Part shown: piece after piece, positions 1 to 27,125 of the stretch
How the letters are laid out: each line of letters begins with the position of its first letter
How positions within the stretch are numbered: the stretch's first letter is position 1
Origin: Acidimicrobiia bacterium
Lineage (GTDB): Bacteria; Actinomycetota; Acidimicrobiia; Spongiisociales; UBA5794
Direction of reading: 5' to 3'
Length of the DNA stretch: 27,125 bases
Assembly (NCBI GenBank): GCA_046496605.1
Contig: JAWOGV010000209.1
Coordinates: forward strand, 1-27,125
Made by a program: the position numbers and the translations under genes
Notes under the pieces: model-generated
What the model was told of the DNA's origin: nothing
The model's database searches: none
Seen by the model: only the letters and a program-made list of their open reading frames with translations

Positions 1-1
1 C

Positions 2-289
2 CCACGAGGGGTCATCCTCGCCTTCGACCACGTCACGTTCCTCGGCGCCATCGCGATGGTGACGTTCGGGATCATCTCCGCACACGCCGGCCTGGCGCGG
101 CGCATGGAGTTGTGGTTGGTCGTTGGGATCAATACGGGGCTGGCGCTCTTCATCGTCGGTCTCCTCGCCGACCAGGCGATCCTCAAGCGCATGGGTACAC
201 CGGTACTCGGCGTCGCGTTGATCGCGGCGATCTACCTGTACATCAGGGCGCTCGTCCGGATGCCCGACCGGCCATCAGTCATGGCGTGA
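2..289 (+). CDS. Integral membrane protein, 5'-truncated by the window edge, function unknown
   Basis: The frame of ORF 56..289 stays open to the window edge (PRGVILAFDHVTFLGAIAMVTFG...). It has three hydrophobic segments and a TGA stop at 287-289. Confidence 0.7.
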   Translation, partial: PRGVILAFDHVTFLGAIAMVTFGIISAHAGLARRMELWLVVGINTGLALFIVGLLADQAILKRMGTPVLGVALIAAIYLYIRALVRMPDRPSVMA

Positions 290-340
290 GGTCGTCCCGC
301 GTCCGCGGGGCGTTCGGCGATCGGGCCTCGGTGACGGCGC

Positions 341-1420
341 TCAGGACGTGACGAGGGCTGCGGCCGCGATCACGAGGGCGAAGGTTGCGGTCGCCCCGAC
401 CTCGACCGCGTGACGGACGGCAGAGACCGACGGTGCACGCATCCCGGGGCCACGCTCGACCGTGATGACCATCGCCATGCCGAACAGGGTCGCGACGGCT
501 CCCGCGACGATCCAACCGACCGATTCCTGCAGGGACGAATCGAGCACGACGCGGTCGACCATCATCGCGAGGAACAAGGCGGCGAGGTACACGTTCGTGA
601 ACCCGAAGTACCGCATCGCACGGGAGCGGTCAGACCTGAGCGCACTCGCGTACCCGATCATTCCGATCGACACGCCACAGGCGATGAGGGCGTAGATCCA
701 GCCGAGGTCCGCGATCGGTATCACGAGGAAGGACATGCCGACGGTCACGACCGAGTACCAGAGGATCAGATCGAACGTCGCCCGCTCACCTGCGATCACG
801 GGCATCATCGGGATCCGGGCAGCTCGGTAGTCGTCCTCGTACTTGAGGGAGAGGGCCCAGAAGTGCGGCGGCGTCCAGAAGAAGACGATCGCGAACATGA
901 TCCAGGCTGCAAGCGAGAGGTCCCCTGTGACTGCCGCCCACCCGATCAGGGTCGGGACGGCGCCTGCTGCCCCGCCGATCACGATGTTCTGCGTCGTCGT
1001 CCGCTTGAGGGTCATCGTGTACACGAAGACGTAGAACAGGTAGGCGACGACGGACAGGATCGCCGCCAGAAGCGTCGTGCCCACGGCAAGGACCACGAAT
1101 CCGAGGGCACCGAGCGCGATACCGAAGGCTGCGGCGGCGCGCTTGTCGATGCGGTCCGTCGGGAGGGGCCGCCTCGACGTTCGGGCCATGATCCGGTCGA
1201 TGTCGTCGTCGTAGACCTGGTTGATGACATTCGCTCCGCCCGCCGACAACGCGCCGCCGACGAGGGCGAAGAGGATGAGATCGATGCCGGGCCACCCACC
1301 TGCGGCAACCGCCATCGCGGGGACGGTCGTGATGAGCAACAGCTCGATGATCCGGGGTTTGGTCATCTCGACGTATGCACGCACCATCGCAGAAGCGCCC
1401 GAACCCCTGCTGTCCGTCAT
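341..1420 (-). CDS. ctaB: Protoheme IX farnesyltransferase (heme O synthase), UbiA family, with C-terminal hydrophobic extension
   Basis: Motifs TKPRIIELLL, NQVYDDDIDRIMARTSRRPLP, YTMTLKRTT.QNIVIGGAAGA, FFWTPPHFWAL. Its start overlaps the ctaA stop (ATGA). Confidence 0.96.
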   Translation of the reverse strand: MTDSRGSGASAMVRAYVEMTKPRIIELLLITTVPAMAVAAGGWPGIDLILFALVGGALSAGGANVINQVYDDDIDRIMARTSRRPLPTDRIDKRAAAAFGIALGALGFVVLAVGTTLLAAILSVVAYLFYVFVYTMTLKRTTTQNIVIGGAAGAVPTLIGWAAVTGDLSLAAWIMFAIVFFWTPPHFWALSLKYEDDYRAARIPMMPVIAGERATFDLILWYSVVTVGMSFLVIPIADLGWIYALIACGVSIGMIGYASALRSDRSRAMRYFGFTNVYLAALFLAMMVDRVVLDSSLQESVGWIVAGAVATLFGMAMVITVERGPGMRAPSVSAVRHAVEVGATATFALVIAAAALVTS

Positions 1421-2373
1421 GCCGGGACCGTGGGGCGGCTGTCGACTCGTGCCGGATCACCCATGAGTGATGCACCGAAGGCCACGTAGACGATCCACAG
1501 CAGGTCCGCGACCAGCAGATGCACCACCTGGAGGATGAGCGGCGTCAGGAAGAAGATGTTGGCGATCCCGATGAACATCTGGGACAGGACGATCCAGGTG
1601 ACTCCCGCAGCCGCGGTTCGCGTCGTCGAGGACGCCGTTCGCGACAGCGACGTCGCCAGCCACGCGACGAACAAGCCGCCGATCACCGCAACGATGGGGT
1701 GGACGATCCGCAAACGGCTGAGGGCTGGGGCCGTCGGGCCGAACTTGTCGGAGAGGTCACCGGTCACCGTCTCCGAGGGAAAGATCGTGTCTGCGAGGGC
1801 GTTCAACGCGCCGGTGGCCCCGAGAACGATGAGGACGATCGCGCCGCCGAGGACCCACGCGAAGCTCGACGATCGCCACGGACGCACCGGGACTCGCATA
1901 CCCGAGCCCCACCAGGCGGTGACCGTCAAGGAGCCGAGCAGGAGGAACGTGTTTGTGAGGTGGAGTGGCACGACGATGATTCGACCGAGCGAGACATCGT
2001 CGTCGACCCAGCCGTAGATGACGAGGGCTGCACCGAGCAGGGCCTCGACGATGAGGATGACTCCCGACACGACCGCCGCCCTGCGAACGATGTGCCCCTT
2101 CTCGAAGAAGCGGAAGGCGAGGATCACCACGAGGAGGACGCCGAGCCCTGCGAGGAACGACGTCACGCGATGACTGAACTCGATGATGGTCTCGACGGCC
2201 GGGTTCGGAGGAATGAACTGGTCACCGCACTTCGGCCACGACTCCCCGCATCCGGCACCCGAGCCGGTGGCCCTGACGATGGCTCCGCCGAGGATGACCA
2301 GCACGGTGAATGCGAGGGTTGCCCAGGCTGCGATCGAGAAGGCTCGGAGACGCCTCGGTGAGAGTTCCGCCAT
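1417..2373 (-). CDS. ctaA: Heme A synthase (COX15/CtaA family)
   Basis: GGAIVRATGSGAGCGESWPKC, IEFSHR, and further conserved His residues (HLTN, RIVHP, QVVHLLVA). About 8 TM segments, adjacent to ctaB. Confidence 0.93.
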   Translation of the reverse strand: MAELSPRRLRAFSIAAWATLAFTVLVILGGAIVRATGSGAGCGESWPKCGDQFIPPNPAVETIIEFSHRVTSFLAGLGVLLVVILAFRFFEKGHIVRRAAVVSGVILIVEALLGAALVIYGWVDDDVSLGRIIVVPLHLTNTFLLLGSLTVTAWWGSGMRVPVRPWRSSSFAWVLGGAIVLIVLGATGALNALADTIFPSETVTGDLSDKFGPTAPALSRLRIVHPIVAVIGGLFVAWLATSLSRTASSTTRTAAAGVTWIVLSQMFIGIANIFFLTPLILQVVHLLVADLLWIVYVAFGASLMGDPARVDSRPTVPA

Positions 2374-2379
2374 CGGGCT

Positions 2380-2385
2380 AGGGTA
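2380..2385 (-). promoter_or_regulatory. Putative -10 element (TACCCT) for a leaderless ctaAB transcript
   Basis: TANNNT hexamer 6 nt before the ctaA ATG, with no SD sequence. Confidence 0.55.
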
Positions 2386-2463
2386 CCTGCGGGTGGACTA
2401 ATCCGGCCGCAGCACGACCGACTCGGACGGGGCAGGTCATGACCACTGACCAACCGCCACCGG

Positions 2464-2469
2464 TACCAT
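2464..2469 (+). promoter_or_regulatory. Putative -10 element (TACCAT) for a leaderless small-protein/menH transcript
   Basis: TANNNT hexamer 6 nt before ATG 2476. Confidence 0.55.
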
Positions 2470-2475
2470 CCGGAC

Positions 2476-2568
2476 ATGAAGAAGATCATCCTCCTCGTCC
2501 TCGCAATCGGCATCGGGGCCATCATCTACAAGGTCCTGACGACCGAGGTTCCGATCGACGAGTCCTGA
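2476..2568 (+). CDS. 30-aa single-TM small protein MKKIILLVLAIGIGAIIYKVLTTEVPIDES (not in the ORF track)
   Basis: ATG 2476 to TGA 2566-2568. Nearly all codons are G/C-ending. Basic N-terminus, hydrophobic core and acidic tail. Leaderless -10 upstream, and the next gene starts 3 nt after the stop. Confidence 0.75.
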   Translation: MKKIILLVLAIGIGAIIYKVLTTEVPIDES

Positions 2569-2571
2569 AGA

Positions 2572-3339
2572 GTGCTGGCCTTCCGCCGCTCCGGCGCCGG
2601 CCCGCCCGTCGTTGCACTCCACGGGTTCACGCACACCGGCGCCCAGTTCGACGAGCTCGCCCTGGGTATCGGCCGCACCGTCATCGCCCCCGATCTGCCT
2701 GGTCACGGTCACGGCGCGAGCGCTCCCGCATCCGTTGCGTCCGTTGTCTCACAGGTTGCAGAGACCATCGTCGCCGTCCATACCGGAGCCGTGCCGATCG
2801 TCGGATACAGCCAGGGCGGACGAGTGGCGCTGCTCGTCGCTGACGCCCGTCCCGATCTCGTATCCGGTCTTGCGCTCATCTCCACGACCCCCGGAATCGC
2901 CGATCCGGCCGATCATGGAGCACGTGCGCAGGCCGATCGGGACCTCGCATCACACATCCTCGCCGTGGGCATCGAGCGATTCCTCGACGAGTGGACCCGT
3001 TCGGGCATCACCTCCACGAGCCATCTCGAACCGGCTGCCCGTCGAGCCGATCTCGTCGTCCGCATGGAGAACACGGCTGCCGGACTGGCCGCCGCAGTCG
3101 AGGGCTACGGCCAGGGAGCGCAGCCGTCACTGTGGGACTCGTTGGCATCGATCACGGTGCCCGTCGTTCTGATCACGGGGAGCGAGGATCCGGTCTACAC
3201 CGCTCATGCCGAGGCGATGGTGGAGAGGCTCCCCGACGCGTACGTCGAGGTGCTCGAAGGGGCACGCCACAACCCGCTGCTCGACACGCCGGGACTCGTC
3301 ACCGCCGCGGTGTCAGGATTCCTCGATCGGCTCGGCTGA
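2572..3339 (+). CDS. menH: Alpha/beta hydrolase, MenH-like (SHCHC synthase family)
   Basis: LHGFT oxyanion motif, GYSQGGRVAL nucleophile elbow, GYGQGAQPSLWDSL (MenH-type segment) and catalytic His in ARHNP. No other men genes are in the window, so the exact substrate is not proven. Confidence 0.7.
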   Translation: MLAFRRSGAGPPVVALHGFTHTGAQFDELALGIGRTVIAPDLPGHGHGASAPASVASVVSQVAETIVAVHTGAVPIVGYSQGGRVALLVADARPDLVSGLALISTTPGIADPADHGARAQADRDLASHILAVGIERFLDEWTRSGITSTSHLEPAARRADLVVRMENTAAGLAAAVEGYGQGAQPSLWDSLASITVPVVLITGSEDPVYTAHAEAMVERLPDAYVEVLEGARHNPLLDTPGLVTAAVSGFLDRLG

Positions 3340-4179
3340 TCCCGAGGACCAGTCGTAGAACCCGAGCCCCGACTTCTTGCCCAGACGACCGTCCGCGACC
3401 ATCCTCCTGAGCAGGTCGGGCGGTTCGAATCGCGATCCGTAGACGGATGCGAGGTGCTCCGCGATCCCGAGGCGAACGTCGAGGCCGACGAGGTCACCGA
3501 GCATGAGGGGACCCATCGGATGCCCGTAGCCGAGGCGCATCGCCGTGTCGATGTCCACAGGCGAGGCGACCCCTGTTTCGACCATCCGGATCGCCTCGAT
3601 CCCCACGAGGACACCGAGACGGCTGGTGGCGAACCCGGGGGCATCGTTGATGACCGCGTGCTCCATGCCGAGTCGTTCGACGGTGGCAACGATCCTCGCA
3701 AGGGTGTCGTCGGACGTCGCGCTCCCGCGCACCACTTCGACCAGGTGCATCGCCCACACCGGGTTGAAGAAGTGCATCCCGGCGAACGAGGTTGGATCCC
3801 CGAGTGAGGAAGCGAGCCGATCGATCGAGATGCTCGAGGTGTTCGAAGCCAGCGTGGTGGGGTTCCTGCGCTGCGCCGCGTCGAGGATGGAGCCCTTCAG
3901 CTCGGCGTCCTCGATGACCGCTTCGATGATCAGGTCGAGACCTTCGGGCATGTCGTCGATCGACCCGTGGGCGTGGAGCCCTCCGATCGCCGAGTCTCGC
4001 TCGGCAACCGTCAACTTCGCCCTGTCGACGGCAGCCTGCAAGGTTGCGGCGACGCGTTCCACCGCCCCTTGGGCGGTGGAGAGGTCCACATCGACGAGAT
4101 GCACGTCATACCCGTTCGCGGCGAACCGGTGAGCGATGCCGATGCCCATCGTTCCGCCGCCGATGACCCCGACCCTCAT
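3313..4179 (-). CDS. 3-hydroxyacyl-CoA (3-hydroxybutyryl-CoA) dehydrogenase
   Basis: VIGGGTMGIG Rossmann motif, IIEAVIED, LASNTSSISI, GMHFFNPV, DAPGFATSRL, GHPMGPLMLGDLVGLDV, LGKKSGLGFY. Confidence 0.95.
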   Translation of the reverse strand: MRVGVIGGGTMGIGIAHRFAANGYDVHLVDVDLSTAQGAVERVAATLQAAVDRAKLTVAERDSAIGGLHAHGSIDDMPEGLDLIIEAVIEDAELKGSILDAAQRRNPTTLASNTSSISIDRLASSLGDPTSFAGMHFFNPVWAMHLVEVVRGSATSDDTLARIVATVERLGMEHAVINDAPGFATSRLGVLVGIEAIRMVETGVASPVDIDTAMRLGYGHPMGPLMLGDLVGLDVRLGIAEHLASVYGSRFEPPDLLRRMVADGRLGKKSGLGFYDWSSGSAEPIEES

Positions 4180-5144
4180 CCGGCCTCCCTCCCGACGGTG
4201 CCCCGCTCCTCGGGACCCATCTGACTCGAATCCACGAATCCTGCCACAGCGTCGGCGATTGCACCCGGATCCGCGAGGATCGCCTCATGGCCGAGGCCCG
4301 GCAACCTGACGACGCGTGCATTCGGGATGAGGGAGGCAAGTTCCTCCTGGGTCGCCACACGGACCACTGTGTCACGTTCGGGGATGATGACGAGCGTCGG
4401 AGTCGTGATGCCATGGACCCGGTCCCGCGAGTCGAATCTCCATATCGCGTACGCGGCCTCGTGGTACAGGTTCGCATCGCGAGCGAGGAGGGAGTCCCAC
4501 ATCCATGCCTCATCCTCGATCCCGATCAGGCCGCGACTTCTCAGCATGAGGAACGAGGCCCACACCGCCTCCGCCCTCGATATCCGAGCGAGCGCCCTGG
4601 TCACACCGAAGAGCCCGAAGCTGAGCGGCCGCATCCGATCGATGGGCCGTGCCGCAGTCGCGCCCAGGACGAGGACACTCGCAATCTCGGGATGGCGCAG
4701 CACCAGCTCCTGGGCGACCATCCCTCCCATCGAGTATCCAACGACGGGGATCGGAGTCGGGACGCCGAGCTCCGTCATGATCGAGGCGACCTCGTCTGCC
4801 ACGTCCGCGATCTCGAACCTCCCACGGATCCGATCCGACTTCCCGTGGTTGCGCAGATCCGGCACGATCACCCTGAACCGCCGTGCGAGGATCGGCATGA
4901 GCTTGTGGAACACCATCTCGCCGTCGAAGTTCCATCCGTGGATCAGGAGGATGGGTGGCGCATCCGGATCTCCCAACTCGCGGACGAAGAACTCGTGACG
5001 GCCGACGAACACGCTCCTGCCCGGAACCATCAGCGGACGCCTCTGCTCGCCGTTCGTCCGAGGAACGGGATCTGGGCCGAACAACCGCCATGCAAGCCAG
5101 GACGCGCCGACGACGCCGACGGTCCGTGTTATCAACCGGGCCAC
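4176..5144 (-). CDS. Alpha/beta hydrolase with N-terminal membrane anchor
   Basis: LLIHGW, VPDLRNHGKS, GYSMGG nucleophile, GLGHE His. GTG start 6 nt after a TAGCGT -10 (5151-5156). ATGA overlap with the dehydrogenase gene. Confidence 0.9.
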   Translation of the reverse strand: MARLITRTVGVVGASWLAWRLFGPDPVPRTNGEQRRPLMVPGRSVFVGRHEFFVRELGDPDAPPILLIHGWNFDGEMVFHKLMPILARRFRVIVPDLRNHGKSDRIRGRFEIADVADEVASIMTELGVPTPIPVVGYSMGGMVAQELVLRHPEIASVLVLGATAARPIDRMRPLSFGLFGVTRALARISRAEAVWASFLMLRSRGLIGIEDEAWMWDSLLARDANLYHEAAYAIWRFDSRDRVHGITTPTLVIIPERDTVVRVATQEELASLIPNARVVRLPGLGHEAILADPGAIADAVAGFVDSSQMGPEERGTVGREAG

Positions 5145-5202
5145 ATCGGAACGCTACCGATGTCGCAGATATCGTGATCCGGTGCCGCTAGCGTCCCTCC
5201 CA

Positions 5203-6261
5203 ATGGACGACATCCGCCTCACCGCGTACTCGCACGGCGCGGGTTGAGCGTGCAAGCTCGGACCTGACGAGCTGACGCAGGTTCTGCGTCCCTTGCACGA
5301 CCATCCAGCCACGCGCCACCCGGACCTGCTCGTGGGTTTCGCCGGGTCCGACGACGCCGGGGTCATTCGCCTCGACTCCGAGCGGGCCCTCGTCCAGACG
5401 GTGGACTTCTTCACGCCGATCGTGGACGACCCGTACGACTGGGGACGGATCGCTGCCGCGAATGCCCTCTCGGACGTCTATGCGATGGGAGCGGACCCGT
5501 TGACTGCGCTGCAACTCGTGGGATGGCCGAGGGACGACCTCCCGATGGACCTGCTCTCGTCCGTCATCCGCGGCGGTGCCGATGTGATGGCCGCTGCCGG
5601 ATGTGTCATCGTCGGGGGCCACTCGATCGACGACAGGGAACCGAAGTACGGGTTCGCCGTGACCGGGGTGGCGCCACCGGGCGACATCACCACGAACAGC
5701 TCGGCGAGCGCCGGCCAATCGCTGTATCTCACGAAGCCGATCGGAACCGGAATCCTCTCCACCGCGCTCAAGAACGGGCGCCTCGATCCCTCCTCGGTCA
5801 CCGAGCTCGTTGCCGTCATGACGACCCTCAATGCCGCACCCGCCCGTGCCGTCCGACGGATCGGCGCACGAGCAGTCACGGATGTGACCGGATTCGGGCT
5901 CCTCGGACACCTCGCGGAGATGGTCAGGGCCTCGGGGACGAGCGCGGTCGTGGAGGTGGCGACGGTGCCATTCCTCGAGGGCGCCCGTTTCCTCGCCGAG
6001 GAGGGCATGATTCCTGGGGGGACCAGGAGAAACCTCGATTCCGTCTCCGCGATGCTCGATCCGGGAGGTTCCGACGAGGTCGACCGCATCCTCCTCGCTG
6101 ACGCCCAGACGTCCGGGGGCCTTCTCATCGCCGTCGACGCGGCGATGAACAGCGCCTTCGAGCAGGCCATCGAGGACGAGGGAGCATCCGCATGGCGCAT
6201 CGGTTCCATGGTGGTCAGGACCTTCGCCCACGGTCCCTCCGGCCAGATCATGCTCGCCTGA
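5203..6261 (+). CDS. selD: Selenophosphate synthetase (selenide, water dikinase), selenocysteine-containing, 352 aa with Sec at codon 15
   Basis: ATG 5203 gives MDDIRLTAYSHGAG-UGA-ACKLGP, in frame with ORF 5293..6261. This matches the SelD N-terminal RLT.YSHGAGCxCK motif with TGA (5245-5247) at the catalytic Cys/Sec position. Downstream motifs are DDAGV, QTVDFFTPIVDDP, NALSDVYAMG, LYLTKPIGTG, TDVTGFGLLGHL and DAQTSGGLL. Confidence 0.96.
5248..5278 (+). promoter_or_regulatory. Putative bacterial SECIS hairpin directly 3' of the selD UGA
   Basis: GCGT(5248-51) pairs with ACGC(5275-78) as a lower stem. AGCTCG(5255-60) pairs with CGAGCT(5268-73) as a perfect upper stem. The loop GACCTGA starts with G. 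Confidence 0.65.
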
Positions 6262-6462
6262 CCCACGCTGTCGCAGCTACCTCTGGCCACCTGTTCCCAA
6301 CCCGTCGAGGGGTCCGGGAATTGTCCTGCATGGTCCGGTTCGAAGCGGTAACGTTCGCCTGTTGGCCGGTTGCGGACACGTCTGCCGGACCCTCTCGTCC
6401 CCCCTGGAGGTTCCGGCGTGGCGACGGTGGGTCCCCACCCCGGTGGGGATCCACCGGTCGCC
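6262..6462 (+). ncRNA. Candidate structured RNA (unassigned) between selD and mgtE
   Basis: Rod 6306-6397 capped by a GTAA (GNRA) loop, an alternative hairpin 6384-6417 with a CCCCCC loop, and a 19-bp hairpin 6420-6462. G-U pairs favour the + strand. No known family recognised. Confidence 0.4.
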
Positions 6463-6508
6463 CGAGGTCAGGTCCGAGCATCGACCGAGGCGATAGGCTG
6501 GCGACGAA

Positions 6509-7924
6509 ATGAGGATCCGCATCCCACGCCCGCGCCAGTTCGGCTCGATGCTCAGGGATCTCGCACGTCGCGACCCCGAGGAGGCCGAGGCGTACCTCGA
6601 CACCCATCAGGATGCGTGGGAGGATCTCGCCGAGCGAAACCCCCACGACGCCGCCGACATCCTCGAGGCCATCGACGAGGAGGGCGCCGCTGACCTCCTT
6701 CGTGACCTCGATCTGGCTGACGCAGGTGACGTCCTCGACGAGATGCGCCCTGAGGCGGCCGCAGACGTCCTCCAGGAGATGCAGCCAGAGCGGGCGGCTG
6801 AGCTGGTCTCCCAGATGGAGCCCGATCAGGCAGCCGATGTGATCGGCGCGCTCGACGCGGAGGACCGGACGGCAGTGCTGCTGCACCTCGATCGCGCTAC
6901 GGCTGCCGAGGTCGAACGCCTCCTCATGTTCGCCGCCGACACCGCGGGCGGCATGATGACGACCGACATCGCCGCGCTGCCCGTCGGCCTGTCGGCCGGC
7001 GAAGCGATCGAGGCCCTCCGACGGCTCCACGACGAGCTCGGTTCGAACCTGCTGTACGTGTACGTCGTCGACGACGACGGACGGCTCCTCGGTGTCGTTT
7101 CGTTCCGCGATCTCGTGTTCGCGAGGCCCGGTTCCGCCCTCGATGAGGTCATGGAGCCTCACGTGGTCAAGGTGTCGACCGATACCGACCGCGAGCAGGT
7201 CGCCGAGCTCGTCCAGCGATATCGCCTGATCGCCATCCCGGTCGTCGACGGCGACGAGCGTTTGGTCGGCATGGTGAAGGTGGCCGAGGCCCTCGAGGCG
7301 ATCCAGGCCGAGGCAGGTGAGGACATCGCAGTGATGGTCGGCGCAGGTGTCGAGGAGACGGTATTCACGCCCGTGAGCCAGTCGGTGAGGCGCCGGATCC
7401 CATGGATCGCGTTCAACCTCTTCGTCGGCATCCTGATTGCAGCGGTGATCTCACAATTCGAGGCGACCCTGACGACCTACGCGGTCCTGGCCGCATACAT
7501 GCCTCTCGTCGCCCTCCTTTCGGGCAACTCGGGTGCCCAGTCACTCGCCGTCATCATTCGGTCGATGGCGGTCGGGGACATTCCGCGAGGGCGCGCATGG
7601 CGCGCGATCAGGCGGGAGGTCGCGGTGGGCCTCATCGATGGGCTCATCATCGCGGCGATCGCAGCGTCCACCGCTGCGTTGACGTTGCACCTGTTCCAGG
7701 ATTCAGGGGGCGAGGCCGTGGGGGCTGTCGAGCTCGCAGTGATCATCTTCGTTGCGGTGTGGATCGCGTTCATGGTCGCGGGCCTCGTCGGAGCCGGAAT
7801 ACCCGTCGCTCTGCGAAAGGTCGGTCAGGATCCCGCGGTCGCATCGAACATCTTCCTCACGATGACCACCGACATGGTCGGTTTCGGAGGTTTCCTGGCC
7901 ATCTCGACCCTGCTCCTGAGCTGA
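6509..7924 (+). CDS. mgtE: Magnesium transporter MgtE
   Basis: Acidic N-terminal superhelical repeats, a CBS pair (TAGGMMTTD; YVYVVDDDGRLLGVVSFRDL; AIPVVDGDERLVG), and a TM domain with SGNSGAQS and MTTDMVG (Mg-binding Asp). TAGGCT -10 at 6494-6499. Confidence 0.96.
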   Translation: MRIRIPRPRQFGSMLRDLARRDPEEAEAYLDTHQDAWEDLAERNPHDAADILEAIDEEGAADLLRDLDLADAGDVLDEMRPEAAADVLQEMQPERAAELVSQMEPDQAADVIGALDAEDRTAVLLHLDRATAAEVERLLMFAADTAGGMMTTDIAALPVGLSAGEAIEALRRLHDELGSNLLYVYVVDDDGRLLGVVSFRDLVFARPGSALDEVMEPHVVKVSTDTDREQVAELVQRYRLIAIPVVDGDERLVGMVKVAEALEAIQAEAGEDIAVMVGAGVEETVFTPVSQSVRRRIPWIAFNLFVGILIAAVISQFEATLTTYAVLAAYMPLVALLSGNSGAQSLAVIIRSMAVGDIPRGRAWRAIRREVAVGLIDGLIIAAIAASTAALTLHLFQDSGGEAVGAVELAVIIFVAVWIAFMVAGLVGAGIPVALRKVGQDPAVASNIFLTMTTDMVGFGGFLAISTLLLS

Positions 7925-7927
7925 CGA

Positions 7928-8443
7928 TCAGCTCCCGAGCACGGCCGATCCGCTCGAGGCAAACGGGCCGAGGTATGTGATCCGGAACCCCTCGTCGAGC
8001 CTCGCGAGGTAGTTCGCGCCCACGGTGTCCATCTGCTCCTCGGATGCGTCAGGGTCCGAGACGACGGTGGCCGCCGCGGAGCTGTCGACCACGTGCAAGG
8101 TGGTGACGGGCGGGAAGAGCTCCACGACCTCGAAGATGATGTCGTAGAGGTCGATGTCGGTGAGGCTGTCGTACGAAGAGGGATCGAGGAGGACCGTGAC
8201 CTCGTCACCGAGACCGTCTGTCGGCATTCGAGAGAAGATGCGGTAGATGGGAGCCGACAACTCGTTGACGGGCGGAAGGGTGGTCGTGGTGGCTTGCGTC
8301 GTGGCGGCGACCGTCGTGGATGGGGCGAGTGTCGTGATCGGATCCGTTGCGATCGTCGTTCCGGGACCACCGCTCGACGAACACCCCGAGGCGATGAGTG
8401 CGAGTACGGCGAAACCCACAGCCGAGGGCTGCCATCGGATCAT
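7928..8443 (-). CDS. Putative lipoprotein with Thr-rich linker, unknown function
   Basis: Signal peptide with lipobox IASG-C, then TTIATDPITTLAPSTTVAATTQATTTT and a small globular domain. ATGA overlap with the upstream gene. Confidence 0.8.
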   Translation of the reverse strand: MIRWQPSAVGFAVLALIASGCSSSGGPGTTIATDPITTLAPSTTVAATTQATTTTLPPVNELSAPIYRIFSRMPTDGLGDEVTVLLDPSSYDSLTDIDLYDIIFEVVELFPPVTTLHVVDSSAAATVVSDPDASEEQMDTVGANYLARLDEGFRITYLGPFASSGSAVLGS

Positions 8444-8880
8444 GGGGTGATGCTACCTCCGGCTGATCCGTCGAGACGGTCTTGCCGCCAGGTCTCGTAG
8501 TCGACACCGTCGAGATACGGCACATTGTTCACAACGGGGAACAGGGCGCTGACGCGCTCGAAGGTCGACTCATCGTCGAACCTGGCGAGGAGCTCGAATG
8601 CGAGGTCGAGCTGGGGACGCCATGCCTTGACTCCGAGCGCCATGTCGACCCTCGCCTTCCAGTCCTCGGGTCCACCACCGGATCCCCTGTCGACCCAGAA
8701 GGCGGCGAGCCGTCGCCCTGCCATGAGGCATCGTCTCACATGCCTCGCGAGTACCTTGTCGATCGGGGTTTCGAGCGCCACAGCCTCCGACCAGTCGACA
8801 AACGCCTGCTCGTTCCATTTCCCCGGCTCCATCGAGCACCCCCGGTAGAGGGCGTCGACGGCATCGAGCAATCCGCTCAC
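8440..8880 (-). CDS. Hypothetical protein (146 aa, Trp-rich, helical)
   Basis: 4-nt overlaps with both neighbours (GTGA, ATGA) and protein-like composition. No family recognised. Confidence 0.75.
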   Translation of the reverse strand: MSGLLDAVDALYRGCSMEPGKWNEQAFVDWSEAVALETPIDKVLARHVRRCLMAGRRLAAFWVDRGSGGGPEDWKARVDMALGVKAWRPQLDLAFELLARFDDESTFERVSALFPVVNNVPYLDGVDYETWRQDRLDGSAGGSITP

Positions 8881-9713
8881 CCGGTCTCCCGTTCCACGAG
8901 TTCCCGGAACCCTTCGGCGAGGCGCCTCACGACGGGACCTTGACGAAACACCGCGGTTCCGACGGCGGTGACGGGGAGGACCTGGCGAACCGTCGACATG
9001 ATGAACACCTCGTCGGCGCCGATCAGGTCGCTCCGAACGAAACGATCCTCGCGCACGGGGATGCCTTGGGCGATGGCGACCTCGATGGCCGCCTCACGGG
9101 TGATCGACGCCAGGATGTGGCTGTCGAGGGCCGGTGTGCAGAACGCACCGTCGGAAATCCATCCGATGGAGAACGTCGGTCCCTCGAGCACGACGTCACC
9201 ATCCCCCACCAGCGCAGCATCGTCGAACCCATTGGATCTCGCCTTGATCGTTGCTGCAAGGTTCGGTCCGTACGACAGCGTCTTGGCACCGGTGAGTTCG
9301 GATGAGCGTCCGTCAGCGTGCCATGGAGCATCCAGGAGGTCGAGGCGGACCGATGCGGGGATGTCGGGCAGGGGTTCGAGGAACGCGACGACGACATTGT
9401 CAGTGCCAGGGTGCTTCGCATCGACACCACCCGTGACATACACCCGCAGGACACCGTCGCCGGGGGATGCGACCGTGGTGCACCAGGCCTCGAGGAGCTC
9501 CCTCGGCGGCAACGGGATCAGGAGGTTCGCGGCGCTGCGCTCGAGTCGATCGAGATGGCCACCCAGCCGGAACGGGACCCCGTGGTAGCACCGCATCGCC
9601 TCGAAGCACCCGTACCCGCGCTGGAACCCGATGTCGAAGACACTCACACGCGCGGCGTCGGGATCGTATTCGATACCGTTCATCAGCACCGGACCGAGCA
9701 CGCGGTCGGTCAC
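8877..9713 (-). CDS. PLP-dependent aminotransferase class IV (branched-chain/D-amino acid aminotransferase or PabC-like)
   Basis: DIGFQRGYGCFEAMR, HLDRLERSA, GAKTLSY (PLP Lys), EGPTFSI, LASITR, ADEVFIMSTVRQVLPV. Confidence 0.9.
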   Translation of the reverse strand: MTDRVLGPVLMNGIEYDPDAARVSVFDIGFQRGYGCFEAMRCYHGVPFRLGGHLDRLERSAANLLIPLPPRELLEAWCTTVASPGDGVLRVYVTGGVDAKHPGTDNVVVAFLEPLPDIPASVRLDLLDAPWHADGRSSELTGAKTLSYGPNLAATIKARSNGFDDAALVGDGDVVLEGPTFSIGWISDGAFCTPALDSHILASITREAAIEVAIAQGIPVREDRFVRSDLIGADEVFIMSTVRQVLPVTAVGTAVFRQGPVVRRLAEGFRELVERETG

Positions 9714-11416
9714 GGGCGGAAGCCGTTGGTGAGGGGAAGCCGCCGATCACGACCGAACGCCTTGAGGGTGATCTTGACCCCGGGCGCGGCCTGTCTCCGC
9801 TTGTACTCGTTTCGATCGACCATCGTCGCGATCTCCCTCACGATCTCTTCGTCGATGCCTGCTCGTGAGATATCCGACGCGGTCATGTCGAGCTCGATGT
9901 ACCGGAACAGGATGTCGTCGAGGACCTCGTACGGTGGAAGCGAGTCGACGTCGCGCTGGTCGGGACGGAGCTCGGCCGACGGCTCCTTCTCGATGATCGC
10001 CGTGGGGATCACCTCACCGCGGGTGTTCCGCCAGCGTGCGAGGTCGTAGACCATGGTCTTGTACACGTCCTTGAGCACGGCGAAGCCGCCGTTCATGTCA
10101 CCGTAGAGCGTGGCGTATCCGACCGCCATCTCTGACTTGTTGCCGGTCGCGACGACCATGCCCCCGTGCTTGTTCGAGACCGCCATGAGCACCGTTCCCC
10201 GAATCCTGGACTGGAGGTTCTCCTCGGCGACGTTCGCAGGAGCGTCACCGAAGACCTCGTCGAGGGCGGTGAGGAAGTCGGCGAAGATCTCGTCGATGGG
10301 GATCGTGTCGATCCGGATGCCGAGGCGCTCGGCCAGGTCGATCGAGTCGTCCACCGAACCCTGCGACGAGTAGCGCGACGGCATGGTGATTCCTCGCACC
10401 CCATCCGGTCCGAGCGCATCGACGGCGATCGCTGCGGTGAGTGCGGAGTCGATGCCACCGCTGAGGCCGATGATGACCTCGGAGAACCCATTCTTGGTGA
10501 CGTACCCGTGCAGGCCCGTGCACAGGGCGAGGTAGACCTCCTCGAGATCCTCGAGCTCCTCCGCGATCGCAGGGGAGTCGATCGTGACCACGTGCGATCG
10601 GGCGGATCCGACGTCGATCACGGGGAGCAATGGAGCAGCGTGACCCTCGAGCGTCACATCGACGACGAACAGGTCCTCGAGGAATTCGGGTGACCTGGCG
10701 AGGATCGCACCGTCGGGAGCGATGACGACGGAACCGCCGTCGAATACGAGCTCGTCCTGACCCCCGACGGCGTTCACATACACGACGGCGCAACCGCCCG
10801 CGGTGGCGCGTTCGCGCAACATCGAGAGCCGTTCCGTCCGTTTGAACACGTGATAGGGCGAACCGTTGATGTTCAGCAGGACTTCCGCACCGCCGACGGC
10901 CTGGCCCGTCGGCGGACCGTCCTCGTCCCAGATGTCCTCACAGATCGATACACCGCACAACGCCGATCCGATGGCATGGAGCCTCATCGGCGTCCGACCC
11001 TCGACGAAGTACCTCGCCTCGTCGAACACGCCGTAGTTCGGGAGCAGCACCTTGTGGTAGACGTCGACGATGCGACCCGACGAGACGATCGCGGCTGCGT
11101 TGGCCACACGCCGCCCGCGGGCGTCGTCATCCTTGCGGGCGAACTCGAGGCGGTCGACGAACCCCACCACGACCGCGGTCGCACCCGATGCTGCCGCGAT
11201 GCGCTCGAGGGCGGCGAGGTTCTCGTCGACGAAGCCGTCACGCAGGACCAGATCCTCCGGCGGGTATCCGGAGATCGCGAGCTCCGGAAGGACGAGTACG
11301 TCGGCGTCGTGTTCCTCTGCCCATGCCATCGCGTCCAGGATCCGGGACTCGTTCGCGGCGATATCGCCGACCACGAAGTCGAGCTGCGCTCCGGCAACCC
11401 GCAGCACGCGTGTCAC
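9710..11416 (-). CDS. nadE: Glutamine-dependent NAD+ synthetase
   Basis: Nitrilase domain triad (LPELAISGYPPEDL, YHKVLLPNYGVFDE, ICEDIW) plus synthetase motifs GLSGGIDS, ENLQSRIRG, TGNKSEMAVGYATLYGDM, PSAELRPDQ, EYKRRQAAPG. Confidence 0.98.
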   Translation of the reverse strand: MTRVLRVAGAQLDFVVGDIAANESRILDAMAWAEEHDADVLVLPELAISGYPPEDLVLRDGFVDENLAALERIAAASGATAVVVGFVDRLEFARKDDDARGRRVANAAAIVSSGRIVDVYHKVLLPNYGVFDEARYFVEGRTPMRLHAIGSALCGVSICEDIWDEDGPPTGQAVGGAEVLLNINGSPYHVFKRTERLSMLRERATAGGCAVVYVNAVGGQDELVFDGGSVVIAPDGAILARSPEFLEDLFVVDVTLEGHAAPLLPVIDVGSARSHVVTIDSPAIAEELEDLEEVYLALCTGLHGYVTKNGFSEVIIGLSGGIDSALTAAIAVDALGPDGVRGITMPSRYSSQGSVDDSIDLAERLGIRIDTIPIDEIFADFLTALDEVFGDAPANVAEENLQSRIRGTVLMAVSNKHGGMVVATGNKSEMAVGYATLYGDMNGGFAVLKDVYKTMVYDLARWRNTRGEVIPTAIIEKEPSAELRPDQRDVDSLPPYEVLDDILFRYIELDMTASDISRAGIDEEIVREIATMVDRNEYKRRQAAPGVKITLKAFGRDRRLPLTNGFRP

Positions 11417-12549
11417 AGGCCCTCCGTCGTCTCGACGATGAGATGGTCGACGACGGCACGGAGCGCCTCCTGTTTGGATGCCCCGTCGTCGAGAGCGGCG
11501 TTGTAGGTGCGAAGCTGGCGGTCCGAGCTCGTGCCCTCTGCCGTGATCTGGCGAATGCGCATCACCGAGTCGAGTGATCCGAGCGAGGCTGCGGCGTCGC
11601 CGACGAGTTCGATGAGCTCCTCGGCGAGGTCAGCCATCGCGACCAGCTCTCCGCGCCCGAAGTCGATCAGGGACTCCTCGACACCGTACCGTTGCGCCCG
11701 CCAGCTGTTCTCGGCGATCAGCATTCTCGAGTAGACACGCCACCTCTGGTTGTGCCGACGGCGTTCGTACAGCATGGCGAGCAGTGCCTGGTAGAGCGCA
11801 GCGATCGAGATGGCATCCTCGTACCTGGTGCAGATGTCCGACGACCTCATCTCGAGGGTCGGATACCGCGCCGAAGGGCGGATATCCCACCACAGCTTCG
11901 TGGAATCCTCGATCACGCCGGTCGTCACCAGCACGTCGACGTGGCGCTGATAGTCCGACCAGTCGCTGAAATCATCGGGGATCCCCGTGCGAGGCAGGGC
12001 GCGGAATACGGCGGGACGATAACTCTTGAGTCCCGTGTCGTTGCCGTGCCAGAACGGGCTCGACCCCGACAACGCCAGGATGTGGGGCAGGAAGTACGAC
12101 ACCTGGTTCATGAGGTCGATCCGCAGGTCCTTGTCCGCGATCTCCACGTGCACGTGCATCCCGCAGATGAGCAGCCTGCGCACGACGCCCTGGAGCGCAT
12201 CAGCGAGGAGCCGGTACCTCTCCTTGTCCGTGAACTGTTGGTCGCCCCAGACCGCGAACGGATGCGTGGAAGCCGAGATGATGGCCATGCCGTGTTCCTC
12301 GACGGTGTCCGAGACGAACCTGCGCATGACGGCAAGGTATTCGGCGAGTTCCGTCACGTTTGCGCTGACCGGGGTACCGATCTCGATCTGTGAGCGGAGG
12401 AACTCGGGACTGGTCATCCCGACGGGTGGGGACTCGAGCCTGGTGAGGACGGCTTCCGGGAGGTCCGCCACGAGGTCGCGCGTCGACCGGTCGACGACGA
12501 AGTACTCCTCCTCGACACCGATCGTCAGGCTCGGGCGCTCGGGAATCAT
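11413..12549 (-). CDS. Carboxylate-amine ligase / glutamate-cysteine ligase GCS2 (YbdK-like)
   Basis: TIGVEEEY, SQIEIGTP, CGMHVHV, LSGSSPFW, WWDIRPSARYPTLEMRSSD, ENSWRAQRYG. The start is placed at ATG 12549, 6 nt after GGAGG; 12552 and 12564 are alternatives. Confidence 0.93.
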   Translation of the reverse strand: MIPERPSLTIGVEEEYFVVDRSTRDLVADLPEAVLTRLESPPVGMTSPEFLRSQIEIGTPVSANVTELAEYLAVMRRFVSDTVEEHGMAIISASTHPFAVWGDQQFTDKERYRLLADALQGVVRRLLICGMHVHVEIADKDLRIDLMNQVSYFLPHILALSGSSPFWHGNDTGLKSYRPAVFRALPRTGIPDDFSDWSDYQRHVDVLVTTGVIEDSTKLWWDIRPSARYPTLEMRSSDICTRYEDAISIAALYQALLAMLYERRRHNQRWRVYSRMLIAENSWRAQRYGVEESLIDFGRGELVAMADLAEELIELVGDAAASLGSLDSVMRIRQITAEGTSSDRQLRTYNAALDDGASKQEALRAVVDHLIVETTEGL

Positions 12550-12590
12550 CATCGACCTCCGCATGACAGGCTAGACCATCGAACCGGGCA

Positions 12591-13613
12591 TCACGGAACG
12601 ACGAGGAGGCCCTCCGATTCGAGCGCGAGCTGCAGCGCCCCTTCCTCCCCCGGCCTCACCGACAGGGTGAGGACACCACCGCCGCCGTACGGCGCATGAC
12701 GCATCTGGATATCGCGAATATCGACCCCGGATGCCTCGAAGGCATGCCCGACCTTTGCGAGCTCACCGGGGCGGTCCGCAAGCGCAACGCGAACGTGGGC
12801 AACGGGCGATCCCAATGCGCGGCGCGTGTCACGCGCCGTGGTCAACATGGTGAGGAGGGAGTCGTCCCTGCTCACGATGGCGGCCTCGATCGCCGAGAGA
12901 CGCTCGCGCAGCGCCCCGATGGCGTGGAGAACCGCTTCGTCGTTCGTCTTGAGGATCTCGACCCACCCGAGCGGCTCGGACGCCCCGACCCTCGTCAGAT
13001 CTCGGAAGCTCCCTGCGGCGAGATCGAGGGACGCGTCGTCCGCTGCTGCGGTCGCGAGGAGGGCGCTCGCAACGACCTGGGGGAGGTGGCTGATGAGGGC
13101 GACGGCACGATCGTGCTGAGCTGCTCCCATGAGGATCGGTCTGGCACCGAGGCCCTCGACGACCTCGAGCACCACCGCGCCGGCATCCTCTGGCGCTCCA
13201 TCCACGACGACCCACGAGGCACCGCTGAACAGCGCGGGACTCGCTGCCTCGGGCCCCGACGTCTCGCGGCCCGCCATCGGGTGCGTTCCGACGAAGCGGG
13301 GCAGGTGCCCCGACACCGCCACGACAGCTTCCTTGACGCCCGCGACGTCCATGACCACGGCGTCCGTCGCCAGGGAGGCCACGATCTCGATCGTCGCCTT
13401 TGGTGGTGCTGCAACGACGACGAGGTCCGCGCCATCGATCGCCGAGGCGATCGAGTCGTCATGAGAGTCGATGAGGCCGAGCTGGATCGATCGAGCCGCG
13501 ATGTCAGGGTCGGCATCGTGACCGACGACGTGCCACCCCATCGCACGGAGTCCAGCGGCGATCGATCCGCCGATGAGGCCGACGCCGATGACCGCTGCTC
13601 TCCTCGTCGCCAA
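12591..13613 (-). CDS. tyrA: Prephenate/arogenate dehydrogenase with C-terminal ACT domain
   Basis: VIGVGLIGGSIA, DVAGVK, FVGTHPMAGRE.SG, HDRAVALISHLPQ, AAGSFRDLTRV, and an ACT domain (ADRPGELAKVG). TTG start 7 nt after GAGGAG. The longer 584-aa ORF is a frame extension. Confidence 0.93.
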   Translation of the reverse strand: MATRRAAVIGVGLIGGSIAAGLRAMGWHVVGHDADPDIAARSIQLGLIDSHDDSIASAIDGADLVVVAAPPKATIEIVASLATDAVVMDVAGVKEAVVAVSGHLPRFVGTHPMAGRETSGPEAASPALFSGASWVVVDGAPEDAGAVVLEVVEGLGARPILMGAAQHDRAVALISHLPQVVASALLATAAADDASLDLAAGSFRDLTRVGASEPLGWVEILKTNDEAVLHAIGALRERLSAIEAAIVSRDDSLLTMLTTARDTRRALGSPVAHVRVALADRPGELAKVGHAFEASGVDIRDIQMRHAPYGGGGVLTLSVRPGEEGALQLALESEGLLVVP

Positions 13614-13839
13614 CGAAACGCTCCTCGTGTGTCGCGTAGGGGTCAGGCGGGAGGCTAGGTGTGACCGGACAACAGGTGCGATTCCGGGACCTCGCCGACA
13701 GCCTCGAATCCCTCCACTTCGTGCAAACCATTGCCGACGAACGAACTTGGTGGCGATAATGGCTGCCCACCGCCTCCCCACGATGCGGGCAGGCGCAGGG
13801 CGATCGTCATCGAACGAGGACGCGAGCGCGGAGGACGCG

Positions 13840-14337
13840 ATGCCCACGGATGAACCTCGGATCCGCGCAATTGGAGCGAAGGCGCCAATCCGGGTTCTGG
13901 CCGTCGCTGCGGTCATGCTGAGCGTCATTACCGGGTGCGGTTCGCCGAGCGGAACCACCTCGTCCACGCAGGACAGCACGACGACGACGACAACTGCCGC
14001 ACCCGCGACATCACCACTGATGGGATCCTGGGAACGTACCGGAGGAAACTTCTCGGTCCTGCAGGGGATGATCGTGGAGGTCGACGAGGCGGCTTCCGAG
14101 GGGACGATCACCAAGGTCCCAAGGAACCCCTTCCAGTTCAAGATCGGTGATGTCAAGTGGGGCTCCATCACGGCGGTATCCGGAGGGCGGTTCCGGATCT
14201 TCGACCTCAGCCGCGAGTCCGGCACAGGGACGGCCTCAAAGGTCACCGGCGTCATCACCGTGGTTGACGGGGGGGAGACGCTCGAGATTCGCTTCTCGTC
14301 CACGGGAACCATCCAGATCTGGACACGCGTTCCGTAG
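13840..14337 (+). CDS. Putative lipoprotein, Thr-rich linker plus beta-rich (lipocalin-like) domain
   Basis: GGAGG 5 nt before ATG 13840. Lipobox VITG-C, then STTTTTTAAP, and a GSWERT...WTRVP pattern typical of small beta-barrels. Confidence 0.75.
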   Translation: MPTDEPRIRAIGAKAPIRVLAVAAVMLSVITGCGSPSGTTSSTQDSTTTTTTAAPATSPLMGSWERTGGNFSVLQGMIVEVDEAASEGTITKVPRNPFQFKIGDVKWGSITAVSGGRFRIFDLSRESGTGTASKVTGVITVVDGGETLEIRFSSTGTIQIWTRVP

Positions 14338-14443
14338 GCACGCACCCAGGGCTCCGTTACGAGTCCTCACCGCATCACCCGGTGTTGTCGTCGGTCTCGC
14401 CGGCCCTGAGCTTGCCCACGGAGTTCCTCCTACCCTCGGGCAT

Positions 14444-15379
14444 ATGAAGCGGGTCTTCGTCACCGGTGCCGCGAGTTGGACGGGTGGCCAGCTGGTCAGG
14501 GCGCTTGCCGCTCGACGGGATGTCGAGGTGTTCGCTGTCGACGACGAAGCGCCACGTGTGGCGTTCGACGCCGAGTTCAAGTTGCTGGACCTCGACCGGC
14601 TCGCACTCGCCCGGTACGTCCTCGAGATCGAACCCGACGTGGTCGTCCATCTGCAGTCGGTCCACCGCAGGGCCGAGGAGGGCCACACAACCGGAGCCGA
14701 GGATCGGATCATCGGTGCCTTGGCGTTGTTCGGGGCGATCGAACGGGTCCAGTCCGTCTCCTCCGTGATCGTCAAGTCTGATACGGCCATCTACGGATCG
14801 AATCCCAGGAACCCCTCCGTCGTCGATGAATCGACACGCCCAAGGGGCCGCTCGAGCCGATTCCAGAGGGACCTCGCCGAGATGGAGCGTTTCGTGGCAG
14901 GACTCTCCGACCGCCTCCCCGACGTCGTGTTCACGACGCTGCGCTTCGCACCGATCTTCGGTCCCCGAGTCGCGAACCCGATCAGTCGCTACCTCACCCT
15001 GCCGGTCGTGCCCACGCTCCTGGGCTTCGATCCCCGCCTCCAGTTCACGGATGAACGAGACGCCGTCGCCGCCATCGAGTATTCGCTCGACCATCCGGTG
15101 TCGGGCACGTTCAACGTCGCGGGTGACGGTCAGATGTATCTCTCGCGCGTACTCCGCCTCGGAAGGCGAGCTCCCCAGCCGCTGCCGGGCCGCGTGTTCG
15201 ATACCGCGCTGCGGACCCTCCGCAGAACCGGGCTGGTCATCCCTGACCACCTCTCGGGCCTCCTGAAGCACGGCCGCGTCGCAGACACGACCCTGATGCG
15301 TACCGAGCTCGGCTTCGCTCCCCGCTACACATGTCGCATGACGGTGATGAACACCTATCACCCGGAGATCTCACCATGA
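14444..15379 (+). CDS. NAD-dependent epimerase/dehydratase-fold (atypical SDR), Rv0501/GalE2-like
   Basis: VFVTGAASWTG, AIYGSNPRNPSVVDE, TLRFAPIFGP, LGFDPRLQF, GTFNVAGDG. Leaderless start with TACCCT (14431-14436) 7 nt before ATG. Confidence 0.88.
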   Translation: MKRVFVTGAASWTGGQLVRALAARRDVEVFAVDDEAPRVAFDAEFKLLDLDRLALARYVLEIEPDVVVHLQSVHRRAEEGHTTGAEDRIIGALALFGAIERVQSVSSVIVKSDTAIYGSNPRNPSVVDESTRPRGRSSRFQRDLAEMERFVAGLSDRLPDVVFTTLRFAPIFGPRVANPISRYLTLPVVPTLLGFDPRLQFTDERDAVAAIEYSLDHPVSGTFNVAGDGQMYLSRVLRLGRRAPQPLPGRVFDTALRTLRRTGLVIPDHLSGLLKHGRVADTTLMRTELGFAPRYTCRMTVMNTYHPEISP

Positions 15380-16593
15380 CCGGGGACTTCCGATCGATGA
15401 CGAAGGCAGAGCTCCTCCAACACGCCCGAGCGATCGATCTGAGGGGGAGGTCCTCGATGACGAAGGCCGAGCTCCTCGCCGCCCTGGAGGAGACAGCGAC
15501 AGCCGGGAAGGCGGCTGACCGGGCCGGACACAAGGCGATCGAGATCCCTGAGGGACTCGGATCCCTTTCGCTACCGGGTATCTCAGCAGAGGACCGGGCC
15601 GAGGCCCGCCAGCGCCGATCGGCGCTGAACGACCGGCTCCGCGCCTTCGTGGACCCTGCGACGCACTGCCCGTGGCGGAGCATCGAGGGACACCCCTGCG
15701 GGCTGCCCGTGTCAGTCGGTGCATCCCGGTGCGGTCTCCACGGTGATGGCTCCATTGCCGATCGGGCCTTTCCCCTGACCGGCATCCTCGGGTTCAGCGC
15801 ATGGCCCGCTCTCTGGCGCCACCTCATGCTCGCAACGTACGACGTCGACGCCTTCGGTCTCGATCCCGTCGTGGCCGAGATGGTGTGGCATGTGCTCAAT
15901 GGCCTCTACTACGACTACTTCCGCGTGGAGGTCGACGGGATCGAGAACATCCCGCTGGATGGACCCGCAGTGCTCGTCGCGAACCACGGCGGCGCGGCGC
16001 TCCCCTACGACGCTGCGATGCTGTCGCTCGCCGTCATGAACGAGGCCGAGGTCCCGCGACGCGTGCGCGTCATCGGGACGGAGATCTTCAACATGCTGCC
16101 CTTCGTCTCGCACCTGTACCGGAAGGTCGGTGCAGCCCACGCAACCCGCGAGGATGCTGCCGAGATCCTCAGGCGCGGGCACCTCCTCGGTGTCTTCCCC
16201 GAAGGAGAGCGCGGGTTCATGAAGCCGGTGTGGGAGGCCTATCGCGTCGGGCGCCTCGGACGTGGTGGGTTCGTCGAGATCGCCCAGGACGCCGGCGCGG
16301 TGATCGTCCCCGTAGCGATCATCGGCTCCGAGGAGGTGCATCCAGCCGTGATGACCTCGAAGCTCCTCGCCCGCCTCGTGAGGGTCGTCTTCCCGGAGCA
16401 GCGGGTCGAGGAGATCGCCATCGCACTCAATCCGATCCCCCTCCCGATCCGGTGGAGGATCCGGTTCCTGGAACCCGTACCCGCGGATCGGCCACTCGAT
16501 GCGCTCGACCTCCTCCAACGATCCGAGGACATCCGTCGCTCCATCCAGGAAGCCCTCGACGACATGCTCGCCTCACGTCGCACATCGTTCTGA
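15376..16593 (+). CDS. Lysophospholipid acyltransferase family protein (Rv0502-like) with N-terminal Rho_N-like module and CCCH zinc finger
   Basis: DVDAFGLDP, YFRVEVDGIENIP.DGPAVLVANHGG, LGVFPEGERG, LGRGGFV, IVPVAIIGSEE, PIPLPIRWRIRF. N-terminal MTKAELLQHARAIDLRGRSSMTKAELLAAL and C-x9-C-x10-C-x2-H. ATGA overlap with the SDR gene. Confidence 0.9.
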   Translation: MTGDFRSMTKAELLQHARAIDLRGRSSMTKAELLAALEETATAGKAADRAGHKAIEIPEGLGSLSLPGISAEDRAEARQRRSALNDRLRAFVDPATHCPWRSIEGHPCGLPVSVGASRCGLHGDGSIADRAFPLTGILGFSAWPALWRHLMLATYDVDAFGLDPVVAEMVWHVLNGLYYDYFRVEVDGIENIPLDGPAVLVANHGGAALPYDAAMLSLAVMNEAEVPRRVRVIGTEIFNMLPFVSHLYRKVGAAHATREDAAEILRRGHLLGVFPEGERGFMKPVWEAYRVGRLGRGGFVEIAQDAGAVIVPVAIIGSEEVHPAVMTSKLLARLVRVVFPEQRVEEIAIALNPIPLPIRWRIRFLEPVPADRPLDALDLLQRSEDIRRSIQEALDDMLASRRTSF

Positions 16594-16615
16594 GGTCGTC
16601 TGCTGTCATTGTGCG

Positions 16616-16647
16616 TGCTTGCAATTGCAAGCAATATGCTGTATGAT
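16616..16647 (+). promoter_or_regulatory. Sigma70-type promoter TTGCAA-N17-TATGAT overlapped by an 18-bp perfect palindrome (putative operator)
   Basis: TGCTTGCAATTGCAAGCA at 16616-16633 is its own reverse complement. The -35 is at 16619-16624 and the -10 at 16642-16647, in an AT-rich patch. Confidence 0.75.
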
Positions 16648-16657
16648 GCAATCGACT

Positions 16658-17005
16658 ATGAAGACACCGCAGCTTGGGGACGTCGGTTCGTTCATCCGTG
16701 AACAGCGGGAACGCAGCGCACTGTCGATCCGCAAACTCGCTGATCTGACCGGGGTCTCGAACCCCTATCTGAGCCAGATCGAGCGTGGGGTCCGAACACC
16801 ATCGGCGGAGATCCTCAGATCCATCGGCGAGGCCCTGTCCATCCGGACGGAGACCCTCTACGAGCGGGCAGGACTCCTCGACAGGGACGAACCTCCGGGA
16901 GTGACCGAGGCAATCGAAGCAGACCCCGGGCTGACGGCGAACCAGAAGAGAGCCCTGATGGAGATCTATACGACCTTCATCGCACACGACAAGGAGGAGC
17001 AATGA
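16658..17005 (+). CDS. XRE-family HTH transcriptional regulator (Rv0474-like)
   Basis: GSFIREQRERSALSIRKLADLTGVSNPYLSQIERGVRTPSAEILRSI...LYERAGLL...AIEADPGLTANQKRALMEIY. ATG 16643 and 16646 are alternative starts but overlap the -10. Confidence 0.92.
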   Translation: MKTPQLGDVGSFIREQRERSALSIRKLADLTGVSNPYLSQIERGVRTPSAEILRSIGEALSIRTETLYERAGLLDRDEPPGVTEAIEADPGLTANQKRALMEIYTTFIAHDKEEQ

Positions 17006-17691
17006 ACCTCGAAACCTCGAAGGAAACGGCCACGAAGGCCGTGAAGACGGTCACAGGGACCGTCGCCGATACCACGACGACGGCAACGACCAAGGCGAAG
17101 GAATACACCGAGGTCGCAGCCGGTAAATTCTTCGACTACTCGACAGCGGCCACCGATTCGGTCAAGGAGGCAACCGACACCGCGACGTCTCGCGCCAGCG
17201 AGTACGGCACCGCTGCTGTCGCCACGATCGCCGATACCGCAACGGAGATCATCGACCAGGGAAGGGTCCTCGCACACAAGGGCTTCGTCCGCGTGAAGGA
17301 GTTCCAGGTCGGAGACAAGAAGGTCGGCGAACGCGCCCAGGCGACCGTCGACACCGTCACTGAGAAGATCGACGTTGACCAGATCCAGGATCAGGTCGCG
17401 AAGCTCCGTCACCAGATGGAGGGTGTCCTGAGCACATGGAAGGACACGTTCCGTCCCTCGACGGCGCCCGCAACGGCTCCCAAGCCCGCCGCAGTGAAGC
17501 CCGCTGCCAAGAAGCCGGCAGTCAAGAAGCCGGCAGCGAAGGCGACAACGGCCACCAAGCCTGCCGTCAAGAAGCCGGCCGCAAAGAAGGCGACACCCAA
17601 GGCGTCGACCACGGCACGGAAACCTGCCGCAAAGAAGGCGACACCAAAGGCGACGACCACAGAGGCGTCGACCACCAAGACGACCGCATAG
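17002..17691 (+). CDS. HbhA/phasin-like protein with 11-mer amphipathic repeats and a Lys-Ala-Pro-rich tail
   Basis: AAGGAGG SD and ATGA overlap with the XRE gene. Tandem 11-mers at aa 14-79, a coiled segment, and a tail with KKPAAK repeats. Same gene order as Rv0474-hbhA. Confidence 0.8.
   Translation: MNLETSKETATKAVKTVTGTVADTTTTATTKAKEYTEVAAGKFFDYSTAATDSVKEATDTATSRASEYGTAAVATIADTATEIIDQGRVLAHKGFVRVKEFQVGDKKVGERAQATVDTVTEKIDVDQIQDQVAKLRHQMEGVLSTWKDTFRPSTAPATAPKPAAVKPAAKKPAVKKPAAKATTATKPAVKKPAAKKATPKASTTARKPAAKKATPKATTTEASTTKTTA
17458..17688 (+). repeat. Coding low-complexity repeats (KPAAKK / KKPAVKK / KKATPKA)
   Basis: GTCAAGAAGCCGGC occurs twice. GCCGCAAAGAAGGCGACACC.AAGGCG.CGACCAC occurs twice, 48 nt apart. 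Confidence 0.85.
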
Positions 17692-17710
17692 TCGACTTGG
17701 GTCACAGACG

Positions 17711-17744
17711 GACGTGGGGCCCGCACCCGGTGCGGGCCTTCGTC
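17711..17744 (+). terminator. Intrinsic terminator-like hairpin after the HbhA-like gene (may also serve the convergent DUF4332 gene)
   Basis: GGCCCGCAC-ccg-GTGCGGGCC, extended by GACG/CGTC and followed by ATTT. Confidence 0.65.
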
Positions 17745-17756
17745 ATTTCGAAACGA

Positions 17757-18161
17757 TCAGGAGACCACCGTCGAGTCCAGGACGACGGCCGTGTCCACCC
17801 AGCCCTGCACCATCTCGATCGTGGGGAGGCGCTGCACGGTGCGCCGCTTCGTGTTCACCTGGGTCATCAGCGTCATGAGGTTCGCGGCGTTCCGACGTCG
17901 GAGCGCCTTGACGGTATCGACCCCGGCCGAACCCAGGAGGTCCGCGTACTCCGAACCGATCCCATTGATCCGCATGAGGTCGGCCTGATGCGCCCAGCGA
18001 AGCAGGTCAACGGTGGCGATGCCGGTTCTCTCCGAGAGGTCCGATCGCTGCGTGCGGGTGCCGGCCTGCTGGAGCAGCGCCTCCGTCGTTCGGACGCGAG
18101 CCTTGCGAAGCTTGGTTGCGTCCCGATGATCGATCGCACGAATGGCCGCAATCGACGCCAT
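17757..18161 (-). CDS. DUF4332 domain protein (helix-hairpin-helix)
   Basis: KLRKARVRTTEALL, LLRWAHQADLMRINGIGSEYADLLGSAGVDTVKALRRRNAANL, RLPTIEMVQGWV. 134 aa, with AAGGAG upstream. Confidence 0.9.
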   Translation of the reverse strand: MASIAAIRAIDHRDATKLRKARVRTTEALLQQAGTRTQRSDLSERTGIATVDLLRWAHQADLMRINGIGSEYADLLGSAGVDTVKALRRRNAANLMTLMTQVNTKRRTVQRLPTIEMVQGWVDTAVVLDSTVVS

Positions 18162-18235
18162 CGGCTCCACTCCTTCTGACCAGCGCTCAGTGAACGCCGA
18201 GACTACTCATGTGCATCGGACCGTTGCATATCGAG

Positions 18236-18820
18236 TCACCTGCGTGGGGACGGAAGGTCCTCGACACGTTCGATGATTCGAGGTGCGAGGTGATCCACGT
18301 GGACTTCCTCGACCGATCGGGCATGCGTCGCGACGACGTCATGGACGTCGATCGCCCCCTCCTGACCGAGGAACACATCCCACACGGATCGTGCGAGCAC
18401 AACGGGCCAGCCGCGGGTGTATCGGTACTTCGGCACTGTGGCGTCAGCCTCGGTCGCCCTCGCCCGGTCGATGAGCGCGCCGACGATCCCCGCATCCACC
18501 CCCGGTTGATCACCACGCGCGAGGATGCAGTGCGTCACCGAGCGATCCCGAGAGGCCATATCCAGTACGGCCCGAATCGGCGAGGCCGAACCCTCCGCCC
18601 ACGAGGGGTCCACCACGACCGAGACGTCGGACAGGCTCGACTCGCGTTCGACGTCCTCGTCGTCGGCTCCGAGCACCACGACGACCTCGTCGACCGGCCA
18701 GGACATCGCGTCGGCGACCACCAGGTCGACCAGCTTCGTGCCACGCACGTCGGCGAGATACTTCGACGATGGGAATCCCTCACTGCGATCGGCAGCGAGG
18801 ATGGCGGCGACGATGGACAT
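18236..18820 (-). CDS. MocA/MobA-like NTP transferase family protein with a degenerate signature
   Basis: AAILAADRSEGFPSSK (compare LAAGxSxRxGxxK), EVVVVLGA, SASPIRA, ARGDQPGV, RGWPVVL. TAGCCT -10 lies 8 nt before the ATG. Confidence 0.8.
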   Translation of the reverse strand: MSIVAAILAADRSEGFPSSKYLADVRGTKLVDLVVADAMSWPVDEVVVVLGADDEDVERESSLSDVSVVVDPSWAEGSASPIRAVLDMASRDRSVTHCILARGDQPGVDAGIVGALIDRARATEADATVPKYRYTRGWPVVLARSVWDVFLGQEGAIDVHDVVATHARSVEEVHVDHLAPRIIERVEDLPSPRR

Positions 18821-18835
18821 GGCGCGGGAGGCTAC

Positions 18836-19297
18836 TCACCGCAGGTTGCGGATCGCCCTGACGAGCATGCCTTGCACGTGGGACAGCCACGCAACAGCTG
18901 CCAGGGCGGGGTCCGTCGCAATGCGGTCCTCCCAGGAGGCGCCTTCTTCGAACGCACCGGCGCGTGCAGCGAGGACGAGCCTCGCCTCGTTGAGGACGCG
19001 CACCAACGAGAGGGCCTCGTGGCGTGTCAACTCCGGGGCTCCGGCCGCGACCTCCACGAGGACACGACCATCGACACGGCGGGCGATCCCCCGTTCACCG
19101 GATACCAGTCGTTCGAATGCCTGGGATGCGTCAGCATCGTCGGTGTACGCATCGCGATGCAGGACGTCGAATGCCGGGTCGGATCCATCGTCCCCGACGG
19201 ATGCGAGGAGTTCGGGAATGCTGGCGAGCACGCCACGGTCCGTGACCGAGAGCTCCACGACGATACGGCCCGAGCGCACGGAGAACACGCCCCTCAC
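18836..19297 (-). CDS. DUF2017 family protein
   Basis: [25 protein letters not shown] and [15 protein letters not shown]. Lies directly after clpS, as is usual in Actinobacteria. GTGA overlap at 19294-19297; 19315 is an alternative start. Confidence 0.75.
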
Positions 19298-19578
19298 TGC
19301 TCCATCGTTGCCCACAGCCCGTAGGCATGGAGTCGCTGGACATTGAGCTCGGCTTCGTCCCTCGTCCCGTTGAACACAACGGCCCTGCCCTCGTTGTGGA
19401 CCTGGAGCATGAGACGTCTGGCCTTGCGCGCGGAGAAGCCGAACAGCTCCTGGAAGACGAAGACGACGTAATCCATGAGGTTCACGGGGTCATCCCAGAC
19501 GATCACGACCCACGGGGACGCGTGGTCGACGGTCGTGTCGGACTCCGGCAGGAGGACAGGAGCCTCGATGGTCGTCAA
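19294..19578 (-). CDS. clpS: ATP-dependent Clp protease adaptor ClpS
   Basis: [25 protein letters not shown]...[35 protein letters not shown] start overlapping the upstream TGA (TTGA). Confidence 0.96.
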
Positions 19579-19805
19579 TGGCGATCAGATGCGTCCTCGC
19601 GATCGATGCCGCGAGTCCTTCGTTGTTCGTTGATCCACACCTCGAAGTCATCCCTCGAGACTCGCCACTCCCTCCCGAACTTCACGGCGGGAAGCTCGCC
19701 GGAGCGGAGAACGGAGGTGACGACGAACGTCGAGACATCCATGTATTCGCAGATGTCCGCAACGCTCAGCCACGGCTTGTCGATGTCGACCCGTACGTCA
19801 TCCAT
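19575..19805 (-). CDS. Excisionase-type helix-turn-helix DNA-binding protein
   Basis: [14 protein letters not shown]...[22 protein letters not shown]. Leaderless start, with TACGCT (19813-19818) 7 nt before ATG. Confidence 0.88.
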
Positions 19806-19985
19806 GCCTTCCAGCGTAGGCTTCGGCCGCGGACGTTTCCACGGGTTCGCGAAACCCCTTGCGAACCGGACCTGCCGATCGTATCGTCAGTTGGCTGGGA
19901 CAACGACCTCGAGGTCGAACGCATCTGGGTCGTATGCTTGTGACGAAGGTGCCATGGCGGGCGGATGATCGGGAAGGTTGAAGAC

Positions 19986-21098
19986 ATGATCAGCGCATCA
20001 GCCGCCGACGCGCACCGATTCGGACGCGTCAAACGGAATGGTTACGACCCTGCCGAGGTCGATGCCGTGGTGTCGCGCCTCGTCGCGACGCTCCGGACAT
20101 ACGAGGACCGCACCGCCATGCTCGAGGAGCGTCTCGCCGAGGCCGACGCATCCGCCGATGCCATCAGGCGGACATTCATCGCAGCCGAGAAGACCCGGGA
20201 CGAGATCCTCGACGGTGCCCGCGAGCACGCATCATCGATCACGGACACCGCACGCCGCGAGGCCGAGGACGTGCTCAGCGTCGCACGGAGTGAGGCCGCC
20301 GAGATGACCGAACGTGCCCAGCAGGAGACCGCAGCCCTCGGTGAGCTCGCTGGTCGCCTCGACCTGGAGATCGCCGCGACCCGCACTCGCCTCCTCGAAT
20401 CGGCCGAGGCAACCGCAGACGGGATCATGTCAGACGCCGAGGCCGCTGCGGCCGAGCGCACCGCCACTTCCACGGCATTCGCACAAGCGGAGCTGGAAGC
20501 GGCCACGGCCGAAGGCACGGAGCTTCGCCGCCGCTCCGAGCTCGCAGCCCGAGTGGCGGCGACGGCGGCAGCATGGACGCTTCGCGAGGCGCTGCTCGAG
20601 AGCGCCCAACTCCTGGCTCGCGCCGAGGAACGGGCCATCCTGGTGGTCGCCGACTCCGAACGGGAGAGTGCCGCCCTCATCGACCGAGCCGAGCGGCTCC
20701 GATCCGCGATCGCGACACTCGAGGCGTCGGCTGCGAGCCTCGCTGCCATGACGGCAACGAACGCGTCGGTCATCGACCTCAGCGAGATCGAGGCACTCGA
20801 GACCGCAGACCTCGACATGGCGGCCTTCGACGCTCCGCCTGTGAACGCGGTCCCCTTCGACTCGAAGAGACATGACCGCGAGGCAGAGGGGGAGGAGGAC
20901 GATCCCGTCGCGGGGGTGTTCGGCGAGGGCCCACGTCTCCTCACCGTTGCCGAGGCGACCGCCGAGCTCGACCTCACGCAGGACGATCATGCGACCGAGC
21001 CCCCTGGCGACGAGCGACCGGCTCAGGCGACGTACTACCAACGAACAACAGGTGTCCCGCTGTCCGAGCGAGTGAAGCTCGCGAGGAAGTCCAGCTGA
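19986..21098 (+). CDS. DivIVA-domain coiled-coil protein
   Basis: HRFGRVKRNGYDPAEVDAVV (DivIVA N-terminal motif), long Ala/Glu/Arg coiled-coil and acidic C-terminal linker. ATG 19965 is an alternative start. Confidence 0.82.
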   Translation: MISASAADAHRFGRVKRNGYDPAEVDAVVSRLVATLRTYEDRTAMLEERLAEADASADAIRRTFIAAEKTRDEILDGAREHASSITDTARREAEDVLSVARSEAAEMTERAQQETAALGELAGRLDLEIAATRTRLLESAEATADGIMSDAEAAAAERTATSTAFAQAELEAATAEGTELRRRSELAARVAATAAAWTLREALLESAQLLARAEERAILVVADSERESAALIDRAERLRSAIATLEASAASLAAMTATNASVIDLSEIEALETADLDMAAFDAPPVNAVPFDSKRHDREAEGEEDDPVAGVFGEGPRLLTVAEATAELDLTQDDHATEPPGDERPAQATYYQRTTGVPLSERVKLARKSS

Positions 21099-21120
21099 CG
21101 CGACTGCGAAGCGGGCGGAG

Positions 21121-21158
21121 ATGACGCACCGGTGGGGTGACCCACCGGTGTTCGTCAT
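21121..21158 (+). terminator. Intrinsic terminator-like hairpin after the DivIVA-domain gene
   Basis: CACCGGTGGG-GTGA-CCCACCGGTG, extended by ATGACG/CGTCAT. Confidence 0.7.
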
Positions 21159-21260
21159 TGTGTGCCCACCACCGACCCGCCGTCCTCGCCGGTGTTCGGG
21201 GCCATCTCGGGCCTCATCGGTGATGTCACGACCGCCCCAGCGCTCCGTGACAAACCGGGA

Positions 21261-21288
21261 ATTGATACGACCCGACTCAAGTTATACT
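21261..21288 (+). promoter_or_regulatory. HAIR (HspR operator) overlapping the dnaK promoter (-10 TATACT)
   Basis: ATTGATA-N7-ACTCAAG at 21261-21281 against the consensus CTTGAGT-N7-ACTCAAG. TATACT at 21283-21288. hspR is in the same operon. Confidence 0.8.
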
Positions 21289-21347
21289 GCTGAATCTGAC
21301 TAATACCGCCTGCGCTCACTGCAGGGGTGGCAACAAGGAGTATGACC

Positions 21348-23186
21348 ATGGCTCGAGCGGTCGGCATCGACCTCGGAACGACGAATTCGGTGATTTCAGT
21401 CCTCGAGGGCGGGGAGCCGAAGGTGATCGCGAATGCGGAGGGGCATCGTACGACGCCGTCCGTGGTCGCATTTGCCAAGAACGGTGAGGTCCTCGTCGGT
21501 GATCAGGCGAAGCGGCAGGCCATCACGAACCCCGATCGGACGATCCGTTCGGTGAAGCGCCACATGGGCACCGACTGGACCACGGTCATCGACGGCAAGA
21601 CCTACACGGCCCAGGAGATCTCCGCCCGCATCCTGCAGAAGCTGAAGAAGGACGCAGAGGACTTCCTCGGTGAACCGATCACGAAGGCTGTCATCACGGT
21701 GCCGGCGTACTTCGGCGATGCCCAACGGCAGGCGACCAAGGAGGCCGGGCAGATCGCAGGTCTCGAGGTCGAGCGGATCGTCAACGAGCCCACGGCCGCA
21801 TCACTCGCGTACGGGCTTGACAAGAACAACGACGAGTTGATCCTCGTCTACGACCTCGGTGGTGGCACGTTCGACGTGTCCGTGCTCGAGATCGGCGAGG
21901 GTGTGTTCGAGGTGAAGTCCACGTCCGGTGACACGAACCTCGGGGGCGATGACTGGGACCAGAAGGTGATCGACTGGCTTGTCAGCGAGTTCAAGGCCGA
22001 GAACGGCATCGACCTGGCGAAGGATGCGATGGCCCTCACACGCCTCAAGGAGGCTGCCGAGAAGGCAAAGATCGAGCTGTCCTCCGTTCAATCGACCGAG
22101 ATCAACCTCCCGTTCATCACGGCAAACGCCGACGGTCCCATCCATCTGCTCAAGACGCTCTCACGTGCGGAATTCGAGCGCATGACGGTCGACCTCGTCG
22201 AACGTACACGCGCACCGTTCGAGCGTGCGATCAAGGACGCAGGCGTGGCCGTCTCGGCGATCGACCACGTGATCCTCGTCGGAGGATCCACCAGGATCCC
22301 GTCCGTGCAGCGCCTCGTCGAGGAGCTCGCGGGCAAGGAGCCGAACCGAACCGTCAATCCGGACGAGGTCGTCGCCCTCGGTGCCGCCATCCAGGCGGGT
22401 GTACTCACCGGGGATGTCTCGGGCATCCTCCTCCTCGACGTCACCCCGCTGACGCTCGGTGTCGAGACCGAGGGTGGTGTGTTCACGAAGATGATCGAAC
22501 GCAACACGACGATCCCGACCCGCCGATCCGAGATCTTCACGACAGCTGCCGACAACCAGCCCGAGGTCGAGGTCCACGTGATGCAGGGTGAACGCGCGAT
22601 GGCGGCGGACAACATGAGCCTCGGACGCTTCAAGCTCCAGGGCCTTCCACCGGCGCGTCGGGGCGTTCCCCAGATCGAGGTGACGTTCGACATCGATGCG
22701 AACGGCATCGTGTCGGTCTCGGCCAAGGACCTCGGCACGGGCAAATCACAGCAGGTCACCATCACCGGCGGTACCGCACTCGACTCGAGCCAGATCGACC
22801 AGATGATCAAGGATGCCGAGGCCCACGCCGCCCAGGATGCAGAGCGAAAGGCGGCGGCCGAGGCCAGGAACGCCGCCGACCACGCGGTGCACACCGTCGG
22901 ATCCCAGCTCGCCGAGCACGGGGACAAGCTCGAGGAGAGCGAGAAGGAACCGATCCAGTCGAAGCTCGACGAACTCAAGGCCCTTCTCGAGGACATGAGC
23001 ACGTCGACCGAGTCGCTCACGGCTGCCACCACAGCGCTGCTCCAGAGCTCCCAGGTGATCGGACAGAAGATGTATGAAGCCGCACAGGCCGAGGCCGCCG
23101 CAGCCGAGGGTGGAGACGGAGGTGAGGCGTCGTCCGGCGACGACGTCGTCGAGGCCGAGGTCGTCGACGAGGACGACGCGTCCTGA
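21348..23186 (+). CDS. dnaK: Chaperone DnaK (Hsp70)
   Basis: [58 protein letters not shown], and C-terminal EAEVVDED. Start 7 nt after AAGGAG. Short monoderm-type ATPase domain. Confidence 0.99.
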
Positions 23187-23221
23187 GTCCGGTGACGGGC
23201 CACGATGGAGATCGAGCACGC

Positions 23222-23854
23222 ATGAAAAGCACACACGGCACCGGTTCTGGCTCCTCCCCCGTTGGGGGCGAGGAGGCGGCGACCGAGGAGCACGACATCG
23301 ACCCTTCGGGCACCGCGCTGTCCACCGACGAGATGCAACCGAGCGACCTTGCGGAGCACATGGGGCTGAGCCTTCCCGAGGATCCTCACGAGGCGAACGA
23401 CATCCTGCTCCTCGAGCTCGCCGAGGCGCGTCAGGAGGCAGGTGAACTCCTCGTCAACCTCCAACGTGTCGCCGCCGAGTTCGACAACTATCGGAAGCGA
23501 ACCGAGAGGGATCAGACCGAGAACGTCAAGCGGGCCAGCCAACGCGTCATCGAGTCGATGCTCCCGACCCTCGACAGCCTCGAAGCCGCACTGTCGATCG
23601 AAGCGACCACCGAGGCCGAAGCCAGGATGCTGGAAGGGATGCGGGGCACCGAGGCACTCCTGCTCGAGGCACTTCGGGCTGAGGGATGTGAGCGCATCGA
23701 AGCCCTGGGTGAGGCCTTCGATCCCGCGCTGCACGAAGCGGTGCAGGTGAGCGCGGGGGAAGGCGACCAGATCGTCGAGCGGGAACTCAGAAAGGGATAC
23801 GTGATGCGAGGCAGGGTCATCCGCCCGAGTCTCGTGATCGTTGGACATGCGTAA
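23222..23854 (+). CDS. grpE: Nucleotide exchange factor GrpE
   Basis: LQRVAAEFDNYRKR, MLPTLDSLEAA, GEAFDPALHEAV, KGYVMRGRVIRPSLVIV. The start is uncertain (23192 GTG or 23222 ATG). Confidence 0.96.
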   Translation: MKSTHGTGSGSSPVGGEEAATEEHDIDPSGTALSTDEMQPSDLAEHMGLSLPEDPHEANDILLLELAEARQEAGELLVNLQRVAAEFDNYRKRTERDQTENVKRASQRVIESMLPTLDSLEAALSIEATTEAEARMLEGMRGTEALLLEALRAEGCERIEALGEAFDPALHEAVQVSAGEGDQIVERELRKGYVMRGRVIRPSLVIVGHA

Positions 23855-24761
23855 GGAATGGCTCGAGAAGGACTACTACGCCGCACTCGGCGTGAAGAAG
23901 GACGCCTCCGCGACGGAGATCAAGAAGGCGTACCGCAAGCTCGCTCGCCAGTTCCACCCCGACAACAACCCTGGTGACGCGGCCGCCGAGACGAGGTTCA
24001 AGGAGATCAACGAGGCATACGACACCATCGGGAATGCCGAGACCAGGACCGAGTACGACCATGCGCGTGAGATGGGGTATTTCGTCGGTGGTCCCCAGGG
24101 TGGCCAGCAGTACGTTCGGGTCGAGGATCTCTTCGGAGGAGGCGTTCGAACCGGCCCGTCCGATGACGTCTTCAGCGGCTTCCAGGACCTCTTCGGTGGC
24201 GGCCGTCAGCGCGCACCTCGCCCGACCAAGGGACAGGACGTGGCAGGAAGCATCTCCCTGTCATTCCACGAGGCCCTCTCCGGCACGACGCGTGAGTTCC
24301 AGGTCGGCGGTACATCGGTGAAGGTCAAGATTCCCAAGGGTGTGGCAGACGGCACGAAGGTCCGCGTCGCGGGGAAGGGTGGTCCCGGCAGCGGCGGGGG
24401 CCCCGCCGGGGACCTGTACGTGACGGTCCATGTCGGGACCCATCCCCTGTTCGCCCGCCAGGGCAAGAAGGACCTCGGATTGACGGTTCCGATCACCTAC
24501 ACCGAGGCCGCACTCGGAGCGGTCGTGACCGTTCCGACGCTCGAGGGCTCGACGAAGATCCGGGTTCCCGCCGGTACACAGAGCGGGGCGAAGCTGAAGG
24601 TGAGCGGCAAGGGAGTCGAGACGCAGTCGGGCACGGGGGACCTTGTGGTAACGCTCCAGGTCGCCGTCCCAACCCGGACGTCGGACGACGAGCGGGCGGC
24701 ACTGGAGGCGCTCCGGGCAGCGGAGAAGGACTGGAATCCCCGATCGGTATTGGGAGTGTGA
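23847..24761 (+). CDS. dnaJ: DnaJ-family co-chaperone lacking the zinc-finger domain
   Basis: J domain with HPD (QFHPDNNPGD), G/F-rich region, and C-terminal domains (GDLYVTVHV, ITYTEAALGA.VTVPTLEG). There is no Cys anywhere in the protein. Confidence 0.95.
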   Translation: MRKEWLEKDYYAALGVKKDASATEIKKAYRKLARQFHPDNNPGDAAAETRFKEINEAYDTIGNAETRTEYDHAREMGYFVGGPQGGQQYVRVEDLFGGGVRTGPSDDVFSGFQDLFGGGRQRAPRPTKGQDVAGSISLSFHEALSGTTREFQVGGTSVKVKIPKGVADGTKVRVAGKGGPGSGGGPAGDLYVTVHVGTHPLFARQGKKDLGLTVPITYTEAALGAVVTVPTLEGSTKIRVPAGTQSGAKLKVSGKGVETQSGTGDLVVTLQVAVPTRTSDDERAALEALRAAEKDWNPRSVLGV

Positions 24762-24762
24762 C

Positions 24763-25164
24763 ATGAGCGAACAGAGAGACGCTGTGTACATCATCTCGGT
24801 GGCGGCCGAGATCGTCGGTATGCACCCACAGACCCTGCGCGTGTATGAGCGCAAGGGACTCGTCGAGCCCTATCGCACGCCCGGTGGAACCCGCCGCTAC
24901 AGCCAGGCCGATGTGGAGCGACTCCAGCTCATCCAGGAGCTGTCGAACGCAGGCGTCAACATCGAGGGCATCAGGCGGATCCTCCGCCTCCAGAAGGAGA
25001 ATGATCGCCTGCGCAGCCAGGTCGACCGGCTCCGCAGGCTCCTCGAGGATGCCGAAGCGCGTCGCGGTGAACGGACGCACACGATGCTGATCGAGATGGG
25101 ACGCACGACGAAGCGCCAACTCCCTGCGATCCGGAGGCCGGATCCCTTCACAGACGGCACCTGA
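24763..25164 (+). CDS. hspR: Heat-shock repressor HspR (MerR-like)
   Basis: AVYIISVAAEIVGMHPQTLRVYERKGLVEPYRTPGGTRRYSQADVERL...GVNIEGIRRIL. Last gene of the dnaK operon. Confidence 0.95.
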   Translation: MSEQRDAVYIISVAAEIVGMHPQTLRVYERKGLVEPYRTPGGTRRYSQADVERLQLIQELSNAGVNIEGIRRILRLQKENDRLRSQVDRLRRLLEDAEARRGERTHTMLIEMGRTTKRQLPAIRRPDPFTDGT

Positions 25165-25166
25165 CC

Positions 25167-25219
25167 CGTTCTTGCGTAACTGGGTTCCACCGTGGGTGGA
25201 ACCCAGTTACGCAAGAACG
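25167..25219. terminator. 25-bp perfect inverted repeat (3-nt loop) between convergent hspR and E1 genes, likely a bidirectional terminator
   Basis: CGTTCTTGCGTAACTGGGTTCCACC-gtg-GGTGGAACCCAGTTACGCAAGAACG. Confidence 0.8.
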
Positions 25220-27125
25220 AGGGAGCGGAGTTCGGAGGCGATCATGGTGTCGGTGAGCAGTGCGTGGCGTTCGATCGCGAACTGGGGCCACGGGGCGTCC
25301 GTCGCGCTGAACCGCCGCGGTGGAGCGATCAGGTCGTAGCCGCACCGTTCCGCGATCTCGGCCACGACCTCGGCACCGACTCCGCCGGTGCGCTGGGGCT
25401 CCTGGACGAAGAGCAGCCGGCCGGTTCGGCTGACCGAGTCCGCCACGGTCCCGACGTCCCAGGGGTAGATGGTGCGAAGGTCGATCACCTCGACATCGAT
25501 CCCCTCCCCCTCGAGCATCCCCGCCGCACGGAGCGAGACGGGCACCATCCCCCCGTAGGTCACGAGGGTGACATCGTTTCCGGCGCGACGGATCCGCGCC
25601 CTCCCGATGGGCAACGCGTACGGTGCGTCAGGGACATCCTCGCGTCCGGACCGATACAGCACCTTCGGTTCGAGGAAGATCACCGGATCCGGGGACCGGA
25701 TCGCTGCCGCGAGCAGGCCCTTCGCGTCGGTTGGCGATGACGGGACGACGACGACCACACCGGGGACGTGGGCGAAGTACGCCTCGGGGCTGTCGCAGTG
25801 GTGCTCGTGGGCGCCGATGCCAGCTCCGTTCGGCATCCGCACGACCATCGGGAGCGAGGTGTTCCCGCGGGAGCGGAACCGTATCCGTCCGAGGTGGCTG
25901 GCGATCTGGTCGAACGCGGGATACGAGAACCCCTCGAACTGAATCTCCGCGATCGGCCTCATTCCGGCCATCGCCATGCCGATCGCCGTGCCGACGATGC
26001 CAGACTCGTTGATCGGTGTGTCGATCACCCTTTCGGGACCGAAGGCCTCCAGGAGACCGACCGACACCCGGAAGACACCGCCGGCCACGGCAACGTCCTG
26101 GCCGAGGAGCACCGTTGTGGGGTCGGCGCCCATCTCTTGGTGCAACGCAGCATTGATGGCCTCGGCCATGGTCAACGAGGTGGTGGGTCCGTTCGGGAGC
26201 TCGTCGAATCCCACGTCGAACCGCTCCGACGCGGAAAGCTCGGTCCGGACCTCGCCTGCGGCATCCTCGATTCGATTGAGCTGCTCGAGGAGGGCGGCGG
26301 GAGTTCGCGAGAAGGTGTGAGCGATCGCATCCGACCGGGGCGGGAGCGGGATGGCCGTCACCCTGTCAAGCGACGCATCGAACGCCGAGGCGGCCCATGC
26401 CTGTGCTTCGTCCTCACGATCGCCGTCCCACCACCCGTTCGACTCGAGGAACCGACGCATCCGGATGAGCGGGTCGTACGGGCGCCACAGTTCCTCCTCG
26501 TCCTTCGTGCGGTACAGGCCGGGATCGTCGGCAGTGGCGTGCGGCCCGAAGCGGTAGCACACAGCCTCGATCAGCGTCGGGCCATCCCCCGCCGCCCCGC
26601 GCTCCACGGCCCGACGCGTTGCGTCGTACACGGCGAGGACATCGAACCCGTTCACCCGCTCTGCGGCAACGCCGTATCCCGGAGCCTTCGCGGCGAGGTT
26701 CGAGGCTGCCGTCTGCTGCTCGTACGGCACCGAGATCGCGTAGAAGTTGTTGGACACGATGAACACGGTGGGCGTCTTCCAGACGCCCGCGAAGTTGACA
26801 CCCGAGTGGAAGTCGTTCTCGGATGTCCCACCATCACCGATGTAGGCGACCGTCACGACATCGTGTCCGGCGACACGCTCGGCATAGGCGTGCCCGACCG
26901 CGTGCGGGAGGTGGCTCCCGATCGGCACCGTGATGACCATCTGACGCATCGCAGGGGGGTCCCACGTGGAATTGGGGAGGCCCCTCCAGTACGACAGGAT
27001 CGTGTCGTAGGGGACGCCCATGGCGATCTGCACCCCGTGCTCCCGATATCCCGGGTACACGAAGTCGTTGGCCCGTAGTGCCCTGGCGCTCCCGACCTGG
27101 ATCGCTTCGTGCCCCTCGGCGATCG
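25207..27125 (-). CDS. Fused E1 alpha-beta 2-oxoacid (pyruvate/branched-chain) dehydrogenase, 5'-truncated by the window edge
   Basis: The frame is open to the edge (AEGHEAIQVG...FVYPGYRE). Alpha TPP motif IGDGGTSE...SNNFYAIS and HATADDP, a linker, then beta motifs TMAEAINAAL, GGVFRVSVGL, DTPINESGIVG, AEIQFEGF, HEHHCDSPE, DLRTIYPWD. No stop between the two. Confidence 0.95.
   Translation of the reverse strand, partial: IAEGHEAIQVGSARALRANDFVYPGYREHGVQIAMGVPYDTILSYWRGLPNSTWDPPAMRQMVITVPIGSHLPHAVGHAYAERVAGHDVVTVAYIGDGGTSENDFHSGVNFAGVWKTPTVFIVSNNFYAISVPYEQQTAASNLAAKAPGYGVAAERVNGFDVLAVYDATRRAVERGAAGDGPTLIEAVCYRFGPHATADDPGLYRTKDEEELWRPYDPLIRMRRFLESNGWWDGDREDEAQAWAASAFDASLDRVTAIPLPPRSDAIAHTFSRTPAALLEQLNRIEDAAGEVRTELSASERFDVGFDELPNGPTTSLTMAEAINAALHQEMGADPTTVLLGQDVAVAGGVFRVSVGLLEAFGPERVIDTPINESGIVGTAIGMAMAGMRPIAEIQFEGFSYPAFDQIASHLGRIRFRSRGNTSLPMVVRMPNGAGIGAHEHHCDSPEAYFAHVPGVVVVVPSSPTDAKGLLAAAIRSPDPVIFLEPKVLYRSGREDVPDAPYALPIGRARIRRAGNDVTLVTYGGMVPVSLRAAGMLEGEGIDVEVIDLRTIYPWDVGTVADSVSRTGRLLFVQEPQRTGGVGAEVVAEIAERCGYDLIAPPRRFSATDAPWPQFAIERHALLTDTMIASELRSLVLA

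Follow-up and report, generated by a model that had tools for sequence, protein, structure and literature searches.

We find that selD of an Acidimicrobiia bacterium carries an in-frame UGA at codon 15, and we propose that this codon is translated as selenocysteine (Sec). In the model that we favor, Sec-15 of SelD is encoded by UGA, SelB likely binds a hairpin called here H2, a preceding hairpin called H1 serves as spacer, and the mRNA is leaderless; taken as a whole we consider this model likely. The gene lies on the forward strand of contig JAWOGV010000209.1 of the MAG GCA_046496605.1. The whole stretch of DNA that was analyzed, 27,125 nt in length, is referred to as the window. The gene and its UGA are:

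Positions 5203 to 6261, forward strand: selD (selenide, water dikinase / selenophosphate synthetase), predicted from TIGR00476 and the AIRS and AIRS_C domains, with its N-terminus aligned to 3u0o.
Positions 5245 to 5247, forward strand: UGA, codon 15 of selD, predicted to be read as selenocysteine, aligned with the catalytic residue Cys17 of the E. coli enzyme.

The frame of selD opens at ATG 5203, contains the in-frame TGA at 5245-5247 and stays open until the TGA at 6259-6261, giving a product of 352 residues. With the internal TGA translated as U, the N-terminus reads MDDIRLTAYSHGAG-U-ACKLGPDELTQVLR, where U is followed by ACKL. The product scores 402.8 bits against TIGR00476, the selD family (cut-off 125), over residues 5-313 with the U included, and 386.9 bits against NF002098 (cut-off 299). 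Likewise, both Pfam domains, AIRS and AIRS_C, are found in it. Alignment with E. coli SelD (PDB 3u0o) sets residue 15 (U) against Cys17 and Lys18 against Lys20, which places the UGA at the catalytic Sec/Cys position of the predicted selenophosphate synthetase. Codons 1-14, upstream of the TGA, carry the conserved motif RLTxYSHGAG. The preliminary description of this DNA had given the same ATG, the TGA at codon 15 and the N-terminus MDDIRLTAYSHGAG-U-ACKL, and the sequence, TIGR00476 and the 3u0o alignment all agree with it. Its remark that the ORF track shortens the gene to 5293 also holds, as the mechanical ORF list begins at TTG 5293. Standard gene callers cut selD at this point and lose the catalytic residue, and the same truncation is expected in most Acidimicrobiales genomes because the Sec form is the norm there.

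We surveyed 61 genomes of the same genus, family and order for selD; one of these, G050, is unpublished and was counted with its sequence left unused. The gene is present in 58 of the 61 genomes. At the codon in question 52 of the 58 have exactly one in-frame TGA and 6 have Cys, and this is the outcome of the orthologue alignment for UGA/Cys exchange that had been proposed earlier as a check. The flanking motif SHGAG-x-ACK is common to 66 TGA forms and 61-65 Cys forms of SelD. Furthermore, independent contigs from four metagenome studies span positions 5100-5400, and in all of them the TGA and both hairpins are unchanged; they vary only at 5160, 5171, 5181, 5183 and 5206. The TGA occurs in 52 of 58 genomes and is unchanged in four independent assemblies, and therefore it is neither a sequencing error nor the mark of a pseudogene; both sources are excluded. 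In a broader form of this objection the TGA is a true stop, whether through a pseudogene, through an assembly error or because selD begins at TTG 5293 or another downstream codon. Mechanical ORF calling, which yields 5293-6261, would fit such a stop. However, the TGA is shared by 52 of the 58 related genomes with the protein strongly conserved on either side of it, the four assemblies concur on it, the first 14 codons hold the RLTxYSHGAG motif and lead up to the catalytic position, and the genome has the full Sec machinery described below. The probability that the TGA is a true stop is, in our judgment, vanishingly small.

The MAG searched for Sec machinery comprises 2.2 Mb in 409 contigs, is 86% complete and has 66% G+C. 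A tRNA-Sec gene at C155:2202-2292 scores 66.2 bits (cut-off 47) and is called tRNA-SeC with anticodon tca by ARAGORN. It lies on another contig than selD, and ARAGORN reports no tRNA within the 27,125-nt window. The selA gene (376.6 bits) is found on contig C306, where it is adjoined by selB (302.5 bits), an open frame of 591 aa. The preliminary description had held that the genome should encode SelA, SelB and tRNA-Sec, and that absence of selA, selB and selC would refute its reading of the UGA; the search of the genome found all three. Its central claim, that SelD is itself a selenoprotein, is supported by the UGA at the Cys17 position, by the TGA kept in relatives and by the presence of this machinery. 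A search for selU (TIGR03167) in this genome, 86% complete, came back negative. Besides selD, the same genome has at least three candidate selenoprotein genes:

Contig C212: fdhA-like candidate selenoprotein gene, with ...SCNRT-U-HAPSV.
Contig C67: Prx-like AhpC/TSA candidate selenoprotein gene, with FLRHFG-U-LTC.
Contig C102: GRDB/PrdB-like candidate selenoprotein gene, with LVPV-U-PVC.

The candidate SECIS loops of these three genes read GGUCU (the loop of fdhA), GGUCA and GGUCG, each of 5 nt on stems of 6-7 bp, and they begin 17-21 nt after the UGA. In fdhA of this genome the G-U occupies nt 23-24 if the count starts with the U of the UGA, matching the Rfam SECIS_3 consensus, with a score of only 20 bits against that family (gathering score 63). 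A naive genome scan for a TGA within an open frame followed 16-37 nt downstream by a hairpin with a G[G/U] loop returned 172 matches, nearly all of them noise; only selD and the Prx-like and GRDB-like genes were credible among them.

The region downstream of the UGA contains two adjacent hairpins, and a further stem had been proposed around the first of them:

Positions 5255 to 5273, forward strand: hairpin H1, AGCUCG / GACCUGA / CGAGCU, conserved and with two covarying pairs, probably an accessory spacer and not the SelB site.
Positions 5274 to 5290, forward strand: hairpin H2, GACGCAG / GUU / CUGCGUC (or a 6-bp stem with loop GGUUC), with covariation and within the bSECIS limits, the likeliest SelB-binding core.
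Positions 5248 to 5251, forward strand: GCGU, the 5' half of the outer stem of the preliminary description (partner ACGC at 5275 to 5278), not supported.

H2 had been missed in the preliminary description and lies mostly beyond the positions 5203-5278 that it covered; it abuts H1 without a linker. Folded alone it has an energy of -9.2 kcal/mol, and 0 of 200 shuffled sequences are as stable. For comparison, 66 Sec-containing selD orthologues were aligned without gaps, with Cys-containing orthologues as control. Across 65 Sec forms 95.8% of the cells of H2 are paired, and four of its seven pairs are altered on both sides. At one pair ACG..CGU, GCG..CGC and UCG..CGA are all found, and two further pairs covary likewise (CAG..CUG versus CAA..UUG, and GCU..AGC). 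None of 500 shuffles reaches the observed covariation score, and partners slid out of register are 23-42% paired versus 88%. RNAalifold run on the 66 Sec forms also recovers H2. Where it folds a 5' helix of GGUUGAG with CUCGG..CC instead of H1, no pair of that helix is altered on both sides, and we rejected it. In the loop of H2, G5281 and U5282 are invariant in the 66 Sec forms. Read as a loop of 5 nt it has the sequence GGUUC in this genome, and most relatives have GGUCC, the same motif as the GGUCN loops of the other candidates in this genome. The invariant G-U is at the same time the GU with which a Val codon begins.

The bSECIS consensus prescribes a loop of 3-9 nt, a stem of 4-16 bp, G followed by G/U in the loop, a distance of 16-37 nt from the UGA and an MFE of -7.5 kcal/mol or lower (PMC13188914). 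H2 has a loop of 3 nt on 7 bp or of 5 nt on 6 bp, and its loop has the G within the first two positions, here as usual followed by G/U. Its energy of -9.2 kcal/mol is below the limit, and its spacing of 33 nt (5248-5280) is within the range and close to the upper end. Thus H2 agrees with every point of the bSECISearch model of Zhang and Gladyshev (summarized in PMC13188914). Unlike that model, the selD element has a spacing near the upper limit and a spacer consisting of a conserved hairpin, H1, that abuts H2, an arrangement that the model does not describe. H2 follows the UGA at 32-33 nt, a distance 11-15 nt longer than for the candidate SECIS of the other selenoprotein genes of the genome. 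Rfam gives no match over the whole window at gathering thresholds and none in 5190-5340 at E up to 10, SECIS_2 to SECIS_5 included, because the Rfam SECIS families model fdhA-type elements. We consider H2 most likely to be the SelB-binding core, and prefer it to H1 because it lies within the bSECIS limits and has a GGUCN-like loop, whereas H1 falls outside the spacing range and has a loop whose first positions vary.

Folding of the single sequence gives no decision between the hairpins. For 5245-5292 the MFE structure is H1 with the outer pairs, the fold of the preliminary description (-19.5 kcal/mol), while H1 together with H2 appears only as the centroid (-17.6 kcal/mol); since the MFE and the centroid thus leave the question undecided, the comparative data were used. 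A closing stem of a three-way junction (5249-5254/5294-5299), also seen in a single-sequence fold, was rejected, as it is only 72% paired across orthologues and 41 of 65 cannot form one of its pairs.

The Cys forms allow selection on the RNA to be separated from constraint on the protein. Sec forms keep on average 6.65 of the seven H2 pairs, versus 3.4-4.25 of seven in Cys forms and 5.5 in those Cys forms that have the peptide QVLR. For the H2 stretch the MFE averages -9.4 kcal/mol among Sec forms versus -2.9 among Cys forms, and for the 26-nt spacer -8.4 versus -5.4 kcal/mol; the two sets are not phylogenetically matched, and p-values of this contrast in folding energy are therefore overstated. 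Codon choice points the same way. For Ala+10 in the H2 stem, 45 of 49 Sec forms use GCG, whereas Cys forms have GCC 12 times and GCG 4 times. The third position of Leu+13, likewise in H2, has an entropy of 0.11 in Sec forms versus 1.38 in Cys forms, and Leu+9 also has 0.11 in Sec forms. Third positions in the loops and upstream are free in the same Sec forms (entropy 1.70 at Gly+5 and 1.25 at Val+12). At the third base of the H2 loop, 60-61 of about 65 Sec forms have a pyrimidine, whereas Cys forms have G at this place in 34 of their 48 Val codons. Together these alignments show RNA-level selection on both predicted hairpins in Sec forms, and the degraded H2 of Cys orthologues indicates that SECIS selection decays after Sec is replaced by Cys. 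The clade offers one gene in about 65 Sec versions and about 60 Cys versions, a clean natural data set in which this selection within a coding region, and its decay, can be seen.

The preliminary description had raised the possibility that H1, extended by the GCGU/ACGC stem, forms a compact SECIS variant, its loop starting 13 nt after the UGA; SelB would then bind here. The elements that it named, namely the hairpin AGCUCG-GACCUGA-CGAGCU, the two halves of the outer stem and the 13-nt distance, are all present in the sequence. H1 begins 7 nt after the UGA, and its loop starts after 13 nt (5248-5260). The hairpin is real, with an energy of -8.4 kcal/mol when folded alone, 1 of 200 shuffles as stable, and 95.9% of cells paired across 65 Sec forms. 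Two of its pairs covary: the closing pair is G-C in 50 Sec forms, A-U in 8, U-A in 1 and unpaired in 5, and a stem variant AAA is paired with UUG in three of four cases. The GCGU/ACGC extension lacks such covariation, as none of its pairs is altered on both sides and one, 5250/5276, which includes a third codon position, is broken in 28 of 65 orthologues. The 3' half of the extension, ACGC (5275-5278), moreover overlaps the 5' arm of H2. A compact element could still appeal to the single-sequence MFE fold of 5245-5292, to orthologues with a GGU glycine codon, in which the closing G and the loop give GGUCC, and to the distant Sec-SelD genes L134 and L139, which by eye seem to have a hairpin with a GG loop 17-20 nt after the UGA, at about the position of H1. 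But the uncompensated outer stem speaks against it, and so may the start of the loop, which is GA in the window and GU, GC, GA, GG, CA, CC and others among orthologues; the third base of Gly+5 is free (entropy 1.70), and Ala and Ser variants also occur there. A distance of 13 nt is also short of both the published 16-37 nt and the 17-21 nt of the genome's own SECIS candidates, and the Sec-linked conservation and the covariation of H2 would be left unexplained. A compact SECIS at H1 is therefore, in our estimate, decidedly improbable.

A stronger objection to the role that we assign to H1 is that the hairpin has no function, being a by-product of the peptide K-L-G-P-D-E-L and of codons rich in G+C, and that H2 alone, following a 26-nt spacer, is the whole SECIS. 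AAG CUC and GAG CUG, the preferred codons, are almost reverse complements of each other; the conserved peptide K-L-x-x-x-E-L written in them automatically yields five of the six H1 pairs, and Cys SelDs that retain K-L...E-L have H1 pairs complete (6/6). Part of the conservation of H1 may thus be coding constraint. However, 64 of 66 Sec forms use CTC for Leu+4 in the H1 stem, whereas the control codon Leu-9 of the same 66 genes is CTC in 31, CTG in 24 and TTG in 7, and Leu+4 is freer in Cys forms (entropy 0.92 versus 0.20 in Sec forms). If codon +5 begins with a base other than G, 9 of 12 Sec forms still have the sixth pair, versus 8 of 22 Cys forms. In addition, Sec forms with a broken H1 usually fold a substitute hairpin in the spacer that is about as stable (L058 and L154 are examples). 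We regard a functionless H1 as unlikely, though it deserves to be taken seriously, and H1 is in our reading probably an accessory spacer hairpin and not the SelB site: the frozen synonymous sites of its stem, the covariation of its closing pair and the substitute spacer hairpins are the reasons to see in it a selected structure.

In the mechanism that we propose, the UGA at 5245-5247 would be recoded by the complex of SelB, GTP and Sec-tRNA(Sec). SelB would dock on H2, whose apical G-U (5281-5282) belongs to a loop of the GGUYC type on a G+C-rich stem of 6-7 bp. In E. coli fdhF the minimal SECIS hairpin has its start 11 nt past the UGA, immediately beyond the mRNA entrance of the ribosome; cryo-EM of the SelB-ribosome complex is reportedly part of the basis for placing the SECIS at this entrance. 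The added distance in selD would be filled by the 19-nt H1, which when folded shortens the path and would leave H2 at about its usual distance from the entrance. If H1 stays folded as the UGA enters the A site, about one helix width would separate the base of H2 from that point, near the usual position. A stricter version, which we put forward only tentatively and hold to be somewhat doubtful, is a bipartite SECIS in which H2, about 14 nt farther than in the fdhA type, depends on an obligatory, abutting H1 that folds at the mRNA entrance of a leaderless mRNA. If this is true, Sec insertion needs two structures within the first 90 nt, one of them not contacted by SelB. The idea of a spacer hairpin would, if true, be a small mechanistic point on how bacterial SECIS elements tolerate long distances between UGA and loop.

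The upstream region suggests that selD is translated from its very 5' end:

Positions 5189 to 5194, forward strand: -10-like hexamer TAGCGT (TANNNT), a putative promoter 8 nt before ATG 5203, in a conserved arrangement.

A gap of 58 nt separates selD from a divergent alpha/beta-hydrolase gene (4176-5144, minus strand). Within it TAGCGT is followed by the pyrimidine-rich ccctccca (8 nt) and then by the ATG, without a Shine-Dalgarno sequence. It is well documented that leaderless mRNAs of actinobacteria such as Mycobacterium and Streptomyces have TANNNT a few nt upstream, and that their start codon is the start of transcription. Like these, half of the Sec-selD orthologues (33 of 66) lack a Shine-Dalgarno sequence and show a TANNNT hexamer 6-9 nt ahead of an in-frame ATG or GTG, an arrangement found in only 1.3 of 66 when the upstream sequences are shuffled. 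Unlike them, the other half use a short leader, most with a clear Shine-Dalgarno sequence of the GGAGG type. The suggestion that the mRNA looks leaderless, made earlier from the single sequence, thus gains comparative support, and selD is probably transcribed as a leaderless mRNA from the TANNNT at 5189-5194. A scan of 5050-5320 with the sigma-70 consensus, which is not built for the TANNNT promoters of actinobacteria, yielded neither a promoter nor a terminator. An alternative start at GTG 5182, after TATCGT at 5170-5175, was rejected: position 5171 is changed from A to G in all four independent contigs, 5183 is changed from T to C in two of them, turning GTG into GCG, and close relatives conserve the context of the ATG.

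As a protein, this SelD resembles the known Sec-containing forms of Haemophilus influenzae, Clostridia, Rubrobacter xylanophilus and marine metagenomes. It belongs to TIGR00476, has the predicted Sec at the catalytic position, in the N-terminal glycine-rich loop and followed by x-C-K, and comes from a genome with selA, selB and selC. There is no difference in kind from these; what is added is a lineage of uncultured Acidimicrobiia that as a rule has the Sec form (52 of 58 genomes sampled within the order). Among prokaryotic selenoprotein families, Sec-containing SelD has been ranked second in breadth of distribution (PMC13188914), and it has already been listed for Actinobacteria such as Rubrobacter (PMC1794560). 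The novelty implied by the preliminary description is overstated, since Sec-SelD has long been known and is very widespread (PMC13188914, PMC1794560, PMC2398784). Likewise, the RNA element shares its apical G-U and its short, G+C-rich stem with the E. coli fdhF-type and actinobacterial fdhA-type SECIS (Rfam SECIS_2 and SECIS_3). Unlike the fdhA type it has the G-U at nt 37-38, 14 nt farther than nt 23-24 in fdhA. What is new, and only mildly so, is a conserved hairpin in the spacer where UGA and loop are far apart.

In ocean metagenomes Sec-SelD is among the most abundant selenoproteins, alongside the PrdB and Prx-like families (PMC2398784). PrdB-like and Prx-like families also appear in the present genome.

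Taken together, four independent metagenome contigs show five substitutions relative to the window between 5160 and 5206: A>G at 5160 and at 5171, G>A at 5181, T>C at 5183, and G>A at 5206, which changes Asp2 of SelD to Asn. Each of these strain-level differences falls either in the selD promoter region or in codon 2; the selenocysteine UGA and the two hairpins that follow it are the same in all four contigs.

In loci L076 and L039, selD seems to have exchanged Sec for Cys recently. Both keep the surrounding peptide (SHGAG-C-ACKLGPDELAQVLR), yet synonymous changes such as GCG to GCC, or CTG to either CTC or TTG, have already broken pairs of H2, the hairpin most likely to be the SECIS core. L076 comes from an uncultured Acidimicrobiaceae MAG.

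Upstream of selD in loci L030-L032, L037, L048 and L056, a TACACT hexamer is conserved. Between it and the start codon these relatives, a subset, have a leader of roughly 15-20 nt that includes a GGAGG Shine-Dalgarno sequence, in place of the putative leaderless arrangement. Since some orthologues are leadered and others probably leaderless, the selD start type would switch within one order.

The genes flanking selD in the window bear no relation to selenium; other contigs carry selA, selB and tRNA-Sec. The flanking genes are:
3313-5144, minus strand, alpha/beta hydrolase and 3-hydroxyacyl-CoA dehydrogenase, upstream of selD on the opposite strand
6509-7924, plus strand, MgtE magnesium transporter, downstream of selD

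Outside the window, three further genes of the same genome (G000) carry an in-frame UGA:
G000:C67:3035-3037 (locus L155), minus strand, Prx-like AhpC/TSA protein, U-x-x-C motif
G000:C102:17803-17805 (locus L156), GRDB/PrdB-like protein, peptide LVPV-U-PVC
G000:C212:81-83 (locus L158), fdhA-like gene, peptide SCNRT-U-HAPSV

The Prx-like protein, whose motif reads FLRHFG-U-LTC, is a candidate selenoprotein of an already known family; its hairpin (GCGGGCC-GGUCA-GGUCCGC) starts 14 nt 3' of the UGA. Likewise, the GRDB/PrdB-like protein, which matches Pfam PF07355 at 27.8 bits, is a candidate selenoprotein, with a hairpin (ACGUGUC-GGUCG-GACACGU) starting 10 nt 3' of the UGA. The fdhA-like gene is incomplete, being truncated by the contig start. 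Its putative SECIS hairpin (GUCGUC-GGUCU-GGCGAC) places G-U at nt 23-24 counted from the UGA and matches Rfam SECIS_3 weakly, at 20 bits.

What the first reader, a model, noticed from the sequence alone, without database searches (positions are those of the whole stretch)
6262..6462. Unassigned ~200-nt structured RNA with mutually exclusive folds and a six-C loop between selD and mgtE
Fold 1 is a long rod: CGAG-GGGTCCGG(6306-17)/CCGGACCC-t-CTCG(6385-97), then TGTCC-t-GCA/TGC-GGACA, capped by CGAA-g-CG-GTAA-CG-TTCG (GNRA loop). Fold 2 uses the same 3' strand for GCCGGA-c-CCTCT[CGTCCCCCCT]GGAGG-t-TCCGGC (6384-6417). Its loop resembles the C-rich loops of actinobacterial 6C RNA, and a 19-bp hairpin with a CCCG loop (6420-62) follows directly. 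The 5' end (6262-90) can also pair with 6418-31 and open that hairpin, as an antiterminator would. With those ends paired the whole resembles a 6S-like rod with a central bubble. It carries no M-box motifs although it sits upstream of mgtE. Candidates are a new Mg2+/translation-sensing leader, a 6C-like sRNA or a 6S-like RNA (all inference).
Basis: partly seen in the sequence, partly recalled or inferred. Interest (0 to 1): 0.65.

Follow-up and report, generated by a model that had tools for sequence, protein, structure and literature searches.

The report
6C-like small RNA upstream of mgtE
The hairpin with six cytosines in its loop is the conserved core of a small RNA found in most genera of one family of uncultured Acidimicrobiia; it resembles the actinobacterial 6C RNA and nearly always sits just before the magnesium-channel gene mgtE, for reasons not yet known.

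Summary
Partly confirmed. The long "rod" (fold 1), the antiterminator idea and the 6S-like reading are not supported. Six to nine of the rod's 26 pairs break without compensation in three congeners that are 86-89% identical.

H1 is strongly conserved. It occurs in 88 of 133 family genomes and 27 of 30 genera. Ten of its 12 stem pairs show compensatory changes, and 14 nt of loop and inner stem are invariant.

In most genera the unit reads: -35/-10 promoter, a variable 5' hairpin, then 1-3 hairpins with C-rich loops, the last followed by a U tract. Canonical 6C RNA has the same layout. Rfam 6C scores stay below its threshold of 47 bits: 20 bits here and 32-43 bits in relatives.

About 85 of 95 loci lie directly upstream of mgtE. 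That gene has its own TAnnnT box 6-10 nt before the start codon and no Shine-Dalgarno, so it is probably leaderless. Extra copies are followed by convergent genes, and some lineages keep the mgtE promoter without the RNA.

The best reading is a stand-alone, 6C-like, trans-acting sRNA. A cis role on mgtE is not excluded: one metatranscriptome contig spans 6373-6553.

The parts
6349..6354 (+). Inferred -10 box (TAACGT) of the small RNA's own promoter, P1. The inferred transcription start is near 6361.
   Evidence: A TAnnnT box lies 36-54 nt upstream of the loop motif in 55 of 56 homologous loci. GGTAMCGTT is conserved in the four closest genomes. No -35 is recognisable in this clade, and the E. 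coli-type consensus scan finds nothing. The box is inferred, not mapped.
6384..6417 (+). H1, the conserved C-rich-loop hairpin. It has 11 pairs and one C.U mismatch. A U.G pair (6395/6406) closes the 10-nt loop CGUCCCCCCU (6396-6405); the six C are at 6399-6404.
   Evidence: Sequence read. Covariation. CM R1 scores 50.6 bits, E 8.8e-9, and this is the only strong hit in the genome. The motif is found in 88 of 133 family genomes. The invariant U.G closing pair and many G.U pairs indicate RNA on the + strand.
6420..6462 (+). H2, a 19-bp hairpin with one bulged G and a CCCG loop. It is specific to this clade, sits where relatives have a terminator hairpin, and has no U tract after it.
   Evidence: It is kept with 17-18 of 19 pairs in three congeners. 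Congener G001 has a C5-loop hairpin followed by UUUGCGUUU at this position. The terminator scan finds nothing here.
6489..6501 (+). Conserved box GGCGATAGGCTGG containing TAGGCT (6494-6499), the inferred -10 of the promoter (P2) of a leaderless mgtE. It ends 9 nt before the ATG.
   Evidence: 46 of 48 distinct mgtE starts have TAnnnT 6-10 nt upstream, against a background of 0.8%. SD-like words occur in 2 of 48. The box is retained where the RNA is absent.
6509..7924 (+). mgtE, a Mg2+ channel with MgtE_N, CBS and MgtE domains. It is the gene the RNA is syntenic with.
   Evidence: Pfam hits. The N-terminus is conserved from this ATG in relatives.
6262..6348 (+). It is conserved only within the closest four genomes and has no supported structure.
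   Evidence: It does not match in congener G001 or in other genera, where only query positions 124-154 (the H1 region) match.

Best explanation
Positions about 6361-6465 encode a small non-coding RNA of a family that is widespread in one family of uncultured Acidimicrobiia, with members in at least one neighbouring family.

Shown: the functional core is hairpin H1. Its stem co-varies freely, while its 10-nt loop and closing pairs (CUCGUCCCCCCUGG) are invariant.

Shown in most genera: the gene is a self-contained unit. It has a -35/-10 promoter, a short 5' hairpin of variable sequence, and one to three hairpins with C-rich loops. The last of these is followed by a U tract and serves as the intrinsic terminator. 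Canonical actinobacterial 6C RNA has the same layout.

Inferred by analogy with 6C (Mai et al. 2019, PMC6486639): the exposed run of six C pairs with single-stranded G-rich segments in other mRNAs, typically ribosome-binding sites. This would repress their translation without a chaperone.

Inferred: the RNA gene sits immediately upstream of the separate promoter of a leaderless mgtE. The reason for this conserved neighbourhood is unknown.

In this window's clade the unit has drifted. There is no clear 5' hairpin and no -35, and a long second hairpin without a U tract replaces the terminator. Some transcription may therefore run on into mgtE.
For: Conservation and structure:
- Covariation in H1 is strong.
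- The motif is present in 88 of 133 family genomes and 27 of 30 genera. Variant loops occur in two further genera, and the element is also found in a neighbouring family.
- A TAnnnT box is correctly spaced in 55 of 56 loci, and many genera have TTGnnn at the -35 position.
- The 5' hairpin takes 49 distinct sequences. Its mean folding z-score is -1.84.
- U tracts follow the last hairpin in many loci, for example U9 in L056.

Independence from mgtE:
- Paralogous copies in one genus keep the -10 box, the 5' hairpin and the invariant loop. Two of them are followed by convergent CHAT and DUF4389 genes and one by a histidine-kinase gene 450 nt downstream.
- In G021 the RNA and mgtE lie in different contexts. 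G002 and genus g36 have mgtE with its TAnnnT box but no RNA.
- mgtE is probably leaderless: 46 of 48 starts have TAnnnT and only 2 of 48 have an SD-like word.

Likeness to 6C:
- Canonical 6C loci show the same layout.
- RF01066 scores 20.1 bits here, 32.4 bits for a two-hairpin relative and 43.1 bits for a three-C6-loop RNA in another Acidimicrobiia family.
- R1's best hit in most canonical 6C loci falls on 6C hairpin 2.

Strand: G.U pairs support the + strand.
Against: - No target has been identified, and no transcript ends are mapped.
- Tight synteny with mgtE (about 85 of 95 loci) is unusual for a purely trans-acting sRNA and suggests a functional link.
- The only RNA evidence is a single 182-nt contig at depth 3.3. 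It runs from 6373 across H1, H2 and the P2 box into codon 15 of mgtE rather than ending after H2.
- In this clade there is no U tract, no -35 and no clear 5' hairpin.
- Every Rfam 6C score is below the gathering threshold, and the reciprocal hits are marginal at E 0.03-0.4.
- Only one loop here carries six C.
Confidence: 0.6

Rival explanations
1. The element is a cis-acting leader or attenuator of mgtE. Transcription from P1 either stops at the C-loop hairpin or reads through into mgtE. Mg2+, or a factor that recognises the invariant C-rich loop, would set the ratio. Alternatively, read-through from P1 interferes with the leaderless promoter P2.
For: - About 89% of loci lie directly upstream of mgtE on the same strand, whatever gene lies further upstream.
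- An RNA-library contig spans 6373-6553 with nothing on selD or the rest of mgtE.
- H2 has no U tract in this clade.
- M-box was found in only 1 of 151 sampled genomes of the class, so another mode of mgtE control is needed.
Against: - mgtE has its own TAnnnT box 6-10 nt before the start codon and no SD. A read-through mRNA would therefore lack both a 5'-terminal AUG and an SD.
- The spacer between the hairpin and mgtE varies from 60 to 340 nt and is unconserved apart from the -10 box.
- No alternative (antiterminator) pairing is conserved.
- Intact paralogous copies face convergent genes.
- mgtE keeps P2 where the RNA is lost or has moved.
- The RNA evidence is a single low-depth contig.
Confidence: 0.25
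2. The element is only an intrinsic terminator or insulator hairpin that ends selD or other upstream transcription before the mgtE promoter. It would have no function as an RNA product.
For: In many loci the hairpin is GC-rich and followed by a U tract. It always precedes a promoter.
Against: - A terminator does not need an invariant 10-nt loop across 27 genera.
- It does not need its own promoter 36-54 nt upstream or a 5' hairpin.
- The upstream gene differs between genera, and in G017 and G021 nothing co-directional has to be terminated.
Confidence: 0.07
3. The element is a 6S-like rod, or a riboswitch with two mutually exclusive folds, spanning 6262-6462.
For: The pairings can be drawn in this one sequence.
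Against: - Six to nine of the 26 rod pairs are broken without compensation in congeners that are 86-89% identical.
- The 5' half of the spacer does not match outside the four closest genomes.
- The rod covers the inferred -10 box.
- No 6S, M-box or other Rfam match appeared at E up to 10.
Confidence: 0.03

Closest known systems
6C RNA (Rfam RF01066; B11 in Mycobacterium, cgb_03605 in Corynebacterium)
   Same: - Both occur in the phylum Actinomycetota.
- Both are small genes with their own promoter, a 5' hairpin of variable sequence and hairpins whose loops carry a run of six C. The last hairpin doubles as the terminator.
- The loop context is alike: CG-N-CCCCCC.
- Model hits run in both directions but stay below threshold.
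- In 6C the C-rich loops are the conserved parts and bind G-rich RBS regions, while L1 is variable (PMC6486639).
   Different: - Scores are 20-43 bits against a gathering score of 47.
- The number of C-loop hairpins varies from 1 to 3. Most genera have one, and this window has one C6 loop plus a hairpin that is not C-rich.
- The loop consensus differs (UCGUCCCCCCU).
- Synteny with mgtE is conserved here, whereas no mgtE lies within 1.5 kb of the seven 6C loci sampled from the phylum (six at or above the gathering score, one at 44.2 bits).
CcsR1 (RF02791) and other sRNAs with C-rich seeds, such as RsaE/RoxS
   Same: Tandem hairpins with C-rich loops. Relatives of this RNA score 20-26 bits against CcsR1. 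That these RNAs pair with G-rich sites through their loops is from my own knowledge, not tested here.
   Different: The phyla differ, the scores are far below the CcsR1 gathering score of 65, and the loop motif differs (CCUCCUCCC). This is analogy, not membership.
M-box (ykoK leader, RF00380), the usual riboswitch of mgtE
   Same: It occupies the same genomic position, upstream of mgtE.
   Different: There is no sequence or structure match. M-box was found in 1 of 151 sampled Acidimicrobiia genomes. The element here is a 34-nt hairpin with no aptamer-sized fold, and it is separated from mgtE by the gene's own promoter.

Membership tests
6C RNA (RF01066) | Score at or above Rfam's gathering threshold of 47 bits | tested here: not met
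   20.1 bits in the window. The best relative at an orthologous locus scores 32.4 bits. An RNA in another Acidimicrobiia family scores 43.1 bits. The same model gives 44-92 bits on seven loci sampled from the phylum.
6C RNA (RF01066) | Two stem-loops, each with at least six C in the loop, within about 80 nt (definition as quoted in PMC5014011) | tested here: not met
   In the window, H1 has six C but H2 has a CCCG tetraloop. Most genera have a single C-loop hairpin. At the orthologous locus, genera g12 and g6 do have two or three C-rich loops, so the feature holds in some members of the family but not here.
6C RNA (RF01066) | Stand-alone gene with its own promoter, a variable 5' hairpin (L1) and a terminal hairpin acting as terminator | tested here: inconclusive
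   Met by sequence inference in most genera and the layout matches canonical loci. In this window's clade the 5' hairpin, the -35 and the U tract are missing. No transcript ends are mapped.
6C RNA (RF01066) | C-rich loops pair with G-rich mRNA sites (PMC6486639) | not testable with these tools
   The complement CAGGGGGGACG occurs 12 times in the genome. One of the 12 is the reverse-strand reading of H1 itself, and several of the others lie in REP-like repeats at contig ends. No target could be assigned.
M-box riboswitch (RF00380) | Match to the covariance model (three-helix aptamer of about 170 nt) | tested here: not met
   No match at the gathering score or at E up to 10. The own genome gave no hit.
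6S RNA | Long rod of about 180 nt with a central bubble, conserved by covariation | tested here: not met
   No Rfam 6S match. The rod pairs are not conserved.

The most novel reading that the evidence does not exclude
The C-loop RNA may be a previously undescribed regulatory partner of mgtE in a class that largely lacks M-box. It could be a dual-function unit whose termination or read-through, or whose product, controls a leaderless Mg2+-channel gene. One route would be transcriptional interference with the adjacent leaderless promoter. Another would be sensing of Mg2+ or of a loop-binding factor.
Probability: 0.15. Interest if true: 0.75.

Novelty: new variant of a known kind. Interest (0 to 1): 0.45.

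Why it matters
It would extend the 6C type of sRNA with a C-rich loop into the uncultured Acidimicrobiia. The form found there is divergent enough for Rfam to miss it: a different loop consensus and 1-3 loop modules. I found no paper describing it in the searched library.

The covariance model built here (R1) and the alignment of 56 sequences could seed a new Rfam family or widen RF01066.

The near-constant pairing with a leaderless mgtE is unexplained. In a class where M-box is almost never found, it offers a concrete place to look for how Mg2+ uptake is controlled.

It also gives a clean comparative example of a leaderless gene whose promoter box is conserved across a whole family.

Tried and rejected
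- Rfam at gathering score and in E-value mode found only sub-threshold 6C.
- ARAGORN found no tRNA or tRNA-Sec beside selD.
- The repeat or MITE idea fails because the element is single-copy in its genome.
- The E. coli-type promoter and terminator scan found nothing. It is uninformative for actinobacterial promoters, so P1 and P2 rest on comparative spacing.
- The RF01066 search over relatives and the class, through the whole-genome tool, gave almost nothing. Its control search did not reach the cut-off even in Corynebacterium glutamicum, so its negatives are weak.
- R1 on a phylum sample gave only 27-30-bit hits outside the family. These were not 6C by cmscan for the two loci I checked, L121 and L123.
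- A DNA operator reading of H1 is rejected. The invariant U.G closing pair and many G.U pairs would be mismatches on the other strand, and the 10-nt loop is asymmetric.
- I looked by eye for complementarity between the C-rich loop and the mgtE 5' coding region or the P2 box and found none.
- The selD link is incidental. The literature mention of 6C with the Sec machinery (PMC13449736) is a speculation about selA mRNA, and selD is the upstream neighbour only in some genera.
- Target prediction was not attempted beyond a pattern count, because no gene caller was available.

Full report
**Setting.** The window comes from an uncultured Acidimicrobiia genome assembled from metagenomes; the titles of closely related records say so. 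The finding lies in a 247-nt spacer (6262-6508). On one side is selD, with AIRS and AIRS_C domains, at 5293-6261. On the other is mgtE, with MgtE_N, CBS and MgtE domains, at 6509-7924.

**Checking the observation.**
- No Rfam family reaches its gathering score anywhere in the window.
- With permissive thresholds the best match is 6C (RF01066) at 6384-6458. It scores 20.1 bits against a gathering score of 47, E 2.4.
- The spacer folds only moderately better than dinucleotide shuffles, and equally so on both strands: z -2.57 and -2.40. Thermodynamics alone therefore says little.
- The element is single-copy in its genome. It holds no tRNA.

**Comparative evidence within the genus.**
- Three congeners carry the whole spacer at 86-89% identity. 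A fourth congener and a member of another genus match only at H1.
H1 keeps 11 of 11 pairs and H2 keeps 17-18 of 19.
- The rod also overlaps a conserved GGTAMCGTT. Family-wide comparison identifies this as the RNA's own -10 box.
- The rod, the mutually exclusive folds and the 5'-end antiterminator are therefore not supported.

**H1 across the family.**
- A pattern search, followed by a covariance model built from 56 hairpins (A3, R1), finds H1 in 88 of 133 genomes of the family and in 27 of 30 genera. There is usually one locus per genome.
- Two genera that the model missed carry variant loops at the same locus: CUCUCCCCCCGUGG and CCCCCCGCCCCCCU.
- A neighbouring family also has the element upstream of mgtE.
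- On the ungapped alignment, 94.1% of cells pair and 10 of 12 stem pairs show changes on both sides. The covariation score is 0.555 against 0.197 for shuffles (0 of 500 reach it). Slid registers give 34-59% paired.
- CUCG(U)CCCCCCUGG is invariant. That stretch covers the two innermost pairs and the 10-nt loop.
- The invariant U.G closing pair and the many G.U pairs place the RNA on the mgtE strand.

**Anatomy of the unit.** In most genera the locus reads as follows.
- A -35-like TTGnnn sits inside a palindrome, CGACTTGnnGTCG.
- A TAnnnT box follows 16-17 nt later. It is present at the right distance in 55 of 56 loci.
- About 7-10 nt further on there is a short 5' hairpin. It takes 49 different sequences, and its mean folding z-score is -1.84.
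- Then come one to three hairpins with C-rich loops.
- The last hairpin is often followed by a U tract, for example U9 in L056 and UGCUUCUUUUU in L013.

This window's clade departs from that plan. No convincing 5' hairpin is present (z -0.2 to -1.0) and no -35. The second hairpin, H2, is a long stem with a CCCG loop and no U tract. Congener G001 still has the standard 5' hairpin and a C5-loop terminator.

**mgtE has its own promoter.**
- In 46 of 48 distinct mgtE loci a TAnnnT hexamer ends 6-10 nt before the start codon. It is usually TAGGCT, and here it lies at 6494-6499. The background rate is 0.8%.
- SD-like words occur upstream of only 2 of 48 starts.
- By established knowledge of actinobacterial leaderless genes this marks a leaderless mRNA. 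That is an inference; no transcription start was mapped.
- The box persists where the RNA is missing (congener G002 and genus g36) and where the RNA lies elsewhere (G021).

**Link to mgtE.** I compared the coordinates from the RNA and MgtE searches by hand. About 85 of 95 RNA loci lie directly upstream of mgtE on the same strand, even though the gene further upstream varies.

The exceptions are informative. One genus has extra copies that keep the -10 box, the 5' hairpin and the invariant loop. Two of them are followed by convergent CHAT-domain and DUF4389 genes, and one by a histidine-kinase gene 450 nt downstream. Such copies cannot be leaders of mgtE, which argues for a stand-alone RNA product.

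**Expression.** Most public runs that hold this sequence are DNA runs or of unrecorded type. One sediment metatranscriptome holds a single 182-nt contig, at depth 3.3, covering 6373-6553. It has nothing on selD or on the rest of mgtE.
- Its 5' end is close to the inferred start.
- It crosses H2 and the P2 box into mgtE, which hints at read-through in this clade.
- It is one low-depth contig and its ends are not transcript ends.

**Comparison with the known.** Canonical 6C loci were retrieved from a phylum sample; seven loci score 44-92 bits.
- They show the same plan: a -10 box, a variable 5' hairpin, two hairpins with C6 loops, and the second of these followed by a U tract.
- This agrees with the literature. 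L1 is variable, the C-rich L2 and L3 are conserved, and they bind G-rich RBS regions without a chaperone (PMC6486639). The family is defined by at least six C in each of two loops (PMC5014011).
- R1's best hit in most of these loci falls on 6C hairpin 2, but at only 12-16 bits, E 0.03-0.4.
- In the other direction, RF01066 gives 20.1 bits here, 32.4 bits for a two-hairpin relative and 43.1 bits for an RNA with three C6 loops in another Acidimicrobiia family. All are below 47.
- No mgtE lies within 1.5 kb of these 6C loci.
- M-box was found in 1 of 151 sampled genomes of the class.
- I found no paper on this RNA in the library.

**Verdict.**
- The C6-loop hairpin is real, conserved and under RNA-level selection.
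- It is best read as the core of a 6C-like, probably trans-acting small RNA gene whose seed is the C-rich loop. My confidence is about 0.6.
- Formal membership of RF01066 is not met. Homology with 6C is plausible but unproven.
- The conserved neighbourhood with a leaderless mgtE is unexplained. A cis role remains the main rival, at about 0.25.
- An earlier, unchecked note from this scan (e1-5104215) describes a similar hairpin array with a CCCCCC loop upstream of mgtE in another genome. This is consistent with the recurrence shown here.

Noticed in passing
L038, L041, L047, L048, L052 and other loci, about 12-14 nt upstream of the RNA's -10 box; not present in the window: A palindrome, CCGACT-N4-GTCGG (CGACTTGnnGTCG), overlaps the -35 of the small RNA's promoter in many genera; 18 of 56 loci match a strict pattern. 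It could be an operator for an unknown regulator of the RNA. It is absent from this window's clade.
   Followed up: partly
Own genome contigs C135:1-300 (L146), C51:7570-7930 (L144) and C233:10700-10873 (L148); also L044 and L045 in other genomes: There are clusters of REP-like palindromic repeats, such as CGTCCCCCTTGAAAGGGGGACG and GTCCTCCCTTCAGGGGGGACGGGCGAACG. They often lie at contig ends. In many copies the G-rich arm matches the exact complement of the C-rich loop (CAGGGGGGACG). That word occurs 12 times in the genome, one of them being H1 itself. Whether this is coincidence or a target class is unknown.
   Followed up: partly
L105 (G413:C76:541-615, minus strand): Another Acidimicrobiia family has an RNA with a 5' hairpin and three hairpins whose loops each hold CCCCCC. 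It scores 43.1 bits against Rfam 6C, just under the threshold, and is not next to mgtE within the 540 nt available.
   Followed up: partly
L125-L127, L131 (genus g10) and L130 (genus g15): The same locus, between selD and mgtE in g10, carries variant C-rich loops: CUCUCCCCCCGUGG in g10 and CCCCCCGCCCCCCU in g15. Model R1 missed them, so the family is broader than the count of 88 of 133 suggests.
   Followed up: partly
Class-wide search: The M-box riboswitch was found in only 1 of 151 sampled Acidimicrobiia genomes, although mgtE is nearly universal in the family (126 of 133 genomes).
   Followed up: no
window 6663-6939: One run of unrecorded type (X7) holds a second, lower-depth 659-nt contig that matches mgtE only at 6639-6663 and 6939-6961, with 95 other letters in between. 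It probably comes from a different strain or organism and is not a feature of this genome.
   Followed up: no

What the first reader, a model, noticed from the sequence alone, without database searches (positions are those of the whole stretch)
14444..17691. Candidate nucleic-acid-tethered lipid-body module: atypical SDR, Rho_N/Zn-finger acyltransferase, XRE regulator and HbhA/phasin-like protein
Seen: four co-directional genes in two ATGA-coupled pairs, with a palindromic operator between the pairs, a terminator after them, and a convergent HhH (DUF4332) gene. Established: the SDR + acyltransferase pair resembles mycobacterial Rv0501-Rv0502 and the XRE + PAKK-tail pair resembles Rv0474-hbhA, which are separate loci in M. 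tuberculosis. HbhA and Rhodococcus TadA associate with lipid inclusions, and Pseudomonas PhaF ties PHA granules to the nucleoid through an AAKP tail. Here both the acyltransferase and the coat-like protein carry putative nucleic-acid-binding appendages. Inference: a module that makes neutral lipid and anchors or segregates the inclusions on the nucleoid. I know no description of this combination.
Basis: partly seen in the sequence, partly recalled or inferred. Interest (0 to 1): 0.85.

Follow-up and report, generated by a model that had tools for sequence, protein, structure and literature searches.

The report
Lipid-droplet gene pairs joined in Acidimicrobiia
Two ancient actinobacterial gene pairs sit side by side in one Acidimicrobiia order: an enzyme-like pair of unknown function and the known regulator/coat pair that ties fat droplets to DNA. 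This is a useful clue to the unknown pair, but the droplet-to-DNA idea is already published.

Summary
Four co-directional genes lie in two ATGA-overlapping pairs, with an 18-bp perfect palindrome over a promoter between the pairs. A strong hairpin and a convergent DUF4332 gene follow.

Pair 2 (XRE + K/A/P-tailed protein) is the positional orthologue of Rhodococcus mldsr-mlds, which is Rv0474-hbhA in M. tuberculosis. Its lipid-droplet-to-DNA tether was published in 2017.

Pair 1 is the Rv0501-Rv0502 orthologue. It couples a catalytically degenerate SDR to an LPLAT acyltransferase with intact motifs. Co-folding supports a heterodimer (0.75 and 0.67; controls 0.00). Published droplet proteomes list orthologues of all four proteins.

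The tight juxtaposition is conserved across one Acidimicrobiia order (21 of 21 loci examined that carry the acyltransferase) and was not found elsewhere. It is not one regulatory unit. The operator is unique in the genome. RNA-library contigs cover only XRE-HbhA. Some relatives keep pair 2 without pair 1.

The coat protein's tail is swapped for HhH or Rho_N modules in syntenic orthologues. The acyltransferase carries Rho_N plus a CCCH knuckle.

Verdict: a new variant of a known system, of moderate interest. First-stage notes flagged similar pairs in other genomes (e1-4896708, e1-5220657).

The parts
14444..15379 (+). Atypical (probably non-catalytic) extended-SDR, orthologue of Rv0501/GalE2; predicted partner subunit of the acyltransferase
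   Evidence: PF01370 E 2e-15. The central Gly of TGxxGxxG and the YxxxK motif are missing in this protein and across the orthologue family. It lies directly upstream of AT in 38 of 40 loci across the phylum; two same-class genomes have the order AT>SDR. Co-fold with AT scores ipSAE 0.75, best control 0.00.
15376..16593 (+). LPLAT/PlsC-fold acyltransferase, orthologue of Rv0502. Rho_N/SAP-like module at residues ~6-41 (15391-15498). CCCH knuckle C98-C108-C119-H122 (15667-15741). Catalytic core at residues 183-315 (15922-16320).
   Evidence: PF01553 E 2e-19. N203 H204 G206 D212, P275 E276 G277 and R293-F299 are invariant in 41 orthologues. AF2 model pLDDT 89.9. Best Foldseek hit is PlsC 5kym, E 4e-8. 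DAGAT PF03982 gives weak hits in 27 of 41 orthologues, Rho_N in 16, DUF5763 in 8. The CCCH residues are invariant or near-invariant in the order.
16616..16633 (.). Perfect 18-bp palindrome, the likely operator of the XRE regulator
   Evidence: Unique in the genome. GCTTGCA...TGCAAGC palindromes lie upstream of XRE orthologues in Mycobacterium-like, Streptomyces-like and other lineages.
16619..16647 (+). Promoter-like TTGCAA-17-TATGAT, probably giving a leaderless or very short-leader XRE-HbhA mRNA
   Evidence: Only promoter hit in 14000-18400. RNA-library contigs begin at 16662-16676 in four runs.
16658..17005 (+). XRE-family regulator, orthologue of MLDSR (RHA1_ro02105) / Rv0474 / MSMEG_0918
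   Evidence: HTH_3 E 2e-12. Orthologues at 46-65% identity, mostly single-copy, in 114 of 301 phylum genomes.
17002..17691 (+). HbhA/TadA/MLDS-type coat protein: T/A-rich 11-mer repeats, a conserved helix (IDVDQIQDQVAKLR..W..FRP), and a K/A/P histone-H1-like tail from about residue 153 (17458-17688)
   Evidence: Positional orthologue downstream of XRE. Profile-profile comparison of the order's set with the Actinomycetes HbhA-like set, tails removed: prob 85-86%, E 5e-6. Weak HC2 hit on the tail. Periodicity at 11 and 22 residues.
17711..17744 (.). Hairpin between the convergent genes, terminator-like but with a weak U-tract
   Evidence: One RNA contig ends at 17710.
17757..18170 (-). DUF4332/HhH protein, a conserved convergent neighbour of the HbhA-like gene in this order
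   Evidence: PF14229 E 5e-34. Adjacent or near in most loci of the order, including genomes that lack SDR-AT. No solved relative by sequence.

Best explanation
The locus juxtaposes two ancient, independently transcribed actinobacterial two-gene units. In studied Actinomycetes, both encode proteins found on lipid droplets.

Unit 2 is the mldsr-mlds (Rv0474-hbhA) operon. The XRE protein binds the palindrome over its own -35 and autoregulates a bicistronic, probably leaderless mRNA. The coat protein sits on triacylglycerol or wax-ester droplets, which the genome's WS/DGAT encoded elsewhere is expected to make. It tethers them non-specifically to DNA through its lysine-rich tail.

Unit 1 is the Rv0501-Rv0502 pair. 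A catalytically degenerate SDR forms a heterodimer with an active LPLAT acyltransferase that has weak DGAT2/MGAT-like features. This acyltransferase is one of seven in the genome, so it is accessory rather than the housekeeping PlsC. In this order it carries a CCCH knuckle and an added Rho_N/SAP-like module. These may place it at the same droplet-nucleoid interface.

Shown: anatomy, orthology, synteny, motif conservation and transcript extent.

Inferred: droplet localisation (by orthology and published proteomes), DNA binding, the heterodimer (model only) and the substrate.
For: - Orthology and synteny.
- The HbhA homology chain. The sequences printed in the paper's supplement match Mycobacterium-like loci L026, L049 and L051.
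- The published MLDS/MLDSR mechanism: overlapping XRE-mlds genes, a palindromic box, PAKKA-tail DNA binding (PMC5504291).
- Rv0501, Rv0502 and Rv0475 are labelled 'Rop-Rjos-Msmeg' in Table S4 of PMC10699116. That paper defines a 70-protein core shared by all three proteomes.
- The operator half-site is conserved phylum-wide.
- RNA-library contigs of 917 and 1028 nt span 16662-17608 and 16668-17710. The SDR-AT and DUF4332 flanks are essentially uncovered in the same four runs.
- WS/DGAT is present and PhaC_N was not found.
- By family, the distributions of AT, XRE and WS/DGAT largely coincide.
- The SDR-AT co-fold scores 0.75 here and 0.67 for a Streptomyces-like pair. The best control is 0.00 in both. 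That mark was reached by 55 of 80 solved complexes and 3 of 110 mismatched pairs. No solved homologous complex exists.
- Tail swapping among 66 homologues: 54 K/A/P, 3 HhH, 4 Rho_N, in unchanged synteny.
- In L070, the AT N-terminal module and the HbhA-like C-terminal module are 49% identical over 39 residues.
Against: - No experiment exists for this organism.
- Droplet proteomes contain contaminants, as the paper itself says.
- In the window's genus the coat protein has lost the N-terminal LYAAVGAPVV-type motif shared with HbhA.
- Rho_N in the window protein is below the Pfam cut-off. Its structural matches to Rho and SAP are not significant (E >= 2).
- The acyltransferase has H-x7-D instead of the canonical H-x4-D.
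- DAGAT hits are sub-threshold and absent for the window protein itself.
- The two units are separable. They lie 8-50 kb or megabases apart outside this order.
- RNA evidence comes from assembled contigs of about 97-98% identical strains, in runs chosen because they hold this gene. It therefore shows presence better than absence.
Confidence: 0.6

Rival explanations
1. The adjacency is a historical accident of synteny. The SDR-AT complex works in membrane phospholipid or glycolipid acylation and has no functional tie to the HbhA-like coat protein or to droplets.
For: - Separate promoter and a unique operator.
- RNA contigs cover only XRE-HbhA.
- Same-order genomes of families f3 and f9, 98-100% complete, keep XRE-HbhA-DUF4332 but lack SDR and AT orthologues.
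- Elsewhere the pairs are loosely linked or far apart.
- The best structural relatives are the phospholipid enzymes PlsC, GPAT and PatA.
Against: - Both SDR and AT orthologues recur in three independent droplet proteomes.
- The tight adjacency is kept across an entire order, including through insertions.
- The same module type sits on AT and on some HbhA-like orthologues.
- AT, XRE and WS/DGAT co-distribute by family.
Confidence: 0.25
2. In this genus the HbhA-like protein is no longer a droplet coat. It is instead a nucleoid-associated or LEA-like stress protein, and its tail alone drives chromatin binding.
For: - The N-terminal hydrophobic motif shared by HbhA and the order's other orthologues is replaced by polar T/A-rich 11-mer repeats.
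- The tail resembles histone H1/HC2.
Against: - 11-mer amphipathic repeats are themselves typical of droplet-binding proteins (established knowledge of perilipins and apolipoproteins).
- The conserved C-terminal helix and the synteny are retained.
- WS/DGAT is present.
Confidence: 0.15
3. The acyltransferase's Rho_N-like module and CCCH knuckle mediate protein-protein contacts or regulation, such as oligomerisation or zinc or redox sensing. They do not bind nucleic acid.
For: - The module is nearly charge-neutral by inspection of residues 1-45: about 7 basic against 6 acidic.
- In Rho, the N-terminal helix bundle is not the main RNA-binding surface (established knowledge).
- The Foldseek matches are insignificant.
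Against: - The same module replaces proven or typical DNA-binding tails (K/A/P, HhH) on HbhA-like orthologues in identical synteny.
- The FANC_SAP family also hits 10 of 41 orthologues.
- One lineage (G181) carries a K/A/T-rich tail at the AT N-terminus instead.
Confidence: 0.3

Closest known systems
mldsr-mlds operon of Rhodococcus jostii RHA1 (ro02105-ro02104; MLDS = TadA of R. opacus), Zhang et al. 2017, PMC5504291
   Same: An XRE regulator whose gene slightly overlaps a coat-protein gene. A palindromic operator lies at the promoter. The coat protein has a lysine/alanine/proline tail that binds DNA non-specifically. The regulator is also droplet-associated.
   Different: In the window's genus the coat protein has T/A-rich 11-mer repeats instead of the HbhA-type N-terminus. 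The operator here is a perfect TGCTTGCAATTGCAAGCA; the published box is GNT(T/A)GCTNNTGCTANC. Here the operon directly follows the SDR-acyltransferase pair and faces a DUF4332 gene.
Rv0474-hbhA (Rv0475) of Mycobacterium tuberculosis
   Same: Positional orthologues. XRE identity is about 50% to Mycobacterium-like genomes, and the operator half-site GCTTGCA occurs upstream of a mycobacterial orthologue.
   Different: HbhA is also a surface adhesin in the pathogen. Rv0474 is reported as copper-responsive through a motif that M. smegmatis lacks (PMC10884836). The pair lies about 30 kb upstream of Rv0501-Rv0502 in Mycobacterium-like genomes.
Rv0501 (galE2)-Rv0502 of M. tuberculosis
   Same: Same gene order and tight coupling. 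The SDR shows the same atypical motifs, and the acyltransferase the same core motifs. Rv0502 is one of four PlsC homologues conserved in M. smegmatis and M. leprae (PMC10593935).
   Different: The mycobacterial acyltransferase lacks both the CCCH knuckle and the Rho_N module. No function has been shown for either protein.
Nucleoid-tethering phasins of PHA granules (Pseudomonas PhaF, Ralstonia PhaM); from established knowledge
   Same: A coat protein of a storage inclusion carries a histone-like AAKP/PAKK tail that binds DNA. One homologue here hits Phasin_2.
   Different: The stored polymer differs. No PhaC_N was found in this genome or four relatives. The window protein gives no significant phasin family hit.
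PlsC (T. maritima, 5kym) and the DGAT2/MGAT branch of LPLATs
   Same: The fold (Foldseek E 4e-8, TM 0.64 on the target), the FPEG and proline-containing motifs, and an RxGF...VP...G(S/E)E block resembling the DGAT2 signature.
   Different: H-x7-D (H-x6-D in other lineages) replaces H-x4-D. A conserved GDY.VD.FG.D segment precedes the core and forms the predicted SDR interface. There are about 145 extra N-terminal residues.

Membership tests
MLDSR/MLDS (Rv0474/HbhA, TadA) operon | XRE regulator gene immediately upstream of, and coupled to, the coat-protein gene | tested here: met
   ATGA overlap at 17002-17005. The same arrangement is seen in orthologous loci.
MLDSR/MLDS (Rv0474/HbhA, TadA) operon | Palindromic operator at the operon promoter | tested here: met
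   An 18-bp perfect palindrome lies over the -35. The half-site is conserved upstream of orthologues across the phylum. Binding itself was not tested.
MLDSR/MLDS (Rv0474/HbhA, TadA) operon | Coat protein homologous to HbhA/TadA outside the tail | tested here: inconclusive
   The order-level profile against the Actinomycetes HbhA-like profile gives prob 85-86%, E 5e-6. However, the window protein itself lacks the N-terminal motif that carries much of that alignment. A first run anchored on it gave only 22%. It joins the family through the conserved C-terminal helix and through synteny.
MLDSR/MLDS (Rv0474/HbhA, TadA) operon | Lysine/alanine/proline-rich C-terminal tail | tested here: met
   The tail runs from about residue 153 and holds 18 Lys in 79 residues. 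HC2 hit E 6e-4.
MLDSR/MLDS (Rv0474/HbhA, TadA) operon | Localisation on lipid droplets and DNA binding | not testable with these tools
   Only indirect evidence: WS/DGAT is in the genome, and orthologues are in droplet proteomes.
Rv0501-Rv0502 pair | Adjacent, co-directional SDR then acyltransferase, with sequence orthology | tested here: met
   SDR precedes AT in 38 of 40 loci across the phylum; two same-class genomes have AT before SDR. AT E-values are 1e-37 to 1e-59 with one best hit per genome. L026 matches the Rv0501 and Rv0502 text in the paper's supplement.
Classical/extended SDR (PF01370) | TGxxGxxG cofactor motif and catalytic YxxxK | tested here: not met
   The window protein has TGAASWTG and FQRDL. 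The orthologue family has Y/F/H-x-K/R-D instead. The Pfam domain itself matches, so the fold is SDR but the chemistry is doubtful.
LPLAT / PlsC-type acyltransferase (PF01553) | Domain match above cut-off and the PlsC fold | tested here: met
   70 bits against a cut-off of 23. Foldseek hit to 5kym, E 4e-8.
LPLAT / PlsC-type acyltransferase (PF01553) | Canonical H-x4-D catalytic dyad spacing | tested here: not met
   Invariant H204 and D212 give H-x7-D here and H-x6-D in other lineages. Whether D212 is the catalytic partner is not known.
DGAT2/MGAT (PF03982) | Family match over the cut-off | tested here: inconclusive
   Sub-threshold hits in 27 of 41 orthologues, best E 9e-6, and none for the window protein. 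A structurally nearest Atlas cluster has DAGAT in 74% of its members.
Rho_N / SAP-like HeH module (PF07498) | Family match over the cut-off | tested here: inconclusive
   The window protein scores 19.6 bits against a cut-off of 24.9. 16 of 41 orthologues hit, best E 4.6e-7. The model superposes on Rho and FAN1 SAP at 1.2-2.6 A over about 42 residues, but with E >= 2.
PHA phasin (PhaF-type) | Phasin domain and a PHA synthase in the genome | tested here: not met
   The window protein gives no phasin hit. PhaC_N was not found in G000 or four relatives.

The most novel reading that the evidence does not exclude
In Actinomycetota, the Rv0501/Rv0502-type complex (a regulatory pseudo-SDR plus a DGAT2-like acyltransferase) is a dedicated lipid-droplet enzyme. 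Its own nucleic-acid-binding modules (CCCH knuckle, Rho_N, or a K/A-rich tail, depending on lineage) hold it at the nucleoid, next to the HbhA/MLDS tether. Droplets would then be built or remodelled on the chromosome. This Acidimicrobiia order has fused the two units into one locus and uses the same module on both proteins.
Probability: 0.2. Interest if true: 0.75.

Novelty: new variant of a known kind. Interest (0 to 1): 0.5.

Why it matters
Rv0501 and Rv0502 have no known function. They are conserved from Acidimicrobiia to M. leprae and recur in lipid-droplet proteomes.

This work yields testable hypotheses for that pair, from three lines of evidence:
- the order-wide fusion of their locus with the droplet-DNA tether operon;
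- the predicted SDR-acyltransferase heterodimer;
- the parallel nucleic-acid-type appendages on the acyltransferase and the coat protein.

It also extends the MLDSR/MLDS system and its operator half-site well beyond Corynebacteriales. The natural tail swaps (K/A/P, HhH, Rho_N) argue that DNA binding is the selected function of the tail, rather than heparin binding.

The central idea, droplets tethered to DNA, is not new.

Tried and rejected
- **PHA-granule reading.** Rejected. PhaC_N was not found in G000 or four relatives, whereas WS/DGAT is present.
- **Shared XRE regulon covering SDR-AT.** Rejected. The operator core is unique in the window and in the genome, and no palindrome lies upstream of the SDR gene.
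- **Recent duplication of the AT Rho_N module into the HbhA-like tail of L070.** Rejected. Protein identity is 49% but there is no DNA-level similarity.
- **First hhalign run, anchored on the window protein with over-trimmed sequences.** It gave prob 22%. It was redone with consensus match states.
- **Foldseek on the isolated N-terminal 140 residues.** No significant hit, and nothing for the CCCH knuckle.
- **The single genome-contig scan.** It was swamped by Streptomyces. It added only eight Acidimicrobiia loci and the organism names.
- **AT as the housekeeping PlsC.** Rejected. The genome has seven PF01553 genes, some scoring better, and relatives without this AT have six or seven.
- **NCBIfam.** It gave no specific family for any of the four proteins.

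Full report
**Source and habitat.** The window is a whole 27-kb contig (C372) of a 2.2-Mb, 86%-complete metagenome-assembled genome. Close homologues come from records named Acidimicrobiia or Acidimicrobiaceae bacterium. Near-identical DNA occurs in soil and sediment metagenomes from several studies.

**Anatomy.**
- The SDR gene (14444-15379) overlaps the acyltransferase gene (15376-16593) by ATGA.
- The XRE gene (16658-17005) overlaps the K/A/P-tailed gene (17002-17691) in the same way.
- In the 64-nt gap between the pairs lies a perfect 18-bp palindrome (16616-16633). It covers the -35 of the only promoter-like site found in 14000-18400.
- A strong hairpin (17711-17744) precedes a convergent DUF4332/HhH gene.

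**Pair 2 is the known droplet-DNA tether operon.**
- The XRE protein has orthologues at 46-65% identity, mostly single-copy, in 114 of 301 sampled genomes of the phylum.
- In Mycobacterium-like genomes the next gene is recognisably HbhA. In Streptomyces-like and many other lineages it is an HbhA-like protein with a lysine-rich tail.
- With tails removed, the profile of this order's proteins matches the profile of the Actinomycetes HbhA-like proteins at 85-86% probability, E 5e-6.
- In Rhodococcus jostii the same two overlapping genes are mldsr and mlds. MLDS is the major droplet protein and binds DNA through its PAKKA tail. MLDSR binds a palindromic box at the operon promoter (PMC5504291).
- The half-site GCTTGCA recurs as a palindrome upstream of XRE orthologues in distant lineages. 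This supports the operator reading.
- The site is unique in this genome, so it points to autoregulation only.

**Transcript evidence.**
- Four metatranscriptome runs from two studies hold contigs of about 97-98% identity that cover XRE-HbhA: 16662-17608 and 16668-17710 in the two longest.
- The same runs hold almost nothing over SDR-AT or DUF4332.
- This fits a separate bicistronic mRNA that starts at or just before the XRE start codon and ends at the hairpin.
- Caveats: these are assembled contigs, and the runs were picked because they hold this gene.

**Pair 1 is the Rv0501-Rv0502 pair.**
- The acyltransferase has one clear orthologue in 103 of 301 phylum genomes.
- The SDR gene lies next to it in all 40 loci examined. 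It is directly upstream in 38. Two same-class genomes (G096, G311) have the order AT then SDR.
- The SDR family lacks the central glycine of the cofactor motif and the YxxxK catalytic pair throughout. The 'GalE2' epimerase label is therefore doubtful.
- The acyltransferase keeps invariant LPLAT motifs (NH-G...D, FPEG, RxGRGGF, PIVP). It folds with high confidence (pLDDT 89.9) into a PlsC-like core.
- 27 of 41 orthologues give weak DGAT2/MGAT family hits.
- It is one of seven PF01553 genes in the genome, so it is accessory.
- Co-folding supports an SDR-acyltransferase heterodimer. Scores are 0.75, 0.74 and 0.75 here and 0.67 for a Streptomyces-like pair. The best control is 0.00 in both. That mark was reached by 55 of 80 solved complexes and 3 of 110 mismatched pairs.
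- The predicted interface uses the invariant GDY.VD.FG.D segment just before the core.
- No related complex has been solved.

**Published proteomics link both pairs to lipid droplets.**
- The supplement of PMC10699116 lists Rv0501, Rv0502 and Rv0475 orthologues as found in the R. opacus, R. jostii and M. smegmatis droplet proteomes. The Rv0474 orthologue appears in the M. smegmatis set.
- The paper defines a 70-protein core shared by all three proteomes and warns of contaminants.
- This genome and its relatives carry WS/DGAT, and PhaC was not found in them.
- By family, AT, XRE and WS/DGAT are present or absent together across the phylum sample, with one family as an exception. Related genomes are not independent observations.

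**How far the juxtaposition reaches.**
- SDR>AT>XRE>HbhA-like, mostly with DUF4332 convergent, occurs in all 11 AT-bearing genomes sampled from the window's order. It also occurs in 10 further Acidimicrobiia contigs.
- Outside the order it was not found in those searched.
- In 28 genomes where both genes lie on one contig, XRE is 8-50 kb upstream of SDR-AT on the same strand. In Mycobacterium-like genomes the gap is about 30 kb.
- In Streptomyces-like and some other genomes the two are 0.5-3 Mb apart.
- Four same-order genomes of families f3 and f9 lack both SDR and AT orthologues with these queries. In the two whose XRE locus was examined (G066, G176), XRE-HbhA-DUF4332-MobA is retained.
- The adjacency is therefore old and stable in one clade, but the units are separable.

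**Appendages.**
- Among 66 homologues of the coat protein, 54 have K/A/P tails, 3 have an HhH tail and 4 have a Rho_N tail. The HhH and Rho_N variants sit in unchanged synteny.
- The acyltransferase carries a C-x9-C-x10-C-x2-H knuckle. It is invariant in the order and present in many orthologues across the phylum, where some hit DUF5763.
- The Rho_N-like module on the acyltransferase is confined to this order.
- In one contig (L070), the acyltransferase N-terminus and the coat protein C-terminus carry the same module at 49% identity.
- One lineage (G181) instead has a K/A/T-rich N-terminal extension on the acyltransferase, with coding-like GC3.
- These parallels are the best support for a shared target. 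They remain comparative inference. The window's Rho_N hit is sub-threshold, and the structural matches to Rho and SAP are not significant.

**Verdict.** The conceptual core is already known. What is new:
- the order-wide fusion of the two units;
- the phylum-wide atypical SDR-acyltransferase pairing with a predicted heterodimer;
- the conserved operator half-site;
- the tail and module swaps.

I rate it a new variant of a known kind, of moderate interest.

**Unpublished genomes.** G021, G067 and G107 enter only the tallies. No locus examined and no specific claim rests on them.

Noticed in passing
window 13573-14337 (+): An ORF upstream of and co-directional with the SDR gene encodes a likely lipoprotein, with a signal-like segment and a VITGCGS lipobox followed by a T-rich linker. 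Judging by the PDH-to-AT spacing, G007 has room for it but G003 and G009 do not.
   Followed up: no
L069:2840-5278 (-): In one Acidimicrobiia MAG, an 812-aa MprF-like gene (LPG_synthase_TM) is inserted between the acyltransferase and the XRE gene. This is another lipid-modifying gene in the same locus.
   Followed up: no
L151:4259-6497 (-), genome G117: A WS/DGAT gene is directly followed on the same strand by an XRE orthologue and a 118-aa protein. This arrangement was seen only in this one of the 11 family-f26 genomes.
   Followed up: partly
L044:8570-9169 (+), genome G181: The acyltransferase orthologue appears to have an N-terminal extension of about 200 residues. Its first roughly 60 residues are K/A/T-rich (GC3 0.92 against 0.97 in the core), recalling the HbhA tail.
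   Followed up: partly
L010 (G003) and L017 (G018): In G003 the HbhA-like gene reads in two frames, and DUF4332 is displaced by about 5 kb. In G018 the acyltransferase is split at about residue 231. These may be frameshifts, assembly errors or pseudogenes.
   Followed up: no
window 19575-19805 (-) and 19294-19578 (-): An excisionase-type HTH gene lies beside clpS. A similar small HTH lies 1.7-3.3 kb upstream of the SDR gene in several loci, among them Mycobacterium-like ones (7.6 kb in one further locus). From memory, this resembles the Rv0500A position. It hints at a wider ancestral synteny block.
   Followed up: partly
L061-L063, L066 and L048, L054, L055: In other Acidimicrobiia families the XRE orthologue is followed by glycosyltransferase-like genes; three look MshA-like. 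In family f23 it is followed by a FemAB/GNAT-like gene. In neither case is an HbhA-like gene next.
   Followed up: no
window 17456-17599: Metatranscriptome depth spikes about ten-fold over the K/A/P-repeat region. The cause is short contigs from other organisms' PAKK-type repeats. This is a mapping artefact, not expression.
   Followed up: partly

What the first reader, a model, noticed from the sequence alone, without database searches (positions are those of the whole stretch)
15376..15741. Acyltransferase fused to a Rho_N-like helix-extension-helix and a C-x9-C-x10-C-x2-H zinc finger
The N-terminus FRSMTKAELLQHARAIDLRGRSSMTKAELLAAL fits the Rho-termination-factor N-terminal-like module. At DNA level it contains a near-duplicate CGATGACGAAGGC.GAGCTCCTC 60 nt apart. 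After a linker comes C(15667)-PWRSIEGHP-C(15697)-GLPVSVGASR-C(15730)-GL-H(15739)-G, resembling HGGxSTG-type CCCH fingers. Both module types are normally linked to nucleic-acid or protein binding. I do not know them on a PlsC-fold acyltransferase.
Basis: partly seen in the sequence, partly recalled or inferred. Interest (0 to 1): 0.8.

Follow-up and report, generated by a model that had tools for sequence, protein, structure and literature searches.

The report
Acyltransferase with HeH and zinc-finger head
A lipid acyltransferase of an uncultured Acidimicrobiia bacterium really does carry a small Rho_N/SAP-like helix domain and a conserved Cys3-His finger at its front end; the finger is an old feature of this enzyme family across Actinomycetota, already catalogued as Pfam DUF5763 but never studied, and the helix domain is a lineage-specific addition.

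Summary
Gene 15376-16593 (+) encodes a 405-aa protein with four parts:
- a helix-extended-helix domain (aa 6-41)
- a variable ~25-aa linker, acidic in most relatives
- a helix plus a C98-x9-C108-x10-C119-x2-H122 finger
- a PlsC-fold acyltransferase domain

Translation starts upstream of the finger: an ATGA overlap with the upstream SDR gene, a GGAG 8 nt upstream, and matching homolog N-termini.

The four finger ligands are invariant in every complete relative examined, and they include the protein's only three cysteines.

The architecture is not rare. Hundreds of Acidimicrobiia proteins share it. The finger sits at the orthologous position in 46 of 66 sampled Actinomycetota orthologs, where it matches Pfam DUF5763 and NCBIfam HGGxSTG. 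DUF5763+Acyltransferase is a common public architecture. I found no paper on it.

The enzyme is the Rv0502 type. It always sits beside an SDR/epimerase gene, and after Rv0502 its fold is closest to the triglyceride synthase DIESL/TMEM68 and to DGAT2.

My reading is that the finger is a structural zinc knuckle built into the enzyme's N-terminal helical region, and the HeH domain is a flexibly linked tether. Its partner, nucleic acid or protein, is unresolved. Zinc binding and enzyme activity are untested.

Verdict: a new variant of a known kind, of moderate interest.

The parts
14444..15379 (+). Upstream SDR / NAD-dependent epimerase-family gene (Rv0501-like), translationally coupled to the acyltransferase. 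I set the start at MKRVFVTGAASW.
   Evidence: Pfam PF01370, E 4e-15. ATGA overlap at 15376-15379. The SDR lies directly upstream of the acyltransferase in 16/16 loci sampled across the phylum and in all Acidimicrobiia loci with enough flank.
15364..15367 (+). GGAG Shine-Dalgarno-like site 8 nt upstream of ATG 15376
   Evidence: Read directly from the sequence.
15376..16593 (+). Whole gene: 405-aa HeH + CCCH finger + acyltransferase protein (P0001)
   Evidence: Translation. GC3 0.83 in this frame. Homologs at 70-100% identity over their full length.
15391..15498 (+). Helix-extended-helix (Rho_N/SAP-like) domain, aa 6-41
   Evidence: Pfam Rho_N 24.2 bits and FANC_SAP 23.3 bits on aa 1-60. Six-frame hit at 15391-15498, 23.7 bits. 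AF2 helices 10-19 and 30-51 with pLDDT 93-96. VIA-align top hit is Rho NTD 1a62, Z 6.2, rmsd 2.0 A over 46 residues, followed by SAP, LEM and FAN1-SAP.
15395..15477 (+). Two 23-nt near-identical stretches (15395-15417 and 15455-15477) that encode the two SMTKAELL helix starts
   Evidence: This is the pseudo-repeat of the HeH fold, not a separate element.
15499..15573 (+). Variable, low-confidence linker, aa 42-66
   Evidence: pLDDT 45-69. Length 18-34 aa across homologs; mean net charge -4.3, but 0 in the window's own copy.
15586..15642 (+). Conserved Arg-rich helix, aa 71-89 (DRAEARxRRxALxxRL)
   Evidence: AF2 helix 71-89 with pLDDT >90 in the full-length model. R74, R81 and R87 are invariant.
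15664..15744 (+). CCCH finger, aa 97-123: H-C98-x9-C108-x10-C119-x2-H122-G
   Evidence: All four ligands are invariant. They are the only Cys in the protein. Short beta-strands at 92-97 and 111-113, pLDDT 93-95. Weak HGG_STG hit. Orthologous fingers match DUF5763, HGG_STG and GvpO_arch_Nterm. hhalign probability 80%.
15751..15921 (+). Two conserved helices before the Pfam domain, aa 126-182 (WPxLWRHL...YDxDxFGLDP...). Probably the interfacial two-helix motif of the PlsC fold.
   Evidence: AF2 helices 140-152 and 164-181 with pLDDT >90. R148, D158 and G161 are invariant across the phylum. Foldseek alignments to DIESL, DGAT2 and PlsC begin at aa 140-167. The role at the membrane interface is inferred.
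15922..16320 (+). Acyltransferase domain (PF01553), aa 183-315. Includes the catalytic block NHGGAALPYD (aa 203-212, 15982-16011) and FPEG (aa 274-277).
   Evidence: Pfam E 2e-19, 70 bits. N203, H204, G206, D212 and P275-E276-G277 are invariant in 39 sequences across the phylum. Foldseek hit to PlsC 5kym, E 4e-6.
16321..16590 (+). C-terminal part of the fold, aa 316-405, including the long terminal helix 376-400
   Evidence: AF2 model. Conserved over its full length in orthologs.

Best explanation
The gene encodes a soluble, peripherally acting lipid acyltransferase of the Rv0502 type. It has the PlsC/LPLAT fold, and after Rv0502 its closest characterised look-alikes are the neutral-lipid synthases DIESL/TMEM68 and DGAT2. 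It is made together with, and most likely works with, the SDR encoded just upstream.

**Shown**
- The domain order is HeH (aa 6-41), variable linker, Arg-rich helix (71-89), Cys3-His finger (97-123), two conserved helices, then the catalytic domain with invariant H204 and D212.
- The finger is inherited from the ancestral Actinomycetota enzyme, where it is a DUF5763/HGGxSTG-type finger.
- The HeH was added in one Acidimicrobiia clade, where it takes the place of the short M-x-(D/E)-A-(K/E)-V-I-P-(I/L) peptide that many other orthologs have.

**Inferred**
- C98, C108, C119 and H122 bind one Zn2+. This forms a small structural knuckle that fixes the Arg-rich helix and the interfacial helices onto the catalytic domain, so the finger is part of the enzyme body rather than a free nucleic-acid reader.
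- The HeH, on its flexible linker, acts as a tether that places the enzyme at a cellular site. It binds either nucleic acid/nucleoid or a protein partner; which one is unresolved.
- The acyl acceptor is unknown. A neutral-lipid or lysolipid acceptor linked to the SDR's product is my best guess.
For: **Architecture and conservation**
-.
- The finger holds the protein's only three cysteines.

**Finger is part of a folded unit**
- The finger and flanking helices have pLDDT 90-95 in the full-length model (pTM 0.78).
- They reach only 80-87 when the N-terminal 185 aa are modelled alone.
- This is consistent with packing against the catalytic domain.

**Finger has lost its basic character here**
- In this lineage the finger has mean net charge -0.5 and a CGLP motif in place of CRNxA.
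- Other Actinomycetota fingers average +2.7.
- This argues for a structural rather than a nucleic-acid-binding role here.

**Finger ancestry**
- The orthologous finger is present in 46/66 sampled orthologs from 14 of 24 families, always about 77-118 aa before the NHxG motif, with two exceptions at 141 and 162.
- Family matches: DUF5763 31/47, HGG_STG 25/47, GvpO_arch_Nterm 33/47.
- hhalign probability 80%, E 1.4e-5, with the four ligands in register.

**HeH fold**
-.
- Its nearest sequence relatives are bona fide Rho_N repeats in many unrelated small proteins, so it is a promiscuous module.

**Enzyme type**
- Best AFDB Swiss-Prot hits are Rv0502/ML2427 (E 2e-21, 32% identity), then DIESL (E 2e-14), DGAT2 and PlsC.
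- Best PDB hit is PlsC 5kym.
- No hydrophobic stretch outside the conserved core strand IVPVAIIG reaches transmembrane level.

**SDR partnership**
- ATGA overlap.
- The SDR-acyltransferase pair is conserved in 16/16 phylum loci and about 55 Acidimicrobiia loci.
Against: - No coordinates were available, so neither the Zn-site geometry nor the finger-to-catalytic-domain contact could be measured. The packing argument rests only on pLDDT differences.
- Zinc binding, the acyl donor and acceptor, and the HeH partner are all untested.
- Orthologs in several families do without the finger: the f42 family (to which the Rv0502-like loci belong by my inference), the large-genome family f28, f48 and f54. 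The finger is therefore not required for the fold or for the SDR pairing.
- The HeH is charge-neutral, which does not favour DNA binding.
- The similarity to DIESL/DGAT2 is by structure, at 17-24% identity. It does not establish the substrate.
Confidence: 0.5

Rival explanations
1. **Nucleoid / lipid-droplet tether.** The HeH, possibly with the Arg-rich helix and finger, binds DNA or RNA. This would place a neutral-lipid-synthesising enzyme at the nucleoid. It would work together with the adjacent XRE regulator and the PAKK-tailed HbhA/MLDS-like protein, as in the Rhodococcus MLDSR/MLDS system that ties lipid droplets to DNA.
For: - HeH, SAP, LEM and Rho_N folds are typically found in nucleic-acid-associated proteins (structural neighbours).
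- SDR-AT-XRE-HbhA-like-DUF4332(HhH) are directly adjacent in about 50 Acidimicrobiia loci.
- The XRE + PAKK-tail pair is the phylum-wide pair of the kind shown in Rhodococcus jostii to bind lipid droplets to DNA (PMC5504291).
- The catalytic domain resembles the TAG synthases DIESL and DGAT2 (PMC10482677, PMC9916437).
Against: - The HeH has net charge about 0 and the finger about -0.5 in this lineage.
- The whole region, including PDH, GCS2 and DivIVA, is syntenic in the clade, so adjacency may be plain synteny.
- In other Actinomycetota the two gene pairs lie 14-30 kb apart.
- No binding test was possible.
Confidence: 0.17
2. **Protein-protein module.** The HeH and/or the finger recruit a protein partner (the co-translated SDR, another lipid enzyme, or a second copy of the enzyme itself). 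No nucleic acid is involved.
For: - SAP/LEM-type HeH domains can bind proteins. Among the structural neighbours are LEM-BAF and the MANF/CDNF SAP-like domains bound to the BiP nucleotide-binding domain.
- Neutral charge.
- The SDR partner is strictly conserved and translationally coupled.
- In other orthologs the same N-terminal position holds a short conserved peptide (M-x-D/E-A-K/E-V-I-P-I/L) that looks like a docking motif.
Against: - The SDR pairing persists in orthologs with neither HeH nor finger, so these modules are not needed for it.
- No complex prediction was obtained.
Confidence: 0.25
3. **Regulatory metal or redox switch.** The Cys3-His site senses zinc availability or oxidation and switches the acyltransferase on or off.
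For: All cysteines of the protein are in the site. The site lies next to the helices that lead into the active-site domain.
Against: No specific evidence. Sites of this kind are usually structural. Several families have lost the finger without replacement.
Confidence: 0.05
4. **Chance or artefact.** The modules are chance resemblances or annotation/assembly artefacts, and the real protein starts after them.
For: The window's own Rho_N and HGG_STG scores are below the curated cut-offs.
Against: - Conserved over the full length in hundreds of proteins and 55 species-level genomes.
- Confident predicted fold.
- SD site and ATGA coupling at 15376.
- The genome's own Rho scores the same as this HeH.
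Confidence: 0.02

Closest known systems
Rv0502 / ML2427 (Mycobacterium tuberculosis / M. leprae; Swiss-Prot 'uncharacterized protein') with the neighbouring Rv0501 (galE2-type SDR)
   Same: - Best structural match in AFDB Swiss-Prot: E 2e-21, 32% identity, aligned over aa 38-405.
- The mycobacterium-like loci I sampled have the same SDR-then-acyltransferase gene pair and the same NHxG...D, FPEG and GRGGF blocks.
- Rv0502 is listed as a conserved PlsC homolog of unconfirmed activity (PMC10593935).
   Different: The mycobacterium-like orthologs sampled have neither the HeH nor the Cys3-His finger. They begin with an ...AKVIPLH... peptide. Function is unknown on both sides.
DUF5763 (PF19067) + Acyltransferase (PF01553) proteins of other Actinomycetota
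   Same: - Orthologous enzymes with the same SDR neighbour.
- The finger has the same four ligands and spacing, at the same distance from the catalytic motif.
   Different: - Their finger is basic (CxAxTxxGxPCRNxA...C..H, mean charge +2.7) and is recognised by Pfam and NCBIfam.
- The window's finger is a divergent, non-basic derivative (CxWxSxEGHPCGLP...CGLHG) that no curated model recognises.
- They lack the HeH domain.
HGGxSTG domain (NCBIfam NF041373) and the haloarchaeal GvpO N-terminal region (NF045806)
   Same: Same short Cys-Cys-Cys-His pattern. 25 and 33 of the 47 finger segments scanned match these models. The window's copy aligns to positions 7-26 of HGG_STG, and more distant clade members read C-x-LHGG.
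   Different: The window's score (15-16 bits) is far below the cut-off of 29. Those families are not attached to acyltransferases as far as the model names tell. I found no functional study.
DIESL/TMEM68 and DGAT2/MGAT/AWAT neutral-lipid acyltransferases (eukaryotes)
   Same: Next-best structural matches after Rv0502: E 2e-14 to 1e-7 over aa ~141-400. The His...Asp catalytic block has non-canonical spacing; TMEM68 uses H129/D135 (PMC9916437).
   Different: Those are integral ER membrane proteins of eukaryotes at 17-24% identity, with no HeH and no finger. The substrate of the window's enzyme is untested.
PlsC (1-acyl-sn-glycerol-3-phosphate acyltransferase), Thermotoga maritima 5KYM
   Same: Same fold (Foldseek E 4e-6) and same Pfam domain. 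Public annotations give this name to the homologs.
   Different: The NCBIfam AGP_acyltrn model scores 35.5 bits against a cut-off of 103. The spacing is H-x7-D instead of HX4D. The PlsC name on the homologs is an automatic label, not evidence.
Rho N-terminal domain / SAP / LEM helix-extended-helix modules
   Same: Same predicted fold (Z 6.2 to 4.6, rmsd 1.5-2.6 A over 39-46 residues), and the same sequence signature in which both helices start (L/M)-T/S-K-x-E-L.
   Different: In Rho the module precedes an OB-fold RNA-binding domain and an ATPase. Here it precedes a lipid enzyme, and its charge is neutral.

Membership tests
Rho_N (PF07498) / HeH-SAP-LEM fold | Score at or above Pfam's gathering threshold (24.9 bits) | tested here: not met
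   19.6 bits in the whole protein, 24.2 bits on aa 1-60, 23.7 bits in the six-frame search. This is just under the threshold. The genome's own Rho scores 23.6, and many close homologs carry a precomputed PF07498 hit.
Rho_N (PF07498) / HeH-SAP-LEM fold | Two helices joined by an extended loop, about 40 aa | tested here: met
   AF2 helices 10-19 and 30-51 with pLDDT 93-96. The best of 48,161 chains is Rho NTD 1a62 (Z 6.2, rmsd 2.0 A, 46 aa), followed by SAP, LEM and FAN1-SAP. Z is modest, as expected for so small a domain.
Rho_N (PF07498) / HeH-SAP-LEM fold | Binds nucleic acid or a chromatin protein | not testable with these tools
   Net charge about 0.
DUF5763 (PF19067) / HGGxSTG (NF041373) Cys3-His finger | C-x8-9-C-x9-10-C-x2-H ligand pattern, conserved | tested here: met
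   C98, C108, C119 and H122 are invariant.
DUF5763 (PF19067) / HGGxSTG (NF041373) Cys3-His finger | Score above the curated cut-off of the family model | tested here: not met
   No DUF5763 hit for the window's copy or for other members of its clade. HGG_STG scores 15-16 bits against 29. Some orthologs outside the clade do pass, for example L116 with 27.1 against 26.3.
DUF5763 (PF19067) / HGGxSTG (NF041373) Cys3-His finger | Homology to recognised members | tested here: met
   hhalign of the clade's finger profile against the other orthologs' finger profile gives probability 80%, E 1.4e-5, with the ligands in register. The finger has the same position in the orthologous proteins.
DUF5763 (PF19067) / HGGxSTG (NF041373) Cys3-His finger | Binds zinc | not testable with these tools
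   The only attempt, a complex job with Zn, was not folded by the tool.
LPLAT / PlsC-fold acyltransferases (PF01553) | Pfam domain above threshold, and the fold | tested here: met
   70 bits against a cut-off of 23. Foldseek hits to PlsC 5kym (E 4e-6), GPAT1 and PatA.
LPLAT / PlsC-fold acyltransferases (PF01553) | Catalytic His...Asp block and the (F)PEG block | tested here: met
   N203, H204, D212 and P275-E276-G277 are invariant in 39 sequences across the phylum. The spacing is H-x7-D here and H-x6-D in other orthologs, not the canonical HX4D.
Bona fide PlsC (LPA acyltransferase, TIGR00530) | Score above the NCBIfam cut-off | tested here: not met
   35.5 bits against 102.95. It should not be filed as PlsC.
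Rv0502-type actinobacterial acyltransferases | Best reciprocal-type similarity and the conserved upstream SDR gene | tested here: met
   Rv0502, Mb0514, MT0523 and ML2427 are the top four AFDB Swiss-Prot hits. The SDR neighbour is present in 16/16 loci.
DIESL/TMEM68-DGAT2 neutral-lipid synthases | MGAT/DGAT activity | not testable with these tools
   Only structural similarity is available: E 2e-14, TM 0.42-0.52, 24% identity.

The most novel reading that the evidence does not exclude
In this Acidimicrobiia clade, a DIESL/DGAT2-like neutral-lipid acyltransferase has acquired a nucleic-acid-binding HeH head, and its gene has moved directly next to the XRE/PAKK-tail (MLDSR/MLDS-like) pair. Together with the SDR, these genes would form one module that builds lipid bodies on, or tethers them to, the nucleoid. 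The enzyme itself, and not only a coat protein, would then be anchored to DNA.
Probability: 0.12. Interest if true: 0.7.

Novelty: new variant of a known kind. Interest (0 to 1): 0.4.

Why it matters
The Rv0501/Rv0502-type SDR-acyltransferase pair is conserved across Actinomycetota, apparently including the minimal M. leprae genome (ML2427), and still has no assigned function.

- **A structural handle.** Most non-mycobacterial orthologs carry a Cys3-His finger (DUF5763), and one clade adds a Rho_N/SAP-like domain. These features make the family easier to study experimentally.
- **A first enzymatic context for a domain of unknown function.** DUF5763/HGGxSTG would be linked to an enzyme for the first time.
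- **A concrete question.** Is this lipid enzyme positioned by a tether?

If the tether binds DNA, this would extend the lipid-droplet-to-DNA link known from Rhodococcus to the biosynthetic enzyme. If it does not, this is an ordinary case of accessory domains added to an enzyme.

Tried and rejected
- **Zn complex prediction.** Complex prediction with the full-length alignment plus Zn was not folded by the tool and gives no evidence either way.
- **Fold searches with the N-terminal model.** They found only the HeH. Nothing matched the finger, which is too small for these searches.
- **ESM Atlas feature search on aa 66-135.** No usable hit.
- **Literature.** Searches for HGGxSTG and for DUF5763/PF19067 returned no papers. 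Rv0502 appears only in lists and expression tables.
- **Library-wide HMMER search with aa 1-150.**
  - It found the finger region only in fragments or members of the same family.
  - P0127 is a 517-aa apparent SDR-acyltransferase read-through.
  - Otherwise it found only generic Rho_N repeats.
  - The window-type finger was therefore not seen in any other protein context.
- **Search for the HbhA-like neighbour in five other Actinomycetota genomes.**
  - It gave one weak low-complexity hit.
  - I confirmed the relationship instead by locating the XRE ortholog and reading the gene beside it.
- **Rejected: the 60-nt DNA repeat as a regulatory or recombination feature.** It is the coding image of the HeH pseudo-repeat.
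- **Rejected: filing the protein as PlsC**.
- **Not relied on: 'query_from' in the phylum search as a proxy for having a finger.** Mycobacterium-like loci aligned from position 69 without any Cys. I replaced it with direct pattern reading of 66 fetched loci.
Full report
**1. What is there**

The window is a 65.8% GC chromosomal stretch of an uncultured Acidimicrobiia genome. The assembly G000 is 2.2 Mb in 409 contigs and 86% complete. The nearest public contigs are Acidimicrobiia MAGs.

The surrounding genes are housekeeping genes:
- ctaA/ctaB-type genes, selD, mgtE, NAD synthase, GCS2, prephenate dehydrogenase
- the finding's gene cluster
- a DivIVA-like gene, dnaK-grpE-dnaJ, and an E1 dehydrogenase

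The gene in question is 15376-16593 (+), 405 aa (P0001). Three things support its start:
- ATG 15376 overlaps the stop of the upstream SDR gene (ATGA).
- GGAG lies 8 nt upstream.
- Full-length homologs begin at the same aligned position.

The 23-nt near-duplicate lies at 15395-15417 and 15455-15477 and was not seen in shuffled sequence.

**2. The helix-extended-helix domain**

- aa 6-41 match Pfam Rho_N at 24.2 bits when aa 1-60 are scanned alone (cut-off 24.9), and FANC_SAP at 23.3 bits.
- In a six-frame search of the whole genome, only two places match Rho_N: this gene (23.7 bits) and the genome's real Rho (23.6 bits). Rho was identified by its 490-aa frame with RNA-binding and ATPase parts. 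The score just under the cut-off is therefore typical of this organism rather than a sign of a false match.
- Many close homologs carry a precomputed PF07498 hit.
- AlphaFold2 gives two helices (10-19, 30-51) at pLDDT 93-96, both in the full-length model and in the model of the N-terminal 185 aa.
- An exhaustive structural comparison puts the E. coli Rho N-terminal domain first (1a62, Z 6.2, rmsd 2.0 A over 46 residues). SAP domains, the SLX4 and FAN1 SAP domains, the LEM domain and the C-terminal part of T4 endonuclease VII follow. Foldseek also ranks Rho first, though without significance.
- The DNA repeat is the image of the fold's internal pseudo-symmetry. In all but one of the 46 related loci compared, the two helices both start (L/M)-(T/S)-K-x-E-L exactly 20 residues apart. 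Only here are eight residues identical, and hence 22/23 bases.
- The nearest sequence relatives of this HeH outside the family are genuine Rho_N repeats in many unrelated small proteins. It is therefore a promiscuous module.

**3. The finger**

- C98, C108, C119 and H122 are invariant in 26 homologs at 69-91% identity, in more distant clade members at about 40-55%, and by pattern in 53 of 55 Acidimicrobiia species-level loci.
- One of the two exceptions is a locus with a frameshift in the assembly. The other was an anchor failure of my script.
- The protein has no other cysteine.
- The model places short strands at 92-97 and 111-113, with pLDDT 93-95.

The important result comes from outside the clade.
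- A profile search of 301 Actinomycetota genomes found homologs in 140. That tally includes three unpublished genomes, G001, G048 and G088. No sequence-level claim here rests on them.
- I fetched 66 of these orthologous loci from 24 families and read their N-termini.
- 46 of them, from 14 families, have a C-x8-9-C-x9-10-C-x2-H finger, nearly always about 77-118 residues before the NHxG catalytic motif. The consensus is CxAxTxxGxPCRNxA...GxCxxH.
- Scanned one by one, the 47 finger segments (the window's own plus these 46) gave 31 hits to Pfam DUF5763, 33 to NCBIfam GvpO_arch_Nterm and 25 to HGG_STG. Some pass Pfam's threshold.
- A homology search started from one such ortholog shows PF19067+PF01553 as a common precomputed architecture.
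- The window's own finger is too diverged for these models: no DUF5763 hit, and HGG_STG at 15-16 bits against a cut-off of 29.
- A profile-profile comparison of the clade's fingers with the other orthologs' fingers gives 80% probability, E 1.4e-5, with all four ligands in register. The position in the orthologous proteins is the same.

I conclude that the finger is an ancestral feature of this enzyme family, and that the window has a derived version of it. The derivation has a direction: the other fingers are basic (mean net charge +2.7), while the clade's are not (-0.5).

**4. The enzyme**

- PF01553 matches aa 183-315 (E 2e-19). The NCBIfam PlsC model is far below its cut-off.
- Across 39 sequences spanning the phylum, N203, H204, G206, D212, P275-E276-G277, G295-R296-G297-G298 and others are invariant. 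The His-Asp spacing is x7 here and x6 elsewhere, not the canonical x4.
- The full-length model (mean pLDDT 84, pTM 0.78) matches PlsC of T. maritima best in the PDB.
- In AFDB Swiss-Prot it matches Rv0502, Mb0514, MT0523 and ML2427 first (E 2e-21, 32% identity). DIESL/TMEM68 follows (E 2e-14), then B. subtilis PlsC, DGAT2, wax and phytyl ester synthases, and other PlsC/AGPATs.
- Rv0502 is listed among conserved mycobacterial PlsC homologs without a confirmed activity (PMC10593935).
- DIESL/TMEM68 makes triacylglycerol (PMC10482677; PMC9916437).
- There is no transmembrane-grade hydrophobic segment outside the core strand.

**5. Context**

- The SDR gene lies directly upstream in 16 of 16 loci sampled across the phylum.
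- Within the Acidimicrobiia clade the order SDR, acyltransferase, XRE regulator, PAKK-tailed protein, convergent DUF4332 is kept in about 50 loci. So are the flanking housekeeping genes, so adjacency alone proves little.
- The XRE regulator has 50-54% identical orthologs in other Actinomycetota. These lie 14-30 kb from the acyltransferase.
- In a mycobacterium-like genome it is followed by a 210-aa protein ending in KKAPAKKAPAKK repeats, and in another family by a shorter Lys/Ala-rich protein. This is the HbhA/MLDS kind of pair. In Rhodococcus jostii that pair ties lipid droplets to DNA (PMC5504291).

**6. How it most likely works**

Shown: the domain order, its conservation, the ancestry of the finger, the lineage-specific gain of the HeH, and the enzyme type.

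Inferred:
- The four ligands hold one zinc ion.
- The finger and the Arg-rich helix form one folded unit with the interfacial helices and the catalytic domain. pLDDT is 90-95 in the full-length model but 80-87 when the catalytic domain is absent.
- In this clade the finger is structural rather than a nucleic-acid reader, because it has lost its basic residues.
- The HeH acts as a tether. It sits on a variable 18-34-aa linker of low confidence that is acidic in most relatives.

I cannot decide whether the tether holds nucleic acid or a protein. I rate these as about equally likely, and I rate the specific lipid-body/nucleoid reading at about 0.12-0.17.

**7. Verdict**

The claim of an unknown combination needs correcting:
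- The finger-acyltransferase fusion is widespread and already visible in Pfam architectures.
- The three-part form is standard for a large uncultured clade.
- None of it has been studied.

It is a new variant of a known kind, of moderate interest.

Noticed in passing
L082-L097, L101-L150 (orthologs outside the Acidimicrobiia clade): Many orthologs start with a conserved short peptide, M-x-(D/E)-A-(K/E/R/Q)-(V/I)-(I/V)-(P/x)-(I/L), for example MADAKVIPF, MGEAEIIPI and ...KAKVIPLH. These include the mycobacterium-like and large-genome (f28) orthologs that lack the finger. It looks like a short docking motif, and the HeH domain occupies its place in the window's clade. Its function is unknown.
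   Followed up: partly
alignment A4 (finger segments); The actinobacterial acyltransferase fingers match NCBIfam NF045806 (N-terminal region of haloarchaeal gas-vesicle protein GvpO) in 33 of 47 cases, more often than HGG_STG. A few also touch zf-primase and zf-TRM13_CCCH. This suggests one widespread small Cys3-His module shared by very different proteins.
   Followed up: no
window 16655-17691; L152 (G139), L153 (G078): The XRE regulator and PAKK-tailed protein downstream of the acyltransferase form a phylum-wide gene pair. The regulator is 50-54% identical in distant genomes. The pair is adjacent to the SDR-acyltransferase pair only in the Acidimicrobiia clade, and lies 14-30 kb away in the other genomes checked.
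   Followed up: partly
P0127 (517 aa); L054: One database protein reads through from the SDR into the acyltransferase. One GTDB genome has the acyltransferase split over two frames. Both look like frameshifts or assembly errors rather than true fusions or pseudogenes.
   Followed up: no
G000:C252 (L099 154-1626, minus strand): The genome's own Rho (490 aa) has a long Asp/Arg/Asn-rich insertion after its N-terminal HeH. Its Rho_N score (23.6 bits) falls below Pfam's gathering threshold, so automatic annotation may miss the domain in this lineage.
   Followed up: no
window 14444-15379: The upstream SDR has an atypical glycine motif: TGAASWTGG in place of the usual TGxxGxxG. It matches only generic epimerase/dehydratase models (best NCBIfam hits are far below their cut-offs). 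Its substrate is as open as that of the acyltransferase.
   Followed up: no

What the first reader, a model, noticed from the sequence alone, without database searches (positions are those of the whole stretch)
17002..17691. Six in-register 11-mer repeats plus a histone-like tail in the HbhA-like protein
aa 14-79 parse as VKTVTGTVADT / TTTATTKAKEY / TEVAAGKFFDY / STAATDSVKEA / TDTATSRASEY / GTAAVATIADT. Position 10 is always D/E, position 4 is always A/V and position 8 is always hydrophobic. 11-mer amphipathic helices are the lipid-surface motif of apolipoproteins, perilipins and group 3 LEA proteins (established). The last 77 aa hold 18 Lys and only one acidic residue. This lipid-binding head and polycation tail design is a natural lipid-to-DNA bridge (inference).
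Basis: partly seen in the sequence, partly recalled or inferred. Interest (0 to 1): 0.7.

Follow-up and report, generated by a model that had tools for sequence, protein, structure and literature searches.

The report
MLDS/HbhA-type tether with 11-mer head

Summary
The 229-aa ORF (17002-17691) has six in-register 11-mers at aa 14-79. Periodicity and a hydrophobic moment peaking at 98 degrees (3-11 helix) exceed shuffles. The last 77 aa hold 18 Lys and 1 Glu.

The gene overlaps by 4 bp an upstream XRE regulator that is about 50% identical to R. jostii MLDSR. An 18-bp palindrome over the -35 matches the MLDSR-type box, which is also found upstream of this regulator in Rhodococcus and Mycobacterium loci. 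The locus is therefore the positional counterpart of MLDS/TadA/HbhA.

The 11-mer head has no detectable homology to those proteins. It occurs in 4 of 30 sampled genera of one family. Sister genera carry a 'LYAAVGAPVV' head that does resemble HbhA/MLDS. Both forms share a conserved heptad core and a basic tail. Repeat number changes in steps of 11 or 22 residues. In some relatives the tail is replaced by HhH or Rho_N domains.

Best reading (0.55): a tether between a storage-lipid surface and the nucleoid. That concept was shown for MLDS in 2017. Lipid binding is untested here. This is a new variant of a known kind, of moderate interest.

The parts
16616..16633 (.). Perfect 18-bp palindrome TGCTTGCAATTGCAAGCA, the candidate operator of the XRE regulator (MLDSR-type box)
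   Evidence: Read. The core 16-mer, or a close variant scoring 12-16 of 16, lies upstream of the homologous regulator gene in 32 of 60 loci across Actinomycetota. These include R. jostii (GCTTGCAATTGCTAGC) and named Mycobacterium loci. Same-size control regions score at most 11 of 16. It matches 10 of the 12 specified positions of the published MLDSR box.
16619..16647 (+). Sigma-70-like promoter: TTGCAA, 17-nt spacer, TATGAT
   Evidence: 1 site found against 0.2 expected. The -35 lies inside the palindrome. RNA-library contigs from two studies begin at 16662 and 16668, which is only a weak hint of a leaderless start.
16658..17005 (+). XRE-family HTH regulator (115 aa), an MLDSR/Rv0474-type homologue
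   Evidence: Pfam HTH_3 1.9e-12. 50.5% identity, E = 3e-31, to the R. jostii NBRC 16295 mldsr product, whose locus matches the published primers and antibody peptides. Homologues were found in 156 of 401 Actinomycetota genomes.
16991..16997 (+). Shine-Dalgarno AAGGAGG, 4 nt before the ATG of the tether gene, inside the regulator gene's 3' end
   Evidence: Read. The ATG (17002-17004) overlaps the regulator's TGA (17003-17005). The same 4-bp overlap occurs in relatives.
17002..17691 (+). 229-aa tether protein P0001 (whole ORF including the stop codon)
   Evidence: The N-terminus MNLETxKE is conserved in relatives. GC3 is 0.80.
17041..17238 (+). aa 14-79: six 11-residue (3-11) amphipathic repeats
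17311..17457 (+). aa 104-152: conserved core GDKxVGERAQATVDTVxEKIDVDQIQDQVAKLRHQMExVLxTWKDxFRP, with a 3-4-3-4-3-4 heptad stripe from V125 to W146 (candidate zipper)
   Evidence: Invariant and near-invariant columns. Shared with the 'LYAAVGAPVV'-head proteins at hhalign 99.3%, E = 1.6e-20. The best AlphaFold confidence lies here, though only pLDDT 59-67.
17458..17688 (+). aa 153-229: Lys/Ala/Pro/Thr-rich histone-H1-like tail (18 K, 1 R, 1 E)
   Evidence: Weak Pfam HC2 hit, 5.9e-4, below the cut-off. Predicted disordered. Carries 15-nt repeats and 15-nt indels in environmental variants.
17711..17744 (.). GC-rich hairpin between the convergent tether and DUF4332 genes (likely two-way terminator)
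   Evidence: centroid stem, -30 kcal/mol, z = -2.3. The X17 RNA-library contig ends at 17710.

Best explanation
P0001 is the Acidimicrobiia counterpart of the actinobacterial MLDS/TadA/HbhA proteins. It is a small, mostly disordered protein that tethers a surface to the nucleoid. It is made from a two-gene operon together with its own XRE regulator of the MLDSR type.

Proposed mechanism:

1. The N-terminal 100 residues or so, built around six 11-residue repeats, fold on contact into one long 3-11 amphipathic helix. That helix lies flat on a neutral-lipid (TAG or wax-ester) droplet surface. This step is inferred.

2. The conserved heptad core (aa 123-150) zips molecules together and raises avidity. 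This step is inferred.

3. The Lys-rich tail binds DNA without sequence preference. This is inferred from MLDS, and from relatives that carry HhH or Rho_N domains in its place.

4. The regulator binds the 18-bp palindrome over the -35 and sets expression. This is inferred from MLDSR.

In this clade the ancestral 'LYAAVGAPVV' head was replaced by an expandable 11-mer array.
For: Operon and regulator. There is a 4-bp gene overlap and a Shine-Dalgarno site. The regulator is 50% identical to R. jostii MLDSR. In named Mycobacterium loci its homologue sits just upstream of HbhA-type genes.

Operator. The box is conserved across the phylum, scoring 12-16 of 16 against controls of 11 or less.

Known function of the Rhodococcus member. 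It has an N-terminal droplet-targeting part and a C-terminal Lys-rich DNA-binding part, and it recruits DNA to adiposomes (PMC5504291).

Link between families. The 11-mer-head (A) and canonical-head (B) proteins share the core (99.3%, E = 1.6e-20), the tail and the synteny HTH-X-DUF4332-NTP_transf_3-DUF2017-ClpS. B heads resemble HbhA/MLDS heads (93%, E = 3.4e-7).

Shared physical property. A heads, B heads and R. jostii MLDS all have a straight amphipathic stripe over more than 50 residues at 98-100 degrees.

Tail. Relatives replace it with HhH_5 or Rho_N/SAP domains, which points to nucleic-acid binding.

Lipid storage. The genome has an intact WS/DGAT with the HHCMIDG motif. WS/DGAT was found in 54 of 61 genomes of the family, including all those with the 11-mer head. 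No PHA synthase was found (the genome is 86% complete).

Predicted structure. Helices span residues 3-150 and the tail is disordered, at low confidence as expected for a fold-on-binding protein.

Transcription. RNA-library contigs from two studies span both genes. This is only a weak hint.
Against: Nothing here shows lipid binding, DNA binding or localisation.

The 11-mer head has no detectable homology to MLDS/HbhA heads (4.9%). The link is therefore transitive and positional.

The repeat segment is weakly hydrophobic, with an Ala/Thr/Tyr/Val face, and has a net charge of -3. For Plin4, 66 residues of a comparable helix did not reach droplets, and a net negative charge abolished targeting (PMC5889406).

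Genera g262 (0 of 3 genomes with WS/DGAT) and g257 (0 of 3) still carry the canonical-head form (B) of the module. The module is therefore not strictly tied to WS/DGAT.

HbhA itself also works as a surface adhesin, so members of this module are not all droplet proteins.
Confidence: 0.55

Rival explanations
1. A LEA-like or hydrophilin stress protectant. The Thr/Ala-rich 11-mers would act as a molecular shield or membrane stabiliser during drying, freezing or osmotic stress. The tail would coat nucleic acids, and there would be no specific droplet role.
For: 11-mer class A repeats are the hallmark of group 3 LEA proteins (established knowledge). The head is very hydrophilic, with mean Eisenberg H of 0.03. 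Weak profile matches of the head fall on YtxH-, HSP12- and apolipoprotein-like repeat proteins. The nearest DNA holders are soil and sediment metagenomes. MLDS itself improves survival under stress (PMC5504291).
Against: There is no Pfam LEA_4 match at E of 0.1 or below. The positional orthologues with a known role are droplet proteins. The heads of sister genera carry a hydrophobic LYAAVGAPVV segment, which is unlike LEA proteins.
Confidence: 0.15
2. A plain nucleoid-associated, histone-H1-like protein. The helical front half, with its hendecad and heptad repeats, would serve only for self-assembly into coiled coils and would have no lipid partner.
For: Hendecads can form right-handed coiled coils (established knowledge). 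The core has a clean heptad stripe. The tail resembles HC2/H1. The module persists in genera where no WS/DGAT was found.
Against: The hydrophobic face of the 11-mers is mostly Ala and Thr, which is poor for a stable coiled-coil core. The repeat number drifts freely, which suits a surface-coating helix better than a defined bundle. The Rhodococcus orthologous locus encodes a droplet protein.
Confidence: 0.15
3. A membrane-to-DNA or cell-envelope protein. The amphipathic head would bind the cytoplasmic membrane as alpha-synuclein does, or the protein would be exported and act as a polyanion-binding adhesin like HbhA.
For: HbhA is surface-displayed and binds heparan sulphate through its Lys-rich tail (PMC6176652). 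The head profile gives sub-threshold matches (E 0.5-1) to the 11-mer region of alpha-synuclein, which is a lead only.
Against: The sequence shows no signal peptide or transmembrane segment. The net negative head would be repelled by anionic bacterial membranes.
Confidence: 0.1
4. A PhaF-type phasin that ties polyhydroxyalkanoate granules to the nucleoid.
For: It has the same three-part plan as PhaF: an amphipathic head, a zipper and an Ala/Lys/Pro tail (PMC7590123). One relative is annotated by JGI as 'PHA synthesis regulator phasin'. There is a weak NCBIfam phasin_2 hit at 0.018.
Against: Neither PhaC_N nor class III PhaC was found in the genome, which is 86% complete. No phasin model reaches its cut-off.
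Confidence: 0.03

Closest known systems
MLDS (RHA1_ro02104) with its regulator MLDSR (ro02105) of Rhodococcus jostii, and TadA of R. opacus
   Same: A two-gene operon with overlapping genes. The XRE regulator is about 50% identical. A 16-bp palindromic operator of the same type is present. The protein has a long amphipathic helical front and a Lys/Ala/Pro-rich DNA-binding tail.
   Different: The heads share no detectable sequence homology. MLDS begins with SLYAAVGAGD and has a 220-residue acidic helical region. P0001 has six 11-mers plus a conserved heptad core that MLDS lacks. The tail is PAAKK/PAVKK with Thr-rich spacers, not exact PAKKA.
HbhA (Rv0475) of Mycobacterium, with the upstream Rv0474-type regulator
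   Same: The homologous regulator lies upstream, with the same operator type. The C-terminus is Lys/Ala/Pro-rich. The protein is intrinsically disordered and apolipoprotein-like, and has a role in lipid inclusions (PMC6176652).
   Different: HbhA has a short hydrophobic N-terminal segment and a coiled coil, not 11-mers. It is also a surface adhesin with methylated lysines. I recognised HbhA in the fetched loci from its architecture and from memory of its sequence, not from a reference record.
Acidimicrobiia 'LYAAVGAPVVAARK'-head proteins (for example P0054, P0059, and L009 in a sister genus)
   Same: The same chromosomal slot and regulator, the same core VDxxxxKxDLDQxQxQVxKLRDQLExxLxxWRxSFRP, and the same basic tail.
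   Different: Their head keeps the hydrophobic YAAVGAPVV segment that resembles HbhA/MLDS (93%). P0001 keeps only the first residues (ETxKExxTKA) and then runs into the 11-mer array.
Perilipin 11-mer regions (especially Plin4), apolipoproteins, alpha-synuclein
   Same: 11-residue periodicity, 3-11 helix geometry and a weakly hydrophobic face rich in Thr, Ala and Val. Length varies by whole repeats.
   Different: This is analogy, not homology. The Pfam Apolipoprotein hit is 0.038 (14 bits against a cut-off of 90), and alpha-synuclein scores E of 0.5-1. There are only six repeats and the net charge is negative.
PhaF phasin of Pseudomonas putida
   Same: A three-part plan: an amphipathic granule-binding head, a leucine-zipper core and a histone-like Ala/Lys/Pro DNA-binding tail (PMC7590123).
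   Different: A different inclusion (PHA) and a different phylum. No phasin domain match reaches its cut-off, and no PHA synthase was found here.

Membership tests
MLDS/TadA/HbhA module (actinobacterial lipid-inclusion and heparin-binding proteins) | Encoded directly downstream of, and often overlapping, an MLDSR/Rv0474-type XRE regulator gene | tested here: met
   There is a 4-bp overlap. The regulator is 50.5% identical to R. jostii MLDSR, E = 3e-31. The same pairing is seen in Mycobacterium, Nocardia and Rhodococcus loci.
MLDS/TadA/HbhA module (actinobacterial lipid-inclusion and heparin-binding proteins) | 16-bp palindromic MLDSR box at the operon promoter | tested here: met
   GCTTGCAATTGCAAGC lies over the -35. 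R. jostii has GCTTGCAATTGCTAGC. The box is conserved upstream of the regulator in 32 of 60 loci, and controls score 11 of 16 or less. It matches 10 of 12 specified positions of the published box.
MLDS/TadA/HbhA module (actinobacterial lipid-inclusion and heparin-binding proteins) | N-terminal (L/F)(Y/L)A(A/T)VGA(G/A)D segment and a homologous helical head | tested here: not met
   hhalign of the 11-mer-head family against HbhA/MLDS heads gives probability 4.9%. The motif is absent from P0001. Sister-genus proteins do have it.
MLDS/TadA/HbhA module (actinobacterial lipid-inclusion and heparin-binding proteins) | C-terminal Lys/Ala/Pro-rich (PAKKA-type) tail | tested here: met
   18 K in 77 aa, with PAAKK and PAVKK units. 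No exact PAKKA is present. The Pfam HC2 hit at 5.9e-4 is below the cut-off.
MLDS/TadA/HbhA module (actinobacterial lipid-inclusion and heparin-binding proteins) | Localises to lipid inclusions and binds DNA or heparin | not testable with these tools
   This needs fusions, adiposome flotation and EMSA.
11-mer (3-11) amphipathic lipid-surface helices (perilipin, apolipoprotein, alpha-synuclein type; a functional class) | 11-residue periodicity with a hydrophobic moment near 98 degrees over several repeats | tested here: met
   Lag z = 2.75, 4.6 and 3.98. The moment peaks at 98 degrees, z = 4-4.65. This holds in 27 of 37 relatives.
11-mer (3-11) amphipathic lipid-surface helices (perilipin, apolipoprotein, alpha-synuclein type; a functional class) | Unfolded in solution and helical on lipid | not testable with these tools
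   The AlphaFold model has low confidence (pLDDT 43) and is all-helical. That is compatible with this feature but is not a test.
11-mer (3-11) amphipathic lipid-surface helices (perilipin, apolipoprotein, alpha-synuclein type; a functional class) | Sequence membership in Pfam Apolipoprotein or Perilipin | tested here: not met
   Apolipoprotein scores E = 0.038, 14 bits against a cut-off of 90. There is no Perilipin hit.
Group 3 LEA (Pfam LEA_4) | Match to the LEA_4 11-mer model | tested here: not met
   No hit at E of 0.1 or below.
PhaF/PhaI phasins (Pfam PF05597) | A phasin domain, and a PHA synthase in the genome | tested here: not met
   No PF05597 hit. Neither PhaC_N nor class III PhaC was found in the 86%-complete genome.

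The most novel reading that the evidence does not exclude
Inside one family of uncultured Acidimicrobiia, the droplet-anchoring head of the MLDS/HbhA tether was swapped for a perilipin- or synuclein-like array of 11-residue repeats. Its copy number is tuned in steps of 11 or 22 residues, even within a genus. The DNA-binding end was independently swapped among a Lys-rich tail, an HhH domain and a Rho_N/SAP domain. That would make the module a plug-and-play tether between a storage-body surface and the nucleoid. It would also be a bacterial case of convergence on the eukaryotic 11-mer lipid-droplet coat.
Probability: 0.4. Interest if true: 0.6.

Novelty: new variant of a known kind. Interest (0 to 1): 0.45.

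Why it matters
Bacterial lipid droplets and their link to the nucleoid have been studied in only a few Mycobacteriales. This locus extends the MLDSR-MLDS/HbhA module, operator included, to a deep-branching class of uncultured Actinomycetota.

The head and the tail of the tether can each be exchanged while the slot, the regulator and the core stay fixed. That gives a natural experiment on what a droplet-binding helix needs: length, an 11-residue register and a weak hydrophobic face. It also provides a short, tunable 11-mer module that can be tested directly. The conserved operator box offers a way to define the regulon of Rv0474/MLDSR-type regulators across the phylum.

Tried and rejected
Family libraries. 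No Pfam or NCBIfam model reaches its cut-off for P0001.

Structure. The AlphaFold2 model built on 21 sequences has mean pLDDT 43, so I ran no fold search, because matches to such a model would be meaningless.

Complex prediction. Complex prediction on two copies of the core (aa 92-153) returned 'no answer', score 0.00. This counts neither for nor against oligomerisation.

ESM Atlas. All hits by features scored below 0.9 and are leads only.

PDB profile search. Only a designed helical bundle was significant. The alpha-synuclein rows at E of 0.5-1 are not significant.

Cluster names. The canonical-head relatives carry no informative names.

Paralogues. tblastn of the own genome found no second copy and no canonical-head paralogue (the genome is 86% complete).

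Palindrome. The repeat finder with my settings missed the 18-bp palindrome because its arms abut. I read it from the sequence instead.

RNA cover. RNA-library contigs do not cover the flanking acyltransferase and DUF4332 genes.

Habitat. The labels of the run holders (soil, sediment, lake water) are noted but not relied on.

MLDS supplement. It holds no protein sequences as text. I therefore fetched the R. jostii locus with a degenerate pattern derived from a published primer.

Considered and rejected. I rejected a prophage or mobile-element context, because the surroundings are housekeeping genes. I also rejected a mis-called ORF, because the N-terminus, the Shine-Dalgarno site and GC3 all fit.
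Full report
THE SEQUENCE

The ORF at 17002-17691 (+) encodes 229 aa, stored as P0001. Asp or Glu occupies position 10 in all six. Ala or Val occupies position 4. Position 8 reads V/A/F/V/A/I. The last 77 residues hold 18 Lys, 1 Arg and 1 Glu.

The periodicity is not a chance parse. Self-similarity of aa 3-90 against 2000 shuffles stands out only at lags 11, 22 and 33 (z = 2.75, 4.60, 3.98). The hydrophobic moment summed over all 66 residues peaks at 98 degrees, which is the angle of a 3-11 helix (z = 4.0-4.65, p about 2e-4). It vanishes at the heptad angle. The non-polar stripe lies on positions 4, 8 and 11.

The repeat segment is weakly hydrophobic and has a net charge of -3, counted. There is no DNA-level repeat in the head. 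The tail carries three short arrays of 15-nt units.

AlphaFold2 gives helices over residues 3-150 and a disordered tail. Confidence is low (pLDDT 43), as expected for a protein that folds only on a partner.

RELATIVES

No Pfam or NCBIfam model reaches its cut-off. A word-indexed search found 66 relatives, mostly from Acidimicrobiia metagenome bins. An exhaustive profile search of 1.84 billion representatives found only 112 proteins at E of 1e-3 or below, and 16 at E of 1e-26 or below.

The most conserved part is not the repeats. It is a core at aa 104-152. This core has a 3-4-3-4-3-4 hydrophobic stripe from V125 to W146 and an invariant W..F(R)P end.

The distance from the N-terminus to the core falls into series 11 apart: 67/78/89/100/111, 68/90, 88/110 and 107/129. 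Within the window's own genus the core starts at residue 67, 79 or 104. The 11-mer, often as a 22-mer, is therefore the unit of change.

In 27 of 37 such heads the 98-degree moment exceeds shuffles by more than 2 SD.

The C-terminal tail is usually Lys/Ala/Pro/Thr-rich. In some relatives an HhH_5 domain replaces it (P0011, P0018, P0030). In others a Rho_N/SAP-like domain replaces or follows it (P0039-P0042, P0072, L181). This is independent evidence that the C-terminal end of the protein is for nucleic acid.

A second group of 140-250-aa proteins shares only the core and tail with P0001 (57% identity over 37 aa; hhalign 99.3%, E = 1.6e-20). Their heads begin ...LYAAVGAPVVAARK.

THE LOCUS

The gene overlaps by 4 bp (ATGA) an upstream 115-aa XRE HTH gene and has an AAGGAGG site before its start. 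In front of the HTH gene lies a perfect 18-bp palindrome at 16616-16633. It covers the -35 of a TTGCAA-N17-TATGAT promoter. A GC-rich hairpin at 17711-17744 follows the gene.

The order acyltransferase, HTH, this gene, then DUF4332, NTP_transf_3, DUF2017 and ClpS on the other strand recurs in relatives with the 11-mer head. Apart from the acyltransferase, it also recurs in loci of the LYAAVGAPVV-head proteins. The two forms therefore occupy the same slot.

A sister genus of the same family has the canonical head, also with a 4-bp overlap (L009).

In 61 sampled genomes of the family, full-length matches to the 11-mer form occur in 4 of 30 genera. The rest match the core only, or the core plus part of the head. 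In 401 sampled Acidimicrobiia genomes the core-bearing module was found in 93, all of them in the window's order.

LINK TO KNOWN PROTEINS

The HTH protein has close homologues in 156 of 401 sampled Actinomycetota genomes. That count and the operator table include genome G001, which is unpublished, as are G048 and G088. No claim here rests on those three.

I fetched named loci with a degenerate pattern derived from a published mldsr primer. The locus of Rhodococcus jostii NBRC 16295 matches the published primers at 20-25 of 25 positions. It also encodes both peptides used to raise the MLDSR antibody. Its regulator is 50.5% identical to the window's (E = 3e-31). The overlapping downstream gene gives MLDS, which starts ...SLYAAVGAGDVVV and ends in PAKKA repeats.

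In named Mycobacterium loci the regulator precedes HbhA-type proteins that end in KKVTQK. I recognised these as HbhA from their architecture (PMC6176652) and from memory of the sequence.

The palindrome GCTTGCAATTGCAAGC, or a close variant, lies upstream of the regulator in 32 of 60 loci at 12-16 of 16 matches. These include R. jostii (15 of 16) and Mycobacterium (12-14 of 16). Control regions never exceed 11 of 16. This is the type of box mapped experimentally for MLDSR.

Profile comparison links the canonical Acidimicrobiia heads to HbhA/MLDS heads (93%, E = 3.4e-7). It does not link the 11-mer heads to them (4.9%).

P0001 is therefore the positional and regulatory counterpart of MLDS/TadA/HbhA. 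Its head is not homologous to theirs.

All three kinds of head share one physical property: a straight amphipathic stripe over 50 residues or more at 98-100 degrees. R. jostii MLDS scores z = 3.8 on this measure.

WHAT IT MOST LIKELY DOES

MLDS binds lipid droplets through its N-terminal part and DNA through its Lys-rich C-terminus. It recruits DNA to artificial droplets and improves survival under stress. MLDSR controls the operon (PMC5504291). HbhA and TadA act on lipid inclusions too (PMC6176652). PhaF does the analogous job on PHA granules, with a head, a leucine zipper and a histone-like tail (PMC7590123).

The window's genome encodes an intact WS/DGAT with an HHCMIDG motif. So do 54 of 61 genomes of the family. 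No PHA synthase was found (the genome is 86% complete).

I therefore read P0001 as a tether between a neutral-lipid droplet and the nucleoid, with an 11-mer head analogous to perilipin repeats. In particular it resembles the Thr/Val/Gly-rich, weakly hydrophobic Plin4 helix (PMC5889406). My confidence is 0.55.

Four points count against this reading.

- There is no experiment on this protein.
- The head is short and net negative. In Plin4 those properties abolished targeting.
- Two genera without a detectable WS/DGAT keep the canonical-head form (B) of the module.
- HbhA has a second life as an adhesin.

The rivals are a LEA-like protectant, a plain nucleoid protein whose helices only self-associate, a membrane or envelope protein, and a PHA phasin.

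EXPRESSION

Contigs from RNA libraries of two studies (lake water and sediment) are about 97-98% identical to the window. They run from 16662 or 16668, just after the HTH start codon, across both genes to 17608 or 17710. A DNA contig continues on both sides. These variants also differ by 15-nt indels in the tail.

NOVELTY

The bridge concept and the operon are known from Rhodococcus. What appears new is the following.

- The 11-mer head, which has no family model and occurs in a narrow clade.
- The conserved heptad core shared with the canonical Acidimicrobiia form.
- The exchange of the tail for folded nucleic-acid-binding domains.
- The extension of the regulator-operator-tether module to Acidimicrobiia.

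My verdict is a new variant of a known kind, with interest 0.45.

Noticed in passing
P0011, P0018, P0030 (HhH); P0039-P0042, P0072 and L181 (Rho_N/SAP): In relatives of P0001 a helix-hairpin-helix domain replaces the Lys-rich tail, or a Rho_N/SAP-like domain replaces or follows it. The DNA-binding end of the module is interchangeable.
   Followed up: partly
window 15331-16593 (+): The PlsC-type acyltransferase just upstream carries an N-terminal Rho_N/SAP-like duplication (MTKAELL... twice). It is syntenic in the three 11-mer-head loci examined, but not in the canonical-head loci examined.
   Followed up: partly
window 17757-18170 (-): A DUF4332 protein with an HhH motif lies convergent to the tether gene in every Acidimicrobiia locus examined, whichever head form is present. 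Its function is unknown, and a link to the tether is possible.
   Followed up: no
L038-L045, L053, L063, L117 and others (upstream of the HTH genes): The box GCTTGCA-N2-TGC(A/T)AGC is conserved upstream of Rv0474/MLDSR-type regulator genes across Actinomycetota, including the mycobacterial hbhA locus. It could be used to define the regulon.
   Followed up: partly
Genomes of genera g262 and g257 (family f1): These genera keep the canonical-head (B-type) form of the regulator-tether module, yet no WS/DGAT was found in any of their three sampled genomes each. Either another neutral-lipid route exists or the module has a role beyond droplets.
   Followed up: no
window 17496-17674: The tail is built of 15-nt (5-aa) units. 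Environmental variants differ by 15-nt indels at 17496 and 17563/17564.
   Followed up: partly
P0085, L009, P0096 compared with P0001: Canonical-head proteins and 11-mer-head proteins share the very first residues (M..ETQKExxTKA) before they diverge. This suggests the 11-mer array grew out of, or was inserted just after, the ancestral N-terminus.
   Followed up: no
P0074: A 269-aa predicted protein joins an alcohol-dehydrogenase-like N-terminal part to the pre-core and core of this family. It is probably an assembly or gene-calling chimera.
   Followed up: no
window 19294-25164: The surrounding genes are ClpS, an HTH_17 gene, a DivIVA-like gene and the dnaK-grpE-dnaJ cluster. The same order recurs in relatives. 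This is an ordinary chromosomal context, not a mobile element.
   Followed up: yes
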